Shown: one piece after another, positions 1-64,000 of the stretch
Position numbering within the stretch: the stretch's first letter is position 1
Layout of the letters: the number at the start of each line of letters is the position of its first letter
DNA from: an uncultured delta proteobacterium
GTDB taxonomy: Bacteria; Desulfobacterota; Binatia; DP-6
DNA: 64,000 nt
Assembly: GCA_963815115.1 (NCBI GenBank)
Contig: CAWFFN010000008.1
Location: 672,001 to 736,000, forward strand
Direction of reading: 5' to 3'
Made by a program: the position numbers and the translations under genes
Notes under the pieces: model-generated
The model's database searches: none
What the model saw: only the letters and a program-made list of their open reading frames with translations
Told to the model about the DNA's origin: nothing

Positions 1-767
1 ACGTTGCGACGGCTGAGCGTGTAGACGATGCCGCTCTCGCCCCGGCGGCGGCGGATGTAGCTCAGCAGGTCCTTGCGCGAGCCGCCGCCGTCGCCTTTCT
101 TGTGCGCGGTGAGCACCAGGTTGGGCCGGTGGAACGTTCCCTTGAAGCCGTCCGGCTTCACCATGCCGAGCTGGCGGATGATGTCGCCCACGACCGGCCG
201 CGTGGCGGTGGCGGTCAGCGCCAGGATGGGCACGCCGCCCAGCTCCGACTTGAGCCCGCGCAACCGGCGGTACGCCGGCCGGAAGTCGTGTCCCCACTCC
301 GAGATGCAGTGCGCCTCGTCGACCGCGACGAGCGCCACGCGCACCCCGCCGAGCACGCCGCGCAGGCTGCCCTCGAGTCCCTCGGGGGCAACGTAGACGA
401 GCTCGTACTCTCCGCGCCGCAGGCGCCGGATGCGCTCGTACCTGGTGGGACCGTCGAGCGTCGAGTTCAGCACCGTCGCCCGGAAGCCGGTGCGTTCGAG
501 CGCGTCGACCTGGTCCTTCATCAATGAGATGAGGGGGCTCACCACCACGACGGTGCCGTCGAGGATGCGCGCGGGAATCTGGTAGGTCAGCGACTTGCCA
601 GCGCCGGTCGGCATGACGCCGATGCAGTCGCGGCCACCGAGCACGGTGGTGATGATCTTCTCCTGCCCCGGGCGGAAGTCGGCAAACCCGAAGACGTCGC
701 GCAGGACGTCACGAGGCACGGGGCGCGGGCCGGTCGGATGCGCGTCGATGGGACGGCTCGATAGCAC
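1..767 (-). CDS. recQ: ATP-dependent DNA helicase RecQ, 5' part (runs off window start)
   Basis: Manual minus-strand translation: VFGFADFRPGQE, MPTGAGKSLTYQ (Walker A), VSPLISLMKDQV, VAVDEAHCISEWGHDFRP, LALTATAT, SGIVY; GTG start at 767. Confidence 0.95.
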   Translation of the reverse strand, partial: MLSSRPIDAHPTGPRPVPRDVLRDVFGFADFRPGQEKIITTVLGGRDCIGVMPTGAGKSLTYQIPARILDGTVVVVSPLISLMKDQVDALERTGFRATVLNSTLDGPTRYERIRRLRRGEYELVYVAPEGLEGSLRGVLGGVRVALVAVDEAHCISEWGHDFRPAYRRLRGLKSELGGVPILALTATATRPVVGDIIRQLGMVKPDGFKGTFHRPNLVLTAHKKGDGGGSRKDLLSYIRRRRGESGIVYTLSRRN

Positions 768-820
768 GCCGTCCCGGACGGAAACAGTGCGACGACGATC
801 GAGGCACCGTCATCGGGGCA

Positions 821-856
821 CGCGACGCCGGCATCCCCGGATATGCCGGCGTCGCG
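821..856. terminator. 14-bp perfect GC-rich hairpin downstream of the EF-hand gene
   Basis: CGCGACGCCGGCAT (821-834) / ATGCCGGCGTCGCG (843-856); no clear U-tract. Confidence 0.55.
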
Positions 857-900
857 CGAGATCTGTGCTGCCCCGCTACGGGACAGCGCTCAGACCTTCG

Positions 901-1182
901 TCAGAAGGGGACTTCCTGCTTGCGACGCTCGCGGTGCGCCTGGCGAGCCTGGTCGATCTCCTGCTGCGTCACCTGACCGTCCTTGTTGGCGTCGAGCTTG
1001 TTGAACCGCTCGGCGGCGCGGGCCTGGCAAGCGCCCGTCACCTCGTCGAGCGTGATGACGCCGTTGCCGTCCTTGTCCATCTCCTGGAACGTCGGGCGGT
1101 GATGGTAGCCGTGGGCGAATGCGGTCGTCGCACCAACGAGGGCGGCGACGCCGAGCATCGGAACGATGAAACGCGGCTTCAT
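901..1182 (-). CDS. Secreted EF-hand protein
   Basis: Signal peptide MKPRFIVPMLGVAALVGATTAFA; two EF-hand loops DKDGNGVITLDE and DANKDGQVTQQE; GGAGG RBS. Confidence 0.85.
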   Translation of the reverse strand: MKPRFIVPMLGVAALVGATTAFAHGYHHRPTFQEMDKDGNGVITLDEVTGACQARAAERFNKLDANKDGQVTQQEIDQARQAHRERRKQEVPF

Positions 1183-1236
1183 GGTTGACTCCTCCGTATC
1201 CATGTGAACGCGTGAATGCGTTCGACGTGATCCGCT

Positions 1237-1252
1237 AGCGAGCACCGTGCCA
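1237..1252 (-). promoter_or_regulatory. Sigma54 (-24/-12) promoter for the EF-hand gene
   Basis: Minus strand TGGCACGGTGCTCGCT (GG-N10-GC), about 55 nt upstream of the ATG. Confidence 0.7.
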
Positions 1253-1297
1253 TCACCGCCCGGAGCGCGCGGGCAGGTTCGCGGGACGTACCGGGCG

Positions 1298-1332
1298 TGC
1301 GGGGCTTGCACCGGTGGCGTGCGGGATCCGCA
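1298..1332. promoter_or_regulatory. Two candidate enhancer (bEBP) sites
   Basis: TGCGGGGCTTGCA (1298-1310) and TGCGGGATCCGCA (1320-1332), 22 bp apart, upstream of the sigma54 promoter. Confidence 0.5.
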
Positions 1333-1463
1333 GGGCGATGACCGAGAACCCGCGAGGCCGGCTGCGCCGTACGCCGGCACGTGTCTTGCGTGAGGAACAT
1401 CGCCGTCAGGTCCGGGCGATGGACCGGCGCTGGCGGTTCTGCCAAGGCTCTCGCCGGAATTGC

Positions 1464-2744
1464 ATGGCCTCGCCGGATCACTCGGAGACCACTCGCTCGC
1501 TGCGCCGGGTCCGCTGGGCCCAGATCCTGGTGTACCTCGCGATCGGGCTGGCGCTCGTCGGGACCGCCGTCCAGAGCTACGTCAGCGTGCAGCGCGCGGC
1601 CAACACCGTCGCGATCGCGCAGGGGCGCCGGCTGCTTCGCGTCGTGCGCCGGAGTCTCGGGCCACCGCTTCCGGTGGGCCGGGAGCAGCTCGAGCGCGTG
1701 CTCGGCATGCACGAGGACCTCGGCCTGCGCTGCATCGGCATGCCGGACGACGCCGGCGGTCCACCCCTCGTCGCCGGCGACTGCAAGCTCTCGACTGAAG
1801 AGATCACCCACGCGCTGGACGATCCTCCGCCCCTGGGCGTCATGCGGATCGACCGCAACGTGGGCATGGTCGCCGGCCGTCCGCGCTGGCGACACGGGTT
1901 CGGCGGCGCGCCGCCGGCGGCGGCTCGCTGGGGCGGCCGGCGGCCCGTCCTGATCGTCTTCGAGCCGCTCGAAGCCCATGCGCTCCAGCGCTCGGTCACG
2001 CGCAGCCTCATCGTGGCTCTGGCCGCGCTGGCCGCGCTGATCGCGGCCGCCATCGTGCTGTGGCGGCTCTCGCGCCGCGCCGAGCAGCTGCAGGAGGCGG
2101 CCGAGCGCGATCGCCGCCTGGTCACGCTCGGCGAGATGTCCGCCGTGCTCGCGCACGAGATCCGCAACCCGCTCGCCGCGCTGAAGGGCCACGCCCAGCT
2201 CCTCCTCGAGCGCCTGGACGATGCGGGCGCGCCGCGCGAGAAGGCCGCGCGCGTCGTCGCCGAGGCGCAGCGCCTCGAGCGGCTCACCGAGGATCTTCTG
2301 AGCTTCGTGCGCTCGAGCCAGGTGACGCCCGTGCCGGTCGACCCGGCCGCGGTGCTGCGCGATGCCGTGCGCGACGTCGACGCCGCGCACATCGACGTCG
2401 ATACCGGCGCAGCGCCGTCGAGCTGGCGGCTCGACCCGGCGCGCATGCATCAGGCGCTGGTCAACCTGCTGCGCAACGCGGTGGAAGCGTCGCCGGCCGG
2501 CACGCGCGCCGTGGCCAGCGTGGCCCGCGAGGGCGACGCCCTCGGCTTTCGCGTGCGCGATCGGGGCGCGGGCCTGCCGCCGGGAGACGACGAGCGCATC
2601 TTCGAGCCCTTCTACACCACGCGCGCGCAGGGCACCGGGCTCGGCCTGGCAGTCGCCCGGCGCATCGTCGAGCTGCACGGTGGTGCGGTCACCGCGCACA
2701 CGCATCCGGAGGGTGGCGCAGAGTTTCGGGTCGTGATTCCCTGA
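1464..2744 (+). CDS. Membrane sensor histidine kinase (ZraS/HydH-like)
   Basis: Two TM segments; H-box [10 protein letters not shown]-box [27 protein letters not shown]. Confidence 0.93.
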
Positions 2745-2755
2745 GCTGCGGAGCA

Positions 2756-4087
<1,332 letters not shown>

Positions 4088-4248
4088 GAGCGGCGTCGAG
4101 GCGGGAATCCCGCTCGCTCGCGGTCCTCGGCGCACGCGCGCCTCGGACGCGAGGCGTCCCCCCGATGACCGCGGGCGCGCGCGGCGCCTGCGGGCTCGCT
4201 CGTCGGGACTCCCGCCTCGACTTGGCCCGACGGGAGCACGTAGCCGCC

Positions 4249-6126
4249 TCAGGCGGCGGCGCCGTCGCCGAGGTACTCGAGCCGCCAGAGCTCGAAGGCA
4301 AGCAGCGACCAGAGCGACTTGCGATGGTCGCGGGCGCCGCTGAGGTGGGCGTCGACGAGCCGGCCGACCGCGGCCGGATCGAACAGGCCGCCGCGTCGCA
4401 GGCGCTCCGGCTCCAGGACCTCGCGCACGAAGCCGGCGAGCGGACCGCGGAACCACTCGCCCAACGGCACCCCGAAACCCTGCTTGCCGCGCCGGACGAT
4501 CTCCGGCGGCAAGCGATCGGCCAGAGCCCGCTTGAGGAGCTGCTTCAGGCTCTTGAAGCCGCCGAGCTTGAGCGAGGACGGGATGCGGCCCATGAACTCG
4601 ACGAAGGTGTGGTCGAGAAACGGAGCCCGCAGCTCGAGGCCGGTCGCCATGCTGGCGCGATCGCTGTTCACCAGGTTCTGTCCGGCCAGGTAGAGCTTGC
4701 AGTACCGATAGATGAGGCGGTCGGTGGCGCCCTCGGCGGCGCACGACGCCAGCACGGCGGCGACGTCGCCGTACCAGTCGAAGAGCCCGAGGCGCGCTCG
4801 CACGTCGCGCGACAGCAGCGCGGCGCCGCGGGCGGGCGGGATGCCGCCGATCAGGGCCTGGTTGCAGGCGTCGGGATGGTACGCGGTCGCGGCGATGAAC
4901 TCGCCCAGGGGTGCCGCGGCGTGCGGCAGGACCCGTGCACCACGACGCAGCATCCCGAGGAGGCCGCGGGGCAGCCCGCCTGCCGCGCGCTGCCACCAGT
5001 CGGCCGCCATCGTGGGATAGCCGGCGAAGAGCTCGTCGCCGCCGTCGCCGGTGAGCGAGACGGTGACCGTCCGGCGCGCCGCACACGAGAGGAGGTGCAG
5101 GGGCACGAAGCTCATGTCGGCGAGGGGCTCGTCGAGCAGGCGGCCGAGCCGCGCGAGCACGCCGGCCGCGTCGCCGGCCGTGACCACCAGCTCCTCGTGC
5201 CGCGTCCCGAAGTGCCGGGCCACGATCCGCGCCCACGGACGTTCGTCATGGCGCGAGCCGTCGTAGCCCACCGAGAAGGTGCGGATGCCGCTGCGCTGGC
5301 GCGCCGCTGTACCCGCCACCACCGTCGAGTCGATGCCGCCGCTCACGAAGCAGCCGACCGGCACGTCGCTCACCAGCCGGAGCGCCACCGACCGATCGAA
5401 GCGATGCGCAATCTCCTCGAGCCAGTCGCGCTCGTCGACCATCGGCTCGGGCCGAAACGGGATGTCCCAGTAGCGCCGCACGGCGATCCCCCGGGCGTCG
5501 GCGGAGAGCGTGTGGCCGGGCGGCAGCTTGTGCACGCCGAGCAGGATCGAGTGCGGATCGGGCACGTAGTCGAAGGCCAGGTAGCGAGCCAGCCCCTCGA
5601 GGTCGAGGCGCGCGGACACGGCAGGATGCGCGAGCAGCGCCCGGAGCTCGGAGGCGAACACGAGCGTGTTGCCCGCCATCGTGTAGCACAGCGGCTTCTC
5701 CCCCATGCGGTCGCGGGCGAGGAAGAGCTGCTCGCGCCGCGCGTCCCACAGCGCGAGCGCGAACATGCCGTTCAGCCGCTCGACCGAGGCGGCGCCCTCC
5801 TCTTCCCACGCGTGCGCCACGACCTCCGTGTCCGAGCGCGATCGGAAGCGATGGCCGCGGGCCTCGAGCTCCGCGCGACGGGCGGCGAAGTCGTAGATCT
5901 CGCCGTTCAGCACGACGGTGACGGCCCCGTCCTCGCAGGCGATCGGCTGATCGCCGGTCTCGAGGTCGATGACGCGCAGCCGTGCAACACCGAGGGCCAC
6001 CCGGCCTTCGACGTGGTAGCCCATGGCGTCGGGGCCGCGATGGCTCAGTGCGGCCACCATGCGGGAGAGGATCTCCGGATCGGCACGCTCGCCGGGAGGC
6101 GTCACGAAGCCCGCGATGCCGCACAT
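4249..6126 (-). CDS. asnB: Asparagine synthase (glutamine-hydrolysing) family amidotransferase
   Basis: MCGIAG, HRGPD, RDRMGEKPL, SGGIDS, LTGDGGDELFAGY, KQGF. Confidence 0.93.
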   Translation of the reverse strand: MCGIAGFVTPPGERADPEILSRMVAALSHRGPDAMGYHVEGRVALGVARLRVIDLETGDQPIACEDGAVTVVLNGEIYDFAARRAELEARGHRFRSRSDTEVVAHAWEEEGAASVERLNGMFALALWDARREQLFLARDRMGEKPLCYTMAGNTLVFASELRALLAHPAVSARLDLEGLARYLAFDYVPDPHSILLGVHKLPPGHTLSADARGIAVRRYWDIPFRPEPMVDERDWLEEIAHRFDRSVALRLVSDVPVGCFVSGGIDSTVVAGTAARQRSGIRTFSVGYDGSRHDERPWARIVARHFGTRHEELVVTAGDAAGVLARLGRLLDEPLADMSFVPLHLLSCAARRTVTVSLTGDGGDELFAGYPTMAADWWQRAAGGLPRGLLGMLRRGARVLPHAAAPLGEFIAATAYHPDACNQALIGGIPPARGAALLSRDVRARLGLFDWYGDVAAVLASCAAEGATDRLIYRYCKLYLAGQNLVNSDRASMATGLELRAPFLDHTFVEFMGRIPSSLKLGGFKSLKQLLKRALADRLPPEIVRRGKQGFGVPLGEWFRGPLAGFVREVLEPERLRRGGLFDPAAVGRLVDAHLSGARDHRKSLWSLLAFELWRLEYLGDGAAA

Positions 6127-6130
6127 GCGC

Positions 6131-7174
6131 TCAGGTCTCCGAGACCGGGACCATCGCCTGCGACGGACGTGGCGACCCGGCCAGCAGGAGCAGCCCGACC
6201 CCGGTCCAGGTGGCCTCGCGCACCCGCCGCACGAGGCTGAGCGACAGTCCGGCGGTGGCGCTCAGTCCGAGCGCAACGCAGGCGGCAACCGTCCCTCCCT
6301 CTGCCACGCCGATCTGCGCCGGCACGAAGAAGGCGGCGAATCGCACGCCCGTGCCGAAGGCCTCGATCACGAGCGCCGTCGGAACCGAGACCGGCGCTCC
6401 CAGGAAGCGCAGGATGAGCCAGGTCTCGGCCGCGCTGGCGAGCCAGCCGAGAACGTTGCACGCGATCGAGAGCGCGAAGCGTCCCGGCCGCCTGCGGTAG
6501 AACACCGCCAGGCCGCGATCGACCTCCTCCGCCGCCGCTCCGGCGCGCTCCCCGGTGCGGAAGCCGAAGCGCCGGAGGATGCGCTCGCCGCCGCCGACGA
6601 CTCCCACCATCTGCACGGCAAGGAACCCGATCACCGCCAGTGCCTCCAGCACCAGCAGCCACTCCATGGCGCGGACGAGCGGCGTGTCGAGCGCCAGCGA
6701 TCGGCGCGCGACCACGACGCCGAGGGCGAGGAACAGCCCCTGCGACGCCACCATCGTGGTCTTGACGACGATCAGCGAGACCAGGGTCTCGCGAGCCCTC
6801 ACTCGATCGCGCAGCAACCACGCCTTCACGGCGTCGCCGCCCAGCGTGCCGGTCGGCGTGGTCGCGGTGACCGCCTGACCGGCGATCCTGACCTTCATCA
6901 GGGTGAGCAGCGAGGGCGCATCGCCCGGGAAGGCCAGGCGCCACCCGAGCGTGTCGAACAGCTTGAAGACCAGGCACGGGAACACCAGGACGATGAGCAG
7001 CCGCCAGGAGAGGGTGCGGAACGACGACTGGATGCCCGCGAGACCGATGTCGGCGATCAGGTACGCGAAGAGAGCGGCGCCGAGGAGGAGCAGTGCTCCC
7101 TGCCACCAGCGCGTCGAGGGATGCCGCACTCCCCGGTCCCTATGCGACCGAGGCCCTCCGATCAACGGGGCCAC
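6131..7174 (-). CDS. Lysylphosphatidylglycerol synthase TM / flippase-like (UPF0104) membrane protein
   Basis: Multiple TM helices; TPTGTLGGD, VPAQIGVAEGG; start uncertain. Confidence 0.8.
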   Translation of the reverse strand: MAPLIGGPRSHRDRGVRHPSTRWWQGALLLLGAALFAYLIADIGLAGIQSSFRTLSWRLLIVLVFPCLVFKLFDTLGWRLAFPGDAPSLLTLMKVRIAGQAVTATTPTGTLGGDAVKAWLLRDRVRARETLVSLIVVKTTMVASQGLFLALGVVVARRSLALDTPLVRAMEWLLVLEALAVIGFLAVQMVGVVGGGERILRRFGFRTGERAGAAAEEVDRGLAVFYRRRPGRFALSIACNVLGWLASAAETWLILRFLGAPVSVPTALVIEAFGTGVRFAAFFVPAQIGVAEGGTVAACVALGLSATAGLSLSLVRRVREATWTGVGLLLLAGSPRPSQAMVPVSET

Positions 7175-7224
7175 GTTTGCCGCACCCGCCCGGGAGCGCG
7201 TAGCCTTCGCGCGAGCCGCGATCG

Positions 7225-8079
7225 ATGAGCAATCCGCCCGCGACGATCTCCTCCACGCTGCGCGCCGTGGTGACGCCTCTCCTCCACCCGCGCTTCTTCT
7301 TCGTCAACATCGGCGCCAACGACGGCGTCAGCAACGATCCGATCTATCCCTTTCTCCGCGAGCACGCCTGGCACGGCATCGTGGTCGAGCCGCTCGCGCC
7401 GATGCTCGACGAGCTGCGGCGCAACTACCGCGACTTCCCGGGGATCGTCTTCGAGCACGCCGCCATCGCCGCGACCCCGCGGCCGTTCCACCATCTCCCG
7501 GCGTCTTCGGGATACGAGCGCACCTGGACGAGGCAGGTCGGCACGCTCAACCCGGGGGCGCTCGCGAAGACCATCGACCTCATGCGGACCCACGAGTTCG
7601 ACGGCCCGGTGCCGCCGGACCTCGAACGGTCGGTCGCATCCATCGAGGTGCCGTGCCTCACCTTCGAGGCGCTCATGACGAAGCACCGTGTCGAGCGGGT
7701 CGACTTCCTGAGCATCGACGCCGAGAGCGCCGACTACGAGATCTTCTGCTCGATCGACCTCGACCGCTGGCGTCCCGCGATCCTCTGCATCGAGACGGGC
7801 GACATGAGCGAGCAGGAACGCGCCGACTTCGAGCGCCGCGTGCGAGCCGCCGGCTACGTCTTCCTGGAGCCGTTCGACTTCCTGACCGGCATCTACGTGC
7901 AGCGCGCCGCGGCGCCGCGCTGGCATGCGGTGACCAGGCTGCGCCGCCGGATCGGCGCCCGGCTGCGCGACGTCCTCGGGCGGGGGGGGCCGCCGGTCCC
8001 CGCCCGAGGAGAGCCGAGGGTCAGACGAGATCAAACGGCGAGGTCCGGCACGCCTAGCGAGCACAGCGGAAGCCGATGA
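7225..8079 (+). CDS. FkbM family methyltransferase
   Basis: NIGANDGVSNDP, GIVVEP, DFLSIDAESADYEI. Confidence 0.85.
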   Translation: MSNPPATISSTLRAVVTPLLHPRFFFVNIGANDGVSNDPIYPFLREHAWHGIVVEPLAPMLDELRRNYRDFPGIVFEHAAIAATPRPFHHLPASSGYERTWTRQVGTLNPGALAKTIDLMRTHEFDGPVPPDLERSVASIEVPCLTFEALMTKHRVERVDFLSIDAESADYEIFCSIDLDRWRPAILCIETGDMSEQERADFERRVRAAGYVFLEPFDFLTGIYVQRAAAPRWHAVTRLRRRIGARLRDVLGRGGPPVPARGEPRVRRDQTARSGTPSEHSGSR

Positions 8080-8887
8080 AGAAGTCGAAGTCCGACGGGA
8101 AGAAGAAGTCATCGACCGCGAAGACTCCGGCACCCGCGCCGAGGTTGAAGTCGCCGCCGCGATGCACCCCGCCCGGAAGGTTGCTGTTGAGAGACCCTGG
8201 GCCCCCGAAACAGCTGGCGTCGTCGCCAAAGCTCGACGGCCAGGTGGTGCAGCCGTCTGCAAAGTCCCCCCACTCCGCGACCCACTCCGACACGTTCCCC
8301 ACCATGTCGAACGCGCCCCAGCTCGACTTGCAGCTCGACCGCGAACCCGTGTTCACCGCGTCGCCGACGGAGAAGACGTTGCAATCCGTCGTCCCGTTGT
8401 CCGCTTCCCCCGGGTCCGGTCTACCCTGTGCGGCCGCCTGCCACTCGTCGTTTCGCGCGAGCCGCTTGCCGGAGAGCCGACACGCCTGGTTCGCCTGGAA
8501 CCAGGTGATGCACGCGCTCGGGAGCACCCCGGGGATGGAGACGGCGTAGACGCCCGGCGACGGGGGGCTCGATCCCGCGACAGGTGTCCAGTTGCCGGTG
8601 TCCGGGAAGTTGTCTGGGTAGCCCGGCGTGCACGACGATGACGGGCTCAGCTGCGTCGCCCCCCCGCCGGTCAGGCCGGCGAGGGTCGCCTTGCCATCCT
8701 GGATCTTCTTCACGAGCGCCTTGGCGGTTGGCGGAAGCTGCCAGACGCTCGCCTCGTAGAGGTCGATGCAGGCGTTCCCGACCTTCACGGAGTCCCCGGG
8801 GCAGCTGAGCGTCCCGGCTCCCGCGTTCGTGGCGCAGCACAGGGTTGCCACCACGCCCACACGCACCATCGTCAAGAATCGTCGCAT
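8054..8887 (-). CDS. Secreted SUMF1/FGE-sulfatase fold protein
   Basis: Signal peptide; CIDLYEAS, ITWFQANQAC..GKRL..EWQAAA, GAFDMVGNVSEWV, GFRCAR. Confidence 0.85.
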   Translation of the reverse strand: MRRFLTMVRVGVVATLCCATNAGAGTLSCPGDSVKVGNACIDLYEASVWQLPPTAKALVKKIQDGKATLAGLTGGGATQLSPSSSCTPGYPDNFPDTGNWTPVAGSSPPSPGVYAVSIPGVLPSACITWFQANQACRLSGKRLARNDEWQAAAQGRPDPGEADNGTTDCNVFSVGDAVNTGSRSSCKSSWGAFDMVGNVSEWVAEWGDFADGCTTWPSSFGDDASCFGGPGSLNSNLPGGVHRGGDFNLGAGAGVFAVDDFFFPSDFDFFIGFRCAR

Positions 8888-9178
8888 GGAACGGCCTCCT
8901 TCTTTGGCTGCGGACTCCTGGCTACCGGTCTTCGACGACCCTCCGCGGGCACCTGGTGGCGCGCGCTGGCGCGCGTGGGGCCAGGCCGGCCTCGGCCGGC
9001 AGCTGGACGCTGTCGCGCCCACCCTTCCGGGCCGCGTCGGCATACCGACCATGGCTTCAGCCACGGTTCCTAGCGCGGGAGCCGCATGGACGACACCCCG
9101 TCCCGACGCGGCCATCGGGCCGCTTCGGGTCGCGCCGCGGCTTCGATCAGGTCGCGCGCGCCGAAAGTCGGAACGTCG

Positions 9179-9484
9179 CTAGTCGATCGCGACGAGGACG
9201 TCGCCGCCCTCGACCTTCACGTCGTAGCGCGCGACCTTCAGGTCGTCGGTGATGCTCTCGCCCGTGCGCACGTCGTACTGCCAGGCGTGCCACGGGCAGG
9301 TGACGATGCAGCCCTCGAGGTCGCCCTCGCCGAGCGGGCCGCCGCGATGCGGGCACTCGTTGTCGAGCGCGTAGAACGTCCCGTCGACGTTGAAGAGCGC
9401 GATCTCCTTGCCTCCCACGGTCACGAGCTGGCCCGTCCCGGGCGCAACATCCGAGGCCGCGGTGGCCTTCGAGAACGTCGGCAT
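9179..9484 (-). CDS. Rieske [2Fe-2S] ferredoxin
   Basis: CPHRGGPL and CPWHAWQYD. Confidence 0.92.
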   Translation of the reverse strand: MPTFSKATAASDVAPGTGQLVTVGGKEIALFNVDGTFYALDNECPHRGGPLGEGDLEGCIVTCPWHAWQYDVRTGESITDDLKVARYDVKVEGGDVLVAID

Positions 9485-9515
9485 GGCGGGCTTCTGGCAC
9501 GCGCCCCGCGGACCG

Positions 9516-10220
9516 TCAAGCCGCGAGCGCGACGGCGACGGCGGGCAGCGCCGCCACGCGCTCGAGCCAGCGCGCCACCCCCGGCTGCGCGTCGAGCAGG
9601 GGCGCCTCGACGAAGCGGCGCAACGGCGCGAGCTGGGCGAACACGGCGACGTCCGCCACGGTGAGGGTGCGTCCGAGCAGGAAGGCGCGCTCCTGGAGCA
9701 GCGCGGCCAGGGTGCAGAGCTGCCCCACGAGGCGTTCCTCGAAGTGACCGAGACTGGCGGCCGAGTAGCCCGCCGCCCGGTAGCGCAGTCGGAAGCGCGC
9801 GCCGAGCGCCCAGCGCACGATCGGACCGCCGCCGAGCTCGCGCGCCGTCGCGCCAAGGGCGACCTCGCGATTGTCGGGGTTGAGCCAGCGGAACGCTCCC
9901 ATCACGAAGGCGAGCGACCCGTCGGCCCAGTCCTCGACCAGGTCGCAGTACGCCCGCGCCGCCGGCTCCTCGGGGAGGAGCGGCGGATCGGGGAAGCGCT
10001 CCTCGAGGTAGCGCAGGATCACCGTCGAGTCCGCGAGCACGCGGCCGTCGTGCTCGAGCACCGGGACGTGACCCAGGGGGTTCAGCGCCCGGAGCCGGCC
10101 CAGCCCGCGCACCGTGACGGTCATGCGCCGGAACGCGACGCCCTTCAGCGTGAGGCAGATGCGCGCCTTGGTGCAGGAGGGCGAGTCGGTCAGGTCGTGG
10201 AGGAGGGTCTCGGCGGGCAT
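9516..10220 (-). CDS. Glutathione S-transferase family protein
   Basis: SPSCTKARI, NPLGHVPVL, DSTVILRYLEE, TVADVAVF. Confidence 0.9.
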   Translation of the reverse strand: MPAETLLHDLTDSPSCTKARICLTLKGVAFRRMTVTVRGLGRLRALNPLGHVPVLEHDGRVLADSTVILRYLEERFPDPPLLPEEPAARAYCDLVEDWADGSLAFVMGAFRWLNPDNREVALGATARELGGGPIVRWALGARFRLRYRAAGYSAASLGHFEERLVGQLCTLAALLQERAFLLGRTLTVADVAVFAQLAPLRRFVEAPLLDAQPGVARWLERVAALPAVAVALAA

Positions 10221-10238
10221 GGAGGGCCGGGCCGACGT

Positions 10239-11375
10239 TCAGGATCGGAGCGCGCCGCGCAGCTCGCGAGCCAGCACCTCGACCGTGCCGCGGGTGCCGC
10301 CGGCGAGCTTCTGGCGCCACTCGCCCTCGGTCTCGAAGCGCTGGTCGCCGATCAGCTCGCCCCACGGGGCGATGGCACGCGCGATGGCGTGGGCGTCGAG
10401 GACGTCGTCGCCCGCCTCGCGGATGGCGCGCAGCACGGCGGGCACCACGGCGAGGAACGCGCGCAGCGCCGTGGCGGTCTTGATGCTGTACTTCCGGCCC
10501 GCCCAGGCACGCGGGAAGACCCGTGCGATCTGCTTGAAGTAGTTCAGGAAGAAGCGCGGCGCGGCCTCGCGGAAGCGTTCCGACTGGGCGCCGCCGAGGG
10601 CTTCGAGGCCGGTGAAGATGCCCTTCAGCTCGTCGGCCAGCGGGGCCTGCGCGACACGGCCGTGGCCGACCCCGAAGAGCCTGATCTCCCCGTGCAAGGG
10701 CGACTCGGCGTTCTCGTTCAGCGTGCGGATGATGTCATGGCTGGCCGCGAGCGCCTTGTCCGGATAGAGCCGGCGACCGGCCAGGCTGATCAGGTGGGAA
10801 GGGTTCAGCTTGGTGTGCTTGGCGTTGATGGTGACGAACAGCTCGACCACCTGGTCGGGGGCGAGCGAGTCGAAGATCACCGCCGGGACCTGCACGTCGG
10901 TGGCGCGATCGTCGGCCACCATCTGGTGCATCGCGAGCAGGCGATGCTGCCCGTCGAGGGCGCGCAGCATCCCTCCCTCGGTCGGGATCTGGAGGACGCC
11001 GAGGACCCGGTGGCTGCTCGTCGGCGTGAATTCGAGCCGGCGGTCGGAGACCAGGAGCACCGCGCCCGGCACCGCCGGCAGGTTCCCGGTCTCGGAGCAC
11101 TGGATGTAGTAGTCGACCAGCTCGGCGATCTTCTTGCGGATCACCGGCCGCTGGTACGCCTCCGAGCTCTCGGCGATGCGGCGCTCGAGCAGCTCCCAGT
11201 TGACCCGCGACGGCTTCGCCTTGCGCCCCTTGCCGCGCGGCGGGGCCGGCGGCCCGCCGCCGTCGTAGGACAGCACCTCGAAGCGCACCAGCCGGTCGAC
11301 GTCACGAGCCCCCAGGATCGCCTGGTAGAGCGTGACCCCGAACTGCTTCAGCCGCATCGCCGGGACCGTGATCAT
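10239..11375 (-). CDS. DGQHR-domain protein (DndB/ParB-like superfamily)
   Basis: AYQR motif, ALDGQHRL, ELFVTINAKHTKLNPS. Confidence 0.88.
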   Translation of the reverse strand: MITVPAMRLKQFGVTLYQAILGARDVDRLVRFEVLSYDGGGPPAPPRGKGRKAKPSRVNWELLERRIAESSEAYQRPVIRKKIAELVDYYIQCSETGNLPAVPGAVLLVSDRRLEFTPTSSHRVLGVLQIPTEGGMLRALDGQHRLLAMHQMVADDRATDVQVPAVIFDSLAPDQVVELFVTINAKHTKLNPSHLISLAGRRLYPDKALAASHDIIRTLNENAESPLHGEIRLFGVGHGRVAQAPLADELKGIFTGLEALGGAQSERFREAAPRFFLNYFKQIARVFPRAWAGRKYSIKTATALRAFLAVVPAVLRAIREAGDDVLDAHAIARAIAPWGELIGDQRFETEGEWRQKLAGGTRGTVEVLARELRGALRS

Positions 11376-11587
11376 GCCATTCCCTCGCTTGCGTAGGCTT
11401 CCAGCTCTTCCAGCTTCCGGAGTCGGACCAGCCACACCTCGCGCTCGGCCATCGGCGCCGTCGCCACCTCGACCCGTGCCGCGGCCACCGATGCCGCGAT
11501 GATGTGAAGACAACGGGCGTGGCAGCGTCGGCTCTCGCGCTGCCGGCGCAACCGGATCACTTCGGCGAACCTGACGACCTCTCCCAC
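11372..11587 (-). CDS. Small helical hypothetical protein coupled to the DGQHR gene
   Basis: 4-bp ATGA overlap with the DGQHR start; GTG start (alternative ATG at 11608). Confidence 0.6.
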   Translation of the reverse strand: MGEVVRFAEVIRLRRQRESRRCHARCLHIIAASVAAARVEVATAPMAEREVWLVRLRKLEELEAYASEGMA

Positions 11588-11699
11588 GGCGTCGGGGCAC
11601 CGTAGCACGCGGCGGAACGGGAGTCAGCATGCAGCGAAGTCCGCGCTCGGGTTTGCCACCAGCCGGGCCGGCGGCTAGGAGGTCGCCAGGAGGTCGAAC

Positions 11700-12371
11700 G
11701 TGCGCCTGGTCTGCTTCGGCGACATCCACATGGCGTTCCGCGCCATCGAGCGGGTCGGCCCCGCTCTCCGCACCGCCGACATCGCGGTGCTCACCGGCGA
11801 CCTCACCAACTTCGGCGAGCCCGACGACGCGTGGCGCGTGGTCGACGCCGTGCGGGCGCACTGTCCCGAGGTGTGGGCGGTCACCGGCAACCTCGACATG
11901 CTGTGGGTGATCGACGCGCTCCGGACGCAGGGCGTCTCGCTGCACGGCGAGGGGCGTCGGCTGGGCGACCTCGGCGTCTTCGGCTGTGGCGGCTCGAACA
12001 TCACCCCGATGGACACGCCGACCGAGTTCGAGGAGGACGAGCTGCTCGCCGTCCTGGAGCGCGGCCACGCCGCCGTCGCCGATGCCCCCCGGCGGCTGAT
12101 GATCTGCCACACGCCGCCTTACGACACCCGGCTCGATCGCCTGATGAACGGCACGCCCGTCGGAAGCCCCGCCGTGCGCCGCTTCATCGAGACGCGCCGC
12201 CCGCAGGTCTGCGTCGTGGGACACATCCACGAGGGCCGCGGCGTGGACACGGTGGGCGACACGCTGGTGCTGAACGCCGGCGCCCTGCGCGACGGCGGCT
12301 ACGTGGTCGTGGAGGACGACGGCCGCGCGCTCTCGGCCGAGCTGCGCCACGTCCGCGACCTGGCGAGCTGA
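11700..12371 (+). CDS. Metallophosphoesterase (Icc-like)
   Basis: GDIH, GDLT, GNLD, HTPP, GHIHE. Confidence 0.9.
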   Translation: MRLVCFGDIHMAFRAIERVGPALRTADIAVLTGDLTNFGEPDDAWRVVDAVRAHCPEVWAVTGNLDMLWVIDALRTQGVSLHGEGRRLGDLGVFGCGGSNITPMDTPTEFEEDELLAVLERGHAAVADAPRRLMICHTPPYDTRLDRLMNGTPVGSPAVRRFIETRRPQVCVVGHIHEGRGVDTVGDTLVLNAGALRDGGYVVVEDDGRALSAELRHVRDLAS

Positions 12372-12382
12372 CCCGCGCTCCC

Positions 12383-13102
12383 ATGGCGCTGCGGGCCGTC
12401 ACGCTCGATGCCGCCGGGACGCTCATCGCCGTCGCCGAGCCCGTGGGCGAGACCTACGCCCGGACGGCCAGGCGGCACGGGCTGCGCGTCGACCCCGCGG
12501 AAGCCGAGGAGGGTTTCCGGCGGGCGTTCGCCGTCGCGCCGCCGCTGGCCTTCCCCGGGGCCAGCCCGACGCGCCTGGACGCGCACGAGCGCGCCTGGTG
12601 GTACACCATCGTGCGGCAGGCGCTCGGCGCGACGGCGCGCGGTGCGAGCCTCGACGCCTGCTTCGAGGAGCTCTACGCGCACTACGCCACCGCGGCCGCC
12701 TGGCGCGTCCTTCCCGAGGTGCCCGGCGTGCTCGCCGGCCTCCGCGCCCGCGGCCTTCGCCTGGCCGTGCTGTCGAACTTCGACGGCCGCCTGGGCGGAG
12801 TGCTCGACTCCCTCGGCCTGCGCCCGCTGGTGGATGCGGTGATCGTCTCGTCGCGTGTCGGCAGCGCCAAGCCGGATCCTGCGATATTCCACGCCGCCCT
12901 GGCGGCGCTCGACGTCCGGGCCGCCGAGACGCTCCACGCCGGCGACGAGCCGGTCGAGGACGCGCTCGGCGCCCACGGCGCGGGCCTCCGTGCGGCCCTC
13001 GTCGGCGGGGGACACCCGACCCGGCCGCTTCCACCCCGCGTCGTCATGCTCGCATCGCTCGCCGACCTGCCCGCTCTCGTCGACGCCGAGACGCTGGCCT
13101 GA
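12383..13102 (+). CDS. HAD-IA hydrolase (REG-2-like)
   Basis: DAAGTL, SNFDGR, KPDPAIF, HAGD. Confidence 0.9.
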   Translation: MALRAVTLDAAGTLIAVAEPVGETYARTARRHGLRVDPAEAEEGFRRAFAVAPPLAFPGASPTRLDAHERAWWYTIVRQALGATARGASLDACFEELYAHYATAAAWRVLPEVPGVLAGLRARGLRLAVLSNFDGRLGGVLDSLGLRPLVDAVIVSSRVGSAKPDPAIFHAALAALDVRAAETLHAGDEPVEDALGAHGAGLRAALVGGGHPTRPLPPRVVMLASLADLPALVDAETLA

Positions 13103-13149
13103 CGGCCGCGTCCGGAACCGGACGGCGGGGAGGTCGCAGCCCGGCCGCG

Positions 13150-14319
13150 TCAGCGCTGGCCGGCCACCGCGCGCGCGGATCGTACCCGGCTCGCCAGCCA
13201 CGCGAGCCAGCCCGCCGAGGCCACCTCGCCGTCCGCCACCAGCGTCACGCTGCCGAAACGCTCGGCGCCGCGCCGGACGATCACCTTGCCGACCCGCTGC
13301 CGCCGGGTGACCGGCGCGGGGATCCGGCGCGGCAGCCTGGTCTCGACCACCACGTCGCTCACCGGGACGACCAGCCGCAGATCGTCGCGGGCGACGGCGG
13401 TGACGCTCGCCGCCGTGCCACCGTCGACGGTGACGGCGGCCACCGGCGTCCCGGCCGTCGCCGCCCGCAGGACCCGGTTGCCGGCATAGGCGTCGTCGAG
13501 CAGGCGCGCCGCGGCCTCGAACGACGCCTGCCGCGACGGCAGGCCGAGCACGACGGCCACCAGCGAGAGATCGCCGCGCGTCGCGCTCGCGGTGAGCGAG
13601 AACCCGGCCGACCAGGTGTGGCCGGTCTTGAGGCCGGTCGCTCCCGGCAAGGTGTGGAGCAGCTGGTTCGTGTTCTTCACCACGAAGGTCCCGTTGCGGA
13701 ACCACGCCTGCGTCGTGCCGGCCCAGCGCATCGCGTCCGGGAACCGCATCAGCTCGCGCGCGAGGCGGGCGAGATCGTGCGCGGTCGTCATGTCGGGCGG
13801 CTGTCCCGGCGGCGGCGGCAGGCCGTTCGGGCTGTGGAAGTCCGTGCCGGTGAGCCCGAGCGCGCGGGCCCGGGCGTTCATGCGCTCGACGAACGCCTCG
13901 ACCGAGCCCGCGAGGTGCTCGGCGATGGCGACCGCGGCGTCGTTGGCGGACGGGATCATCGCCGCGGAGAGCAGCTCGCCGAGCGTCATCGTCTCGCCCT
14001 GGGCGAGGAAGATCTGCGAGCCGCCGGTCTTCGCCGCCCGTGCCGACGCCTGCACGGGCTCGGCGAGGGTGTGCCGCGCGTCGCGGACGTCCTCGAGGGC
14101 CAGCAGCACCGTCATCATCTTGGTCATCGACGCCGGCGGCCAGGGCTTGTCGATCTGCGTTCCCGCCAGCTCCATCCCGGTGTCGGCGACCTCCACCACC
14201 GAGGCGACCGGCTCCGCGGGCGGGGCGGGCATCTTCCTCGGTGGCAGCGTCCTCGGGGCGGCCGTGACCGTCGTGCCGACGGCCAGGAGCGCGAGTGCCG
14301 CGCCGATCGTCCTCCGCAT
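13150..14319 (-). CDS. dacA: D-alanyl-D-alanine carboxypeptidase (S11)
   Basis: PASMTKMM (SxxK), SAN, KTG; signal peptide. Confidence 0.9.
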   Translation of the reverse strand: MRRTIGAALALLAVGTTVTAAPRTLPPRKMPAPPAEPVASVVEVADTGMELAGTQIDKPWPPASMTKMMTVLLALEDVRDARHTLAEPVQASARAAKTGGSQIFLAQGETMTLGELLSAAMIPSANDAAVAIAEHLAGSVEAFVERMNARARALGLTGTDFHSPNGLPPPPGQPPDMTTAHDLARLARELMRFPDAMRWAGTTQAWFRNGTFVVKNTNQLLHTLPGATGLKTGHTWSAGFSLTASATRGDLSLVAVVLGLPSRQASFEAAARLLDDAYAGNRVLRAATAGTPVAAVTVDGGTAASVTAVARDDLRLVVPVSDVVVETRLPRRIPAPVTRRQRVGKVIVRRGAERFGSVTLVADGEVASAGWLAWLASRVRSARAVAGQR

Positions 14320-14383
14320 CCTCCCTCGAGCCTCCCCGCAGATTCCACCGGCGCCGCGTCGGTTCACGGCGGCGCTCTGTCCG

Positions 14384-14830
14384 CTAGCGCTGCGGCGCCA
14401 GCGCCGAGAGCGCATCCTCGCGCCGGATGAGCTGATCGACCTCGGCGCGGATCACCTTGCCCGGCTCCTCGAGCTCGCCGTCGAGCAGCAGGCCGCCGAT
14501 CTCGCCCGTGCTGCGGAGAAAGGCGGCGAGCTTGTCGCGCGTGAGGCGCTGCGGCACGTAGTCGCGGCCCCCGACGAGCGTCTGCCACGCGGTCCCCACC
14601 GCCGCCTCGCTGGTCCACACGAAGAGCGTCCAGCCCCAGTCCCAGCGACCGCCCAGGTATTCTGCCGCGCCGCGGCGTCCCGGCGGACGCCAGAAGAGCA
14701 GGTACTCGCGCGCACCGGCCAGCGCCTGTCGGGCGGTGACGAAGCGGAGGGGCGCGGGAAGCTGTCCAACCCGGCCACGGCGACGCGCGGTGAAGTCGAC
14801 CTCGATGACCTTGCTCCGCGCCGGCTGCAA
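14384..14830 (-). CDS. Hypothetical protein
   Basis: Globular, aromatic-rich segment (EYLLFWRP..WDWGWTLFVWTSE) between co-oriented genes; start uncertain. Confidence 0.6.
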   Translation of the reverse strand: MQPARSKVIEVDFTARRRGRVGQLPAPLRFVTARQALAGAREYLLFWRPPGRRGAAEYLGGRWDWGWTLFVWTSEAAVGTAWQTLVGGRDYVPQRLTRDKLAAFLRSTGEIGGLLLDGELEEPGKVIRAEVDQLIRREDALSALAPQR

Positions 14831-14889
14831 CTTGCAGCGGAAGCTAGCAGCGGCCCACCTGGACGTCAACGAGACGCGCCGCGCGCGTT

Positions 14890-15255
14890 TCAGTTTCCGC
14901 CGTAGCGCGTGTCGGCCTGGAGCACGAGGTGCTCGAGCAGCTTCTGCTCCGCCTGGCGCATGGCGATCACGCGCAGCATCTCCTGCGTCTGCTGGGCGAG
15001 CGGTATCGACGCCACGACGCCGGCCAGCTCGGCCGTCGAGAGCTTGTCGATCGATTCCTTCATCTGATCGAGCACGGGTCGGGGGAGCTCGCGTATCTCC
15101 ACCGATCCCGCCAGCTCGAGCGCCTTGTCGAAGCGCTCCGCGAAGCGCGCTCGCGCCTCCGCGCGCTCCTCGGGCGTCGACGGGATCTTCAGCTTGACGG
15201 CGGCCGAGTCGTAGAGCTCGTCGAAGGCGGCGAGGATGGCGTCGCGTGCCGACAT
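14890..15255 (-). CDS. Hypothetical alpha-helical protein
   Basis: 121-aa ORF with normal composition, ATG start. Confidence 0.7.
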   Translation of the reverse strand: MSARDAILAAFDELYDSAAVKLKIPSTPEERAEARARFAERFDKALELAGSVEIRELPRPVLDQMKESIDKLSTAELAGVVASIPLAQQTQEMLRVIAMRQAEQKLLEHLVLQADTRYGGN

Positions 15256-15367
15256 GGGCCTTCACGTATACACGATCGGGGCGCATGCCAACCCCGCCGC
15301 CGAACGCGCGCTTGCGCCGCGCGCGGTCACCTTGCTACCAGCGCGCATGGCAGACGGGACCCGCAGC

Positions 15368-17095
15368 ATGGGCGATTCCATCGGACGGCCGTTGCCCGCA
15401 CGCGACGCGACCCGCGTCGACGGCGGCGCGCTGGTCGGCCGCATCCTCGGCGAGCAGGGCATTCGCTACTGCTTCACCATCAACGGCGGCCACATCTGGC
15501 CGATCCTGAGCCATCTCCGCGAGAACGGCGTGGAGATGATCCACATGCGCCACGAGCAGTCGTGCGCCTACGCCGCCGACGCCTGGGCACGCACCACCGG
15601 CGAGATCGGCGTGCTCGCGGTGACGGCCGGCTGCGGCCTGACCAACGCGGTCACCGGGCTGTGCGTCGCCGGGCTGGTCGGCAGCCCGGTCGTCTGCCTC
15701 GCCGGACAGCATCCCACCACCGAGGACTACCTGGGCTCGTTCCAGGAGGCCTACGGCTCCGACATCTGCCGCAGCTTCTCGAAGTTCACCAAGCGCGTGC
15801 TCGACTGGTCGACGATCGAGGTCGACCTCCGCATGGCGTTCCGCGAGGCGATGGGACCGCCGCCCGGCCCCGCGCTGCTGGAGATTCCGACCAACATCCT
15901 CTACCAGCAGGACGACGTCGCCCGGCAGCGGCGCGGCGCGCGCATCTACCCGCCCGAGGCGCTGCGCGGCGCCGCCGATGCCGCGGTGGTCGAGCGGGTG
16001 CTGGAGGCGGTGGCGCGCGCCGAGCAGCCGCTCATCGTCGCCGGCGACGGCGTCTTCTGGTCCGACGCGGCGGCCGAGCTGCGCGCCTTCGCGACCCGCA
16101 TGCAGATCCCCGTGTACACGCGGCGTGCGGCGCAGGGCGCCGTGCCGGAGGACGACGCGCTCGCGGTGCGCGGGGCGTGGAAGAAGCCGTTCACCGGCCG
16201 CGCCGACCTGATCCTGGCCGTCGGCTTCCGCTTCTGGAGCGGCGAGCACTTCGGCGAGCCGCCGACCTGGAACGCCGACGCCACCTACGTGCAGATCGAC
16301 GCCACCCCGTCACGGGTCGGCTGGCACGTCCCCGCCGACATCCCCGTGGTGGGCGACCCGAAGCTGGTGCTCGGACAGCTCACCGCCCGGGCCGAGGCGC
16401 TCGGCCTGGACGGGGAGCGGCGGCGCGGCGGCACGTGGCTCGCGGAGGTGGCCCGCGTGCGGGCCGAGTTCGACCGCGCGCTCGTGGCCCAGGCCGACGA
16501 GGTGCACGCCGCGCACCCGATCCACCCTGCCCGGCTGGTGCGCGAGCTGCTGGAGGTGATGGACCGCGACGCCACGATCGTGGTCGACAGCTTCACGCTC
16601 TCGGGCTGGCTGTCGCAGTGGCTCACGGTGCGCTTCCCGGGCCAGGTGGTCGACGCCGGCCCGCTGGCACCCGTCGGGCACGGCATCGGCATGGCCATCG
16701 GCGCGCAGCTCGCGCGGCCCGGCAAGCAGGTGATCGTCGTCATCGGCGACGGCGGCCTCGGCATCGGCGGCATGGAGATCGAGACCGCCCTCAAACACCG
16801 GCTGCCGGTCTGCACGCTGGTGTGGAACAACAGCTCGTGGGGACCGAGCTTCGATCAGATGCCGATGCTGCGCGGACGCGTGGATCCCTTCGATATGCTG
16901 CCTGACCTCCGCTACGATCGCATGTTCGAGGCGATCGGCTGTCACGGCGAGCAGGTGGCGGCCGCGGACCAGATCCGTCCCGCGCTGGAGCGGGCGCTGG
17001 CGGCGGGAAAGGCGTCGGTGGTCAACGTGATCGGCGATCCGCGCGTCGGCCACGCGCGCCTCGGCGGCAATCTCCTGGGATCGACCAAGGTGTGA
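15368..17095 (+). CDS. Thiamine pyrophosphate-binding enzyme (acetolactate synthase-like)
   Basis: RHEQSCAYAAD, GDGGLG..WNNSSWG TPP motif. Confidence 0.92.
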   Translation: MGDSIGRPLPARDATRVDGGALVGRILGEQGIRYCFTINGGHIWPILSHLRENGVEMIHMRHEQSCAYAADAWARTTGEIGVLAVTAGCGLTNAVTGLCVAGLVGSPVVCLAGQHPTTEDYLGSFQEAYGSDICRSFSKFTKRVLDWSTIEVDLRMAFREAMGPPPGPALLEIPTNILYQQDDVARQRRGARIYPPEALRGAADAAVVERVLEAVARAEQPLIVAGDGVFWSDAAAELRAFATRMQIPVYTRRAAQGAVPEDDALAVRGAWKKPFTGRADLILAVGFRFWSGEHFGEPPTWNADATYVQIDATPSRVGWHVPADIPVVGDPKLVLGQLTARAEALGLDGERRRGGTWLAEVARVRAEFDRALVAQADEVHAAHPIHPARLVRELLEVMDRDATIVVDSFTLSGWLSQWLTVRFPGQVVDAGPLAPVGHGIGMAIGAQLARPGKQVIVVIGDGGLGIGGMEIETALKHRLPVCTLVWNNSSWGPSFDQMPMLRGRVDPFDMLPDLRYDRMFEAIGCHGEQVAAADQIRPALERALAAGKASVVNVIGDPRVGHARLGGNLLGSTKV

Positions 17096-17157
17096 TGCCG
17101 CGCGGACGATCGATGGCGCATCCGGCGGGCTCGATGGCCCTGCTCGAGAGCTCCCGC

Positions 17158-17589
17158 CTACTTGCCGGGCAGCGTGCTCAGGGGGAGTCCGAGGCGTGCG
17201 GCCGCGTCTCGCACGCGGAAGTCGTTGGAACAGAGAGGCCACGATTGGCATCGTTCCGCGGAGGCCAGATGGATGGCGTCGAGCGATCGCAGGGCGACCG
17301 CCGGGTGACAGGCCTGCAGGATGCCGTTGGCCCTGCGGAGGATCTCGACGCCGAGGGGCACGAGGTTCAGACGACGCGCCGCGATGTCGTCCTCGACCTG
17401 CTTCCACGCCTTCCTCCGATGCGAGGCGCCGAGCGCTCCTTCGCGCTCCTTGCGAAGGAGGGCGGAGAAGCACTCGGTCATGATCAGCTGGGACGACCAG
17501 ACGACCTGTCCCTCGACGAGGCCGACATAGAAGCCGCTGTCGGGCTCGCGCACCAGCAGCTTCACGAGGATCGCCGTGTCCACGTACAC
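17158..17589 (-). CDS. vapC: PIN-domain toxin
   Basis: MYVDTAILVKL, LRSLDAIHLASA, CSND. Confidence 0.88.
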   Translation of the reverse strand: MYVDTAILVKLLVREPDSGFYVGLVEGQVVWSSQLIMTECFSALLRKEREGALGASHRRKAWKQVEDDIAARRLNLVPLGVEILRRANGILQACHPAVALRSLDAIHLASAERCQSWPLCSNDFRVRDAAARLGLPLSTLPGK

Positions 17590-17595
17590 GGGCGG

Positions 17596-17835
17596 TCAAT
17601 CGCGGGCGTCCCGATCCTCGCGCACGATCGTCTCGGCACGTCGCGCATGCTTCCCGGGTCGAACACCCAGTCGGAGCAGCCGCCGGTTGACGCGAAACGT
17701 GGCGGCGGCAGCATCAACACCGATGAGCTTGGCCTTCGGACGGCCATCACACGTGATCACGATCTCTTCTCCGGCGGCGGCGCGGTCGAGCAACTCGGAC
17801 AGGCGGGCCTTGGCGGTGCGCACCGTGGCGATCAT
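17596..17835 (-). CDS. Phd/YefM antitoxin
   Basis: TVRTAKARLSELLDRAAAGEEIVIT..GRPKAKL. Confidence 0.88.
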   Translation of the reverse strand: MIATVRTAKARLSELLDRAAAGEEIVITCDGRPKAKLIGVDAAAATFRVNRRLLRLGVRPGKHARRAETIVREDRDARD

Positions 17836-17892
17836 GGCCCCACTGTAGCCACCGGTGACTACGGCCGCAAGCGAGCACGTGAGGCCGAGCGC

Positions 17893-19131
17893 GTGACCTC
17901 TCCCCTCAGGGCGTCGGCACACGACGGGATCGGGCCCGCCCATCGTGCGCCGCCTGGCTGGCGCCTGACCCTGGCGATCGCGCTCATCGCCTGGGGCTGC
18001 GGACCGCCCAGGCCGCTGACGCCGACCCCGCCCGACCAGCTGACTCCGCTCGTGGGGTCCGTGACCGCCGAGCCGCGCCCGGTGCTCGGCGCCGACGACC
18101 GCGTCCATCTGGTCTACGAGCTGGTGCTGACGAACATGTTCGCGGCGCCGGCGACCCTGGACGCCGTGGAGGTGCTGAACGACTCGCGGGGCGGCGCCGT
18201 GATCAGCCGGATCGAGGGTCCGGCGCTGGCGCGCATGATGCGGCCCTTCGGCAGCGCGAAGATGGCGACCGGGACCACGCTGGGCCCGGGCCAGTCGGGA
18301 GTGGTCTTCCTGGACGTCACCTTCGGACCGCAGGAGACGCTGCCCAGCAGGCTCTCGCACCGCCTCTCCGTCTTGGCGCGCACCGGCGCGCCGACCGTTA
18401 CCGTCTTCGAGGCGGCGCCGACCCCGGTGTCGCGCCGCCGCGCCGTCGTCATCGGTCCGCCGCTGCAGGGCGACCGCTGGCTGGTGGCCAACGGCTGCTG
18501 CGACGCGCTCAACTCGCACCGCGGCGCCCTCACGCCGATCAACGGTGGTCTCCACGTCCCGGAGCGCTTCGCGATCGACTTCGTCCAGCTCCAGCCGGAC
18601 GGCCGCCTCTACGTCGGTCCGCAGCACGACCTCACGAGCTATCCCTACTTCGGCGCCCCGGTCCTGTCGGTGGCGTCCGGGGTGGTGGTGAACCGCCAGG
18701 ACGACCAGCCCGAGCAGGTGCCGGGCAAGCCCGCGGTCGGGGTCGACGCGGCGACGGCGGGCGGCAACTACCTGGTGGTCGACATCGGGCGCGGCAACTA
18801 TGCCTTCTACGCCCACATGCAGCCGGGGAGCCTGCGCGCCCGGCTCGGGGAGCACGTGGAGCGCGGGCAGATGCTCGGGCTCGTCGGCAACAGCGGCAAC
18901 ACCGATGCGCCGCACCTGCACTTCCACGTCATGGACGGCCCGGCGCCCCTGGCGTCGAACGGCCTGCCCTACGAGGTCTCGGCCTTCGAGGGCCAGGGCG
19001 TGGCGACGGACGACGCGCCGCTCTTCGAGGGCAAGGCCGCGCCGCTCGACGCGGCGGCCCTCGCCGGCCGGCATCGCGATCAGCTCCCGCTCGACCGCCA
19101 GATCGTCAACTTCTCGGTGCCGGCCGACTGA
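17893..19131 (+). CDS. M23 metallopeptidase, probable lipoprotein
   Basis: Lipobox-like IAWGC; ERFAIDF, YAHMQPGS, GNSGNTDAPHLHF. Confidence 0.88.
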   Translation: MTSPLRASAHDGIGPAHRAPPGWRLTLAIALIAWGCGPPRPLTPTPPDQLTPLVGSVTAEPRPVLGADDRVHLVYELVLTNMFAAPATLDAVEVLNDSRGGAVISRIEGPALARMMRPFGSAKMATGTTLGPGQSGVVFLDVTFGPQETLPSRLSHRLSVLARTGAPTVTVFEAAPTPVSRRRAVVIGPPLQGDRWLVANGCCDALNSHRGALTPINGGLHVPERFAIDFVQLQPDGRLYVGPQHDLTSYPYFGAPVLSVASGVVVNRQDDQPEQVPGKPAVGVDAATAGGNYLVVDIGRGNYAFYAHMQPGSLRARLGEHVERGQMLGLVGNSGNTDAPHLHFHVMDGPAPLASNGLPYEVSAFEGQGVATDDAPLFEGKAAPLDAAALAGRHRDQLPLDRQIVNFSVPAD

Positions 19132-19248
19132 GGAAAGTCCCGACGACCGGCGGCGGGATACTTCGCACGGCAATAGCCGCGACCCGCGCCGACGACTACT
19201 TCGCGATATACTACCCCGCTGTGTATCTGGCAGATTGCATCTCTACCA

Positions 19249-19277
19249 TTGACATTGCGGCCACGTCGCGGTAGACC
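19249..19277 (+). promoter_or_regulatory. Sigma70-type promoter
   Basis: TTGACA-17 nt-TAGACC, followed by a GGAGGGG RBS near 19298. Confidence 0.6.
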
Positions 19278-19311
19278 ACCGTCCCACGTCGGCCGGTCGG
19301 AGGGGAATCTG

Positions 19312-20702
<1,391 letters not shown>

Positions 20703-20744
20703 GCAGCCTGGCGTGGACTGCGAGCGCGGTATAGCTCCGACCCC

Positions 20745-21743
20745 ATGGTCGACATCATCTCGCCCCTTCGCGTCTTCGACGCCCTCACCGGCTATCAACG
20801 GACCGCGGCGCTCAAGGCGGCGGTCGACATCGGCCTGTTCACTGCCATCGGCGCCGGGGTGACGACGTTGCCGGAGCTGGCGGCGCGCTGCGGCGCCGCC
20901 GAGCGCGGCGTGCGCGCACTGGCGAACCGGCTGGTGGTGGACGGCTTCCTCACCAAGGACGGCGAGCGCTACGGCCTCTCCCCGGACGCCGCCATGTTCC
21001 TCGACGGCAGCTCGCCGGCGTGCATCGCGTCGGCCGTGCACTTCTTCAGCCAGCCCACCATCCGGGGCGCATTCGACACGCTCACCGACGCCGTCCGGCG
21101 CGGCGGCACGGCGCTCGATCACGACGGCTCGATCGCCCCGGAGCATCCCCTGTGGGTGGAGTTCGCCCGGAACATGGCGCCGCTCTCGGGCCTGGTCGCC
21201 GAGGTGCTGGCTGCGCAGCTCGGACCGGTTCACGGATCCGTGCTCGACATCGCCGCCGGCCACGGGCTCTACGGCATCACCCTCGCCCGGCACAACCCCG
21301 ACGTCCGCCTGACCGCGCTCGACTGGCCCGCCGTCCTCGAGGTGGCCAGGGAGAACGCCCGCACGGCCGGCGTGGCGGATCGCTTCACCACCCTGCCGGG
21401 CAGCGCCTTCGACGTCGACCTCGGGAAAGGGCACCAGGTCATCCTCCTCACCAACTTCCTGCACCACTTCGACCCGGCCACCTGCGAGCGCCTGCTCCGC
21501 CGCGTGCGCGCCGCCCTCGCTCCGGGGGGACGCGCCGTCACCGTCGAGTTCGTGCCCGACGAGTCGCGCGTGTCACCGCCCGAGGCCGCAGTCTTCAGCC
21601 TGACGATGCTCGCGTCGACGCCGGCGGGTGACGCCTACACGCTCGCGGAGTACCGCAAGATGTTCACCGCCGCCGGCTTCTCGGAGGTGGCGCTGCACGC
21701 ACTCCACCCGACGCCGCAGCAGGCGCTGGTCGCCGTCGCCTGA
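20745..21743 (+). CDS. O-methyltransferase (methyltransf_2 with dimerisation domain)
   Basis: VLDIAAGHG, LDWP, GSAF, NFLHHF. Confidence 0.9.
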   Translation: MVDIISPLRVFDALTGYQRTAALKAAVDIGLFTAIGAGVTTLPELAARCGAAERGVRALANRLVVDGFLTKDGERYGLSPDAAMFLDGSSPACIASAVHFFSQPTIRGAFDTLTDAVRRGGTALDHDGSIAPEHPLWVEFARNMAPLSGLVAEVLAAQLGPVHGSVLDIAAGHGLYGITLARHNPDVRLTALDWPAVLEVARENARTAGVADRFTTLPGSAFDVDLGKGHQVILLTNFLHHFDPATCERLLRRVRAALAPGGRAVTVEFVPDESRVSPPEAAVFSLTMLASTPAGDAYTLAEYRKMFTAAGFSEVALHALHPTPQQALVAVA

Positions 21744-21752
21744 GCCCGGCCG

Positions 21753-22277
21753 TCAGTGTCCGCGCTGCGCTTCGGCGGCGGCGCGGGCGGGCATCGAGGA
21801 GACGTCGCCCTCGCGCGAGAGCGAGGCGGCCGTCGCGTCGAGCACGGAGAGGAATCCGCGCCGCTCGCGCTCCGGGAGCGTGCGGTACATGCTGATGAGG
21901 CGGTCGAGCGCCGGATCGCTCAGGATCGGCGTGGCCGGCTGCTCGTCCTCCTGCATCGGCGGTACCATGTGCTCCGCCGTCTCCAGCATGGTCCGGGCGG
22001 AATCGGTGAGCAGCTCCGCCGGGAGCCGCCGGAGCGCCTGCGCCATCACCCGGTTCAGCTTGACGAAGGTGAGGAGCGGCGTTGCCATTCCCCGTCCGGC
22101 CTCGACCCGGCTCACCGCGCCCTGGCTCACGTCCGCGAGGCGGGCGAGCTGGTCCTGGGAGAGCCCCAGGAACTCGCGCGCCTTGCGGATGCGCTGGCCG
22201 GCATCCCGTATGAACTTCGGCCAGTCGGGCTTCGGCTGGGTGGGGACGGTTAGGTCTTTTCCGAGAAGCGACACCAT
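21753..22277 (-). CDS. XRE-family HTH regulator
   Basis: IRKAREFLGLSQDQLARLADVSQGAVSRVEAG. Confidence 0.85.
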   Translation of the reverse strand: MVSLLGKDLTVPTQPKPDWPKFIRDAGQRIRKAREFLGLSQDQLARLADVSQGAVSRVEAGRGMATPLLTFVKLNRVMAQALRRLPAELLTDSARTMLETAEHMVPPMQEDEQPATPILSDPALDRLISMYRTLPERERRGFLSVLDATAASLSREGDVSSMPARAAAEAQRGH

Positions 22278-22471
22278 CGCCTCCGACTGCAAGCCGCGTG
22301 CCCCCATCCGTGCGCGGGCCTGACTGGCAAAATATTGACGAAGATGGGAACGCGAGTTCTCACCCTCGCAGGCGATGGGTACCGCGGTTCCCTCCGGACA
22401 GCCCCGCCGACGCGCCTCGAAGGATGCCCTGCACCGATTGACGGCGTATCACGACGTGATACATCGAGGCC

Positions 22472-22888
22472 GTGCCGGGGCACGAGCCCAAGGAGCGCTG
22501 GCTGCATGCGCGGATCTCGGAGGCCCTCGAGGAGGCCCTCAAGCGCGAGGCGCAGCGCCGCCGCCAGCCGGTGTCGCTGCTGGTGCGGAACGTCCTCGAG
22601 GGCGCGCTCGACCTGGTCGAGGACATCGTCGAGACGAGCCTCGCCGCGTCACGGCTTGGCCGGCGCCGGCGCCCGACCAGCCGGGCCTCGGGCCTGGACG
22701 ACGTCTACGGCTGGCAAGAGCTGGTACTGAACCGCGGGACCGCCTGCGCCCGCTGCGAGGTGCAACTGGCGGCCGGCGACGGCGCCTGGCGCGGCCTGCG
22801 TGAGCGCCAGGCCCCGCCCGTCTTCCTGTGCCCGCCCTGCGTCGGCCGGCTCCGCCGGACCACCCACAACGAGGAGGATTCACCATGA
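22472..22888 (+). CDS. Ribbon-helix-helix-like protein with C-terminal CxxC..CxxC Zn finger
   Basis: LHARISEALEEALKREAQRRRQPVSLLVRNVL; CARC..CPPC. Confidence 0.7.
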   Translation: MPGHEPKERWLHARISEALEEALKREAQRRRQPVSLLVRNVLEGALDLVEDIVETSLAASRLGRRRRPTSRASGLDDVYGWQELVLNRGTACARCEVQLAAGDGAWRGLRERQAPPVFLCPPCVGRLRRTTHNEEDSP

Positions 22889-23340
22889 CGACCACCGATC
22901 ACCACGGCTGCCACGGCCCGAACGCCGACTGGGAGCAGGTCGGCCGCGCCGCCGAGCGCTTCGCCCGCCGGGTTGCGGATGACGCCAAGCACTTCGCGGA
23001 GCGGGTGGAGGAGCATGTGGTCTCCTTCGCCCGGGATCTGCGGAAGGAGTGGCGGGGGGCTGGCGGGGCCGGGGCCGCGGGTCCTGGCGAAGAGATGCGC
23101 CGCATGTTCGACGACGTGGGCGCAATGGTGCGCGGTGTCGTCGACGGCGTCGACGAGCTGATCTCCGGGCTGTTCAAGGAAGCCGAGGGGGAGTGGGCGC
23201 TGGTCGTCCTCAATCGCGATGCCACGTGTGGTGGGTGCGGGAAGACGGCGAAGACGGGCAGCGAGGCGTGGGTGCGGAGGTCGGCGGTGGGGACGGAGTT
23301 CAGGTGCGGGCAGTGCGGCGTGCCGGGGGAGAAGCCGTAG
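22885..23340 (+). CDS. Helical protein with paralogous C-terminal Zn finger
   Basis: GAGGAGG RBS, ATGA overlap; CGGC..CGQC. Confidence 0.72.
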   Translation: MTTTDHHGCHGPNADWEQVGRAAERFARRVADDAKHFAERVEEHVVSFARDLRKEWRGAGGAGAAGPGEEMRRMFDDVGAMVRGVVDGVDELISGLFKEAEGEWALVVLNRDATCGGCGKTAKTGSEAWVRRSAVGTEFRCGQCGVPGEKP

Positions 23341-23387
23341 GCCGCGATGGGCACAAAGGTGCCCTCGAGGCGCTCGACTCGGTGATT

Positions 23388-23462
23388 GGTAGCAGAGCGG
23401 TAGCAAACGCGGGTCAAACGGGCGCGGTCCCTGGGCTACGTGTCCGCTACCGAAGTGCTACC
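23388..23462. repeat. Two inverted pairs of 11-bp-spaced heptamers (arm-site-like)
   Basis: GGTAGCA at 23388 and 23399; CGCTACC at 23445 and TGCTACC at 23456. Confidence 0.6.
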
Positions 23463-23533
23463 GGGTGTGGCGCGAAGGAGACGACCGTAGTCTCTCATGC
23501 GGGATCAGCGTGAGGCGCGCTAGTCCTCCAGAC

Positions 23534-23562
23534 TTGACCATCATGACCATGCTCGCGATACT
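23534..23562 (+). promoter_or_regulatory. Sigma70 promoter/operator of the vapBC pair (probably leaderless)
   Basis: TTGACC-17 nt-GATACT, 6 nt before the ATG; TGACCAT direct repeat. Confidence 0.55.
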
Positions 23563-23568
23563 GCCGCC

Positions 23569-23838
23569 ATGGCGCGCTCCTATCCCGTCCATGAGGCCAA
23601 GGCGAAGCTAAGCGAGATTCTTCGCAAGGTGAAGCGGGGACGTGGCGTGGTGATCTCGGACCGCGGACGAGAGGTTGCCCGCGTTGTCCCGATCGAGACG
23701 CCGAAGGCGCTCGGCGAGCGTATCGTCAGGTTAGAGGAAGAGGGGTCCATTCTGCCGCGAGACGGAAGCGCCATGCTGATCAGGCCCGTTGCACGTCGCC
23801 GGGGAGCCTTGCGCCGCTTTCTCGAGTCGCGGGCGTGA
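23569..23838 (+). CDS. Phd/YefM antitoxin
   Basis: YPVHEAKAKLSEILRKV..VVISDRGREVARVVP. Confidence 0.88.
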   Translation: MARSYPVHEAKAKLSEILRKVKRGRGVVISDRGREVARVVPIETPKALGERIVRLEEEGSILPRDGSAMLIRPVARRRGALRRFLESRA

Positions 23839-24227
23839 GTATTGCCTACCTGGACACCTCGTTTTTCATCGCGATCGTCCTCGGGGAGCCCGGGGCCGCC
23901 CGCCTGCAGCGGACCCTCGCCGCGCAGGATCGCGTCCTGACGGGCGATCTCCTGGTCGCCGAGGCCCTTGCTGCAGCAGTGCGCGAAGGAGTTGAAATCG
24001 AGCTCCTGCGTCCGGCGCTGAGTGCCGTCACGCTCGTGCTGCCCTCACGATCCCTCGAAGAGGAGATGCGGCAGGCGCTCGAGTTCGGCCGGCTGCGCGG
24101 CGCGGATCTCTGGCACGTCGCCTGCGCGTTGTTCGTGGCCGGGTCCGCGCGCGGCGAACTCAGGTTCCTCTCGCGTGACAGCGTGCAGCGGACTGTCGCG
24201 AGGAGACTGGGGTTCCCCACCCCGTGA
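23835..24227 (+). CDS. vapC: PIN-domain toxin
   Basis: YLDTSFF, LRGADLWHVACAL, FLSRD; GTGA overlap. Confidence 0.85.
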   Translation: MSIAYLDTSFFIAIVLGEPGAARLQRTLAAQDRVLTGDLLVAEALAAAVREGVEIELLRPALSAVTLVLPSRSLEEEMRQALEFGRLRGADLWHVACALFVAGSARGELRFLSRDSVQRTVARRLGFPTP

Positions 24228-24365
24228 AACGCCACCTACGTGCCGTGGTGGCAGTCCCATCGCGTCAGGTCAGCCGAGAGCTGCTGTCGCGAAGCCTTGC
24301 GGGCTCGTCCAGGGTTCGGTACTTGTTGCACCTCGCCGGCGCGGGAGGTCGAGGCTCCGGCGAAT

Positions 24366-24438
<73 letters not shown>

Positions 24439-24635
24439 CTCTCGGGCGTCAGCCTGCCGGTCGAAAGATGGTGATGGCGCCCTCCAGGAGGGATGCGCTC
24501 ACGTCGGTGCGGCGGAGCAGGGTGTGGAGCATCGAGAAGATGAAGCTTGAGTTCGAGGCAGGGCTGGCCGCCGCTGGACGCGCCCGAACGGCAGTGGAGG
24601 TGAATCTCTGGCCCTGAGTCGCGCCGAGCGGGAAC

Positions 24636-24974
24636 GTGCACGAGGCGATCCACGACGCGCGCCCGACGATGGCCTTCTACGGGGGCATCAAACAGTACGA
24701 ACCCTTCTTCGAGGCCCACGGTTTCGGAGACGTCGCGCGGCGTCTGCAGGCGGGCGTACAACGGGGCGACTACCTGAGCGTGGCCCCTCTGGTCCCGGAC
24801 GAGATGGTTCGCGCGTTCGTGGCGGTGGGGGTCGGCCGACGAGGTGCGCTCGCGGGTCGAGTCGCTCCGGACCTTCGCCGACTCCCTCTGTCCGGTGCCG
24901 CCGGTGTACGGCTGCCGTTCGAAAAGATCGCCCGCTACCACAACGCGATCGCACACACCCTCTACCCGGCATGA
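24636..24974 (+). pseudogene. C-terminal fragment of an LLM-class flavin oxidoreductase (frameshifted)
   Basis: AFYGGIKQYEPFFEAHGF..LVPDEMVRAFVAVG; no N-terminus. Confidence 0.7.
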
Positions 24975-25019
24975 AAGGCGCCGCCACGGCTTTGAGCGGG
25001 CGGCTCCCCGGATCCCGGT

Positions 25020-25175
25020 TTCCGGGCGCGAAGGGGACCGTCGCCGCTGCACCACGTCCCGCCAGCAGCATGCCGCGGAGAGTGAAACCCTCGATGCCCT
25101 GCTCGTCGATGAGCGCGAGCGTGGCGTTGAGCAGCGCTCCGGCGCAGCTCGCCATGGTGCCAGCTCGCGCCATCG
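25020..25175 (-). pseudogene. TetR regulator N-terminal remnant
   Basis: HHGELR / ALLNATLALIDEQGIEGFTLRG split across frames. Confidence 0.6.
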
Positions 25176-25294
25176 CCGCGTTCGTCCGTAGCCTTCTCTT
25201 GACAATGTCGAGCCACCGAAGGCATCTGAACGACGTCAAGAGCGGCCGGGAGGACGTCGACGTCGCCCCCGGCGCGACCAGGGGAGGACAGTCC

Positions 25295-26530
25295 GTGACC
25301 CCCAAGCCCGGCGTCAGGTGGCCCAGCGTGCCGTTCGAGGAGTACGCCGGCCGCATCGCGCGAGCGCGCGAGTGTCTGGCGCATCACCGCCTCGACGCGA
25401 TGATCCTCTTCTCGCCCACCAACTGGTGGTACTACGGCAACTTCACCGATGCCGCGCAGATGCACAACGCCATCTGGCGCACCGCGATGATCGTCTCGCA
25501 GGAGCGTGACCCGGTGGTGGTGACTGACACCTCGTTCGTGTGGACCTTCATGCACACCTCGTGGGTGGAGGACGTCCGCTACCATAGCGCCGCGCCGCAC
25601 CCGCAGGTCAGAGCGATGCGCGCCGACGACGACTTCTATCGTCTGCTCTTCGACACGGTGCGGAACCAGGGGCTGGCGCGCGGGACCATCGGGCTCGAGA
25701 CCGGCGCGGACATCGCCACCTACCTCTCGGTGGACGAGTACCGGAAGATCTGCGACGCGCTGCCTGACGCGACGATCGTCTCGGCGGACGACACGATCTT
25801 CGCCCAGCGCGCCATCAAGACATCCCACGAGCAGGCGATCATCCGCGAAGGCGCGCGGCGCTCCTGCCTGGCCGTGCGGGCGGCGTTCGATGCCATCCGG
25901 CCCGGCATCAGCGAACGCGAGGTCCACCGCGCGTTCTGGCGCGCCGCCGTCGACCTCGACCTCGTCGAGTCGCCGTATCAGGGCAACTGGCTCTGCTTCT
26001 CCACCAACGCCGGCGAGACGGTCTTCGGGCAGCGCTGGATCACGGGACCCGTCGATCGCATCATCCGTGTCGGCGACTACGGCAACAGTGACAGCGGGCC
26101 CTCCTACAAGATGTATCAGTTCGACTTCCAGCGAGCCTTCTACGTCGGCCCGCCGCCGCAGGAAGTGCTCGACTGGTATGCCATCGGCCGCGACGCACTG
26201 TACGAGACCATCGACGCGGTCAGGCCCGGCGTGCGGGCGGGAGACCTCTTCGAGACGTCACTGCGGGCGGTGACGAGGCGTGGCGCGCCCGAGCACCCGA
26301 TCTGCTTCATCGGTCACGGCGAGGGGCTCGCGAACCACGAGCCACCCTGGCTGGTTGCCGGCAACCCCGCGGTCATCGCGCCGGGCATGGTGCTGGCGAT
26401 CGAGGTCGGCGCCTTCCACGAGAGCACCACGTACGTTGGCGCGATGCCCGAGGAGCTCGTCCTGGTCACCGACACGGGCATCGAGAACCTCACCGCTCAC
26501 ATGTCCACCGAGCTCTACGTCGTCACCTGA
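25295..26530 (+). CDS. Xaa-Pro peptidase / creatinase (M24) family protein
   Basis: EYAGRIARAR, RAIKTSHE, DFQR, GHGEGL..HEPP, EELVLVT. Confidence 0.9.
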   Translation: MTPKPGVRWPSVPFEEYAGRIARARECLAHHRLDAMILFSPTNWWYYGNFTDAAQMHNAIWRTAMIVSQERDPVVVTDTSFVWTFMHTSWVEDVRYHSAAPHPQVRAMRADDDFYRLLFDTVRNQGLARGTIGLETGADIATYLSVDEYRKICDALPDATIVSADDTIFAQRAIKTSHEQAIIREGARRSCLAVRAAFDAIRPGISEREVHRAFWRAAVDLDLVESPYQGNWLCFSTNAGETVFGQRWITGPVDRIIRVGDYGNSDSGPSYKMYQFDFQRAFYVGPPPQEVLDWYAIGRDALYETIDAVRPGVRAGDLFETSLRAVTRRGAPEHPICFIGHGEGLANHEPPWLVAGNPAVIAPGMVLAIEVGAFHESTTYVGAMPEELVLVTDTGIENLTAHMSTELYVVT

Positions 26531-26713
26531 GCGCGCAGCGCCGGCAGCCACCTTGCGCACGCTACAAAACAGCGCAGGGCGAATGGAAAACGGCCATGCT
26601 CGCGCGGAATCATCGCGGCGGCTGAAGCGAAAGCGGAGCACTGGACAGCGGCCGCCTGGTCGCTGGAACGCCGCCCTCTCCAGGATCAGAGACGACCGAG
26701 ACGGCAGAGAGGA

Positions 26714-27421
26714 TTACAGCCGTACCGTGTACTCCATGCCGTCTCCGAGGAACAACGTCACCGAGAGAAAACCGTTGAGGGGATCCTGCACGTACGCGAC
26801 GTAGGGTGCGAGCGCCCACCGAAACGTGAAGATATTGTCGGCCAGCACCACGGCGCCCCGCCGCAGACCAGGCGTGAGCATCTTGAGCATCGAGAGGTAG
26901 AGCTGCTTGAAGCCATCGAGGAGCACCATGTCGACCGTCCCGCCGGGATCCTTTAGGGTCTCCTGCGCGTCCCCTTCGCGGATCTCGACGAAGGTACTCA
27001 GGCCGGCCTCCTCGAGGTTGCGGCGCGCGGTCGCGACCTTTCCCGGTTCGAGTTCGGAGCCCACGACGACACCGCCGCCGTTGTCGCGCACCGCCGCGGC
27101 CAGGTACGTCGTCGAGATGCCAAAGGAGGTGCCGAACTCGACGATGCGTTGAGCGCGCAGGGAGCGCGCGACGAGATACAGGAGCTGGCCCTGCTTTGGC
27201 GACACGGGCACGTAGAGATCCTTGAGACGCTCCACCTCCTCCGCCACGGACGGTTCGTGGCCACGGAGCTTGTCGCCGACGAATGACCCCAGCAGACGGA
27301 CCAAGCTCAGGGTTTGCTTGCCCGCGTCCGCGTGCAGGCGATCGAGCACCCTCCGGACGCGCGGGTCGGCGATCGCGCACGGCGCACGGCTCGACGAGTC
27401 CTGTGGGCCGCGTCCGCGCAA
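26714..27421 (-). CDS. Class I SAM O-methyltransferase, 5' end interrupted by IS256
   Basis: VEFGTSFGISTTYLA, GDAQETL, LLDG, LADN; native start MTQD lies at 28727 beyond the IS. Confidence 0.85.
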   Translation of the reverse strand: MRGRGPQDSSSRAPCAIADPRVRRVLDRLHADAGKQTLSLVRLLGSFVGDKLRGHEPSVAEEVERLKDLYVPVSPKQGQLLYLVARSLRAQRIVEFGTSFGISTTYLAAAVRDNGGGVVVGSELEPGKVATARRNLEEAGLSTFVEIREGDAQETLKDPGGTVDMVLLDGFKQLYLSMLKMLTPGLRRGAVVLADNIFTFRWALAPYVAYVQDPLNGFLSVTLFLGDGMEYTVRL

Positions 27422-28715
27422 GTGGTGTACGGGCGCCTCGCGGCACCCTCACGTGATCGCTAGGCGGCGCGCTTCGACTTCGTCTCCTTCGGATCGGGCG
27501 CCGGCAGCGAGACCGGCGCCGGCTTGAGCAGCCCGTCCACGGTCAGGTAGCGGCGCACGACCGCCCACTCGTCGTTCTGCTCGGCGAGGACCGCGCCGAC
27601 CAGCCGCACCACGGCGTCGCGATTCGGGAAGATGCCGACGACGTCCGTCCGCCGCTTCAGCTCGCGGTTGAGCCGCTCCTGCGGATTGTTCGACCAGATC
27701 TGCCGCCAGTGCTCCTTGGGGAAGCCGGTGAAGGCGAGTAGGTCTTCGACGGCATCGGCCAACAGCCGCGCTGCGTCCGGCCACCGCGGCTCGAGCTGTT
27801 CGACGACGCGCGCGTGCTGAGCCCGCGTGAGCTCGGCGTCGGGCTGCGCGAAGATCGCCCGGACGAGCGTCGCGACCAGGCTCTGCGCGCTCTTCGGCAC
27901 CTTGGTCAGGAGGTTGCGCATGAAGTGGGTACGGCACCGCTGCCACGCCGCGCCGGGGAGCGTCGCGGCGAGCGCGGTCCGCAAGCCGGTGACGATCTCG
28001 AGCCCGAGCACTTCCCGCTTGCCCTCCGCGTTCACGCCGACCGCGACCAACGCCGCGACGTGCACCGTGCGCCCGCCCTCTCGGCACCGCAGCGCGACGG
28101 CGTCCAGCCACACGTAGGGATACGACCCACCGTCCAGCGGCCGTTCCCGGAAACTCGCCACCATGCCGTCCAGGCTCTTCGCCAGCTCCGACACCTGGGA
28201 CTTCGAGAGCCGCGCAATGCCCAGCGTCTGCACCAGGTCCTCGACCTTCCGGGTCGAGACCCCGAGCACATAGCTCTCGGCCACGACCGCGACGAGCGCC
28301 CGTTCCGCCCGGCGCCGCGGCTCCAGCAACCAGCCGGGAAGTACGTGCCCTGGCGCAGCTTCGGCAGCGCCAGGTCGATCGTCCCGAGCCGCGTGTCCCA
28401 CGGTCGGGTCCGGTACCCGTTGCGGGCGTTCACGCGCTCCGCCGTCCGCTCGCCGTACCCCGCGCCGCACAGGGCATCCACCTCCACCGCCATCAGCTTC
28501 GACACCGCTTCCGTCAGGATCTCGCGCAACACATCCGGTGCCGCGCTCTCCAGCATCTTGTGCAGCACCTCAACTCCCGCCATCCTCTCCTCGGCCATCG
28601 CGTCCTCTCCTCCGTCCTCTCGTTGGGCAACGAGTTCGAAGGAGGGTGCCGCGATGGCCTTCGTCTATCCAGCCGCCGCTACCGGGCCTCGTACACCACG
28701 TCGGCGGACACTAAC
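27406..28715 (-). mobile_element. IS256-family element, defective
   Basis: 25-bp imperfect TIRs (GGCCGCGTCCGCGCAAGTGGTGTAC vs GTTAGTGTCCGCCGACGTGGTGTAC); 8-bp TSD GTCCTGTG at 27398 and 28716. Confidence 0.92.
27460..28598 (-). pseudogene. IS256 transposase with frameshift (~28335) and internal deletion
   Basis: RNGYR..WDTRLG, YVWLDA, WQRCRTHF, NPQERLNRELKRR; the segment with the second catalytic Asp (..ISDAH) is missing. Confidence 0.9.
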
Positions 28716-28829
28716 GTCCTGTGTCATCTGACGGGGGCCGATCCGCAGGTACACGGGCGCTGTCGCCATCGCAAGACCCGATGAGATTCGGCGCTCATCG
28801 AGAGTCAATAGCGCCGCATCACCTGCTCG

Positions 28830-28972
28830 GCGCTTCACCTGCGCGGCCTGGTCGCGAAGATTCCCCGCTCGCGCCGCTGGCGGATTACCCAATTGGGACA
28901 CGCCGTCCTGAGCGCGGCCATCCAGCTCAGCGAGGAGGCGTTCCCCACCGTCTTTCTCAAGACCGCCGCGTG
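28830..28972 (+). pseudogene. C-terminal winged-helix remnant of a probable transposase-like gene
   Basis: LRGLVAKIPRSRRWRITQLG..FPTVFLKTAA*. Confidence 0.45.
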
Positions 28973-29084
28973 ACGCGGCAAAGATCTCCGCACGCTGCAG
29001 AGAACTCGGACAGGAAAACTCCACAGGCCCAAAAAGGCGCGCCCGTGCTGTCTGTGGGATCGCGCGCGCTCCGCGCCAGCGTCC

Positions 29085-30347
29085 TCAGTGTCCGAACAGG
29101 GTGGAGGGGGCCCACAGGATGCTCTTCCACCGCTCGATGATCGGCTCCGGCGTTCCGTGCCCGTGCCGGCCTGCGCGTGGGACATAGCGCACCTGCAACG
29201 CATACTCGTCGCAGAACTGGGCGACCCGGTCCGGCGGACAGTTGACGGGACTGGTGGCGCTCGCGAAATCGGGCGCAGCGATCAGGTTGCGATAGACGGC
29301 GATGCCGGCTGCCGGCGCGAACTGCAGGTTGTTGCCGAGGAACTCGGCGACGTCACCCTCGAAGACGGACGGACCGGAGATCAGGCAGTTGCGGTACCCG
29401 GGTATCGGGCACTGCGGCGCGATGACGACGTCGAAGTACCCCCCAGCGTCCACCTGCACCTCCTCATCGCGCAGGCAGGCCATCGGTCGGGTGAAGGCGG
29501 TGCTGCAGAGCGACCAGTAGCGTGTCTGCTCGGAGCCGTCGCTGCGGCCGAGGTCGTTGACGGCGTCTTCCCGCTGTCGGCGGTACGTCGGGGCCCTGCC
29601 GCTCATGACCACATTGCCCTTCGTCATGTCGTAGAAGAAGAACAGATAGGCGTTATCCTGCGTAGCCGCAGTACCGGCGCCGCCCCCCGCTCGGGTAAGG
29701 GCCGGGGGGCTGCCGATGCCGTCCGGGCCGACCCGATCGGACTCGCCGGAGATCTTTCGCAGCACCGCGTCGGTGGCGTGCCAGCGCGGCGGGCATCCGT
29801 CCGCGCCGACGGGATCCAGCGGACTCCCCGGGGTCGGCGGGCCGGACTGGTCCCCGATCGCGCGGTACGAGACCTTCGGGAGCTCGACCCCGCCGCAGAC
29901 GTCGCCCTCCGGCTCATAGATGCGGTAGAAGATCAGCACCGTGAACGGTGCGACGGATGGGGGCACCGTCAGGCAGTTCTGGACGCCCGTGCAGCTCTGC
30001 CGAACCACGACCTCGTACGTGCCGTCGGGATTTGTCTGGATCTGCGTGTCGTTGAGGCTCGAGAGCTCCGTGCGGCGGGTGCTCACCACCGCGAAGCTCC
30101 AGTAGCGAGCCCGCGGGGCGTTCCCACGCAGCACGGTCTCGCTGCCTTCGGGAGCGTTCCCGTACGAGCGCCAGATCGTCGTGTTGAACGGGTCGCCGAG
30201 CGTGCTCTCCCCGGGCAGGTTCAGGAACTCGAAGAATCGCGGACCGGGGGTCTCCACTGCGCCGACGACCGGCGCCACCAGGCACGCACACATGCCCGCG
30301 AACGCGATCGAGCCGAGCCAGCTCCCGCGGATGCGATGTCCGTCCAT
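29085..30347 (-). CDS. Secreted protein, paralog 1 (tandem DUF1214-like repeats)
   Basis: Signal peptide; ARYWSF..NDTQIQTNPDGTYEVVV and RYWSLC..DEEVQVDAGGYFDVVI. Confidence 0.8.
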   Translation of the reverse strand: MDGHRIRGSWLGSIAFAGMCACLVAPVVGAVETPGPRFFEFLNLPGESTLGDPFNTTIWRSYGNAPEGSETVLRGNAPRARYWSFAVVSTRRTELSSLNDTQIQTNPDGTYEVVVRQSCTGVQNCLTVPPSVAPFTVLIFYRIYEPEGDVCGGVELPKVSYRAIGDQSGPPTPGSPLDPVGADGCPPRWHATDAVLRKISGESDRVGPDGIGSPPALTRAGGGAGTAATQDNAYLFFFYDMTKGNVVMSGRAPTYRRQREDAVNDLGRSDGSEQTRYWSLCSTAFTRPMACLRDEEVQVDAGGYFDVVIAPQCPIPGYRNCLISGPSVFEGDVAEFLGNNLQFAPAAGIAVYRNLIAAPDFASATSPVNCPPDRVAQFCDEYALQVRYVPRAGRHGHGTPEPIIERWKSILWAPSTLFGH

Positions 30348-30416
30348 GAGATCCTCCTTACACAGCCCCTCGACACGCGAGGGAGTCCGTCGAGCGCTCC
30401 GTCACCTCCCGGTCCT

Positions 30417-31817
30417 CTAGCGAGCCGTGATCGGCTGGCTCCGCCGCCTCCGGAAGCCACAGCCGAGGCTCTCGAACTCTGCCGGGCTCATGTACGTCGC
30501 GACCGGCAGGTAGTCGCCGATCACCTGCACCTCGGTACCCGGAACGACCACGTTCTGGATCGCCTCGGCAAAGGAGAGGTCGGGCAGCATGTTGCGCATG
30601 AGCAGCAGCCCTTGCGTCGGCCGTCCGGCTCCGTCGCCGTCCGCGCCCCAGTCCAGCCACGCCACCCCGCAGTGCGTGGTGGCGTTCGCCGGCCGATCTT
30701 CGGGCGTGCTGACGACGATCGTATAGAAGCCGTCCTCGTCGAGCGGGACCTGCTCGTCGTAGAGGCAGCCGACGGCCTGCGTCGTCACGAGCGATTCGTT
30801 CTGGCACATCGACCAGTAGCGCAGCTGCGTCCCGCCCTGCATGAACGGGTTCCGCCGGTACGTCTGTGGGGTCGTCGGCATCTTGCCGTACAGGACGACG
30901 ACGTTGTGGGCGTCGGGCGACGGCCCGAAGCGACGGTCGATCGCCGTGGAGGCGTAGGCGTTGTCGATGTTCGCCCACTGGGTCACCGCCTTGGTCGTCG
31001 GACAAGGGGGGAGGGGCAGCCCGGCGGCCGCGAAGAACGGAAACTGCAAGGTGCACCTGTTGAACGCCGCGTACCACCTCGGCGGATTCAACGCCGGGGA
31101 CGTGGGCTGTGCGCCGGGCAGGGTGATCAGCGTGTTGTAGACCGCCGGCGCCATGGTGTCGGGGGACGGGAAGCTCGTGCTGACCTGCAGCACGTCGCAC
31201 GCCTCCTGGCCGGATAGCTGCGTCCCGTCCGCGAGCAGGACCGCCGGCTCGGGCAGCCCACCGTCCCCGGCCAGGTCACGGTTCTTGTCCGGGACGTAGA
31301 CGCGATAGATGAGCTCGACCGGCTGAGCCTCGCCGGGGTTTCCCGTGCCGGCGTAGAGCGTGTTCTGCTCGCGCGGCTGGCCGGCGGACGGCGGGGGATC
31401 GCCGGTCACGGTGACGGTCCACGAGCCGGGATGCGCCGTCCGTTTCGCACCGGGGAGGAAGGGGTTCCTCGATCCCGGGTCGGGCACGATCTGCGTGTCG
31501 TGGATAGCGTCGCTCGGGACGCCCTTGTTGTCCGGCGTCGTGAAATACGAGTTCAGCGACATGTATCGTGCGTGCGGGTAGTCCGCCTGCAACCGCACCC
31601 TCGCGCCCGCCGGGAGCTGGAACCTGTTGTACCAATAGATCGCGTGTGTGTCGGGGAAGCCGATATTGAGCAGGTCGATCGTGATCGGCGGGCTCCAGAA
31701 GCAGCCGCTCGGCGGCGCTTGCGGTTGCGTGGCCGCGCCCGCCCCCCCAGGCGCGAGGACGGCCACCATGCAGGCGGCGGCGATGACCGCGACGGGCCTA
31801 CGACGTGGCTGGTTCAT
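30417..31817 (-). CDS. Secreted protein, paralog 2
   Basis: Signal peptide; YPHARYMSLNSY, DNAY, RYWSMCQNES, CGVAWLDW. Confidence 0.85.
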   Translation of the reverse strand: MNQPRRRPVAVIAAACMVAVLAPGGAGAATQPQAPPSGCFWSPPITIDLLNIGFPDTHAIYWYNRFQLPAGARVRLQADYPHARYMSLNSYFTTPDNKGVPSDAIHDTQIVPDPGSRNPFLPGAKRTAHPGSWTVTVTGDPPPSAGQPREQNTLYAGTGNPGEAQPVELIYRVYVPDKNRDLAGDGGLPEPAVLLADGTQLSGQEACDVLQVSTSFPSPDTMAPAVYNTLITLPGAQPTSPALNPPRWYAAFNRCTLQFPFFAAAGLPLPPCPTTKAVTQWANIDNAYASTAIDRRFGPSPDAHNVVVLYGKMPTTPQTYRRNPFMQGGTQLRYWSMCQNESLVTTQAVGCLYDEQVPLDEDGFYTIVVSTPEDRPANATTHCGVAWLDWGADGDGAGRPTQGLLLMRNMLPDLSFAEAIQNVVVPGTEVQVIGDYLPVATYMSPAEFESLGCGFRRRRSQPITAR

Positions 31818-31897
31818 GGATCCTCCTTCTGCCAGGCCGGCGGCCCGCTGTGCGGACCGGCTGATCAATGCACGGTGAGTGAACGCTGACATGCCCG

Positions 31898-33412
31898 TCA
31901 GAACCTGGACGTGCGTCTGCGCCCCCGGTGGCCCCAGCCGCGGGTTGTAGCACGGCCGCACGCCAGGGACTCGAATTCCTTCTTCGATACGTATTCCCCG
32001 GTCGGCATGTAATCGCCGAGCACGGCCGCCTCGGTTCCCGGAAGGGCAACGCCGTTGATGCCGTGGCTGAACGCCGGGTCGGGAAGGAGCTGTCGATAGG
32101 CGATCATGCCCATCTCGCGACGGCCTCCCTTCTCCGGCGGCAGCAGCGTTCCGGGAATCCCCCTCGGGTCCCCGCCGGGCACGTAGTCCGGCGCCCCATC
32201 CCCGCGAGTCGGCCAGTCGAGCCAGGCCACGCCGCAGGCGCGCTTCGCGTTGAAGGGCCTGTCCATGGGGTCACCCGTGACGATCGTGTAGGTGTCGTCG
32301 CGGGCGATCGGGATGTCCTGATCGAACAGGCAGTCGACGTAGCGGCTGCTCTGGAACTCGTTCTGGCAGAAGGACCAGTAGCGGACCTGGCCGGAGCCCA
32401 TCGTCGTCTCGCCGTTGTAGGTGGCCGGCACCGTCGGCGCCCGCCCGTGGATCACCAGCAGCTGGCCGAACCCTCGGTCGCCGAAGGTGACCATCGTGTA
32501 GCCGTCCTTGTTGCTCAGCGGGCCACCGGTTGCCGCGGCCGAGATCGTCGATCGGTCCACCAACGGCGTCGAGAACCCCGGATAGGTCTGATAGAACTGC
32601 CCGACCAGCGAGTAGCGGTAGTTGAAGTAGCGCTCCCAGCGCGGAGGATTCACGCCCGGATGGGTAACGGGCGGCGGAACGTCAGACTCGACGCCGTTCA
32701 CCAGCGTCTTGGTGCGCAGCCGTGCGTAGGTGGGAACGTCGATCAGACCCTGCGCGCCTCCTAGCCTCTCCACGCTCAACGCCTCACAGATGTCGGACCC
32801 ACCGCTGATCACGCTGCCGTCGGCCAGGTGGAGTTCGGCCTGGGGAAGGCCGGCGTCGCCGTCTACGGAAGTCCCCCCGTCGGCCAGGTAGATCCGGTAG
32901 ACGAGCGTCACGCCAAGCCCCGATTCGCGACCGGTGTAGACGGTGTTCGGCGCCCGGTCGGCGGGGTTCGCCGGTGCGGCGCCGCTGACCACCGTGACCG
33001 TGTAGTCGCGGTTGGCGCCGTCGCGGGGCTGCCCGGGAACGTATGGATTGGTGGAGCCGGGATCAGGCTCGATCTGAACGTCGTAGAGCGAGTCGTTCGG
33101 GCCCAGGCTCGTCGGCGGCTGGTTGAAGTTGTAGGTGTTGAACGACATGTACCGCGCGTGCGGGAACTGGGCGTGCAGAACCAGCTCCGCACCTTCCGGA
33201 AGCCCCAGGGTCCAGCTCGACCCCCAGTAGGCGGCGAACTCGTCCGGGTAGTTGATGTTGCTGGTCGCGAGGGTCTCCGGGTTCGTGGAGCCCGCCCAGA
33301 AGCGGTCGCATGGGTCGAGGGGGATGCCCCAGGCAGGCGTGGCGGCCAGCGCCGCCATCGTCGATACCGCCGCCAGCGTCGCGGCGCACGCGCTAAGCCG
33401 CCTTGCTCTCAT
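31898..33412 (-). CDS. Secreted protein, paralog 3
   Basis: Signal peptide; FPHARYMSFNTY, RYWSFCQNE, CGVAWLDW; GAGGAG RBS. Confidence 0.85.
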   Translation of the reverse strand: MRARRLSACAATLAAVSTMAALAATPAWGIPLDPCDRFWAGSTNPETLATSNINYPDEFAAYWGSSWTLGLPEGAELVLHAQFPHARYMSFNTYNFNQPPTSLGPNDSLYDVQIEPDPGSTNPYVPGQPRDGANRDYTVTVVSGAAPANPADRAPNTVYTGRESGLGVTLVYRIYLADGGTSVDGDAGLPQAELHLADGSVISGGSDICEALSVERLGGAQGLIDVPTYARLRTKTLVNGVESDVPPPVTHPGVNPPRWERYFNYRYSLVGQFYQTYPGFSTPLVDRSTISAAATGGPLSNKDGYTMVTFGDRGFGQLLVIHGRAPTVPATYNGETTMGSGQVRYWSFCQNEFQSSRYVDCLFDQDIPIARDDTYTIVTGDPMDRPFNAKRACGVAWLDWPTRGDGAPDYVPGGDPRGIPGTLLPPEKGGRREMGMIAYRQLLPDPAFSHGINGVALPGTEAAVLGDYMPTGEYVSKKEFESLACGRATTRGWGHRGRRRTSRF

Positions 33413-33428
33413 CGTCTCCTCCTCGGGA

Positions 33429-34218
33429 TCAGTGATACGGGTTGCTCGGGTCGGGGAACTGGCACGGCTCGCCCGGCCCGCAGTTGATGGGATAGGGTCG
33501 CCGGAGGCTCTCGAGTGAGGCGACCGGCGTGCCGTCGACGAGCCAGTGACCCATGTCCGCTTGCACCCGGTCGGCCTCGCCGATCGAGACCTGGCAGCCC
33601 CGCCGGTCGTGCTGGAAGGCGCAGGCGGCGATGCCATGCATCTTCCGCCGTACGTCCCAGACGTCATAGTCGTCCAGCACCGCGTTCCCCCCTGCGAGCG
33701 CGATCTCGAGCGGCACGGCGTGATTGGCCGGCAGAGTGCAGGCGCCGTTCTGGGCGAAGCGAACGAGGTCCATATCGAGCACGTCTGCCAGGTGCTCGAC
33801 GGCCTGGTCGAAGCCGGCCGACAGCTGGTCATACCGCAGCAGCGAATCGAACGGCGAGATCGGCGGAGTCTGGTAGGTGGAGTGGATCACTACGTAGCCG
33901 TGCGATGCCAGCACCTCCATCAGCCCCATACATTGAACCGCCTCGGTCGCCCCGTAAGCGTGAGACCAGAAGATCACGGGATGGAGACCCGGGGCGCCGG
34001 TCGGGGAGATCACCGTGACGACCGGCTTTGGCCGCGGGGCGTTGGTGGGATCGTCGGATGCACGAGGGTCGTGATCTGCGTCGAATAAGGACCTGTGGTG
34101 CCGTACCCGTCGTCGGGCTGACCAACGCAGTCGCCGACGGCGGCCCGCACGGGACTCGACAGGGCAGCGGCAATGGCCGCCATGACTACGAGAGTCAGTC
34201 CCCCCCCCTGACACCCAT
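33429..34218 (-). pseudogene. Secreted alpha/beta hydrolase (chlorophyllase-like), frameshifted and lacking the nucleophile motif
   Basis: GYGTTGPYS; PVIFWSHAYG..LASHGYVVIH; no GxSxG; G9 tract and a frameshift near 34040. Confidence 0.65.
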
Positions 34219-34284
34219 GGGCTCTCCCTCTTCCTGAGGTCAACCAGTGGGATACATTTCGTACCCACCAGTTCGGTAAGTCGC

Positions 34285-34313
34285 ATTCGAGCACCGCTCC
34301 GCGCTTCTGTCAA
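34285..34313 (-). promoter_or_regulatory. Sigma70 promoter for the secreted-protein operon
   Basis: Minus strand TTGACA-17 nt-TCGAAT; imperfect palindrome GTGGGATAC..GTACCCAC just downstream. Confidence 0.55.
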
Positions 34314-34361
34314 GCCCGATCCAACAGCCGATACGACAACCGACGCGCGGCGTGCGTGCGC

Positions 34362-35045
34362 CTAGCGAGTCGACGCCGTCCGGGCGGTCGGGGAGTCGAG
34401 CGCGGCAAGGACCCGCCGGCTCATGTTGGTGAGACCCGAGTTCAGGAACGATCCGACGATTCGGGCCGCCGTCTCACGATCCCACTGCTCGCGCTCCGTG
34501 CGTCGGGCGGCGAACACACACATGCCTACGGTCGCCTCGGCGAGGAGAGTGGCCCCGTGGTCGGCGCTGACCCCGTGCTGCGCGAATTCTCGCCGGAGGA
34601 TCTGCGCAACCTTCTCGGCTATACGTCGCAGCGCCAACGCGATGCGGTCCGACGCCTCGGGCGCTGCCGGCCGGTCGGCGATGAAGATCAGCCGAAATGC
34701 GTCCGGATGCTGTTGGGCAAAGTCAAAGATCGCCCGCACGCACATTCGAGCCATATCCTCGCTGGGAAGACCCACCGAGGCGGCGTAGGCACGGAAGAGA
34801 AACTCCTCGAGCCGATCGCACTCCCGCTCGACCACGGCAATGAAGGCCTCTTTCTTCGACGGGAACTGTCGGTAGAGGTTGGGCTTGCGGACCCCGGACT
34901 CGGTCGCGATCGCCTCCATCGTGGTACCGTGGAGGCCGCGGTTGGCGAACAACTGGGTCGCAGTCGAGAGGACCACTGCTTCGCGCACCTCATCCGGGAT
35001 GCGGGGCGGGCGGCCGACTCGGCGCTTCGCTGCCCTTGGGCGCAT
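34362..35045 (-). CDS. TetR/AcrR regulator
   Basis: ATQLFANRGLHGTTMEAIATESGVRKPNLYRQFPSKKEAF. Confidence 0.92.
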   Translation of the reverse strand: MRPRAAKRRVGRPPRIPDEVREAVVLSTATQLFANRGLHGTTMEAIATESGVRKPNLYRQFPSKKEAFIAVVERECDRLEEFLFRAYAASVGLPSEDMARMCVRAIFDFAQQHPDAFRLIFIADRPAAPEASDRIALALRRIAEKVAQILRREFAQHGVSADHGATLLAEATVGMCVFAARRTEREQWDRETAARIVGSFLNSGLTNMSRRVLAALDSPTARTASTR

Positions 35046-35129
35046 GGTAGAGGAGTCGCCGGATTTCGAACCGCGGTGGGGCGAAAGTACCATCATGGAA
35101 CCGATAGCAGGAAGGGACACGCGGGAGAA

Positions 35130-35235
35130 GGGCGTGAGTTCGGGCCCGACGCGGTCGAGCGCGCGATGCGCGAGCGCCTACGGGCGATCGAGCAGACTGT
35201 GGAGGAGGAGGCGGAGGCGGCACTGGGGAGCGGGA
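35130..35235 (+). pseudogene. IS256-like transposase N-terminal remnant
   Basis: DAVERAMRERLRAIEQTVEEEAEAALG. Confidence 0.5.
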
Positions 35236-35339
35236 CGGTCGGCACGGTTGGGCACTCTTCTGTGAAGCGAAACCGTACCTCTCATTGGAAAGCGGTGAAG
35301 CTGCTTTTGGAATTGAATGGCGTTGGCTCCAGAGGGAGG

Positions 35340-35525
35340 GCGCCGCGCGACCACTCGCTCTCGGTCGCGGCTTCGAGCAGTATCCGCGCCCGTGCCCGGC
35401 CGCCACGCAGGACGGTGAACCTCTCTCGCGTCGTCCGGATGCGGTGCTCGAGCACGATCGCCCGCGGCGTCCTCGATGCAGACCTGGCTTTCCTGCTTGT
35501 GCACGTCCATGCTAGTATATTCGAG
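35340..35525 (-). pseudogene. IS110 transposase N-terminal remnant
   Basis: MDVHKQESQVCI / EHRIRTTRERF..RILLEAATESEW. Confidence 0.75.
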
Positions 35526-35594
35526 GCTGGAGCCGACACGAACCCGCGGAAGGGAAGAAGCGATGAGAACGGCAGCGGAGATCCACGAGCTGGT

Positions 35595-35849
35595 CCGCGT
35601 GGTGGAGCCGCAACCGGCGGGCGTCTCGGGACCTGCTTGCCAACGAGCTTGATCGGGCGCTGGAGCTAATCGAGCACGTACCCCAGGCCGGGCGTCGCAC
35701 GACGAGCAAGCTCTTCCGTGATGTCTGCCGTCTGCTCCTCCGGAGGAGTGGGGTATCACCTCTACTACCAGCTACTCGACGCGCAGCACGCCGTCCACGT
35801 CGTGTACTTCCGCCACGCTCGCCGACGACCGATCACCTGGCGGAGATGA
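35595..35849 (+). pseudogene. RelE/ParE toxin lacking its start
   Basis: WWSRNRRASRDLLANELDRALELIEHVPQAG..RLLLRRSGYHLYY..VVYFRHARR. Confidence 0.7.
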
Positions 35850-35951
35850 GTCCGGGGGTCAACGCGTCGGAACGTACATTGGCCACGTCAGTGCTCACCT
35901 GCGGTTTGCAGGCGGGTTTCTCCGGCCTACCGCCGGTCCGCCGGGCTTCGA

Positions 35952-36154
35952 GAATCAGTAGGTCAACGCCTCCACCCGTCCATCGGTCAGTCTCCATCCA
36001 GTCACCATGCCGATGCCTGCCGGTGCCTGCCGATGGGTGAGCCTCGACGGGTAACCCTCGAATCTTCCGAGACACGGCCACCCGCCGGAACCTGCCGGCA
36101 ACCTCCTGCGTCCTTTCGTAATCAGTAGGTCGCCGGTTCGACTCCGGCGGGTGG
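35952..36154 (+). repeat. ~200-bp att module, copy 1 (ends in 40 bp identical to the tRNA-Thr 3' half, 36115-36154)
   Basis: Aligns with 61763-61964; TTCGTAATCAGTAGGTCGCCGGTTCGACTCCGGCGGGTGG equals 24397-24436. Confidence 0.93.
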
Positions 36155-36159
36155 GGACC

Positions 36160-36400
36160 CATGACCTCCTGCCGGCGGACGACGCGGGGATCGCCGACGC
36201 GGTCGTCTGCGCCACCTTCCTGCGCTTCAAGGGACTCGAGCTGCCGGCCGTGGTCGTGACCGACTCGGGCATCGCGAACACCAAGCGCGAGGTGCGCCTG
36301 TACATCGCGCTCACGCGCGCGCTGGACCTCGTGCGGATCGTCGCGGACGAGACGACGATTGGGCAAGACCCGTTCTTCGCGAGCTCGTCGGGACGTGACC
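36160..36400 (+). pseudogene. UvrD/SF1 helicase C-terminal fragment
   Basis: TFLRFKGLELPAVVV..LYIALTRA; begins right at the att. Confidence 0.75.
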
Positions 36401-36424
36401 GCGGACGGCCTCGTACCCCCGTCG

Positions 36425-36597
36425 TCAAGGCACGACGACGAATCCCTCGCGCCGCGCGGCCTCAGCGAGGTGATCGTCGAGGGTGACGAAGCGAAGCACG
36501 TCGGAGCACTCGTCGCACGCTACTAGCGCGGCGGCGAGCTGGAGGGCATCGGCGGCTCGCAGAGGATGCGCGGCGAGGAGCCGTCGGGTCGCCGGTA
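36425..36597 (-). pseudogene. PIN toxin C-terminal fragment
   Basis: RLLAAHPLRAADALQLAAAL..FVTLDDHLAEAARREGF. Confidence 0.75.
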
Positions 36598-36841
36598 CTT
36601 AATCTGGTACTTTGGCATCCGCTTGGTCTCCTTGCACCGAAATGATCAGATCACCCGACGGCACCACTCGGTCCGCCAGCGTCGCCTGCGAGAGCGGGCC
36701 ACTCTCGGCTTCGCCCATCACTCTGAGCGGCATCCGCGCGGTTAGGTCATGCCATTGCCCTGACTGCCTGCCAACAACCGGCTGATCAGCGGCGGCCGGA
36801 GCGGGACGATGCACTCGACGGCGAGGAGGCGACCAAGCAAC

Positions 36842-37162
36842 TCACGCCGCTCGCCGGCTGATCTCCCGAGCGATCTCGGCTCTCGATGCCCCGACGAGCA
36901 GGAGCGACCGCACCAGGAGATCCACGCTCACCGAGCGGTCTCCCGCCTCCATCTTGGCCACCCGCGACTGGCTCGAACCGAGTAGCTTGGCCATCGCCTC
37001 CTGTGACAACCCGCGGTTCGTTCGCACGTCGCGCAGGCGACGCGCCAGGTTCAGCTTCATCTCGACCAGCGCTGCCTCCTCGGGCTTCAAGCGCAGGAAC
37101 TCGGCCGCGCTACCCACTCGCCACCCGGCTGCCTCGAGTCGCTTCCTTTTCCTTGCCTTCAT
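36842..37162 (-). CDS. HigA-like XRE antitoxin
   Basis: LSQEAMAKLLGSSQSRVAKMEAGD. Confidence 0.88.
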   Translation of the reverse strand: MKARKRKRLEAAGWRVGSAAEFLRLKPEEAALVEMKLNLARRLRDVRTNRGLSQEAMAKLLGSSQSRVAKMEAGDRSVSVDLLVRSLLLVGASRAEIAREISRRAA

Positions 37163-37521
37163 CGCACTTTCTCCTTGCTGGCTCGGTCATACCTAGCAGC
37201 GCGAGCCTGACAGGTTGTGACGACGGCAACGGGCGTAGCCCCTGTCGTCTTGCTGAACACCTCGAGGATCACTATCGCGTCGCGATCGATGCGGTACATC
37301 ACGCGCCAGGTTCTATCGCGGTCGTTGATACGGAGCTCGTGACAGCGTGGGCCGATCGCCGGCATCGGCCGCGAATGGGGCATTGCGAGCAGCTCACCCC
37401 TCTGCAGCCGGCGGAGCAAAACTCCTGCCTCGATGCGGGCAGCCGCCGACAGCGGGGGGGTCTTGATCTCGCCCCCGAGCCAGACGAGCGGTTTGTCCAG
37501 CCGTCGCGCCAAGGCGCCCAA
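37159..37521 (-). CDS. HigB/RelE-like (Gp49) toxin
   Basis: KPLVWL..KTPP, MPHSRPMP, CHELRI, WRVMYRID, VFSKTT. Confidence 0.88.
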   Translation of the reverse strand: MGALARRLDKPLVWLGGEIKTPPLSAAARIEAGVLLRRLQRGELLAMPHSRPMPAIGPRCHELRINDRDRTWRVMYRIDRDAIVILEVFSKTTGATPVAVVTTCQARAARYDRASKEKVR

Positions 37522-37523
37522 GA

Positions 37524-37543
37524 CTATGTCAGATCCGACATAG
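37524..37543. promoter_or_regulatory. Palindromic operator of higBA
   Basis: CTATGTC-AGATCC-GACATAG. Confidence 0.65.
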
Positions 37544-37740
37544 ACTCAAGCCCCCAGACGGTGGCTCCTTATCAATCAACGGGAACATTCCCGATGACCT
37601 CTACCATCAGGTCCTCGACGCGCAGCACGCCGTCCACGTCGTGCACCTCGTCACGCGCGCCGACCACCGATCACCAAAAGCTCCCCGTTGACCGCACCGT
37701 CCCGACAGCAGTACTGCACCGCGAAGATGGGAAGCACGGC

Positions 37741-39216
37741 ATGACGCGATACCAGATGCTCATCGGCGGGGAGCTGGTCGATGCCGAGGGCGACCGCCGC
37801 CTCGACGCCGTCAATCCGTACACGCGGGATGTATTCGCGACGATCCCCGACGCGTCGAGCGCCGACGTTCACGCAGCCGTCGATGCCGCGCACCGTGCGT
37901 TCGACCGGACGTGGTCCACGGTGTCCGGCGCGGAGCGGGCCCGTCTCATGCACCGCCTGGCCGATCTGATCGACGAGCGCACCGACGAGCTCGGCCGGCT
38001 GGAGTCGACGGACAACGGAAAGATCCTGCGGGAGACCAGCGGCCAGGCCAGATTCGCCGCGCGCAACTATCGCTTCTTTGCCGGCTACGCGGACAAGCTC
38101 TACGGCCGCACGATCCCTCTCGATACGGCGTCCAGTCTGGACTACACGCTGCGCGAGCCGGTGGGCGTCGCGGCCCTCGTCACCGCGTGGAACTCGCCGA
38201 TGCAGCTGCTGGCCAACAAGCTCGCTCCCGCGCTGGCCGCCGGCAACACCGTCGTGATCAAGCCATCGGAGCACGCCTCGGCGACGACCCTGGACCTGTC
38301 GCTCCTGGTCGCCGCGGCGGGCTTCCCGCCGGGAGTCATCAACGTGGTGAGTGGCGGGGTCGAGGCGGGCACGGCACTGGCCGCCCACCCCGGGCTCGGC
38401 CGCATCAGCTTCACGGGTAGCGTGGCCACGGGCCAGGCGATCGCGGCGGCGGCGGCGCAGACGCTCGTCCCGGTGACGCTGGAGCTGGGCGGCAAGTCGC
38501 CGAACATCGTATTCCCGGATGCTGATCTGAAACGCGCAGTCACGGGGGCGCTCATCGGCATCTTCTCCGCGGGTGGTCAGACATGTATTGCCGGCAGCCG
38601 CCTGCTCGTCCACAGCGCGGTCTACGACGAGGTGGTCGAGGCGATCGCCCGGCGGACCAAGGCGATCCGGCTCGGCGACCCGTTGGCGCCGACGACCCAC
38701 ATGGGACCGGTGGCCAACGAGCCGCAGTACGAGCGCATCCGCCAGATGGTGGCGGCCGGCAAGGAGTCCGGCGCAACGATGGTAGCCGGGGACGAAGGGC
38801 TGGACGGCGCCGACCTGGGCCGAGGCCTGTTCGTGCGCCCGACGGTCTTCGCCGGCGTCCGCAACACGGCCAGGTTGGCACGCGAAGAGATCTTCGGACC
38901 GGTCCTCAGCATCATCAGGTTCGACGACGACGCGGAGGCCATCACCCTGGCCAACGACAGCGAGTTCGGGCTGGCGTCGGCGATTTGGACGAACGATCTG
39001 AGCCGAGCCCACACTGTGGCGCGACGGCTCGTGGCAGGCACCGTGTGGGTCAACACCTACCGTGCGAGCGCGGCGCAGGCACCCTTCGGCGGCGTACGCC
39101 GGTCTGGGTATGGGCGGGAGCGCGGCAGCGAGGCGCTGGAAGAATACCTCCGGACGAAGAACGTGATGATCGACCTGTCGGGCAGCACGGCCGACCCGTT
39201 CGTACCGTTCGAATAG
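37741..39216 (+). CDS. Aldehyde dehydrogenase
   Basis: WNSP, KPSE, FTGS, LELGGKSP, GQTCIAGS, EEIFGPV. Confidence 0.95.
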   Translation: MTRYQMLIGGELVDAEGDRRLDAVNPYTRDVFATIPDASSADVHAAVDAAHRAFDRTWSTVSGAERARLMHRLADLIDERTDELGRLESTDNGKILRETSGQARFAARNYRFFAGYADKLYGRTIPLDTASSLDYTLREPVGVAALVTAWNSPMQLLANKLAPALAAGNTVVIKPSEHASATTLDLSLLVAAAGFPPGVINVVSGGVEAGTALAAHPGLGRISFTGSVATGQAIAAAAAQTLVPVTLELGGKSPNIVFPDADLKRAVTGALIGIFSAGGQTCIAGSRLLVHSAVYDEVVEAIARRTKAIRLGDPLAPTTHMGPVANEPQYERIRQMVAAGKESGATMVAGDEGLDGADLGRGLFVRPTVFAGVRNTARLAREEIFGPVLSIIRFDDDAEAITLANDSEFGLASAIWTNDLSRAHTVARRLVAGTVWVNTYRASAAQAPFGGVRRSGYGRERGSEALEEYLRTKNVMIDLSGSTADPFVPFE

Positions 39217-39236
39217 TGAAAGGTAGCGAGGACACC

Positions 39237-40139
39237 ATGACACGACAGGACGGGCCGGTGGCGCTGGCGGGGCTCGGGAACATGGGCTCGGCCGTCGCAG
39301 GCCGGCTGGCCCAGCGGTTCAGGGTGCTCGGCTTCGATGTCGATCCGAGGCGCCGGGCCGACGCCGCCGACCGCTACAAGATAGCCGTCGTCGAGGATGT
39401 AGCCCTGCTCGCGCAAGCGTCTATCCTGGTCCTGTCGCTGCCGACCCCCGAGATCTCCGCGACCGTGGTGCGGACCTTGCTCGCGGATCTGCCCCCGGGC
39501 ACGCTCATCGTGGAGACCAGCACAGTCAACCCCACGGACATGTGGCGCCTGCGCGATGTCTGCTCGCCCGCGGGAGTTCGCGTGGTCGACGGCGCCATCC
39601 TGTCGGGTGTCGCCCAGATGGCGGCCGGTCGATCCACCCTCCTCGTCGGCGGGAAGGCCGAAGACCTCGATGCGGCAGCAGGAGTGTTCGCAGCGCTCGC
39701 CCCGCGGGTGCTCCGCTTCGGTGACGTCGGCACCGGCATGGCCGCGAAGGTCATCAACAACGCAGTGGCGCATGCTGTCATGGTGATCCTCGTCGAGGCG
39801 GGGGCGATGGCGGCGGCGACCGGCGTGGCGTTGCACGACTTGGCGAACCTGCTGGCCGATCCCGACGCGGGACTGCTGCGCCCGCTTACGCACCGCTTCG
39901 TCGAGCGTGTCCTGCGCGCCGACTACGAAGGCGGCATGCCGACGGAAGCAGCTCGCAAAGACTCCACGCTCGCCCTGGCCCTGGCACAAACCAGCGGTGT
40001 CCCGCTGTTCGCCATCCAGGGCGCCCACACGGTCTACGAGTTGGCCCTCGCCGACGGGTTGGGACGCCTCGACTATGCGTCGATCGCGCAACTCTGGGAG
40101 GGCTGGACGAATCGCAGCCTCTGCAAGACAGCAGAATGA
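39237..40139 (+). CDS. 3-hydroxyisobutyrate dehydrogenase-family oxidoreductase
   Basis: GLGNMG, ETSTV, AAKVINN, KD. Confidence 0.88.
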   Translation: MTRQDGPVALAGLGNMGSAVAGRLAQRFRVLGFDVDPRRRADAADRYKIAVVEDVALLAQASILVLSLPTPEISATVVRTLLADLPPGTLIVETSTVNPTDMWRLRDVCSPAGVRVVDGAILSGVAQMAAGRSTLLVGGKAEDLDAAAGVFAALAPRVLRFGDVGTGMAAKVINNAVAHAVMVILVEAGAMAAATGVALHDLANLLADPDAGLLRPLTHRFVERVLRADYEGGMPTEAARKDSTLALALAQTSGVPLFAIQGAHTVYELALADGLGRLDYASIAQLWEGWTNRSLCKTAE

Positions 40140-41650
40140 GTGACGTCTCCTTCGAGGTCGTGGTCGTCGGGGGAGGTAACGCCGGATTCAGCGCCGCCCA
40201 CGCCGCACGCGAGATGGGTGCCTCGGTGCTCCTGCTCGAGAAGACGGTGCAGGCGCAGGCGGGCGGCAACAGCTACTACACCGCGGGAGCCTTCCGCGTC
40301 GCATTCAACGGCCTCGATGACCTCCTCCCGTTACTTGCCGACCCGACGGACGCACGGCTCGCCACGACAGTCGTGCCCCCGTATCCGGAGACCGAGTTCC
40401 GGCGCGACATGGAACGCATGACCGAGGGCCGCTGTGAGCCACTTCTCACCGACATCCTCATCTCCCAATCGGCTGAGACGCTGGCCTGGCTGCGCGACAA
40501 GGGCCTCAAGTTCAGGCTCATGTACGAGCGCCAGGCGTATTCGTCCGGCGACGCGTGGGTCTTCTTCGGCGGCCTGCCCCTTGGCTCCGTCGGCGGCGGC
40601 AAGGGCCTGGTAGCGCAACACACCGTGGCCGCGATCGAGGCGGGCGTCGTGATCCAGTACGGCGCGGCGCTGTCCGGCCTGCGGCGCGATGCGCGCGGGA
40701 CGGTCGTCGGCGTCACCTACAGCGACCTCGACGGACGCCCGCACGACGTGGACGCGGGGGCGGTCGTCCTCGCCGCGGGCGGGTTCGAGTCCGACCCGGA
40801 ACGGCGCGAACGCTACCTCGGGCCGGGCTGGTCGCGCGCCCTCGTGCGAGGAACCCCGTCCAACACGGGCGAAGTCCTGGACCTGGCGGTCGAGGCCGGC
40901 GCGGCACGCTTCGGCGACTGGGGCGCGTGCCACAGCGTCGCATGGGACGCGGGCGGGCCACCCGGCGGCGGCAACCGTGACCTGACGAACCAGCTGACCC
41001 GGCAGAGCTACCCGCTCGGGATCGTCGTCAACGCGCAGGGACGGCGGTTCGTGGACGAGGGGGCCGACTTCCGCAACTATACCTACGCGAAGTACGGTCG
41101 CGAGATCCTCGCGCAGCCCGGCGGCATCGCCTTCCAGCTCTTCGACGCCAAGACCCGTCCGTTGCTGCGGCCCGAGGAGTACGATTCGCAACCCATCACC
41201 GGCGCGTCGGCTGACACCCTCGACGCACTCGCCGATCGGCTCGGGATCGACGTCGACGGGCTCCGGCGCACGATCAACGACTTCAACTCCGCCATCGTGG
41301 ACGTGCCCTTCGACCCCGCGGTCAAGGATGGTCGGGCGTCCCTCGTCGACCCGCCGAAGTCGAACTGGGCGCAGGCGCTCGATTCCCCGCCGTTCTACGG
41401 TTACGCGGTCTCCTGCGGGATCACGTTCACCTTCGGCGGAATCCACATTGACCGGCACGCCCGGGTGCTCGACTCGTCCGAGGCATCCATCGGCGGCCTC
41501 TACGCCGCCGGCGAGATGGTCGGTGGGCTCTTCTACGGCAACTATCCCGGCGGCACGGGGCTCACCTCCGGTGCCGTCTTCGGGCGGATCGCAGGTCACC
41601 ACGCCACGCGCCAGGTGAGTCTGCGTGCCGTCGAGGAGCAGCACGCATGA
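40136..41650 (+). CDS. tcuA: TcuA-like FAD-dependent dehydrogenase
   Basis: VVGGGNAG, AGGNSYYTAG, RFVDEGADFRNYTYA, GITFTFGG, NYPGGTGL. Confidence 0.85.
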   Translation: MSDVSFEVVVVGGGNAGFSAAHAAREMGASVLLLEKTVQAQAGGNSYYTAGAFRVAFNGLDDLLPLLADPTDARLATTVVPPYPETEFRRDMERMTEGRCEPLLTDILISQSAETLAWLRDKGLKFRLMYERQAYSSGDAWVFFGGLPLGSVGGGKGLVAQHTVAAIEAGVVIQYGAALSGLRRDARGTVVGVTYSDLDGRPHDVDAGAVVLAAGGFESDPERRERYLGPGWSRALVRGTPSNTGEVLDLAVEAGAARFGDWGACHSVAWDAGGPPGGGNRDLTNQLTRQSYPLGIVVNAQGRRFVDEGADFRNYTYAKYGREILAQPGGIAFQLFDAKTRPLLRPEEYDSQPITGASADTLDALADRLGIDVDGLRRTINDFNSAIVDVPFDPAVKDGRASLVDPPKSNWAQALDSPPFYGYAVSCGITFTFGGIHIDRHARVLDSSEASIGGLYAAGEMVGGLFYGNYPGGTGLTSGAVFGRIAGHHATRQVSLRAVEEQHA

Positions 41651-42432
41651 CACCGTTCGCCGTGTACGCGATCCGCTACGCCCACCGGGAGGCTTCGTTG
41701 CGGGGGGAGCACTTCTACCGTGGCGACGCCCGCGCAGCCGACCCCTACCCGATCGACTACTTCGTCTGGGCGGCCGTCTCTCCGGAGGCAACGGTCATCG
41801 TCGATGCGGGTTTCACGCCCGAGACTGCGAAGCGTCGTGGCAACCGCGACTATCTCCAGTCCCCCATGGACACTCTGCGGCAGCTCGGTGTGGAGGCGGG
41901 AGCCGTCGAACACCTCGTCATCACGCATCTGCACTACGACCACGTCGGGCACGTGAGGGATTTTCCCGCTGCCCAGGTCCTGGTGCAGCGGTCCGAGTAC
42001 GGGTTCTGGACGGGGCCGTTTGCGATGCGAGGCGAGTACGGCCACCTGCACGAACGGGAAGACATGGTTTATCTCCGGGAGCAGGCGGCCTCCGGCCGGC
42101 TCCGACTCATCGATGGCGACTTCACCGTCGTGCCCGGTGTCACGCTGCACCCTCTCGGTGGCCATACCCAGGGCCTACAGGTCGTACGTGTCACGACGGC
42201 GGCCGGTCAGGTGGTCCTGGCCTCGGACGCGAGTCATTTCTACGAGAACATCGGCAGCGACCGACCCTACTCGATCGTCGACCACCTCCCCTCCATGTAC
42301 CGGGCGTTCGACCGCATCCGCGAGCTGGCCGACGCGGAAGAGCTCATCATCCCGGGGCATGATCCGGCGGTGCTGAAACGGTTCCCGGCTGCGGCTCCCG
42401 GTCTGGCGGGCCTGGCCGTGCGCGTGGCCTGA
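41647..42432 (+). CDS. N-acyl homoserine lactonase-family metallo-beta-lactamase
   Basis: THLHYDHVG, GGHTQG, ASDASH, PGHDP. Confidence 0.88.
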   Translation: MTPFAVYAIRYAHREASLRGEHFYRGDARAADPYPIDYFVWAAVSPEATVIVDAGFTPETAKRRGNRDYLQSPMDTLRQLGVEAGAVEHLVITHLHYDHVGHVRDFPAAQVLVQRSEYGFWTGPFAMRGEYGHLHEREDMVYLREQAASGRLRLIDGDFTVVPGVTLHPLGGHTQGLQVVRVTTAAGQVVLASDASHFYENIGSDRPYSIVDHLPSMYRAFDRIRELADAEELIIPGHDPAVLKRFPAAAPGLAGLAVRVA

Positions 42433-42469
42433 GAAGACGCGACAACTGGTCCGCACATTACCGGTTAAC

Positions 42470-43035
42470 TCAGGTGTCTACCCGGCCGGGGGCAAGATCA
42501 GGGAGGCTGCAATTGCGAATGGGCACGAGATTCCTGGCCTTCCCGGACCCGTTGGGCCAGCGGGGCCGACCGGGCCCAGCCCGAAACGGCTGGAAAGACC
42601 CGTGGGGGGATTCTCGAGCGTGCGGCGATGGCCACAGGTCGGAGCGCCGAACAAACCTCCATCGTCCCTGGGAAAATCGGCAATCCGCAGCGCGCGGGGC
42701 CGTGTTGCGTTATCCCGTTTCTGCTACCGCCGCCGAAAAACCGTTGCCCGCAAGGGCCAAAGAAGCTTCCCAAGCTGGACGTCGCCGGTTCGACCGCGGT
42801 CGCCCGCTCTTCGTAAGCGCCGTGATTATGTCGGAATCCTCGACCAATTCGGACAGGGGTAGATTTTCGCGGGTGGATTCGGACAGCCGTTCAAGCCGCG
42901 TGAGCGTTCGGCAGGCGCCCCTTCGTGCGCAACCTGAACAATCGGCTCAACGTGATTGATTTCGGCGGGCTTTTTTCCGGCAACGCGATTGGGCCGGCGC
43001 GGAGCGGGTTCGTGCGGCTCACCACCAGCTTCTAG
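42470..43035 (+). pseudogene. Degraded 3' end of a TonB-dependent receptor-like gene
   Basis: Terminal NLNNRLNVIDFGGLFSGNAIGPARSGFVRLTTSF*; upstream frames broken. Confidence 0.5.
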
Positions 43036-43063
43036 GCGACTCCCCAACATCCACAGGCTGCGG

Positions 43064-44116
43064 TCACTGCTTCGCGGAACTCGCCGCCGTAACGTGCGGC
43101 TCGCCGAAATAGGGGAATTCCGCGCGCATTAACCGCCGTTCGGGCGCCACGCCATCGCCGAGGGCCGTGTTGGTGGCCAGGGTGAGGATCACGTCCATCA
43201 CGTCGTCGCAGAGGCCGCGGCCGTTGAATGCGGCAAAGGTGAATGCGGCGGGCGTATCCAATTCGTATGGAAGGACTGCTGGGCAGAGGCGCGCGAGAAG
43301 CTGTGTGGCGTAGGCGGATGGGTCGGCCGCTGAGTGGGCGAGCGCGGTGACTTTTTCCACGAAGTCGCGGATCGGTTTGGAGAACAGCGCCACTTCGTCC
43401 GCCGGGACCGCGCGGTTGTAGTTTTCCGATGCGTCGTGCAGCGAAGGATCGGAGAGCAGGATGTGGGTGATCATCGGCAGGCCCCAACGCGATACCTGCA
43501 CCTCCGGCGCGTGCCCGTAGAGCGATGCGGTGGCCCAGGCGTGCACCACACCACGGCCGATCAGGCTGCTGGGGACCTCGAGGACGATGGCGGTGACATT
43601 CTTGCCGCCGAAGAAGTTCTGGCGATTCTGGAACGCCTCCGGGGCAAACCGATTTTCGGACCACAGAGCTTTTCTGAAGGCACCAAAACCGGCGCCATCG
43701 GTGGCGAACAGGTCGGGCGCGAGGCCTGCGTACGCCAGGCAGCCTTGATCCGCTTTCACCACGCGTCCCGTATTCCCGGAAATGATGAGTTCGCCCGCGG
43801 CGCCTTTCAGCGCGTCCGCTCCGGTGGCGCGCCGGACCTCGAAGGTCTGAACGTGCCGGTGCGCATCGCCATCGGCGTGGGCGGGCGCGCCGAACTGGAC
43901 CTTGAACGCGACGTCTTCGCGAAGATCGCGATTCGTATCGAAGCGAAAGGCGTAGAGGCCCTCGTCACGGAAAGTGTCCGGCGCGCCGACGCCGGCGTTC
44001 GGGTTCACGGTCAGGGCCATTACCGTTGTGCCGGGGCGGCCCCGAAAGAGATAGAAGTCGCAGACGTTGATGCGGGGGTCTTCTTTTGCGGTAGGCGTAT
44101 CGAAATGATGCGACAT
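43064..44116 (-). CDS. DUF4331 family protein
   Basis: MSHHFDTP, DFYLF, YAFRFD, NVTAIVLEVP, NGRGLCDDVMD, FPY. Confidence 0.8.
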   Translation of the reverse strand: MSHHFDTPTAKEDPRINVCDFYLFRGRPGTTVMALTVNPNAGVGAPDTFRDEGLYAFRFDTNRDLREDVAFKVQFGAPAHADGDAHRHVQTFEVRRATGADALKGAAGELIISGNTGRVVKADQGCLAYAGLAPDLFATDGAGFGAFRKALWSENRFAPEAFQNRQNFFGGKNVTAIVLEVPSSLIGRGVVHAWATASLYGHAPEVQVSRWGLPMITHILLSDPSLHDASENYNRAVPADEVALFSKPIRDFVEKVTALAHSAADPSAYATQLLARLCPAVLPYELDTPAAFTFAAFNGRGLCDDVMDVILTLATNTALGDGVAPERRLMRAEFPYFGEPHVTAASSAKQ

Positions 44117-44331
44117 GAGGAATCCCCTCTTTATGATTTGGTTCAAACGACTTTTCCCAGGACGCGAAGAACGTCGCCGGGCGCGACCTCACTGCCGCCG
44201 CTGCTCAGTCCGCGCTGTCCATCCCCATCGCCGAGGTCATCCCGCTCGCCCAGATGGACTACTGGTGCCACGCCTGCGCGCCGCCCTGGCGGACCTGCTG
44301 CCCGCCGACGCCGCTGTCCTTACCGGTGATC

Positions 44332-44733
44332 TCAGCTCTTCGTGACGGCCACGCAGTCGATCTCGATATCGAACGGACCGGTCCACTCCGGGACGCAGAA
44401 GAAGATTCGGGCAGGCGGGTTCTTGGGGAAGTAGCGTTTGTAGATCTCGTTGAAGGTCTTGAAGCGCTCGGCGGATATGCAGAGCACGTTGCACTTCAGC
44501 ACGTGATCGAGGTCCGACCCCGCCGCCTCCAGCGCTGTCTTCATTTGTTCGAGGATGCGCTCGGCCTGGCGCTCGAACGGCGCATGCTGCAGGACCTCGC
44601 CGGTGTCCGGGTCGAAGGGCGGCATGCCGGACATGAACACCATGTCCCCAGCTCGGGTGCAGACCGAGACGGGAGCGCCCCATTTCTCAAAATTGGTGTC
44701 GAACGGTTCGACGCGGATGATCTCTCGTTCCAT
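44332..44733 (-). CDS. RidA/YjgF family protein
   Basis: VFMSG, LEAAGSDLDHVLK, PPAR, IEIDCVA. Confidence 0.9.
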   Translation of the reverse strand: MEREIIRVEPFDTNFEKWGAPVSVCTRAGDMVFMSGMPPFDPDTGEVLQHAPFERQAERILEQMKTALEAAGSDLDHVLKCNVLCISAERFKTFNEIYKRYFPKNPPARIFFCVPEWTGPFDIEIDCVAVTKS

Positions 44734-44769
44734 GGCCTTCCTCCTTTAAGTCGTGATGGCTCACGAAAC

Positions 44770-44914
44770 CCGTGACCGTCTGGACGCGGAGGTCGCCGTC
44801 CTCCCAGACCTGGTCGTTGGGAATGACGCGGTAGATCTCATGCCGCTCCAAGGAAGCCGCAAAGCCCGAGTTGTCAATACACACCGCGAACCGCGTTCGA
44901 GAGCCCTTCCGCAT
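44770..44914 (-). pseudogene. Truncated small conserved protein (TA-associated type)
   Basis: FAVCIDNSGFAASLERHEIYRV..GDLRV, then homology breaks. Confidence 0.5.
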
Positions 44915-45031
44915 GGTGACTAGTTGCCCGGCCGGTTCTGCACGCCAGCAGCTGCCCGCTCTACGCCTCCTTGGCGGTGATCAGGTTCGGTTGGCACGGA
45001 GTTTCGAGTCGGGTCCTTCAGGGGGCGTCAC

Positions 45032-45229
45032 CTAGCCGTTCATCGAGAACGTCACACTCCGCGGCTCCTCCACACGCTGAGACGCGTCGAGCACCTCGAT
45101 GGACAGCAGGTTGCCCGCCTCGTCGTAGTCGAGGATCACGCCCGGCTTGTCCTCGTCACTCTCGGCCACCACGCCTTCGCGAAGCGTGACCGTCAGCGTG
45201 TCCGTCTCGCCGTCGTATTCGACCTTCAT
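45032..45229 (-). CDS. DUF2283 protein (putative antitoxin)
   Basis: YDGETDTLTV..ESDE..GVILDYDEAGNLLSIEVLDAS. Confidence 0.88.
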   Translation of the reverse strand: MKVEYDGETDTLTVTLREGVVAESDEDKPGVILDYDEAGNLLSIEVLDASQRVEEPRSVTFSMNG

Positions 45230-45379
45230 GTGACTCTCCAGTCCTCAATAAGCCTGCTCGCCCGATACTCGTGACCGAGGGAGTAGTACCGCGGAGCAGT
45301 TGCGCCGGGAGTGGTGCAGCGCCAGGGGCAATGATCGGGCGGGTTCGAGGCGATGGCTCGAACGGCGAGCGGCCGCCGC

Positions 45380-45604
45380 CTACGCCACGACGTAATGGCG
45401 AACATGTACCTGCACGCCCGCCTGCGCTGCGGCGTCGGCCGTCTTGAGCAGCTCGGCCGTCGTCGTCCCATCGAGATACTCCTCGCCACAGTTGTCGCAG
45501 ACGCGCGCGGGCACCCCCCGGACAACGACGATGGCTCCACCGCGCTCTAGCGTCACGCTTGCCTTCCCGGGTTGGATCTCGCCCTGTCGGCAGATGACAC
45601 ACAT
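45380..45604 (-). CDS. YgiT/MqsA-type Zn-finger protein
   Basis: CVIC..VPARVCDNCGEEY. Confidence 0.85.
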   Translation of the reverse strand: MCVICRQGEIQPGKASVTLERGGAIVVVRGVPARVCDNCGEEYLDGTTTAELLKTADAAAQAGVQVHVRHYVVA

Positions 45605-45712
45605 GATGGCTTCTTCCTCCTCGTGAACCCGTCTCCCAGCCCGCCGTCACGGCCGGCGAGGGCTCCCCGACGACCGTGGCGGTCCGAACAGTGCCCTGCT
45701 ACCGTATGCCCC

Positions 45713-45931
45713 ATGCGGCTTGCCAGTGCCCGGGTGGTCAGGGGTTCGATCGTCACACGCGCGAGGTTCCCCGACGGGACACGCCTGACGCTCGTTCCTC
45801 ACGACGACGGACCACCGGTCGGCCTCGACCCCGACGAGGAAGCCGGGGTGCTCAAGGGGATATCCGAGATTGCGTCGGGCCGAGGCATCCCGGCGCGCAC
45901 CGTTCGTCGGAAGCTTCGCCGCCGCCCCTGA
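45713..45931 (+). CDS. Putative antitoxin
   Basis: LDPDEEAGVLKGISEIASGRGIPA; precedes a ParE fragment. Confidence 0.6.
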   Translation: MRLASARVVRGSIVTRARFPDGTRLTLVPHDDGPPVGLDPDEEAGVLKGISEIASGRGIPARTVRRKLRRRP

Positions 45932-45954
45932 CCGCCGTAGGGGAAGACTCAGGC

Positions 45955-46080
45955 GGTACCTCCCTACGCCGCCACCGTTGCGCCGATCGCCAATGCACAG
46001 ATCGAAGCCGCGCTGCTGTGGTGGAGTCGCAACCGACCAGCGTCCCGAGGCTTGCTTGCGAACGAAGTTGATCGTGCCAC
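45955..46080 (+). pseudogene. RelE/ParE toxin N-terminal fragment
   Basis: ANAQIEAALLWWSRNRPASRGLLANEVDRA. Confidence 0.6.
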
Positions 46081-46130
46081 GAATCAAGATGTGATCGGCA
46101 AGTCGCGTGACACGACCGGTTGTGAGATGG

Positions 46131-46149
46131 TCGACTCACGATGAGTCGA
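46131..46149. promoter_or_regulatory. Palindromic operator upstream of the DHFR-like gene
   Basis: TCGACTCA-CGA-TGAGTCGA. Confidence 0.55.
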
Positions 46150-46181
46150 ATCTGTACTGAGGAGAACTCCAGATTCGCAGC

Positions 46182-46736
46182 GTGACCTACTCGATGGCCG
46201 TGTCGCTGGACGGCTACGTCGTCGGGCCGGACGGGTCCTTCGACTGGATGGCACCGGACGAGGAGGTCTTTAACCTAGCCACCGACGAGGTACGCAAGGT
46301 CGGAGTCCATCTGCTTGGACGACGGCTGTACGAAACCATGCTGTACTGGGAGACCGCCGACCAGAACCCGTCGCTCGACTACTCGACGCTCGAATTCGCC
46401 GCGATCTGGAGGGCGCTCCCGAAGGTTGTGTTCTCCACCACGCTGTCGGCGGTACAGGGAAACGCCCGCCTGGCGTCCGGCGGTCTAGAGGAGGAGATCG
46501 AGCGTTTGCGAGCCGAAGCGGCGGAGGGCGACATCGCGATCGGCGGCGCGACGCTCGCCACCGAGGCGGCCGCGTTGGGTCTCATCGACGAGTATCGGAT
46601 CAGGGTCTTGCCGGTGCTGGTGGGCGGTGGCCGTCCCTTCTTTCCCCAACGCGAGGACCGGGTGAACCTCGAACTCATCGAGTCCCGTACCCTCAATTCG
46701 AGAGTGGTCTACCTCCGCTACCGCGTGGCCCGCTAG
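46182..46736 (+). CDS. Dihydrofolate reductase / RibD C-terminal family protein
   Basis: MAVSLDGY, LLGRRLYE, PKVVFS, GGATLA, LIDEY, PVLVGGG. Confidence 0.9.
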   Translation: MTYSMAVSLDGYVVGPDGSFDWMAPDEEVFNLATDEVRKVGVHLLGRRLYETMLYWETADQNPSLDYSTLEFAAIWRALPKVVFSTTLSAVQGNARLASGGLEEEIERLRAEAAEGDIAIGGATLATEAAALGLIDEYRIRVLPVLVGGGRPFFPQREDRVNLELIESRTLNSRVVYLRYRVAR

Positions 46737-46929
46737 CCGACTCGTCCCGCCGAGCACAAGAAGGGACACGCCAGCCAACGGCAAACCGATCCACAGGTCT
46801 TGACTATTGCTCTTCGAATTCGCGGGCGGCCGATAGTAAGGACAACCCTGCGACTCAACAACGGGACACCTTGCCGAGATCTGAAATATGTCTGCTTCGG
46901 CGGGCGGGGGGGACTGAGGAGCCTGCGTT

Positions 46930-48477
46930 ATGCGCGGAAGACATCACCTGAAACTACTCTCCACTATGGCCGCATTGGGCCTGGTGGCCACGGCCGCTGT
47001 CACTGCCTGTTCCCGACAGGCTGAGAAGCCGTCCTATTCGTACGAGACGGCGCCGTGTCCGAATCCGAACATCCCCGAGATCGGCCCCGCCGCCAATCTT
47101 GGGCCGGAATTCACGTGCGGGTACCTGACCGTTCCGGAGAATCGTGACAAGCCGGATGGGCGCAAGACTCGTGTCGCGGTCGCCCACGCCAAGGCGGCCT
47201 CGGCCACACCGAAGCCGGACCCGATCATCTTCCTGACCCACGGGCCGGGCGGAATCGCGTTCCTCGACGCCGTCAGCCAGGTGGCCGCCGGCATGAACGC
47301 CGACCGGGACGTCTACTTCGCCGCCCAACGCGGCAACTACCACTCCGAGCCCCAGCTCACCTGTCCCGACTACGACACGTTCACCGACCAGACGGCCATC
47401 AGCCTAAAATTCGTGGCCCCATCCAACGGCGCTCAAGATCTAGAAGCCGTCAAGGCCTGCCGTGACCACCTGGCGGCCACCGGCGCCGACCTGGCCGCCT
47501 ACAACACCGTGGAAAACGCCGCCGACATCGCTGACCTGCGTAAGGCCTTGGGGATCAAGGAGTGGAACGTCTACGGCGTGTCTTATGGGACGAACGTGGC
47601 CCAGGTGCTCCTGCGCGATCACCCGGAAGGTATCCGCAGCATGGTGCTCGACTCGGTCTCGCCACTGAATCAGAACCTTTTCAAAGAGGGATGGCCGGCT
47701 TCCGCGGGCATGTACCAGGCCATCTTCGACGCCTGCGCCAGCCAGCCGGTGTGTGCGGCGGCCTACCCAAACCTGAAAGAGGAATTCACGGCTACCGTCA
47801 GCCGCCTCAACCAGACCCCGCTCGTCGCGACCGCGAACAACGCTCAGGGTCAGCCGGTACAGGTCAATATCGACGGCTACACCCTTGCCTGGCTGGTGAG
47901 CGGCCAAAGTTATTCGGGACCGAGCGGGTTCGCCACGATCCCCAGCATGATCCACGCGGCGGCCAACGGTGATGGCAGCAAGGCCGCGGCTGCCCGGGTC
48001 GCACGCATTGTCCCGCCGGGGCTGCTCGGCTACGGCTTGGCGTTCGGGGCCTACTGCCGGGAGATTGCGTCGTGGACCAGTGAGGACGAGGTCCTAGCGG
48101 CGGGCAAGGCGGTTCTACCGGGCTTCCCCGATGAGGTGCTCCGAACGGTCATGGTGTCCGGACGGGTGTTCAGCGAATGCGCCGCCTGGAACGTCGGCAA
48201 CGCGACAGCCGCTGAGCGCGCTCCCGTTGAAAGCGATGTGCCGTCCCTGCTCATGGGCGGAACCTTCGACGCGGTCACACCCGCTAAGTGGACCGAGGTC
48301 GTGGCGAAGGGCCTGAAGAACTCCGAGGTGATTCCGATCCCAGGGGCCGGACACAGTGTGATCACACAGTCGCCGTGCGCGCGCTCTATGATGAACGCGT
48401 TCTTCAACGATCCGACCCATCCCGTCGACCGCTCGTGCATAAACGACATCACGATACCGCCGTTTGCGACGTCCTGA
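46930..48477 (+). CDS. TAP-like alpha/beta hydrolase lipoprotein (S33)
   Basis: Lipobox VTAC; CGYLTVPENR, HGPGG, GVSYG, FDAVTP, GH. Confidence 0.88.
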   Translation: MRGRHHLKLLSTMAALGLVATAAVTACSRQAEKPSYSYETAPCPNPNIPEIGPAANLGPEFTCGYLTVPENRDKPDGRKTRVAVAHAKAASATPKPDPIIFLTHGPGGIAFLDAVSQVAAGMNADRDVYFAAQRGNYHSEPQLTCPDYDTFTDQTAISLKFVAPSNGAQDLEAVKACRDHLAATGADLAAYNTVENAADIADLRKALGIKEWNVYGVSYGTNVAQVLLRDHPEGIRSMVLDSVSPLNQNLFKEGWPASAGMYQAIFDACASQPVCAAAYPNLKEEFTATVSRLNQTPLVATANNAQGQPVQVNIDGYTLAWLVSGQSYSGPSGFATIPSMIHAAANGDGSKAAAARVARIVPPGLLGYGLAFGAYCREIASWTSEDEVLAAGKAVLPGFPDEVLRTVMVSGRVFSECAAWNVGNATAAERAPVESDVPSLLMGGTFDAVTPAKWTEVVAKGLKNSEVIPIPGAGHSVITQSPCARSMMNAFFNDPTHPVDRSCINDITIPPFATS

Positions 48478-48762
48478 TCGCGCTATTCGAGACGTCCTGA
48501 CCGATAGCGCGACGACACCCATCCGCTTGGGTTCGCGTGCTGTGGTCCCGTCGGAACAAGGTTGGTGACCGTCGAATAACACCGATTCGGTATGCACGCG
48601 GGCGAACTCTGCGAGCCCCGTGGACCGGTTGCTTACCCGCTCATGTCGCACATCACACGACGGCACGCCGACGCTGCACGTCGGATTCTGTGCCGGAGCC
48701 ACTCGCGGCCGGCCGGAGGCGGCAGTCCGTCGCGCGACCGGCCATCGACGCCACTCCCGATC

Positions 48763-48937
48763 GCTTGCAAACTGCTTGCAAACCGTAGCGTACATTGAGT
48801 GACAAATGCGTCGCGGGCACACCAGGAATCGCCAGGTCGTCTGACGAGAATCGTAGCGGAGTCGCGGTATTGGCGTCCCACGAGGTGCAAATGGTAGCGA
48901 TATGCTGACACCCGCCGGAGCGCTTCGTAATCAGTAG
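48763..48937 (+). repeat. Second-type att remnant
   Basis: GCTTGCAAAC x2 (48763, 48774); CACCCGCCGGAG (reverse complement of the tRNA 3' end); core TTCGTAATCAGTAG at 48924. Confidence 0.7.
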
Positions 48938-49061
48938 TTTTTCATCGGCCGGGCCGACCCCGCGGGATGAAGCGTGGGGAGCGAGCGCGCTAGGATTGGC
49001 CGTGGCGACGGCACAGAGGTCGGCGACGTCCATGGTGCGCAGAGCCCGTTCAGTAGTTGGA

Positions 49062-49320
49062 CCTGTACCGCCCGTGCGCATCCAGGCGCTGCGCGACCTC
49101 ACGCGCACCCGCAAGCAGCTCGTGCGCGAAGTCGCGCAGCACTCGCTGCGCATCCAGAAGGTCCTGGAAGACGCCAACCTCAAGGTCGCCAGCGTCCTCT
49201 CCAACATCCTCGGCAAGAGCGGGCGCGCCATGCTGGCCGCGCTCATCGCCGGCGAGACCGATCCCGAGCGCCTCGCCGCCCTCGCGCAGGGGACCGCCCG
49301 CCAGAAGCACGCGGCCCTGG
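49062..49320 (+). pseudogene. IS110 transposase internal fragment
   Basis: PPVRIQALRDLTRTRKQLV..RIQKVLEDANLK..GKSGRAML. Confidence 0.85.
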
Positions 49321-49324
49321 GGAT

Positions 49325-49481
49325 GGTGCGTGCCCACTGCCGCAAGGGCCCGAGCGCGCGCTCGACACGCTCGAGCGGCCCCGCCGGGCTGCGCGCCACG
49401 TCGATTGCCTGCTTGGCCACGTCGATGCCGATCCATACCGGTCTCCCCGCCCGCGCGGTTCGATTCCCCCCCTGCCTCCAC
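49325..49481 (-). pseudogene. IS110 transposase N-terminal fragment (different element)
   Basis: VWIGIDVAKQAIDVA. Confidence 0.75.
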
Positions 49482-49917
49482 CTAATTTCGCAGAGGCTGT
49501 TGAGAGGCTCCCAGCCGCAGAAAGGCCCGGTTCTACAGGCCGGCGCGGCTCCAGATGGTGTGTGCGGGTGATCCTGAATCCTGCGCGTCTTCCTGGATGA
49601 GGAAGGAGCCCCGTCCAGGTGACCTGAGCTCGAACGATCGAGAGCGCCCTTGCGGCTCCAGCCGCTCGCCGGCATCGTGCACGTCCGTGGATCCGGGGCC
49701 GATTCGAACGATGCTCGCGCGCGGGAAATCGGGAGGTCTCGGCGTCCCACGTCGAGGAATCGCGCGGGGCGTAGGGGCCGATATCCGCGTGTGTCGCTCG
49801 CGGTTCCTCCGGTACGCCACGGTGAAACGTCCTTACGAGGGGCGGCGGCACGATGTTCGCGAGCTCGCTCCACTTCCTCGCTTGCCGTTGGAGCGTGCCA
49901 TTCCGGTCCCGCACCCG

Positions 49918-51033
49918 GTGTTCCGCCGTCGCGCGCGTCTGCGCGCGCCGCTGGTCGCCGTCATGCTCGCGATCGGCGGATCCGCCGGCGCCGGCGGCGT
50001 GGGAACCGACCTCTCCTCGCTGAACTTCTGCCTCTACGGCGACTGCGAGGCGCGCGGCACCTACGCCGCCGATCCCTGGGGGTTCTCTAATCCCGGTACC
50101 CTTCCACTCGCGGTGCACAACCACCTCATCTCACGCGGCGTGGTGCTGAGCGGCAGCTACTTTCATCTGGACGTGGGCGGGGTCGCGGGCGACATCGGCT
50201 CGGGAGTGGTCACCGGCGCCTGGGAGCCGGTGGTCGTCCAGGTGGCCACCGCGTACGCTGAGGCCGAGGGGCCGGTCGAGGGACTGCCCGGCGTCAGGAT
50301 GACTTTCCGGACCACCGCCGTTCGGCTCGCGGCGGGTATCGACGCGGAGCGCGTGCTCGGGTTGCGCGGGCTGTGTCTGGGACTTGCGGGCGTCGTCCCC
50401 GGCACCACCAGCGACGTCGGCCTCAGCGCCGGCGGCCAGCGGTTCGCCCACTCCGAGGAGACGCGCGCCCTCGAGCTCGTCCCTGGATTCAACTGGCACG
50501 GAGGCGAGCGCGACTGGCTCATGCTGGGCGGCCTCGCCGACGTCCTGCGCAACGACGTGTCGACGCAGGGTTTCGATCCGGCTACCGGGCACCCCTTCCG
50601 GAGCGAGGGGACGACGAACACGTTGTTCGCCCGCGTCGGGACGAGCCTGCTGCCGTTCGTGCCGCTCCGATTGGCCGACGGCGCCGGGCTGCGAGCGCAG
50701 TGGCTGTCGGAGCTGCGGCTCGGGATCGACGTCGAGTACCGGAACATCGCCGTGCCGGGCGAGGGCAGCACCGACGGCGCAACGGCTTATTTTGGCGTGG
50801 ACGGACCGCTCGTGCCCGACGCCTGGAACCCGCTCGCGCGGTGGATGCGGCTCTGGATGCTCGGTGGCGTCGACACGCGCGGCGGCTGGGGCATCGGCGC
50901 CGGGCTCTATGGCGCGGGAGCGCTGCGGTTTCTCGGCTGCAACCCAGCCTACTCGTCGCGGCCGCTCACCCAGGTGATCGGCGACCGGGTGGACACGTTC
51001 GCGGTGACCTGCAGCGCGATGTTCCCCTTGTAG
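49918..51033 (+). CDS. Hypothetical exported protein, probable outer-membrane beta-barrel
   Basis: Signal-like N-terminus, many alternating beta strands, aromatic C-terminus; start uncertain. Confidence 0.6.
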   Translation: MFRRRARLRAPLVAVMLAIGGSAGAGGVGTDLSSLNFCLYGDCEARGTYAADPWGFSNPGTLPLAVHNHLISRGVVLSGSYFHLDVGGVAGDIGSGVVTGAWEPVVVQVATAYAEAEGPVEGLPGVRMTFRTTAVRLAAGIDAERVLGLRGLCLGLAGVVPGTTSDVGLSAGGQRFAHSEETRALELVPGFNWHGGERDWLMLGGLADVLRNDVSTQGFDPATGHPFRSEGTTNTLFARVGTSLLPFVPLRLADGAGLRAQWLSELRLGIDVEYRNIAVPGEGSTDGATAYFGVDGPLVPDAWNPLARWMRLWMLGGVDTRGGWGIGAGLYGAGALRFLGCNPAYSSRPLTQVIGDRVDTFAVTCSAMFPL

Positions 51034-51404
51034 GCTACACGTCCGCCGCAAGAAAGGAGGACGACCCTGAGGATTCACGCGCATCGCCGTGCGGATCTCC
51101 GTTGAAGCTGAAGCGTTACTGACGGAAGAAGTCCCATACCGGGACTGACTCAACCTCACGGTTTCGTGGGGAAGTGCGGTCTCGGGCGCGCTACGGTGCT
51201 GCGCCCCTGGATGCCGTGACGGCCGCGCGGTGGCGCGAGAAGTCGCCGACTTCCTCAACGCCGCAAGGGGTGAACACTGGGGGCTATGGGTGGGCTATGG
51301 GGCGTCTAGATCGGCAGGATATCTCACAGGCGCGGGGCTTCGATGCGACACTCGGCTGCGGATCCGGTCGACGCAGTCGTACGCGTGGAGCGCTCGCTCG
51401 CCGG

Positions 51405-51750
51405 AGTGGCGGGCGACGATCGCTTCGTCACGCTCCTCTGCATGGTCCTCGATCCCACGATCAGTTGTTGACGGTCGTCAACGCGGGGCACCTGCCGCCT
51501 CTCGTGCGGCATCGAGTCGGTCATGTCGAGGAGATCGGCGAAGAGCCAGCGGGGTTGCCCCTGAACGTGTTGCCGGGCAGCGTCCCGCCCCGGGCAGCGA
51601 CGACCCGGCCGGAGCCCGGTGCGGTTGTGCTCGCCGTCACCGACGGCGTCACCGAGCGATGGACTCGCACGGACGCGTCTTCGGGCTCGAGCGGCTTCGG
51701 TCTCTGTTGGCCCGCCCGGAGGCGGGGCGCGGTACCCCCGGAGTTGTGAG
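51405..51750 (+). pseudogene. SpoIIE/PP2C phosphatase fragment
   Basis: DRFVTL, VNAGHLPP, GLPLNV, TDGVTE, FGLERL across frames. Confidence 0.75.
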
Positions 51751-51905
51751 CGCGTGCCCCGGCGCGCAGCGCGCGCGCATGGAGGCGCGCTCCGCCATTC
51801 CCGCCTTGCTCGCGCGGTTTCCCCGCCTCGCGCTCGGCGGCGAGCCGTGTGGCGGCGGACGATCGTCCTGCACGGCCTCGAGCGGCTCCCCGTACGCCGT
51901 GACCG
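51750..51905 (+). pseudogene. Cytochrome P450 C-terminal fragment
   Basis: ACPGAQRARMEA..LLARFPRL; LHGLERLPV. Confidence 0.65.
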
Positions 51906-51910
51906 CGCCG

Positions 51911-53059
51911 TCAGGTCGTGCCGGTGCGTCCGGAGCGCGGATGCTGCTCGCGGTAGTCGGCGCAGTCCGAGAGGCGTCCGGCGTAGGGGCAGAAGCTGCG
52001 GACGACCTCGTCGTGGCAGCCGTAGGTGTAGGGGTACGGGCGCGCGTAGGCCGATGCGACGACGCTCTCGATCTCGGCGGCGGCCAGCGGCTGCGACTGG
52101 CTGGCCGCCCAGGCGCGCAGCAGCACCAGGGTGTCCGCGTGCCCGAAGCCGGCGACGCGGAAGGCCGACGCCAGGCGGATGGCGGCGTTGTTGCGGGCGC
52201 CGGGCGCCAGGTCAGCGCGCCACATCGCGAGCCGCGCCGCGCAGAGGGCCTCCTCGGCGCGCTCCGGCGGCGGGCCAGTGCGATAGGGATGCGGACCGCG
52301 CTCGCGACGCAGCGCGCGGCGCGCGCGCTGGAACTGCAGGGCCAGCCCCGGCACGGGCCGCACGTCCTCCAAGGGCTCGAGCCCCGCCGCCGCGACGCGC
52401 GTCAGCGGCCGCGGCGCACGCGCCAGCGCCGCGATTTCCGCGGCCGCCCGGTGCATGAGCTCGTCCGGCGCGAGGGGAACCTTCCATAGCCCGCTGCCGG
52501 CGTGGCGCGTGTTCGGCAGCCGGAGGAGGCGGACCGCGTCGCCGATGGCGAGATCGAACAGCAGGCGCGCGTGGTCGGGCAGCTCGCGCAGGACGGCGAG
52601 ACGCAGGCGGGTGAAGAGGCGGTGCAGATCGGCCGCCGGAGCGACGCGGCCGAACGCGCGCGTGTCGACGAGGACGTGGAACCCCTTGGCGCCGCTGAAG
52701 TAGACGTGGAGCGCCTCGGGCGACGCCTCCCACCGACGGGTGAGCAGGTCGTACACCCGGCGCGCGACGCCGAGCGCGTCGTCGAGCGTGGCGGCGGGCG
52801 GGTGCGCGTCGACGTCGAGCGGCAGGAAGGGCGCCCACAGACGGCCGTCGTACCCGGCGATCGAGGGCAGACCGCCGACCCGATGCTCGGCCATGTAGCG
52901 GAGCACGTCCGCCGAGAAGCGGAAGATGCTGGCGTAGCACTCCTCGGCGCCGAAGCGCGCGACCAGCGCCGGCACCTCGTCGACGGGGACGACGTGGTTG
53001 CGGAAGCCCGGCTGCGTGCGGGCCGCGAAGTCGACCCAGCGAAAGGCGGTCAAGGGCAT
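51911..53059 (-). CDS. Archaeo-eukaryotic primase-polymerase (AEP) with PriCT-like, Cys-rich C-terminus
   Basis: LPLDVD, YFSGAKGFH, FDLAIGDAVRLLRLPNT, GARNNAAIRLA, four C-terminal Cys. Confidence 0.82.
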   Translation of the reverse strand: MPLTAFRWVDFAARTQPGFRNHVVPVDEVPALVARFGAEECYASIFRFSADVLRYMAEHRVGGLPSIAGYDGRLWAPFLPLDVDAHPPAATLDDALGVARRVYDLLTRRWEASPEALHVYFSGAKGFHVLVDTRAFGRVAPAADLHRLFTRLRLAVLRELPDHARLLFDLAIGDAVRLLRLPNTRHAGSGLWKVPLAPDELMHRAAAEIAALARAPRPLTRVAAAGLEPLEDVRPVPGLALQFQRARRALRRERGPHPYRTGPPPERAEEALCAARLAMWRADLAPGARNNAAIRLASAFRVAGFGHADTLVLLRAWAASQSQPLAAAEIESVVASAYARPYPYTYGCHDEVVRSFCPYAGRLSDCADYREQHPRSGRTGTT

Positions 53060-53114
53060 CAGCCGCCCCACCAGGCGCCGTGGGTTCGGCGGCACGTGAT
53101 CGGCGACCTGCCGC

Positions 53115-54362
53115 TCACCCCACGCTCGCAACGCAGCGCCGGATGCCGTCCTCGAGCCGGCCGAGCGCCTCGTCGCAATACGCGGCGTCGACGAGGAGCC
53201 CGGCCTTGAACTGCAGCACTGACGTGTCGAACCCGGCGAACATGGCCCAGAGCCCGGCGTCATAGCATGCGCGCGTCATCATCTGCCCGCCGCGCGGATG
53301 CGCGAAGCGGAGACCCATCACGACCCCGAGGCGGCGGATCTCGACGAGCCAGCTCGCGTAGCGCGAGCGGAGCGTCTCGAGCCCCGCGGCCAGGCGCGCC
53401 GACGCCACGGCGACGTTCGCGAGCACCTCCGGCCGCGTGGTGATCTCGAGCACCTTCTGCGCGACGCGGCAGCCGAGCTCGGCGCCGCCGAAGGTCGAGA
53501 CGTGCCCCCAGCCGTCCTCCTCGAGCCAGCGCGCCGCGCGCGGCGAGAGCACGGCCGCCGACATCGGATAGAGGCCGCCCGAGAGGCCCTTGCCGGTCAC
53601 GAGCACGTCGGGGACGACGTCGAAGCACTGGACGCCCCACATGCGCCCGGTCCGTCCGAGGCCCGTCTGCACCTCGTCGGCGACGTATAGCGCGCCGTGC
53701 CGCTCGCAGAGCGCCTTCACGCCGCGCAGGTAGCCGGGACGGGGCATCGGGAACCCGGAGGTGGCGGGCACGGTTTCCAGCAGCACCGCCGCGGCCTCGT
53801 GGCGCTCGAGCGCGGCCCCCATCGCGTCTAGGTCGTCGAACGGCACCTGGACGAACTCTCCGGGAGCACCTTCGGAGCGGAACAGCCGCGAGAACCGCTC
53901 GTCGCCCGCCGCGAGCGCCAGCCCCGTGTGCCCGTGGTAGCCCTTCGCGATGGAGACGATCGTCCGCCGCCCGGTCGCGTGGCGCGCCGACTTGATGGCG
54001 ACGTCGATCGCCTCGCCGCCGCTCGGCGCGTACACGACGTACCGGAGGTCGCCCGGCATCGTCCGCACGAGCGCCTCGGCGAGCTCGGCCCGCGCGACGC
54101 TCGGGAAGTGATGGTTGCCGACGTCGAGCGTCTCGAGGGCCTCGCGGAGAGCGGCCACCACCTCCGGATGCCGGTGCCCCAGGTTGAAGACGCCGCCGTT
54201 CAAGTGCAGGTCGAGGAGCTCGCGGCCCTCGAGGTCCCAGAGCCGATACCCCTCGCGACGTCCGATCACGAGATCCACGCCGAGCGCGCCGAACGTCCGC
54301 ACGCGATCCGGACAGACGTGGCGAGCCGCGAGCTCGAGCACGCGCCGCTTCTCGTCGTTCAT
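53115..54362 (-). CDS. Class III PLP aminotransferase
   Basis: NLGHRHP, SGGEA, GYHGHT, ADEVQTGLGRTG, GKGLSGG, STFGG. Confidence 0.93.
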   Translation of the reverse strand: MNDEKRRVLELAARHVCPDRVRTFGALGVDLVIGRREGYRLWDLEGRELLDLHLNGGVFNLGHRHPEVVAALREALETLDVGNHHFPSVARAELAEALVRTMPGDLRYVVYAPSGGEAIDVAIKSARHATGRRTIVSIAKGYHGHTGLALAAGDERFSRLFRSEGAPGEFVQVPFDDLDAMGAALERHEAAAVLLETVPATSGFPMPRPGYLRGVKALCERHGALYVADEVQTGLGRTGRMWGVQCFDVVPDVLVTGKGLSGGLYPMSAAVLSPRAARWLEEDGWGHVSTFGGAELGCRVAQKVLEITTRPEVLANVAVASARLAAGLETLRSRYASWLVEIRRLGVVMGLRFAHPRGGQMMTRACYDAGLWAMFAGFDTSVLQFKAGLLVDAAYCDEALGRLEDGIRRCVASVG

Positions 54363-55348
54363 CGCTCCTCCCCGAGCACCTTCGCGGCCTGGACGGCGGC
54401 GAGCTCGACCACCACGGCCGTGAAGTCGCGCGCCATGGCGGTCTCGCGGCGGGTGTGCATCCAGCCGAGGCCGAGCAGCAGGCGCGCCATGACGAGCGTC
54501 TCGATCTCGCGGACGTGATCGTCGGGCAGCAGGGCGACCGCGCGATACCCGTCGACCCATGCGTCCCGCACGAGCGCGAAGCCGGGATCGGCGACCTTGA
54601 GCGCCAGGAGCGTCGCGAGGTCGTAGAGGTACCACCCGTATCCTCCGTCGTCGAAGTCGATGACGAAGGGCACGCCGTCCGCCACGAGAATGTTGTCGGG
54701 CATGAGGTCGCCGTGGGTGAGCCCGAACCGGTCCGACGCGCGCCCGAAGGCGGCGAGCCGCCGGCGGACCACGTCGGCGGCCCGGTGCATGAGGTCCCGC
54801 TGCACGTCCGAGAGCGTCGTCAGATCGGCATAGTCGCCCCACAAGGCGCGCGGTCCGACGAGCGCGTCCACGTTCCAGGTCGGGCGGGTGAAGGCGGCGG
54901 GCGGGGTCCAGCTCCGGCCATGCTGCTGGATGAGCGCGGAGGTCCGGCCGACCAGGCGGTACACCTCCGCGGTGTCGCCCTCGAGGTCGAGCGAGCGCCC
55001 GTCGATCCAGCCGAGCACGTCGACCTGCAGCGTGTCGCCGCCGTCCACCGCCACCGCCTGCACCGGGTCGCCGTCCACGCCCGGGCGCGCGCGTGGTGTC
55101 GGTACGCCCGCCTCGCGGAGCGCGTCCATCCACGCGAGTTCGGACCGGATCTCGGGCGTCGCGCGGTACCCGGCGCGATGGACGCGCAGCGCGAACGAAC
55201 GCCCGTCGGCGGGATCGGCCACCCGGAAGACGGCGTTCTCGCGATGCTGGACGAGCGTCACCGGCGCGTCGGCCGCGATGCCGAACCGCGGCAGCCCTCG
55301 GCGCGCCGTCGCCTCCAGGCGGGGAACGGGGTCGTCCGAGTCGTGCAT
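54359..55348 (-). CDS. APH/choline-kinase-like phosphotransferase
   Basis: ENAVFRV, ALRVHR, HGDLMPDNIL, IDFDD, YLYDLA. Confidence 0.9.
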   Translation of the reverse strand: MHDSDDPVPRLEATARRGLPRFGIAADAPVTLVQHRENAVFRVADPADGRSFALRVHRAGYRATPEIRSELAWMDALREAGVPTPRARPGVDGDPVQAVAVDGGDTLQVDVLGWIDGRSLDLEGDTAEVYRLVGRTSALIQQHGRSWTPPAAFTRPTWNVDALVGPRALWGDYADLTTLSDVQRDLMHRAADVVRRRLAAFGRASDRFGLTHGDLMPDNILVADGVPFVIDFDDGGYGWYLYDLATLLALKVADPGFALVRDAWVDGYRAVALLPDDHVREIETLVMARLLLGLGWMHTRRETAMARDFTAVVVELAAVQAAKVLGEER

Positions 55349-55383
55349 CGTCGGATCCGGCGACGCGAAGCCGGCAGACCCGC

Positions 55384-55953
55384 TCAGCTCTCCTCGATCG
55401 GGACGCTCCGGCCCTTGACCGGCTTCGGCGGCGCCGGCATCGTCACCTCGAGAACGCCGTCCTTGAACGTGGCCTTCGCGCTCGCGGGATCCATTCCCTC
55501 GGGCAACGGAACCTGGCGGAAGAAACTGCCGTAGCTCCGCTCGCTGCGGAAGAACCCCTTCCGCTTCTCCTCGCGCTCGTGCCGCCGCTCACCCTGGATC
55601 GTGAGCGCGTCCTCGCGAACCTCCACCCGCACATCCTCCTTCGCGAGCCCGGGCAGCTCGGCGCGGACGACGAGCTGCCCGCCCCGCTCGGTCACCTCGA
55701 CCGGCGGCGCCCAGGCGGCGTCGATCCGCGGAAAGTCGAGCCGGGGGAAGAGCTGGGTGCGGAAGTCGTCAAAGAGCCGGTCCATCTCCTCCGCGAAGCG
55801 GCGCATCATGCCGAACGGGCTCGCGAGCGCCGCCGGTGCCACGGGCTGCGGGACGAGCGCCCTTCCGGCTTGCGCGGGCCGCGCGGGTGCCTTCGCGGAC
55901 TCTGGCGTCTTCGGCTGCGCCGGTGCCTTTGCCTTCTTGCGCGTCTTGGCCAT
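55384..55953 (-). CDS. Hsp20 small heat-shock protein
   Basis: AELPGL, LTIQGER, ERSYGSFFR, ATFKDGVLEV. Confidence 0.93.
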   Translation of the reverse strand: MAKTRKKAKAPAQPKTPESAKAPARPAQAGRALVPQPVAPAALASPFGMMRRFAEEMDRLFDDFRTQLFPRLDFPRIDAAWAPPVEVTERGGQLVVRAELPGLAKEDVRVEVREDALTIQGERRHEREEKRKGFFRSERSYGSFFRQVPLPEGMDPASAKATFKDGVLEVTMPAPPKPVKGRSVPIEES

Positions 55954-56227
55954 TCGGCTTTTCCTATCACGGTGCGGAGGCGGTGCGAACGGACGCGTCC
56001 GCAACGAAAGCTCGGCCGGGACGTGGGTCCCCGGGGTGCCGCTCGGGACGTGACGCGCGCGAGCCTCGCGCCAGGGACCTCAGGGCCTGGGGATGACGAC
56101 GGGGTCGAAGTTGGCGATCGTGGCGTTGTAACTCGACGACGTCGCCCGCAGGACCTTCACCGTCTGCCCGGTGTAGCGCGCGAGGCTGTACGTCGTGCCC
56201 ACGGGCGAGGCTCAGGTTCAGTCCCGT

Positions 56228-56854
56228 TCAACTGCTGCCTCCCCGAGGGCGACGGAAGTTCGCGGTGTAGCTCCAGGGCGGTCCGAAGTGCTCTTCGAGC
56301 GTGAAGCCCTCGCCCTCGACGAGCGCGCGCAGCGTGGACAGGCTGCTGAAGTCCGGATCCGGCAGATGCTCGGTGATCGACAAGAGGCCACCTGGACGGA
56401 GGATCCGGTGAAGCGCGCGCAGGCACTTGCGCGGCTCGGGAACCTCGCCGAGAACCGCGACCAAAAACGCGACGTCGAACGAGGCGCGCGGAAAGGGAAG
56501 CCGCCGCGCGTCGCCCTGCGTGTAGCCGACGACCTTCCCCAGTCCCGCCGCGCGGATCTTGCCCCGCGCCCTCTCCAGCATCTCCGCCTGCAGGTCGAAG
56601 AGCTCCAGGTGCCCGTCCGGCACGCGGCGCGCGACCTCAACGCTGAAGACGCCCGAGCCGCAGCCCACTTCGAGAACCATGGAGTCTTCCTTCAGCTTCA
56701 GACGATCGGCCAGCTGCGACGGGGAGATCAGCAGCCGCCGCAGAGGAAGCTCGAGGATGAAGGACATCTGGTGCGGGAAATACGGCTGCCGCCTGGCGAT
56801 GTGTCGGCACCAACTGGCGAACCCTTCAAGAGCCATCGGCGTCTTCTCGAGCAC
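56228..56854 (-). CDS. Class I SAM methyltransferase
   Basis: VLEVGCGSG, GDARRLPF, ILRPGG. Confidence 0.88.
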   Translation of the reverse strand: MLEKTPMALEGFASWCRHIARRQPYFPHQMSFILELPLRRLLISPSQLADRLKLKEDSMVLEVGCGSGVFSVEVARRVPDGHLELFDLQAEMLERARGKIRAAGLGKVVGYTQGDARRLPFPRASFDVAFLVAVLGEVPEPRKCLRALHRILRPGGLLSITEHLPDPDFSSLSTLRALVEGEGFTLEEHFGPPWSYTANFRRPRGGSS

Positions 56855-57070
56855 GACTACGTCTGTCTGCGCAGCGGTTCAAGGGCCGCGATGATGTGCT
56901 GTCCACCCTAACGCATTGCGCGCTGCGTGGCACCGGTGCTGCCGCCGAACATGCGCCGGATACGGTGCGCCGCCGAGAAAACGTGACGTGGAAGTGCTGA
57001 TTCACCGTCGCGCGCGCTATCTCGACTACCGACCGACCGTCCCGCAACCCGTCTCGATGAACGGAGTGCG

Positions 57071-58468
57071 TCACATACTTGAGGCGTCGTTCCATATCAG
57101 GGGAGCAGTGCGTCGGGCAGCAAGCCCCGCCCGCCTCCGACGGGCCAGCCGAACCTCGATGGTGTCGCGCGTCACCAGCTCGTAGACGACCGCGCGCTTG
57201 CCCTCGCGTGGCCGGAGCAGGCGCCCTACGCGTTGCACGTGCTCGCGCTGGCCCAGTGCACCGCCCATGACAATCGCGACGTCGGCATCAGGTACGTCGA
57301 TGCCCTCGTTGAGCACACGCGCCGACACGAGTGCTCGGAGCGCCCCTTCGCGGAACCATGTAAGAGCCTCCTCGCGCTCCTTCCGCCCGATGTCGCAGGT
57401 CATCGGCATGATCAAACGCTCGCGGGCGACGGCGTAGGCGCTGTCGTTGTCTGCCGTGAAGATCAACGCCCGCGCGTCTCGATGTCGCTGGAGCAGCACG
57501 CGGAGCATCTCGCGCTTGGCCCCCGTGAAGGCAACCAAACGGCACGCGCGGCGGAAGGCGTCGAGCGCGCGACGGCCTTCGGTCGTTCGTGCCGCGGTGC
57601 GCGCGAAGTCCTCCCAGGTCGCGCGGGGCGCCACGCGCCGAAACTGCCCATGCACGGCGCGAAAGATCGTCATCCAGCCCTCGTACGCTTGGCGCTCGCC
57701 GGTTGTCAGCCCGAGGTGTAGGGTCACGCTGTCGAAGTGCGAGAGAAAGCTGCCAGCGAGGTCGCCGATCGTGAGCTCGTATGCCGTCCGGCCGACGAGC
57801 TCTGCAAGCCGCCGAGCGACCGCCTCGTCGTGGGGAGGGGTCGCGGTCAGGCCCAGCCGGGCATCCGCGATCGACATCTCCAGCGCCTCGTCGCGCAGGC
57901 CGCAGCCGAAGTGGTGCGCCTCATCCACCACGATCAGATCGAAGCGGTTCCCCAGCCGGTCCATGTGCCGGTAGGCGCTCTCGAACGTCGCGACGGTCAC
58001 CGCCGCCAACTCGTGCGCGCCGTCCCCGTAGCAGCCGATCGGACCCGCATACGCTCCGGCGATCTGCTGTTGCCACTGCGCGAGCAGGGCCCTCGTGGGA
58101 ACGAGGCAGAGAGCACTCGACTGCATGCGAGCCATGGCAGCGATCGCCAGCCTGGTCTTCCCACTCCCCGTCGGAAGGACGACGAGCGCGCGCCGCTGCG
58201 CGAGCTCCCACGCCCAGAGCGCCGCTTCCTGGTAGGGGCGCAGCTCGACGCCAGACCAGGCGCCAGGCGGAGGAGCCGGGGACCGCACCTCATCCGAGAA
58301 CGGTACGCCACGTCGCGCGAGCTCCCTGCGGAGTGTGTGACATCGAGAGGCAGGTGCACGGTGGGCTCCGACGCGCGGGTCCCAGAGGACGCCCGCGATC
58401 TCCAGGAGGTCGAAGCCAGGAGGGGAATCGCGGAGGAGTATCGTGCCGCGATCGAAGAGGAGGCGCAC
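57071..58468 (-). CDS. XPB/Rad25-like DEAH SF2 helicase
   Basis: LRPYQ, LPTGSGKT, DEAHH, GLTATP, EGIDVPD, QRVGRLLR. Confidence 0.92.
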   Translation of the reverse strand: MRLLFDRGTILLRDSPPGFDLLEIAGVLWDPRVGAHRAPASRCHTLRRELARRGVPFSDEVRSPAPPPGAWSGVELRPYQEAALWAWELAQRRALVVLPTGSGKTRLAIAAMARMQSSALCLVPTRALLAQWQQQIAGAYAGPIGCYGDGAHELAAVTVATFESAYRHMDRLGNRFDLIVVDEAHHFGCGLRDEALEMSIADARLGLTATPPHDEAVARRLAELVGRTAYELTIGDLAGSFLSHFDSVTLHLGLTTGERQAYEGWMTIFRAVHGQFRRVAPRATWEDFARTAARTTEGRRALDAFRRACRLVAFTGAKREMLRVLLQRHRDARALIFTADNDSAYAVARERLIMPMTCDIGRKEREEALTWFREGALRALVSARVLNEGIDVPDADVAIVMGGALGQREHVQRVGRLLRPREGKRAVVYELVTRDTIEVRLARRRRAGLAARRTAPLIWNDASSM

Positions 58469-58482
58469 GGAAATATGCACCG

Positions 58483-58498
58483 AGCAACGAGCATGCCG
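58483..58498 (-). promoter_or_regulatory. Possible sigma54 promoter for the helicase
   Basis: Minus strand CGGCATGCTCGTTGCT (GG-N10-GC). Confidence 0.4.
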
Positions 58499-58795
58499 GA
58501 GCGACCGGTGTGAGGGTCTCCCCCGTGCCCCTGAGTGCGGGGAGTGTGACGTGGTTGATGCAACGACGCGCAACGGGGCGTTTCGGCCGCCCGCGGCGTT
58601 GAGCAGGACCTACGGAAACTCGCTCTTGAAAGATGCGGCCCGAGCGAAAGGTACCAGGAGCGCGCGGGCCAACCGCCGAGGTTGTCATAGCCGAGGATTC
58701 GACGGCCGCCAGTGACCAGGGAGGGGTCGGTTCGCTGGTTGCCTGCCATCCACTTCCCGTGACACGGGCCGTCCGATCCGTTACGCCTTTCCCTC

Positions 58796-59446
58796 ATGCC
58801 GTCCCCACGCCCGTCCCGGGGCCCCGCTCGCCCGCGCCTCGCATCGCCGAAGGCGCCGAGCACTCAGCAAGTTCCGAAGGCTGCCCAGCCAGTCACGATC
58901 CACCAGCTGAAGATCACCCTCCGTCACATCTGCCCGCCGATCTGGCGGCGCGTCCAGGTGTCGAGCGCCGCCTCCCTCGCGACCCTACACGCGGTGCTCC
59001 AGCGAACCTTCGACTGGACCGACAGCCACCTTCACGAGTTCGAGGCCGGCCGCCGCCGGTTCGGACCGCCGCAGCTCGATGTCGGGTGGGGCGAGGAGGA
59101 GGGCGTCGAGGACGAACGCCGGGTGACGCTGGGCCGCGTCGCGCCGCGCAAGGGAGCGAAGCTCCTGTACCGCTACGACCTCGGCGACGACTGGCAGCAC
59201 GACATCGTCGTCGAGGACATCCTGCCAGCCGACCCGACCATCCACTCCCCGCACTGCCTCGGCGGCCAGCGGGCCGCGCCGCCGGACGACTGCGGCGGGC
59301 CCTTCGGTTACGCTGAGCTGCTCGACGCGCTCGCTGAGCCCACCAGCAAGGACCACGCCGAGCGGCTCGAGTGGCTCGGCGACCGATTCGACCCCGAGAC
59401 GTTCGACCTCGCCGCAACGAACCGCGCGCTCGCCCGCATCCGCTGA
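58796..59446 (+). CDS. Plasmid pRiA4b ORF-3 family protein
   Basis: LKITL..PPIWRRV, LHAVLQ..W..SHLHEF, YDLGDDW, PPDDCGG. Confidence 0.9.
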   Translation: MPSPRPSRGPARPRLASPKAPSTQQVPKAAQPVTIHQLKITLRHICPPIWRRVQVSSAASLATLHAVLQRTFDWTDSHLHEFEAGRRRFGPPQLDVGWGEEEGVEDERRVTLGRVAPRKGAKLLYRYDLGDDWQHDIVVEDILPADPTIHSPHCLGGQRAAPPDDCGGPFGYAELLDALAEPTSKDHAERLEWLGDRFDPETFDLAATNRALARIR

Positions 59447-59452
59447 GCAGCG

Positions 59453-60658
59453 TCACCGGCCGTCCACCACCACCGCCGCCGCGATCGCCGCACATCGCGC
59501 CGCGCGTGCCGGGTCAGCCGTGTCCGATCGCGCGGCCGTCTCGGCGGCGAGCCAACGGCGGAGGCGGTTGCCGAAGCGCGCGCGCCGCAGCGCGGCGGGC
59601 ACGCTGTCCAGATGGCCGAGGTGGTCGTCGAGGTACGCGTCGAGGAGGGGCGCGAGCACGAGCCGGCTCCGGTCGGGTCGCGCGCGGCGGGCCAGTGCGA
59701 CGGCCGTCTCGCCGAGCTGCGTGCAGGCCGCGTGCAGAGCGGGCGTGTCGGCCGCGGCGCGGAGGCGGCCCAGCAAGTTGGCGGCTGCGGCGCAGGCCAC
59801 GTCGGGTCGCGCCGCCCCGGTGGCGCGGATGCGATCGACCAGCTCGCCGAGGTCGAGCGCGAGCCGGAGCTGCCGCCTTGTCGGTACGGGCGCCCCGTCG
59901 AGCAACGCGTCGATGCGTCTCCGGAAGCCCAGCTCGAGTATCGTGTCGTCAGCCGCGCGGCCGAGCACGTCAGCATAGCGTTCCCGCATGGCGGGCGTCA
60001 GGCCGAGCACGTCGACGATGCCGTTCACGATGGCGTCCCGTGGCGCCGTATCCGGAACCACCGCCAGTGGCGCGCCGCGGGCGGCCAGGGCCTCTTCGAG
60101 GCGCGCGTAGGCGGCGTCGAGTGCGACCCGACGGCGGCGGTCGCGCGTGTGGTTCGCCTCCGCGGCCACATGTCCCAGGACGTCGTCGAACTCGGCCTCC
60201 GTTCCGGCGAGCACGACCGCGGCGTCGTCCACCGTCGCCGCGGCGAGCAGCGCGGGCGTCTCGACGCCGATCGCCTCGCAACCGCGCAGATGGGTGTACT
60301 CGTCGTGGGAGAGCCGTACTTCGATCAGAGGCCCCGGCCGGTCGGCGGCAGCCCCGCGCAGGTCCCAAGCCGTCTCCGCCCAGCCCGAGATGACACCGCG
60401 GTCTCCACACGTCGCGCACCTCCACTCGACCGTCTCGGTCGCGTCCGAGCGCCGCACGCTGACGTGCCCCGTACACCGCTCCCGGCGGTGCGACCGCCGG
60501 CAGTGGACCGCAGACCCGTCCCAGGCGCCGTCTGGGCGCACCGTCGCCGCCTCGACGAGGTGGCACCAGTACGCTGCGCGCCGCCCGGGCGGGCCGCCGA
60601 CCGGCAGGCCGGCGTCGTCAAGGAAGTGACGGAGGTCGGTGATCCAAGAGCCGGGCAT
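59453..60658 (-). CDS. Hypothetical protein with N-terminal Cys-rich (Zn) domain and helical C-terminus
   Basis: WITDLRHFL, C.RR..RERC.G, WRCATCGDRGVISGW. Confidence 0.7.
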   Translation of the reverse strand: MPGSWITDLRHFLDDAGLPVGGPPGRRAAYWCHLVEAATVRPDGAWDGSAVHCRRSHRRERCTGHVSVRRSDATETVEWRCATCGDRGVISGWAETAWDLRGAAADRPGPLIEVRLSHDEYTHLRGCEAIGVETPALLAAATVDDAAVVLAGTEAEFDDVLGHVAAEANHTRDRRRRVALDAAYARLEEALAARGAPLAVVPDTAPRDAIVNGIVDVLGLTPAMRERYADVLGRAADDTILELGFRRRIDALLDGAPVPTRRQLRLALDLGELVDRIRATGAARPDVACAAAANLLGRLRAAADTPALHAACTQLGETAVALARRARPDRSRLVLAPLLDAYLDDHLGHLDSVPAALRRARFGNRLRRWLAAETAARSDTADPARAARCAAIAAAVVVDGR

Positions 60659-60731
60659 CGAGTGCCGAGGTGTCAATCCCGGACCACGTCGATCAGCCCG
60701 GTGTCGGCGAGTGTCTGGTCACTGTAAGCAC

Positions 60732-61217
60732 TCACTCTCCGACAAGCGCAGAGGCGGCATCGAGTAGGCCGGGCGTCACGTACATGCCGACGGCAGCCAG
60801 ACGCTCCAAGACCGGCCGCGCTGCCGGAACGGCCCCCAGCCGCTTGGCTCGGAGCACGACTCCGATCGTCCCGAACGCCGGTACCCCAAGCGCGGCAGCA
60901 CAGCGTCGAGCCTCGCGGTCGTCCAGGATCGCGTGGGCGCCGGGCAGCGCCCGTGCTACCGCGAGCACCGCCGACTCTCCGGCGCCCAGATTCCACGCAG
61001 CGATCGCCGCCGGCACGCTACCCGGGTCGACTCTCGTGGCCCACGTCGCGCGCAACAGTGCTTGCGCCGCCATATCCTCACCACCCTTAATTTCCACTTC
61101 ATCCACTACGGAGACGGGAACACACACGATACGCGCCACTGATCGCAGGAGTTCCAAGCGTCCGATTCGCGACAGCAGGATAATCGGGGAGGCGTTGACG
61201 ATGGCCTGCTCAACCAT
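60732..61217 (-). CDS. DUF3368 PIN-like toxin
   Basis: NASPIILL, LGAGESAVL, LDDREARR, GTIGV. Confidence 0.88.
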   Translation of the reverse strand: MVEQAIVNASPIILLSRIGRLELLRSVARIVCVPVSVVDEVEIKGGEDMAAQALLRATWATRVDPGSVPAAIAAWNLGAGESAVLAVARALPGAHAILDDREARRCAAALGVPAFGTIGVVLRAKRLGAVPAARPVLERLAAVGMYVTPGLLDAASALVGE

Positions 61218-61461
61218 CGCCCAGTTCGCGCGGAAGTTCGTCCGGGTCGACCTGCACTACCTCGATCCGGCGAGCGGCAAGCGCGTCGATGAAGTCCGCG
61301 CGGGGCACCCCCGCGATCTCGGCCGCACGCCCCTGCGACAGCAGGCCGCGTCGATACCAATCGACGGCAGCCGCCAGTCGCACCTCGGCCTGCATCTCGA
61401 CGGGCGAGCGATGTAGTGCTGCCAAGAGGTCATCTGGGAGGGCGATCGTTACGGTCGTCAT
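61210..61461 (-). CDS. UPF0175 antitoxin
   Basis: LAAAVDWYRRGLLSQGRAAEIAGV.RADF. Confidence 0.88.
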   Translation of the reverse strand: MTTVTIALPDDLLAALHRSPVEMQAEVRLAAAVDWYRRGLLSQGRAAEIAGVPRADFIDALAARRIEVVQVDPDELPRELGDG

Positions 61462-61762
61462 CCTGATCTCCTTCGCTGAGGCCGCCTGGGCGATCACGCC
61501 CGGAGCTATTGTCACCGAGCGAGTCACTCGTCGGAAACCCCTTGTAGCACAGGAGACGCGGGGCCGCTCTGCCGGGAGTGCGGTGAGCATGCCAATCGAG
61601 GAGTCGGAAGCGGCGGTAAAAGTGGGTGAAGTCCTCGGGCCGTTCAAGGCCGCCGGGCCCGCAATGAAGGCAGGCAAGGCCCATACGCGCCGTGCCGACC
61701 TCCCATGGGCGGCTGAAGGCCGCGCCCGCCAGCAGCGTCGCGGCACACTCTCGCCGCGCGTG

Positions 61763-61968
61763 GAATCAATAGGTCACTGCCTCACCTGCGCATCGGTCAG
61801 TCTCCATCCAGTCACCATGCCGATGCCTGCCGGTGCCTCCCGCTGGGTCAGCGCCGACGCGTAACCCCCGAATCTTCCAAGACACGGCCACCCGCCGGAA
61901 CCTCCCGGCAACCGCCTGCGTCCTTTCGTAATCAGTAGGTCGCCGGTTCGACTCCGGCGGGTGGCTCT
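61763..61968 (+). repeat. ~200-bp att module, copy 2 (44 bp identical to 24397-24440 at 61925-61968)
   Basis: Direct repeat of 35952-36154 at an offset of 25810 bp. Confidence 0.93.
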
Positions 61969-61974
61969 TCCTCC

Positions 61975-62634
61975 CCGCCCCCAGCCGCCGACTCGAACAC
62001 ACGATGCGGCCCCGGAACACCTTCTTGCGATGCCACGCCGCAACCCCCCCACGCACCGGAGGCTCGCCCGCTTGCGGCCCCACGAGGGGCGCACCGCTGA
62101 CCCGCAGGAAGCGGGCCTCCCATTCGCCGCCGCCCCGGAAGTCGCGGGACACCGGGACCTTGTGATCGTCGGAGCTCGCGATCGCTCCGAGGTCGAACGC
62201 CCTGTGGTGCAACGAGCAGAGGGAGAGACCGTTCTCGACCACGTCCGGGCCGCCGTGCGAGAACCACTTCACGTGCGCGGCCTCGATCCCGTTCTGATCT
62301 TCCCGACCTGTCGGTCGTACGCGCACACGGCGCACCGGTATTCGTAAGCGCGCAGCACCGCTGGAGCGAAGCCAGGATCGCGCCGCGCGCGCGCTGGGTA
62401 CGACTCGGCCGGTCGCTCGGCGACGCCGACGTCCAGACCGACCTTCGTCAGGATATCAGGATGCAGTGAAGTCGGAAGTGCTCCTCGAGAACCGTCCTGG
62501 CGACACGTGTCACGAATTCCGGGTCGGCCCGCAAGGTCCGATCCACCGATTCGGGGAATCCGCCACGGACCCCGTCCCGTCGCAGCTCGGTCATCTTGGG
62601 GTCGGTATTGCTGCGGCGCATCCGCCCCGGGCAT
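61975..62634 (-). pseudogene. HNH restriction-type endonuclease, frameshifted
   Basis: RDPGF..VLRAYEYRCAVC; EAAHVKW..GGPD..NGLSLCSLHHRAFD; WHR. Confidence 0.8.
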
Positions 62635-62646
62635 GGTCCCGCTCGC

Positions 62647-63288
62647 TCACTCCATCATCGTCCGGAGCCGCTTCGCCGGATCGTCGAAGTGCACCGCTGC
62701 GGGGTCGAAGTCGTCAGCGTCGTACGTCCCGCCCGCCCACGTGAGCATCGCATCGTGCTCGTCGTGCTGCGGATCGGCGATCGCCGCCAGGAACTCCTCG
62801 AAGCCTCCGATCCCGCCGCAGTCCTCGGGCGGACATCGCCGCGCGCCGCCGACGCAGCGCGGGTATTTCGCCTCCGCCTCTCGGCGCGACCGGCCCTCGA
62901 ACGTCACTCGATGGACCCAGTCGTCACCGAAGTCGTACACGTAGCGTACGGTCACGCCCGGTTCGCGGAAGTACGGCGCCACCGGTAGCAGCCAGCCCGG
63001 CGCCATCGGGCGCTCGTCCGGGAACTCATCGTCCGGGATGCCGACGCGCACCACGTCGCCTGTCGACGGATCGGTCACTTCGAACTCGTGCAAGTGGCTG
63101 TCGAGCCACCCCATCGCATCCTGGATGGCCACATGCAGCCCCCAGAAGTCGTACGTGGCAGGGATCTCGATGCGACGCCAGATCGGCGGCTCGGTCTCCT
63201 CCAGCGTGACGGTGAAGCGCAGCACGGTGTCGAACTCCTCGCTCGGTCGGGAATGCGGCGCTCTTTTTTGCGGCCAGCGCTTCGCCAT
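62647..63288 (-). CDS. Plasmid pRiA4b ORF-3 family protein, second copy
   Basis: PPIWRRI, LHVAIQDAMGW..SHLHEF, YDFGDDW, CPPEDCGG. Confidence 0.92.
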   Translation of the reverse strand: MAKRWPQKRAPHSRPSEEFDTVLRFTVTLEETEPPIWRRIEIPATYDFWGLHVAIQDAMGWLDSHLHEFEVTDPSTGDVVRVGIPDDEFPDERPMAPGWLLPVAPYFREPGVTVRYVYDFGDDWVHRVTFEGRSRREAEAKYPRCVGGARRCPPEDCGGIGGFEEFLAAIADPQHDEHDAMLTWAGGTYDADDFDPAAVHFDDPAKRLRTMME

Positions 63289-63773
63289 GTCGCTGCGGTA
63301 GCAGAACGTGGGCCGACCGTGTAGTCCGGCGCGGGGCCGGACGTCAGGCAACGCGTCGACGCCACGCCGGTCCCACTCAGCCCCTGGGGCCTTCGGCGGC
63401 GTATCCAGAGAGCAGTTGCCGGGCGGAGTCTTCCAGCAGGCAGCGGGCTATGAGGGGGGGGCGAGCCCCTGGCGCCGGCGATCGCCGAGGTCGCAACAGG
63501 CTGGTTCCGGCGTCGCGTTCCTCCGGACATCCGATGTACCGACCACGCGGTGCGCTCCCTCGAGGCGCGCTGTGGGCCTTTGATCGCGGTGGGTCGTCCG
63601 CGACGGCACGCCGCTCGCTGTCAGCCTGAGCAACGATGCGAACACGACCGAAGCGGTCTACGGGCCAGCTCGCGGGCGCGTGTTTGCGGCACGCGGGCAT
63701 CCGGGCAGTGCTGCGCCGAGTGGTGGATGGGTGAAGAGACCGCGGCGTTGGCCGCTTTGGCTCGCCGCAACTA

Positions 63774-64000
63774 TCACGAGCCCTTCCTGAACATCTCGTA
63801 GCGTTCCGCGAGAAAATCGCGACTGGGCCGGAGCTTCGGGGAGTGGGGAAGGTGAGCCACTTGCCGGCGATGGAAGCCCTGCAGTCCGTGCACGAGCATT
63901 GGGCCGTCTTCCTCCTCGAGCACGTCCTGGCGCACCTCGACCTCGAGATCCGGGCTCACGCCCAGCACGTGCGCGTCGAAGGCCGCGTGATGAAGCCCGC
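63774..64000 (-). CDS. HNH endonuclease C-terminus (partial, runs off window end)
   Basis: LHHAAFDAHVLGVSPD..DGPML.HGLQ..RPSRDFLAERYE.F. Confidence 0.8.
   Translation of the reverse strand, partial: GLHHAAFDAHVLGVSPDLEVEVRQDVLEEEDGPMLVHGLQGFHRRQVAHLPHSPKLRPSRDFLAERYEMFRKGS

Follow-up and report, generated by a model that had tools for sequence, protein, structure and literature searches.

Lambda-type tyrosine integrases that target tRNA genes are known from mycobacteriophage L5, which uses a tRNA-Gly gene, and from P22, which uses tRNA-Thr(CGU). In integrons, each stacked unit ends in an attC site, an imperfect palindrome of 60-140 nt that has conserved R and L boxes and is served by an IntI-type integrase. 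A cis-mobilisable element (CIME) is a unit delimited by att sites without genes for recombination and transfer, and the genomic islands inserted at ssrA in Dehalococcoides keep their own integrases, unlike the units of the genome described here. Site-specific accretion and CIMEs are treated in a review on streptococcal ICEs and IMEs (PMC5704250), and tandem ssrA-specific genomic islands are reported in a study on Dehalococcoides (PMC3146451).

The DNA analyzed here, called the window, is a stretch of 64,000 nucleotides (C8:672001-736000) on contig C8 of the 6.9-Mb assembly of the source genome (G000). It contains a module of about 165 bp, M (35952-36114), which together with an adjoining copy of a tRNA 3' half makes up the range 35952-36154 that had been flagged in an initial annotation. 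M resembles the lambda-type attP or attR sites at tRNA genes in that the segment of identity begins in the anticodon loop and extends as far as the tRNA 3' end, in that arm-type repeats are found in tandem at a distance of about 110-125 bp from the core and again in the other arm, in that periodic repeats occupy the usual excisionase position between arm sites and core, and in that the integrase gene of a related island, present in genome G006, adjoins the tRNA gene. Unlike in lambda-type arms, the tRNA 3' half is copied in inverted form in the core-proximal 32 nt of M (here called the mirror), a second core-type half-site (O') bounds the module at its left edge, and no integrase accompanies any of the six G000 copies. 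It is by the inverted tRNA half inside the arm and the second half-site at its outer edge that M differs from known attP arms. A literature search for a mirrored tRNA half in attP returned only unrelated papers, which does not rule out prior publication. As with integron attC sites, the M palindrome ends each stacked unit; unlike them, it has no R and L boxes, no covariation and no IntI-type integrase nearby, and one of its halves is a segment of a tRNA gene. As in the streptococcal CIMEs, insofar as the available text describes them, G000 carries tandem att-delimited units without recombination or transfer genes beside a conserved integration site, whereas its host is a GC-rich soil bacterium and its target a tRNA gene. 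The likeness to the ssrA islands of Dehalococcoides, within the available text, is that units are stacked at one small-RNA gene and that each ends in the repeat of that gene's 3' end; a mirrored arm, present in M, is not mentioned in that text (PMC3146451).

Module M and its tRNA-Thr target

The attachment target (attB/attL side) is a tRNA-Thr(CGT) gene at 24366-24439 on the plus strand, the sole tRNA found by ARAGORN in the window. The portion of the gene that begins with the anticodon loop TTCGTAA and closes with the acceptor end GGGTGG(CT), its 3' part, recurs at 36115-36154 and at 61925-61968 (repeat family D3), and the first of these direct repeats, on the plus strand, forms the right arm of the palindrome. 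Relatives provide seven non-tRNA copies of the tRNA half, and in every one TTCGTAA is the exact point at which agreement with the tRNA sets in, irrespective of the arm to the left; the crossover is therefore placed at or near the anticodon loop. The palindrome centre (CGTCCT) together with TTCGTAA (36109-36121, plus strand) is accordingly, by the identity start in relatives, the probable crossover region. The full tRNA 3' half abuts M in five of the six G000 copies and in 18 of 39 copies overall. A stray 3' half of tRNA-Gly(CCC) at 42767-42810 (plus strand; D3, 70% copy) is read as what remains, within the island, of an att site from a second element family, and tRNA-Gly(CCC) 3' halves occur within the tRNA-Thr array at C8:714767 (window position 42767), 747482 and 768190.

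Several parts can be distinguished in M, all read on the plus strand. The left edge is O', the half-site GAATCAGTAGGTCA (35952-35965), a direct repeat of the core's AATCAGTAGGTC with 12 of 14 bases in common. Two predicted arm-type integrase sites of 11 bp follow in tandem at 35988-36008 (CAGTCTCCAT at 35988 and CAGTCACCAT at 35999, 11 bp apart), and then repeats of TGCC with a 10-bp period at 36008-36033 (RTGCCTGCCG twice in tandem with shorter TGCC units around), which are a candidate site for an excisionase or bending protein. A conserved block, GAATCTTCC, lies at 36060-36068, and the mirror occupies 36077-36108. A second full copy of M with the tRNA 3' half is present at 61763-61968 on the plus strand (mirror 61887-61918, repeat 61925-61968); the two window copies are 93% identical over 182 nt (repeat family D1). 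At 48907-48937, also on the plus strand, a collapsed remnant reads ACCCGCCGGA-GCGC-TTCGTAATCAGTAG, that is 10 nt of mirror, GCGC and 14 nt of core, followed by unrelated sequence after CAGTAG. A fragmentary IS110-type match adjoins this remnant.

Six M copies in G000 (c1-c6), all on C8 and downstream of the tRNA gene, were obtained by BLAST of M against the genome, and elsewhere M was gathered by the pattern of its arm repeats, by which part of its conservation is forced. With this pattern M was recovered in one of two genome-contig matches (one MAG contig) and in 32 of 32 soil-metagenome loci; the genome-contig match L036, a chance hit within unrelated sequence, was dropped. The pattern gave no match in IMG/VR viral contigs, and blastn of M against plasmid and phage records gave none either. 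At the level of the order (25 genomes) only two short partial matches were found, in G001 and G010, and the one in G001 is a decayed remnant without a tRNA half. Four sequencing runs, all examined as contigs, contain M pieces and the right flank; the contigs break at about 36108-36115, and no informative excision joint was seen in them. Contigs from one RNA library also contain M pieces, which does not by itself prove transcription.

The conservation footprint, expressed as the fraction of non-consensus bases over 33 close M copies, shows that M consists of conserved blocks set apart by variable spacers. The fraction is 0.48 in the left flank, 0.086 in O', 0.32 in the spacer after O', 0.076 in the TGCC repeats (36013-36042), 0.17 in the spacer between these and GAATCTTCC, 0.018 in GAATCTTCC itself as against 0.145-0.17 in the spacers on either side, 0.145 in the spacer after it, 0.035, 0.131 and 0.021 in the outer, loop and inner parts of the mirror, and 0.028 in the palindrome centre. 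The arm repeats were set by the search pattern and are therefore uninformative in this footprint.

An intact 10-kb phage-like island with an M-like arm was found in G006, the only one of 40 other related genomes to give an extended match to M. In this island the tRNA-Thr gene is followed, after about 115 nt, by a convergent gene for a tyrosine integrase of 456 aa (PF00589 at 2.1e-18, phrog_1 at 1e-49), and then by genes for an HTH_17 protein, a primase-like protein and a terminase large subunit, the M-like arm, the tRNA-half repeat and the truncated integrase of an older unit. The P' arm between tRNA and integrase gene carries CAGTCACGGT and TCAGTCACTAA. Within the 18-kb G006 locus, the motif CAGTCNCNNT has 6 matches against 2.2 expected, all of them near att sites. 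Around attR, no farther off than about 400 bp, there are four: a tandem pair in the M-like arm and an inverted pair about 240 nt deeper inside. The other two are within 140 bp of attL, where the P' arm carries one exact match with a near-copy alongside and one inverted match. Since the opposite arm, alongside the integrase gene, carries this motif as well, the two 11-bp repeats of M are identified as predicted arm-type integrase sites, and a module with such sites would be the P arm of an attP or attR.

Stacked units downstream of tRNA-Thr and the junctions of M

The six copies of M lie in a 113-kb stretch downstream of the tRNA-Thr gene. On C8 they are found at 707.9 kb and 733.8 kb (both in the window), at 746.5 kb, where other sequence takes the place of the tRNA half after TTCGTAAT, at 770.7 kb, at 780119-780323 (c5r, inverted and facing c4) and at 796.6 kb. 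The att repeats are at 696.4, 708.1, 733.9, 770.9, 780.1 (inverted), 796.8 and 809.4 kb; the last of these, a tRNA-half repeat, has a different arm that is homologous to an arm in a genome of the same genus. Of the 12 matches to the arm motif in the array, 11 are inside M copies, and no P' arm-type sites occur to the right of any repeat in the array. In Pfam scans of the window and of loci L001-L004, for which ORFs were chosen by codon-position GC, IS transposases of the Mutator and rve types were detected, whereas neither a tyrosine integrase nor a transfer gene was found. A search of the genome with PF00589 gave 18 matches, none of them in the 116-kb region C8:696-812 kb or in the window, and tblastn searches of C8:696-812 kb with the two G006 integrases (E up to 10) yielded nothing beyond chance-level pieces. 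The best G000 homologue of the G006 integrase is 32% identical and lies outside the array. A cognate integrase acting in trans was also considered in G000, and no arm-motif cluster was present near the 17 integrase loci checked among the 18 PF00589 matches. In the metagenome loci L054, L046 and L047, integrase fragments adjoin M.

The units carry metabolic, carotenoid, toxin-antitoxin and IS genes as cargo. They are flanked by att repeats and are devoid of recombination and transfer genes, as is the case in accretion and in cis-mobilisable elements, and some of the array's units may be mobilisable in trans. Three copies (c3, c4 and c6) share about 830 bp that comprise a MazE-type toxin-antitoxin pair and M, conserved together across O'. 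Pairwise differences between the G000 copies amount to 9-14%, with the exception of c4 and c6, which are 98.8% identical. The nearest neighbours of the G000 copies include metagenome copies as close as their G000 sisters, and for c1 and c3 the nearest copy is outside the genome. This pattern of divergence would fit separate acquisitions. The repeat of copy 1 abuts a truncated helicase fragment, which points to a deletion. Taken with the absent integrase, the pattern of acquisition and the truncated helicase lead us to read the array as successive integrations in which the integrase ends were lost.

At the left end of M, homology stops sharply: the non-consensus fraction falls from 0.48 in the flank to 0.086 in O' (33 close copies), and the left flanks sort into a number of unrelated classes, with the change located a few bases at most from O'. 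As far as the sequence allows us to judge, the left core-like edge of M thus behaves as a recombination boundary. In 3 of 36 copies (L046, L047 and L051, detected by script), and in L043 by eye, the left flank is an inverted 3' half of tRNA-Gly(CCC). This junction reads ...CCAGC-TTGGGAA-TCAGTAGGTCA and forms a hybrid anticodon loop of 7 nt, and the DNA beyond the inverted tRNA-Gly half differs in three ways. In L047 an integrase ORF reads through the tRNA-Gly half and stops in O'. At the right end, an alternative flank begins after TTCGTAAT in 8 of 39 copies. This flank includes a near-perfect 12-7-12 palindrome, which reads CCGACCCACTGA-CGGAAAA-TCAGTGAGTCGG in most copies and has the spacer TGGAAAA in G000's own copy, and an AlpA-like gene follows the palindrome. 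The junctions would fit exchanges made at both ends of M by an integrase family with the half-site TCAGTNRGTC, as an explanation that is still incomplete.

Sequence, folding and conservation of the mirror

The mirror (36077-36108, plus strand), delimited by alignment, folds and footprint, is an inverted imperfect copy of tRNA positions of about 39 to 73 and reproduces the acceptor 3' strand, the T arm, the variable region and the 3' strand of the anticodon stem. Aligned with the reverse complement of the tRNA 3' half, the segment 36077-36114 scores 16, whereas shuffled sequences have a mean of 4.3 (sd 1.75) and none of 1000 reaches 16. An origin of the left segment from the tRNA 5' half was rejected, its alignment being no better than that of shuffles (993 of 1000 reach it). 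The 13 outer positions match, 5-6 nt at the position of the T loop differ, and CCGGC, ACCT and CTG then match again, which amounts to about 25 matching positions of 33. In copy 1, 12 of the 13 outer positions form a perfect inverted repeat (36078-36089 with 36143-36154), the 13th, G36077, facing G36155, and in copy 2 the perfect arms extend over 13 bp (61887-61899 with 61953-61965). An inverted arm of 12 bp alone is within chance, simulated windows having a mean of 2.4 such 12-mers and a maximum of 8; the whole mirror, in contrast, is beyond chance. The structural description given in the initial annotation was thus right in its parts: besides the inverted tRNA end to the left of the crossover (score 16, 0/1000 shuffles), it had noted the same arrangement at 61887-61965 and a collapsed form near 48909, which correspond to the copies at 61763-61968 and 48907-48937, the 11-bp-spaced repeats at 35988 and 35999 and the periodic TGCC repeats of about 10 bp, both of which can be read in the sequence, and a degenerate core at the start of the module (GAATCAGTAGGTCA, sharing 12 of 14 bases with the core). 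Its core-arm-core layout for an att module likewise agrees with a left edge that appears to act as a recombination boundary.

Folding of both strands, proposed in the same annotation, gave a long hairpin on each. As DNA, the 87-nt stretch forms one long imperfect hairpin of -24.9 and -28.8 kcal/mol on its two strands (z -3.8 and -5.4), and as RNA both strands reach -48 to -53 kcal/mol (z -5.0 to -5.5); none of 200 shuffles was as good in either case. The corresponding stretch of G006 gave z -6.4 for the RNA fold. When the tRNA half was held fixed and only the left 45 nt were shuffled, cooperative pairing of M copies and G006 amounted to -5 to -13 kcal/mol (z -2.2 to -6.2), whereas for six other P-arm families at the same tRNA it was -0.2 to -3.7 kcal/mol (z +2.0 to -2.0). 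The mirror is therefore not a general feature of arms at tRNA sites: it is absent from the six other tRNA-Thr arm families, and five arms at tRNA-Gly(CCC) gave z -0.04 to -1.55 and have no mirror.

The mirror is present with at most two mismatches in 30 of 36 scorable copies. Among these are all 8 in which something other than the tRNA half lies on the right, and the left block is thus conserved even where the long hairpin is impossible. Covariation, which the initial annotation had suggested looking for in homologues, was evaluated in 18 aligned full M copies, which give 17 distinct rows. Across these rows, pairing in the 25 mirror pairs amounts to 91.9%, and compensatory changes were found in none of the 25, with 500 of 500 column shuffles pairing as well; as the right arm is a tRNA gene, covariation could hardly arise. 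Two outer pairs are broken in 4-5 of the 17 rows, and pair-breaking mutations in the left arm are tolerated. In G006 the mirror is half lost, CACCCGCCGGAACC being kept and the inner stem broken (CCGGC to GCAGC), although the stretch still folds (z -3.5), and in the variant module of L038/L045 the mirror is absent (z -0.7 for DNA, +0.6 for RNA) while O', the arm repeats and the core are kept. These comparisons show that, within the M family, the mirror ranks among the most conserved blocks and that it is lineage-specific.

Explanations of the mirror and their bearing on tRNA-associated islands

We consider it probable, with some reserve, that M and the tRNA half form the P arm and core of islands at tRNA-Thr and that the mirror is a double-stranded, pseudo-symmetric, protein-binding extension of the core. 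The islands would insert at the anticodon loop of tRNA-Thr(CGT) by means of a lambda-type tyrosine integrase, and M with the tRNA half would be attR in the integrated and attP in the excised state. The N-terminal domain of the integrase may bind the 11-bp repeats, and an excisionase or bending protein of the AlpA/HTH_17 type may bind the 10-bp TGCC repeats. As double-stranded DNA, the mirror would provide the attP core with a left half that copies the right half (CCGGCAACCTCCTG versus CAGTAGGTCGCCGG, CCACCCGCCGGA versus TCCGGCGGGTGG). On either side of the crossover, the integrase or an accessory protein would then find one and the same sequence, just as it does in attB owing to the dyad symmetry of the tRNA gene. 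Strand exchange would presumably take place in or beside TTCGTAA. The six G000 copies would mark islands that were acquired one after another, stacked, and later decayed, losing integrase and P' arms. Against this explanation, the centre has 14 nt as compared with the canonical 6-8, the left half-site lies about 7 nt farther from the anticodon loop than the right one, and some 27-40 bp separate the outer 13-bp arms from the centre; it is because of this odd geometry that we hold the explanation as probable and not more firmly. The array has no integrase and no P' sites, which means that loss is needed in every unit, and the mirror is dispensable in L038/L045 and in the six other arm families.

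The initial annotation had offered three functions for the palindrome, none of which gained support, while its structural description stood. One of them, that M integrates on its own as a miniature element, is rather unlikely in the form considered here, namely a fusion of attL and attR arms with the interior deleted, a minimal cis-mobilisable unit that neighbouring islands later carried as an extended arm. Two core-type half-sites do bound M in direct orientation with flanks that switch sharply at both, an inverted tRNA-Gly(CCC) half joined through a hybrid 7-nt loop is the signature of an integrase-made junction, and the pair of arm sites 22 nt from O' points in the same direction as the P' pair of G006. 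Yet none of the 36 copies with a readable left flank stands behind the tRNA-Thr 5' half, alone inside the tRNA-Thr gene, a circle of 165 bp is mechanically unlikely, the toxin-antitoxin pair and M are conserved across O' over about 830 bp in c3, c4 and c6, and O' may simply be an extra binding site. An attC-like substrate, single-stranded or extruded as a cruciform and read by the integrase, is very unlikely: the long imperfect hairpin on both strands (DNA z -3.8 to -5.4) speaks for it, but 0 of 25 pairs covary, the integrase that accompanies the arm in G006 is of the lambda type with arm sites, GTTRRRY/RYYYAAC boxes are absent, a 14-nt centre with internal loops disfavours extrusion, and the mirror is half broken in G006 and missing from L038/L045 and from six other arm families at the same site. 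That the mirrored segment is lost in variants and shows no compensatory changes is largely what the initial annotation had named as speaking against its reading. The tRNA mimic, in which GCCACCC of M, the hairpin and the displaced tRNA half would make up a pseudo-tRNA that undergoes processing or serves as a decoy, is scarcely credible. A cloverleaf can be drawn (7-bp acceptor, GCCGG/CCGGC, CCTGC/GTAGG and T arm, with 92.5% of cells paired), but the minimum-energy fold is the long hairpin, the outer acceptor pairs are broken in 4-5 of 17 rows, and the apparent double changes come solely from one doubtfully aligned variant row, so that real covariation is lacking. Neither ARAGORN nor Rfam called a tRNA; in the Rfam search of 35800-36300 at E up to 10, a plastid motif (E 0.61) and a miRNA (E 4.5) were both taken as chance matches. 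None of the results shows that the palindrome folds into a working hairpin, imitates a tRNA or moves by itself as a mini-element.

Two further explanations concern the origin of the mirror and its possible role in the transcript. The mirror may be a relic: the tRNA half would long ago have been duplicated in inverted form at the core, for example by recombination between inverted att copies, and the duplicate simply carried along, owing its conservation to overlapping protein sites or recent common descent and not to symmetry. Inverted att copies do occur in the array (c5r faces c4), the mirror is eroding in G006 and gone in L038/L045 with the rest of the module intact, and compensatory changes are absent; this explanation is nevertheless unlikely, as the differences from the tRNA half cluster in the loop with the stems intact (13/13 and 5/5) and the mirror block is 4-10 times less variable than the neighbouring spacers. 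Configuration-dependent control of the kind known from lambda sib would require that the integrase transcript crosses the tRNA half into the mirror only when the two are joined, in attP or at tandem junctions, and that the resulting long hairpin acts as a processing or termination signal. The RNA folds are strong on both strands (z -5.0 to -5.5, and z -6.4 in G006), the integrase ORFs of G006, L054 and L047 are directed towards the tRNA half or enter it, and M pieces are found in the contigs of one RNA library, although this is no proof of transcription. We regard such an RNA-level switch as quite unlikely: a U-run after the hairpin is missing from both strands, the intact tRNA has a structured antisense as well, which leaves a modest contrast between the integrated and the excised state (-4 to -8 versus -8 to -13 kcal/mol), covariation is absent, and the mirror is missing in L038/L045.

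Overall, the locus chiefly provides good documentation of tandem integration and subsequent decay, a process already known. Should the mirror have a function, an element that targets a tRNA gene would have rebuilt the dyad symmetry of that gene on its own DNA, which would bear on the question of why tRNA genes are favoured targets and how attP sites evolve. It is doubtful that M is a self-contained cis-acting recombination cassette, that is an attL-attR fusion with arm sites, excisionase sites and a pseudo-symmetric core that is served by an integrase in trans. If so, DNA without an integrase could be captured, stacked and reshuffled at tRNA-Thr and, through the left half-site, at tRNA-Gly; M would then be an integron-like platform for gene accretion built from a lambda-type att site, and the mirror would give the junction of M and core a likeness to the tRNA target, enabling this junction to act as donor and acceptor alike. 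The surroundings may be more important than the mirror itself: cargo is stacked over 113 kb without an integrase, in segments that end in the same 165-bp arm. This arm is common in soil metagenomes. The array offers a candidate system for studying the build-up of integrase-less DNA at one site.

Gene content of the stretch downstream of tRNA-Thr

Downstream of the tRNA-Thr gene, the source genome carries a repeat-studded stretch of 113 kb (C8:696366-809460, from position 24366 of the window to past its end), in which seven tRNA-Thr 3'-half repeats, one of them inverted, were found together with three stray 3' halves of tRNA-Gly(CCC) and six copies of M, the ~165-bp module that forms the P arm of tRNA-Thr(CGT) islands. 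No tyrosine integrase gene was found in C8:696366-809460, and the cargo comprises metabolic, carotenoid, toxin-antitoxin and IS genes. A segment of 853 bp that carries a methyltransferase gene occurs in both the first and the last unit of this array (window 26553-27405 and C8:803903-804754, 95% identity).

A unit of ~830 bp, made up of a MazE-type antitoxin pair and M, is kept at three positions of the array (C8:745858-746686, 770080-770907 and 795994-796816). Copy 2 of M (window 61763-61968) is likewise preceded by a toxin-antitoxin pair, in this case UPF0175/DUF3368 (window 60732-61743). The tRNA-Thr gene is directly preceded by a pair of PhdYefM antitoxin and PIN toxin (window 23569-24224), and in G006, a relative with an intact 10-kb island at tRNA-Thr, a Phd/PIN pair is located beyond that island.

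Truncated and collapsed junctions

At copy 1 of M (window 35952-36154), the tRNA-half repeat is 2 nt shorter than in the other copies and a 111-aa UvrD_C_2 fragment (window 36151-36486) starts right at its end, which suggests that a deletion took away the left end of the neighbouring unit. The same junction between repeat and UvrD_C_2 is found in soil-metagenome contigs. In the collapsed remnant of M (window 48907-48937), the core ends after CAGTAG, and the adjoining ORF (window 48996-49568) gives a weak and fragmentary match to an IS110-type transposase. The same-genus genome G001 contains a decayed and shortened remnant of M (L071:1500-1550, contig C15), whose arm repeats are fused to GAATCTTCC and which is present without an adjoining tRNA half.

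Other flanks of M and the tRNA-Gly(CCC) gene

M normally lies directly 5' of a tRNA 3' half. A recurrent alternative right flank of M, 3' of TTCGTAAT, is present at C8:746683-746760 (L001:10683-10760) and in the loci L047, L049, L057, L062, L064, L065 and L068, and consists of a near-perfect 12-7-12 palindrome followed by an AlpA-like gene. Most copies of the palindrome show the anticodon-arm mimic ACTGA-CGGAAAA-TCAGT, with TGGAAAA in the copy of the source genome, and the palindrome looks like an idealised recombinase core.

An inverted 3' half of tRNA-Gly(CCC) flanks M on its left side in L046, L047 and L051 as well as in L043, and it meets the left half-site, the core-like edge of M, via the hybrid loop TTGGGAA. 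L047 has an integrase ORF that runs across the inverted half and ends at a TAG within this half-site. Inside the island of the source genome, window 42767-42810 corresponds to a tRNA-Gly(CCC) 3' half. The genuine tRNA-Gly(CCC) gene is located at a contig end and a repeat of that gene opens another contig (C9:2-74, C12:5-48); therefore, a second island array probably broke the assembly there.
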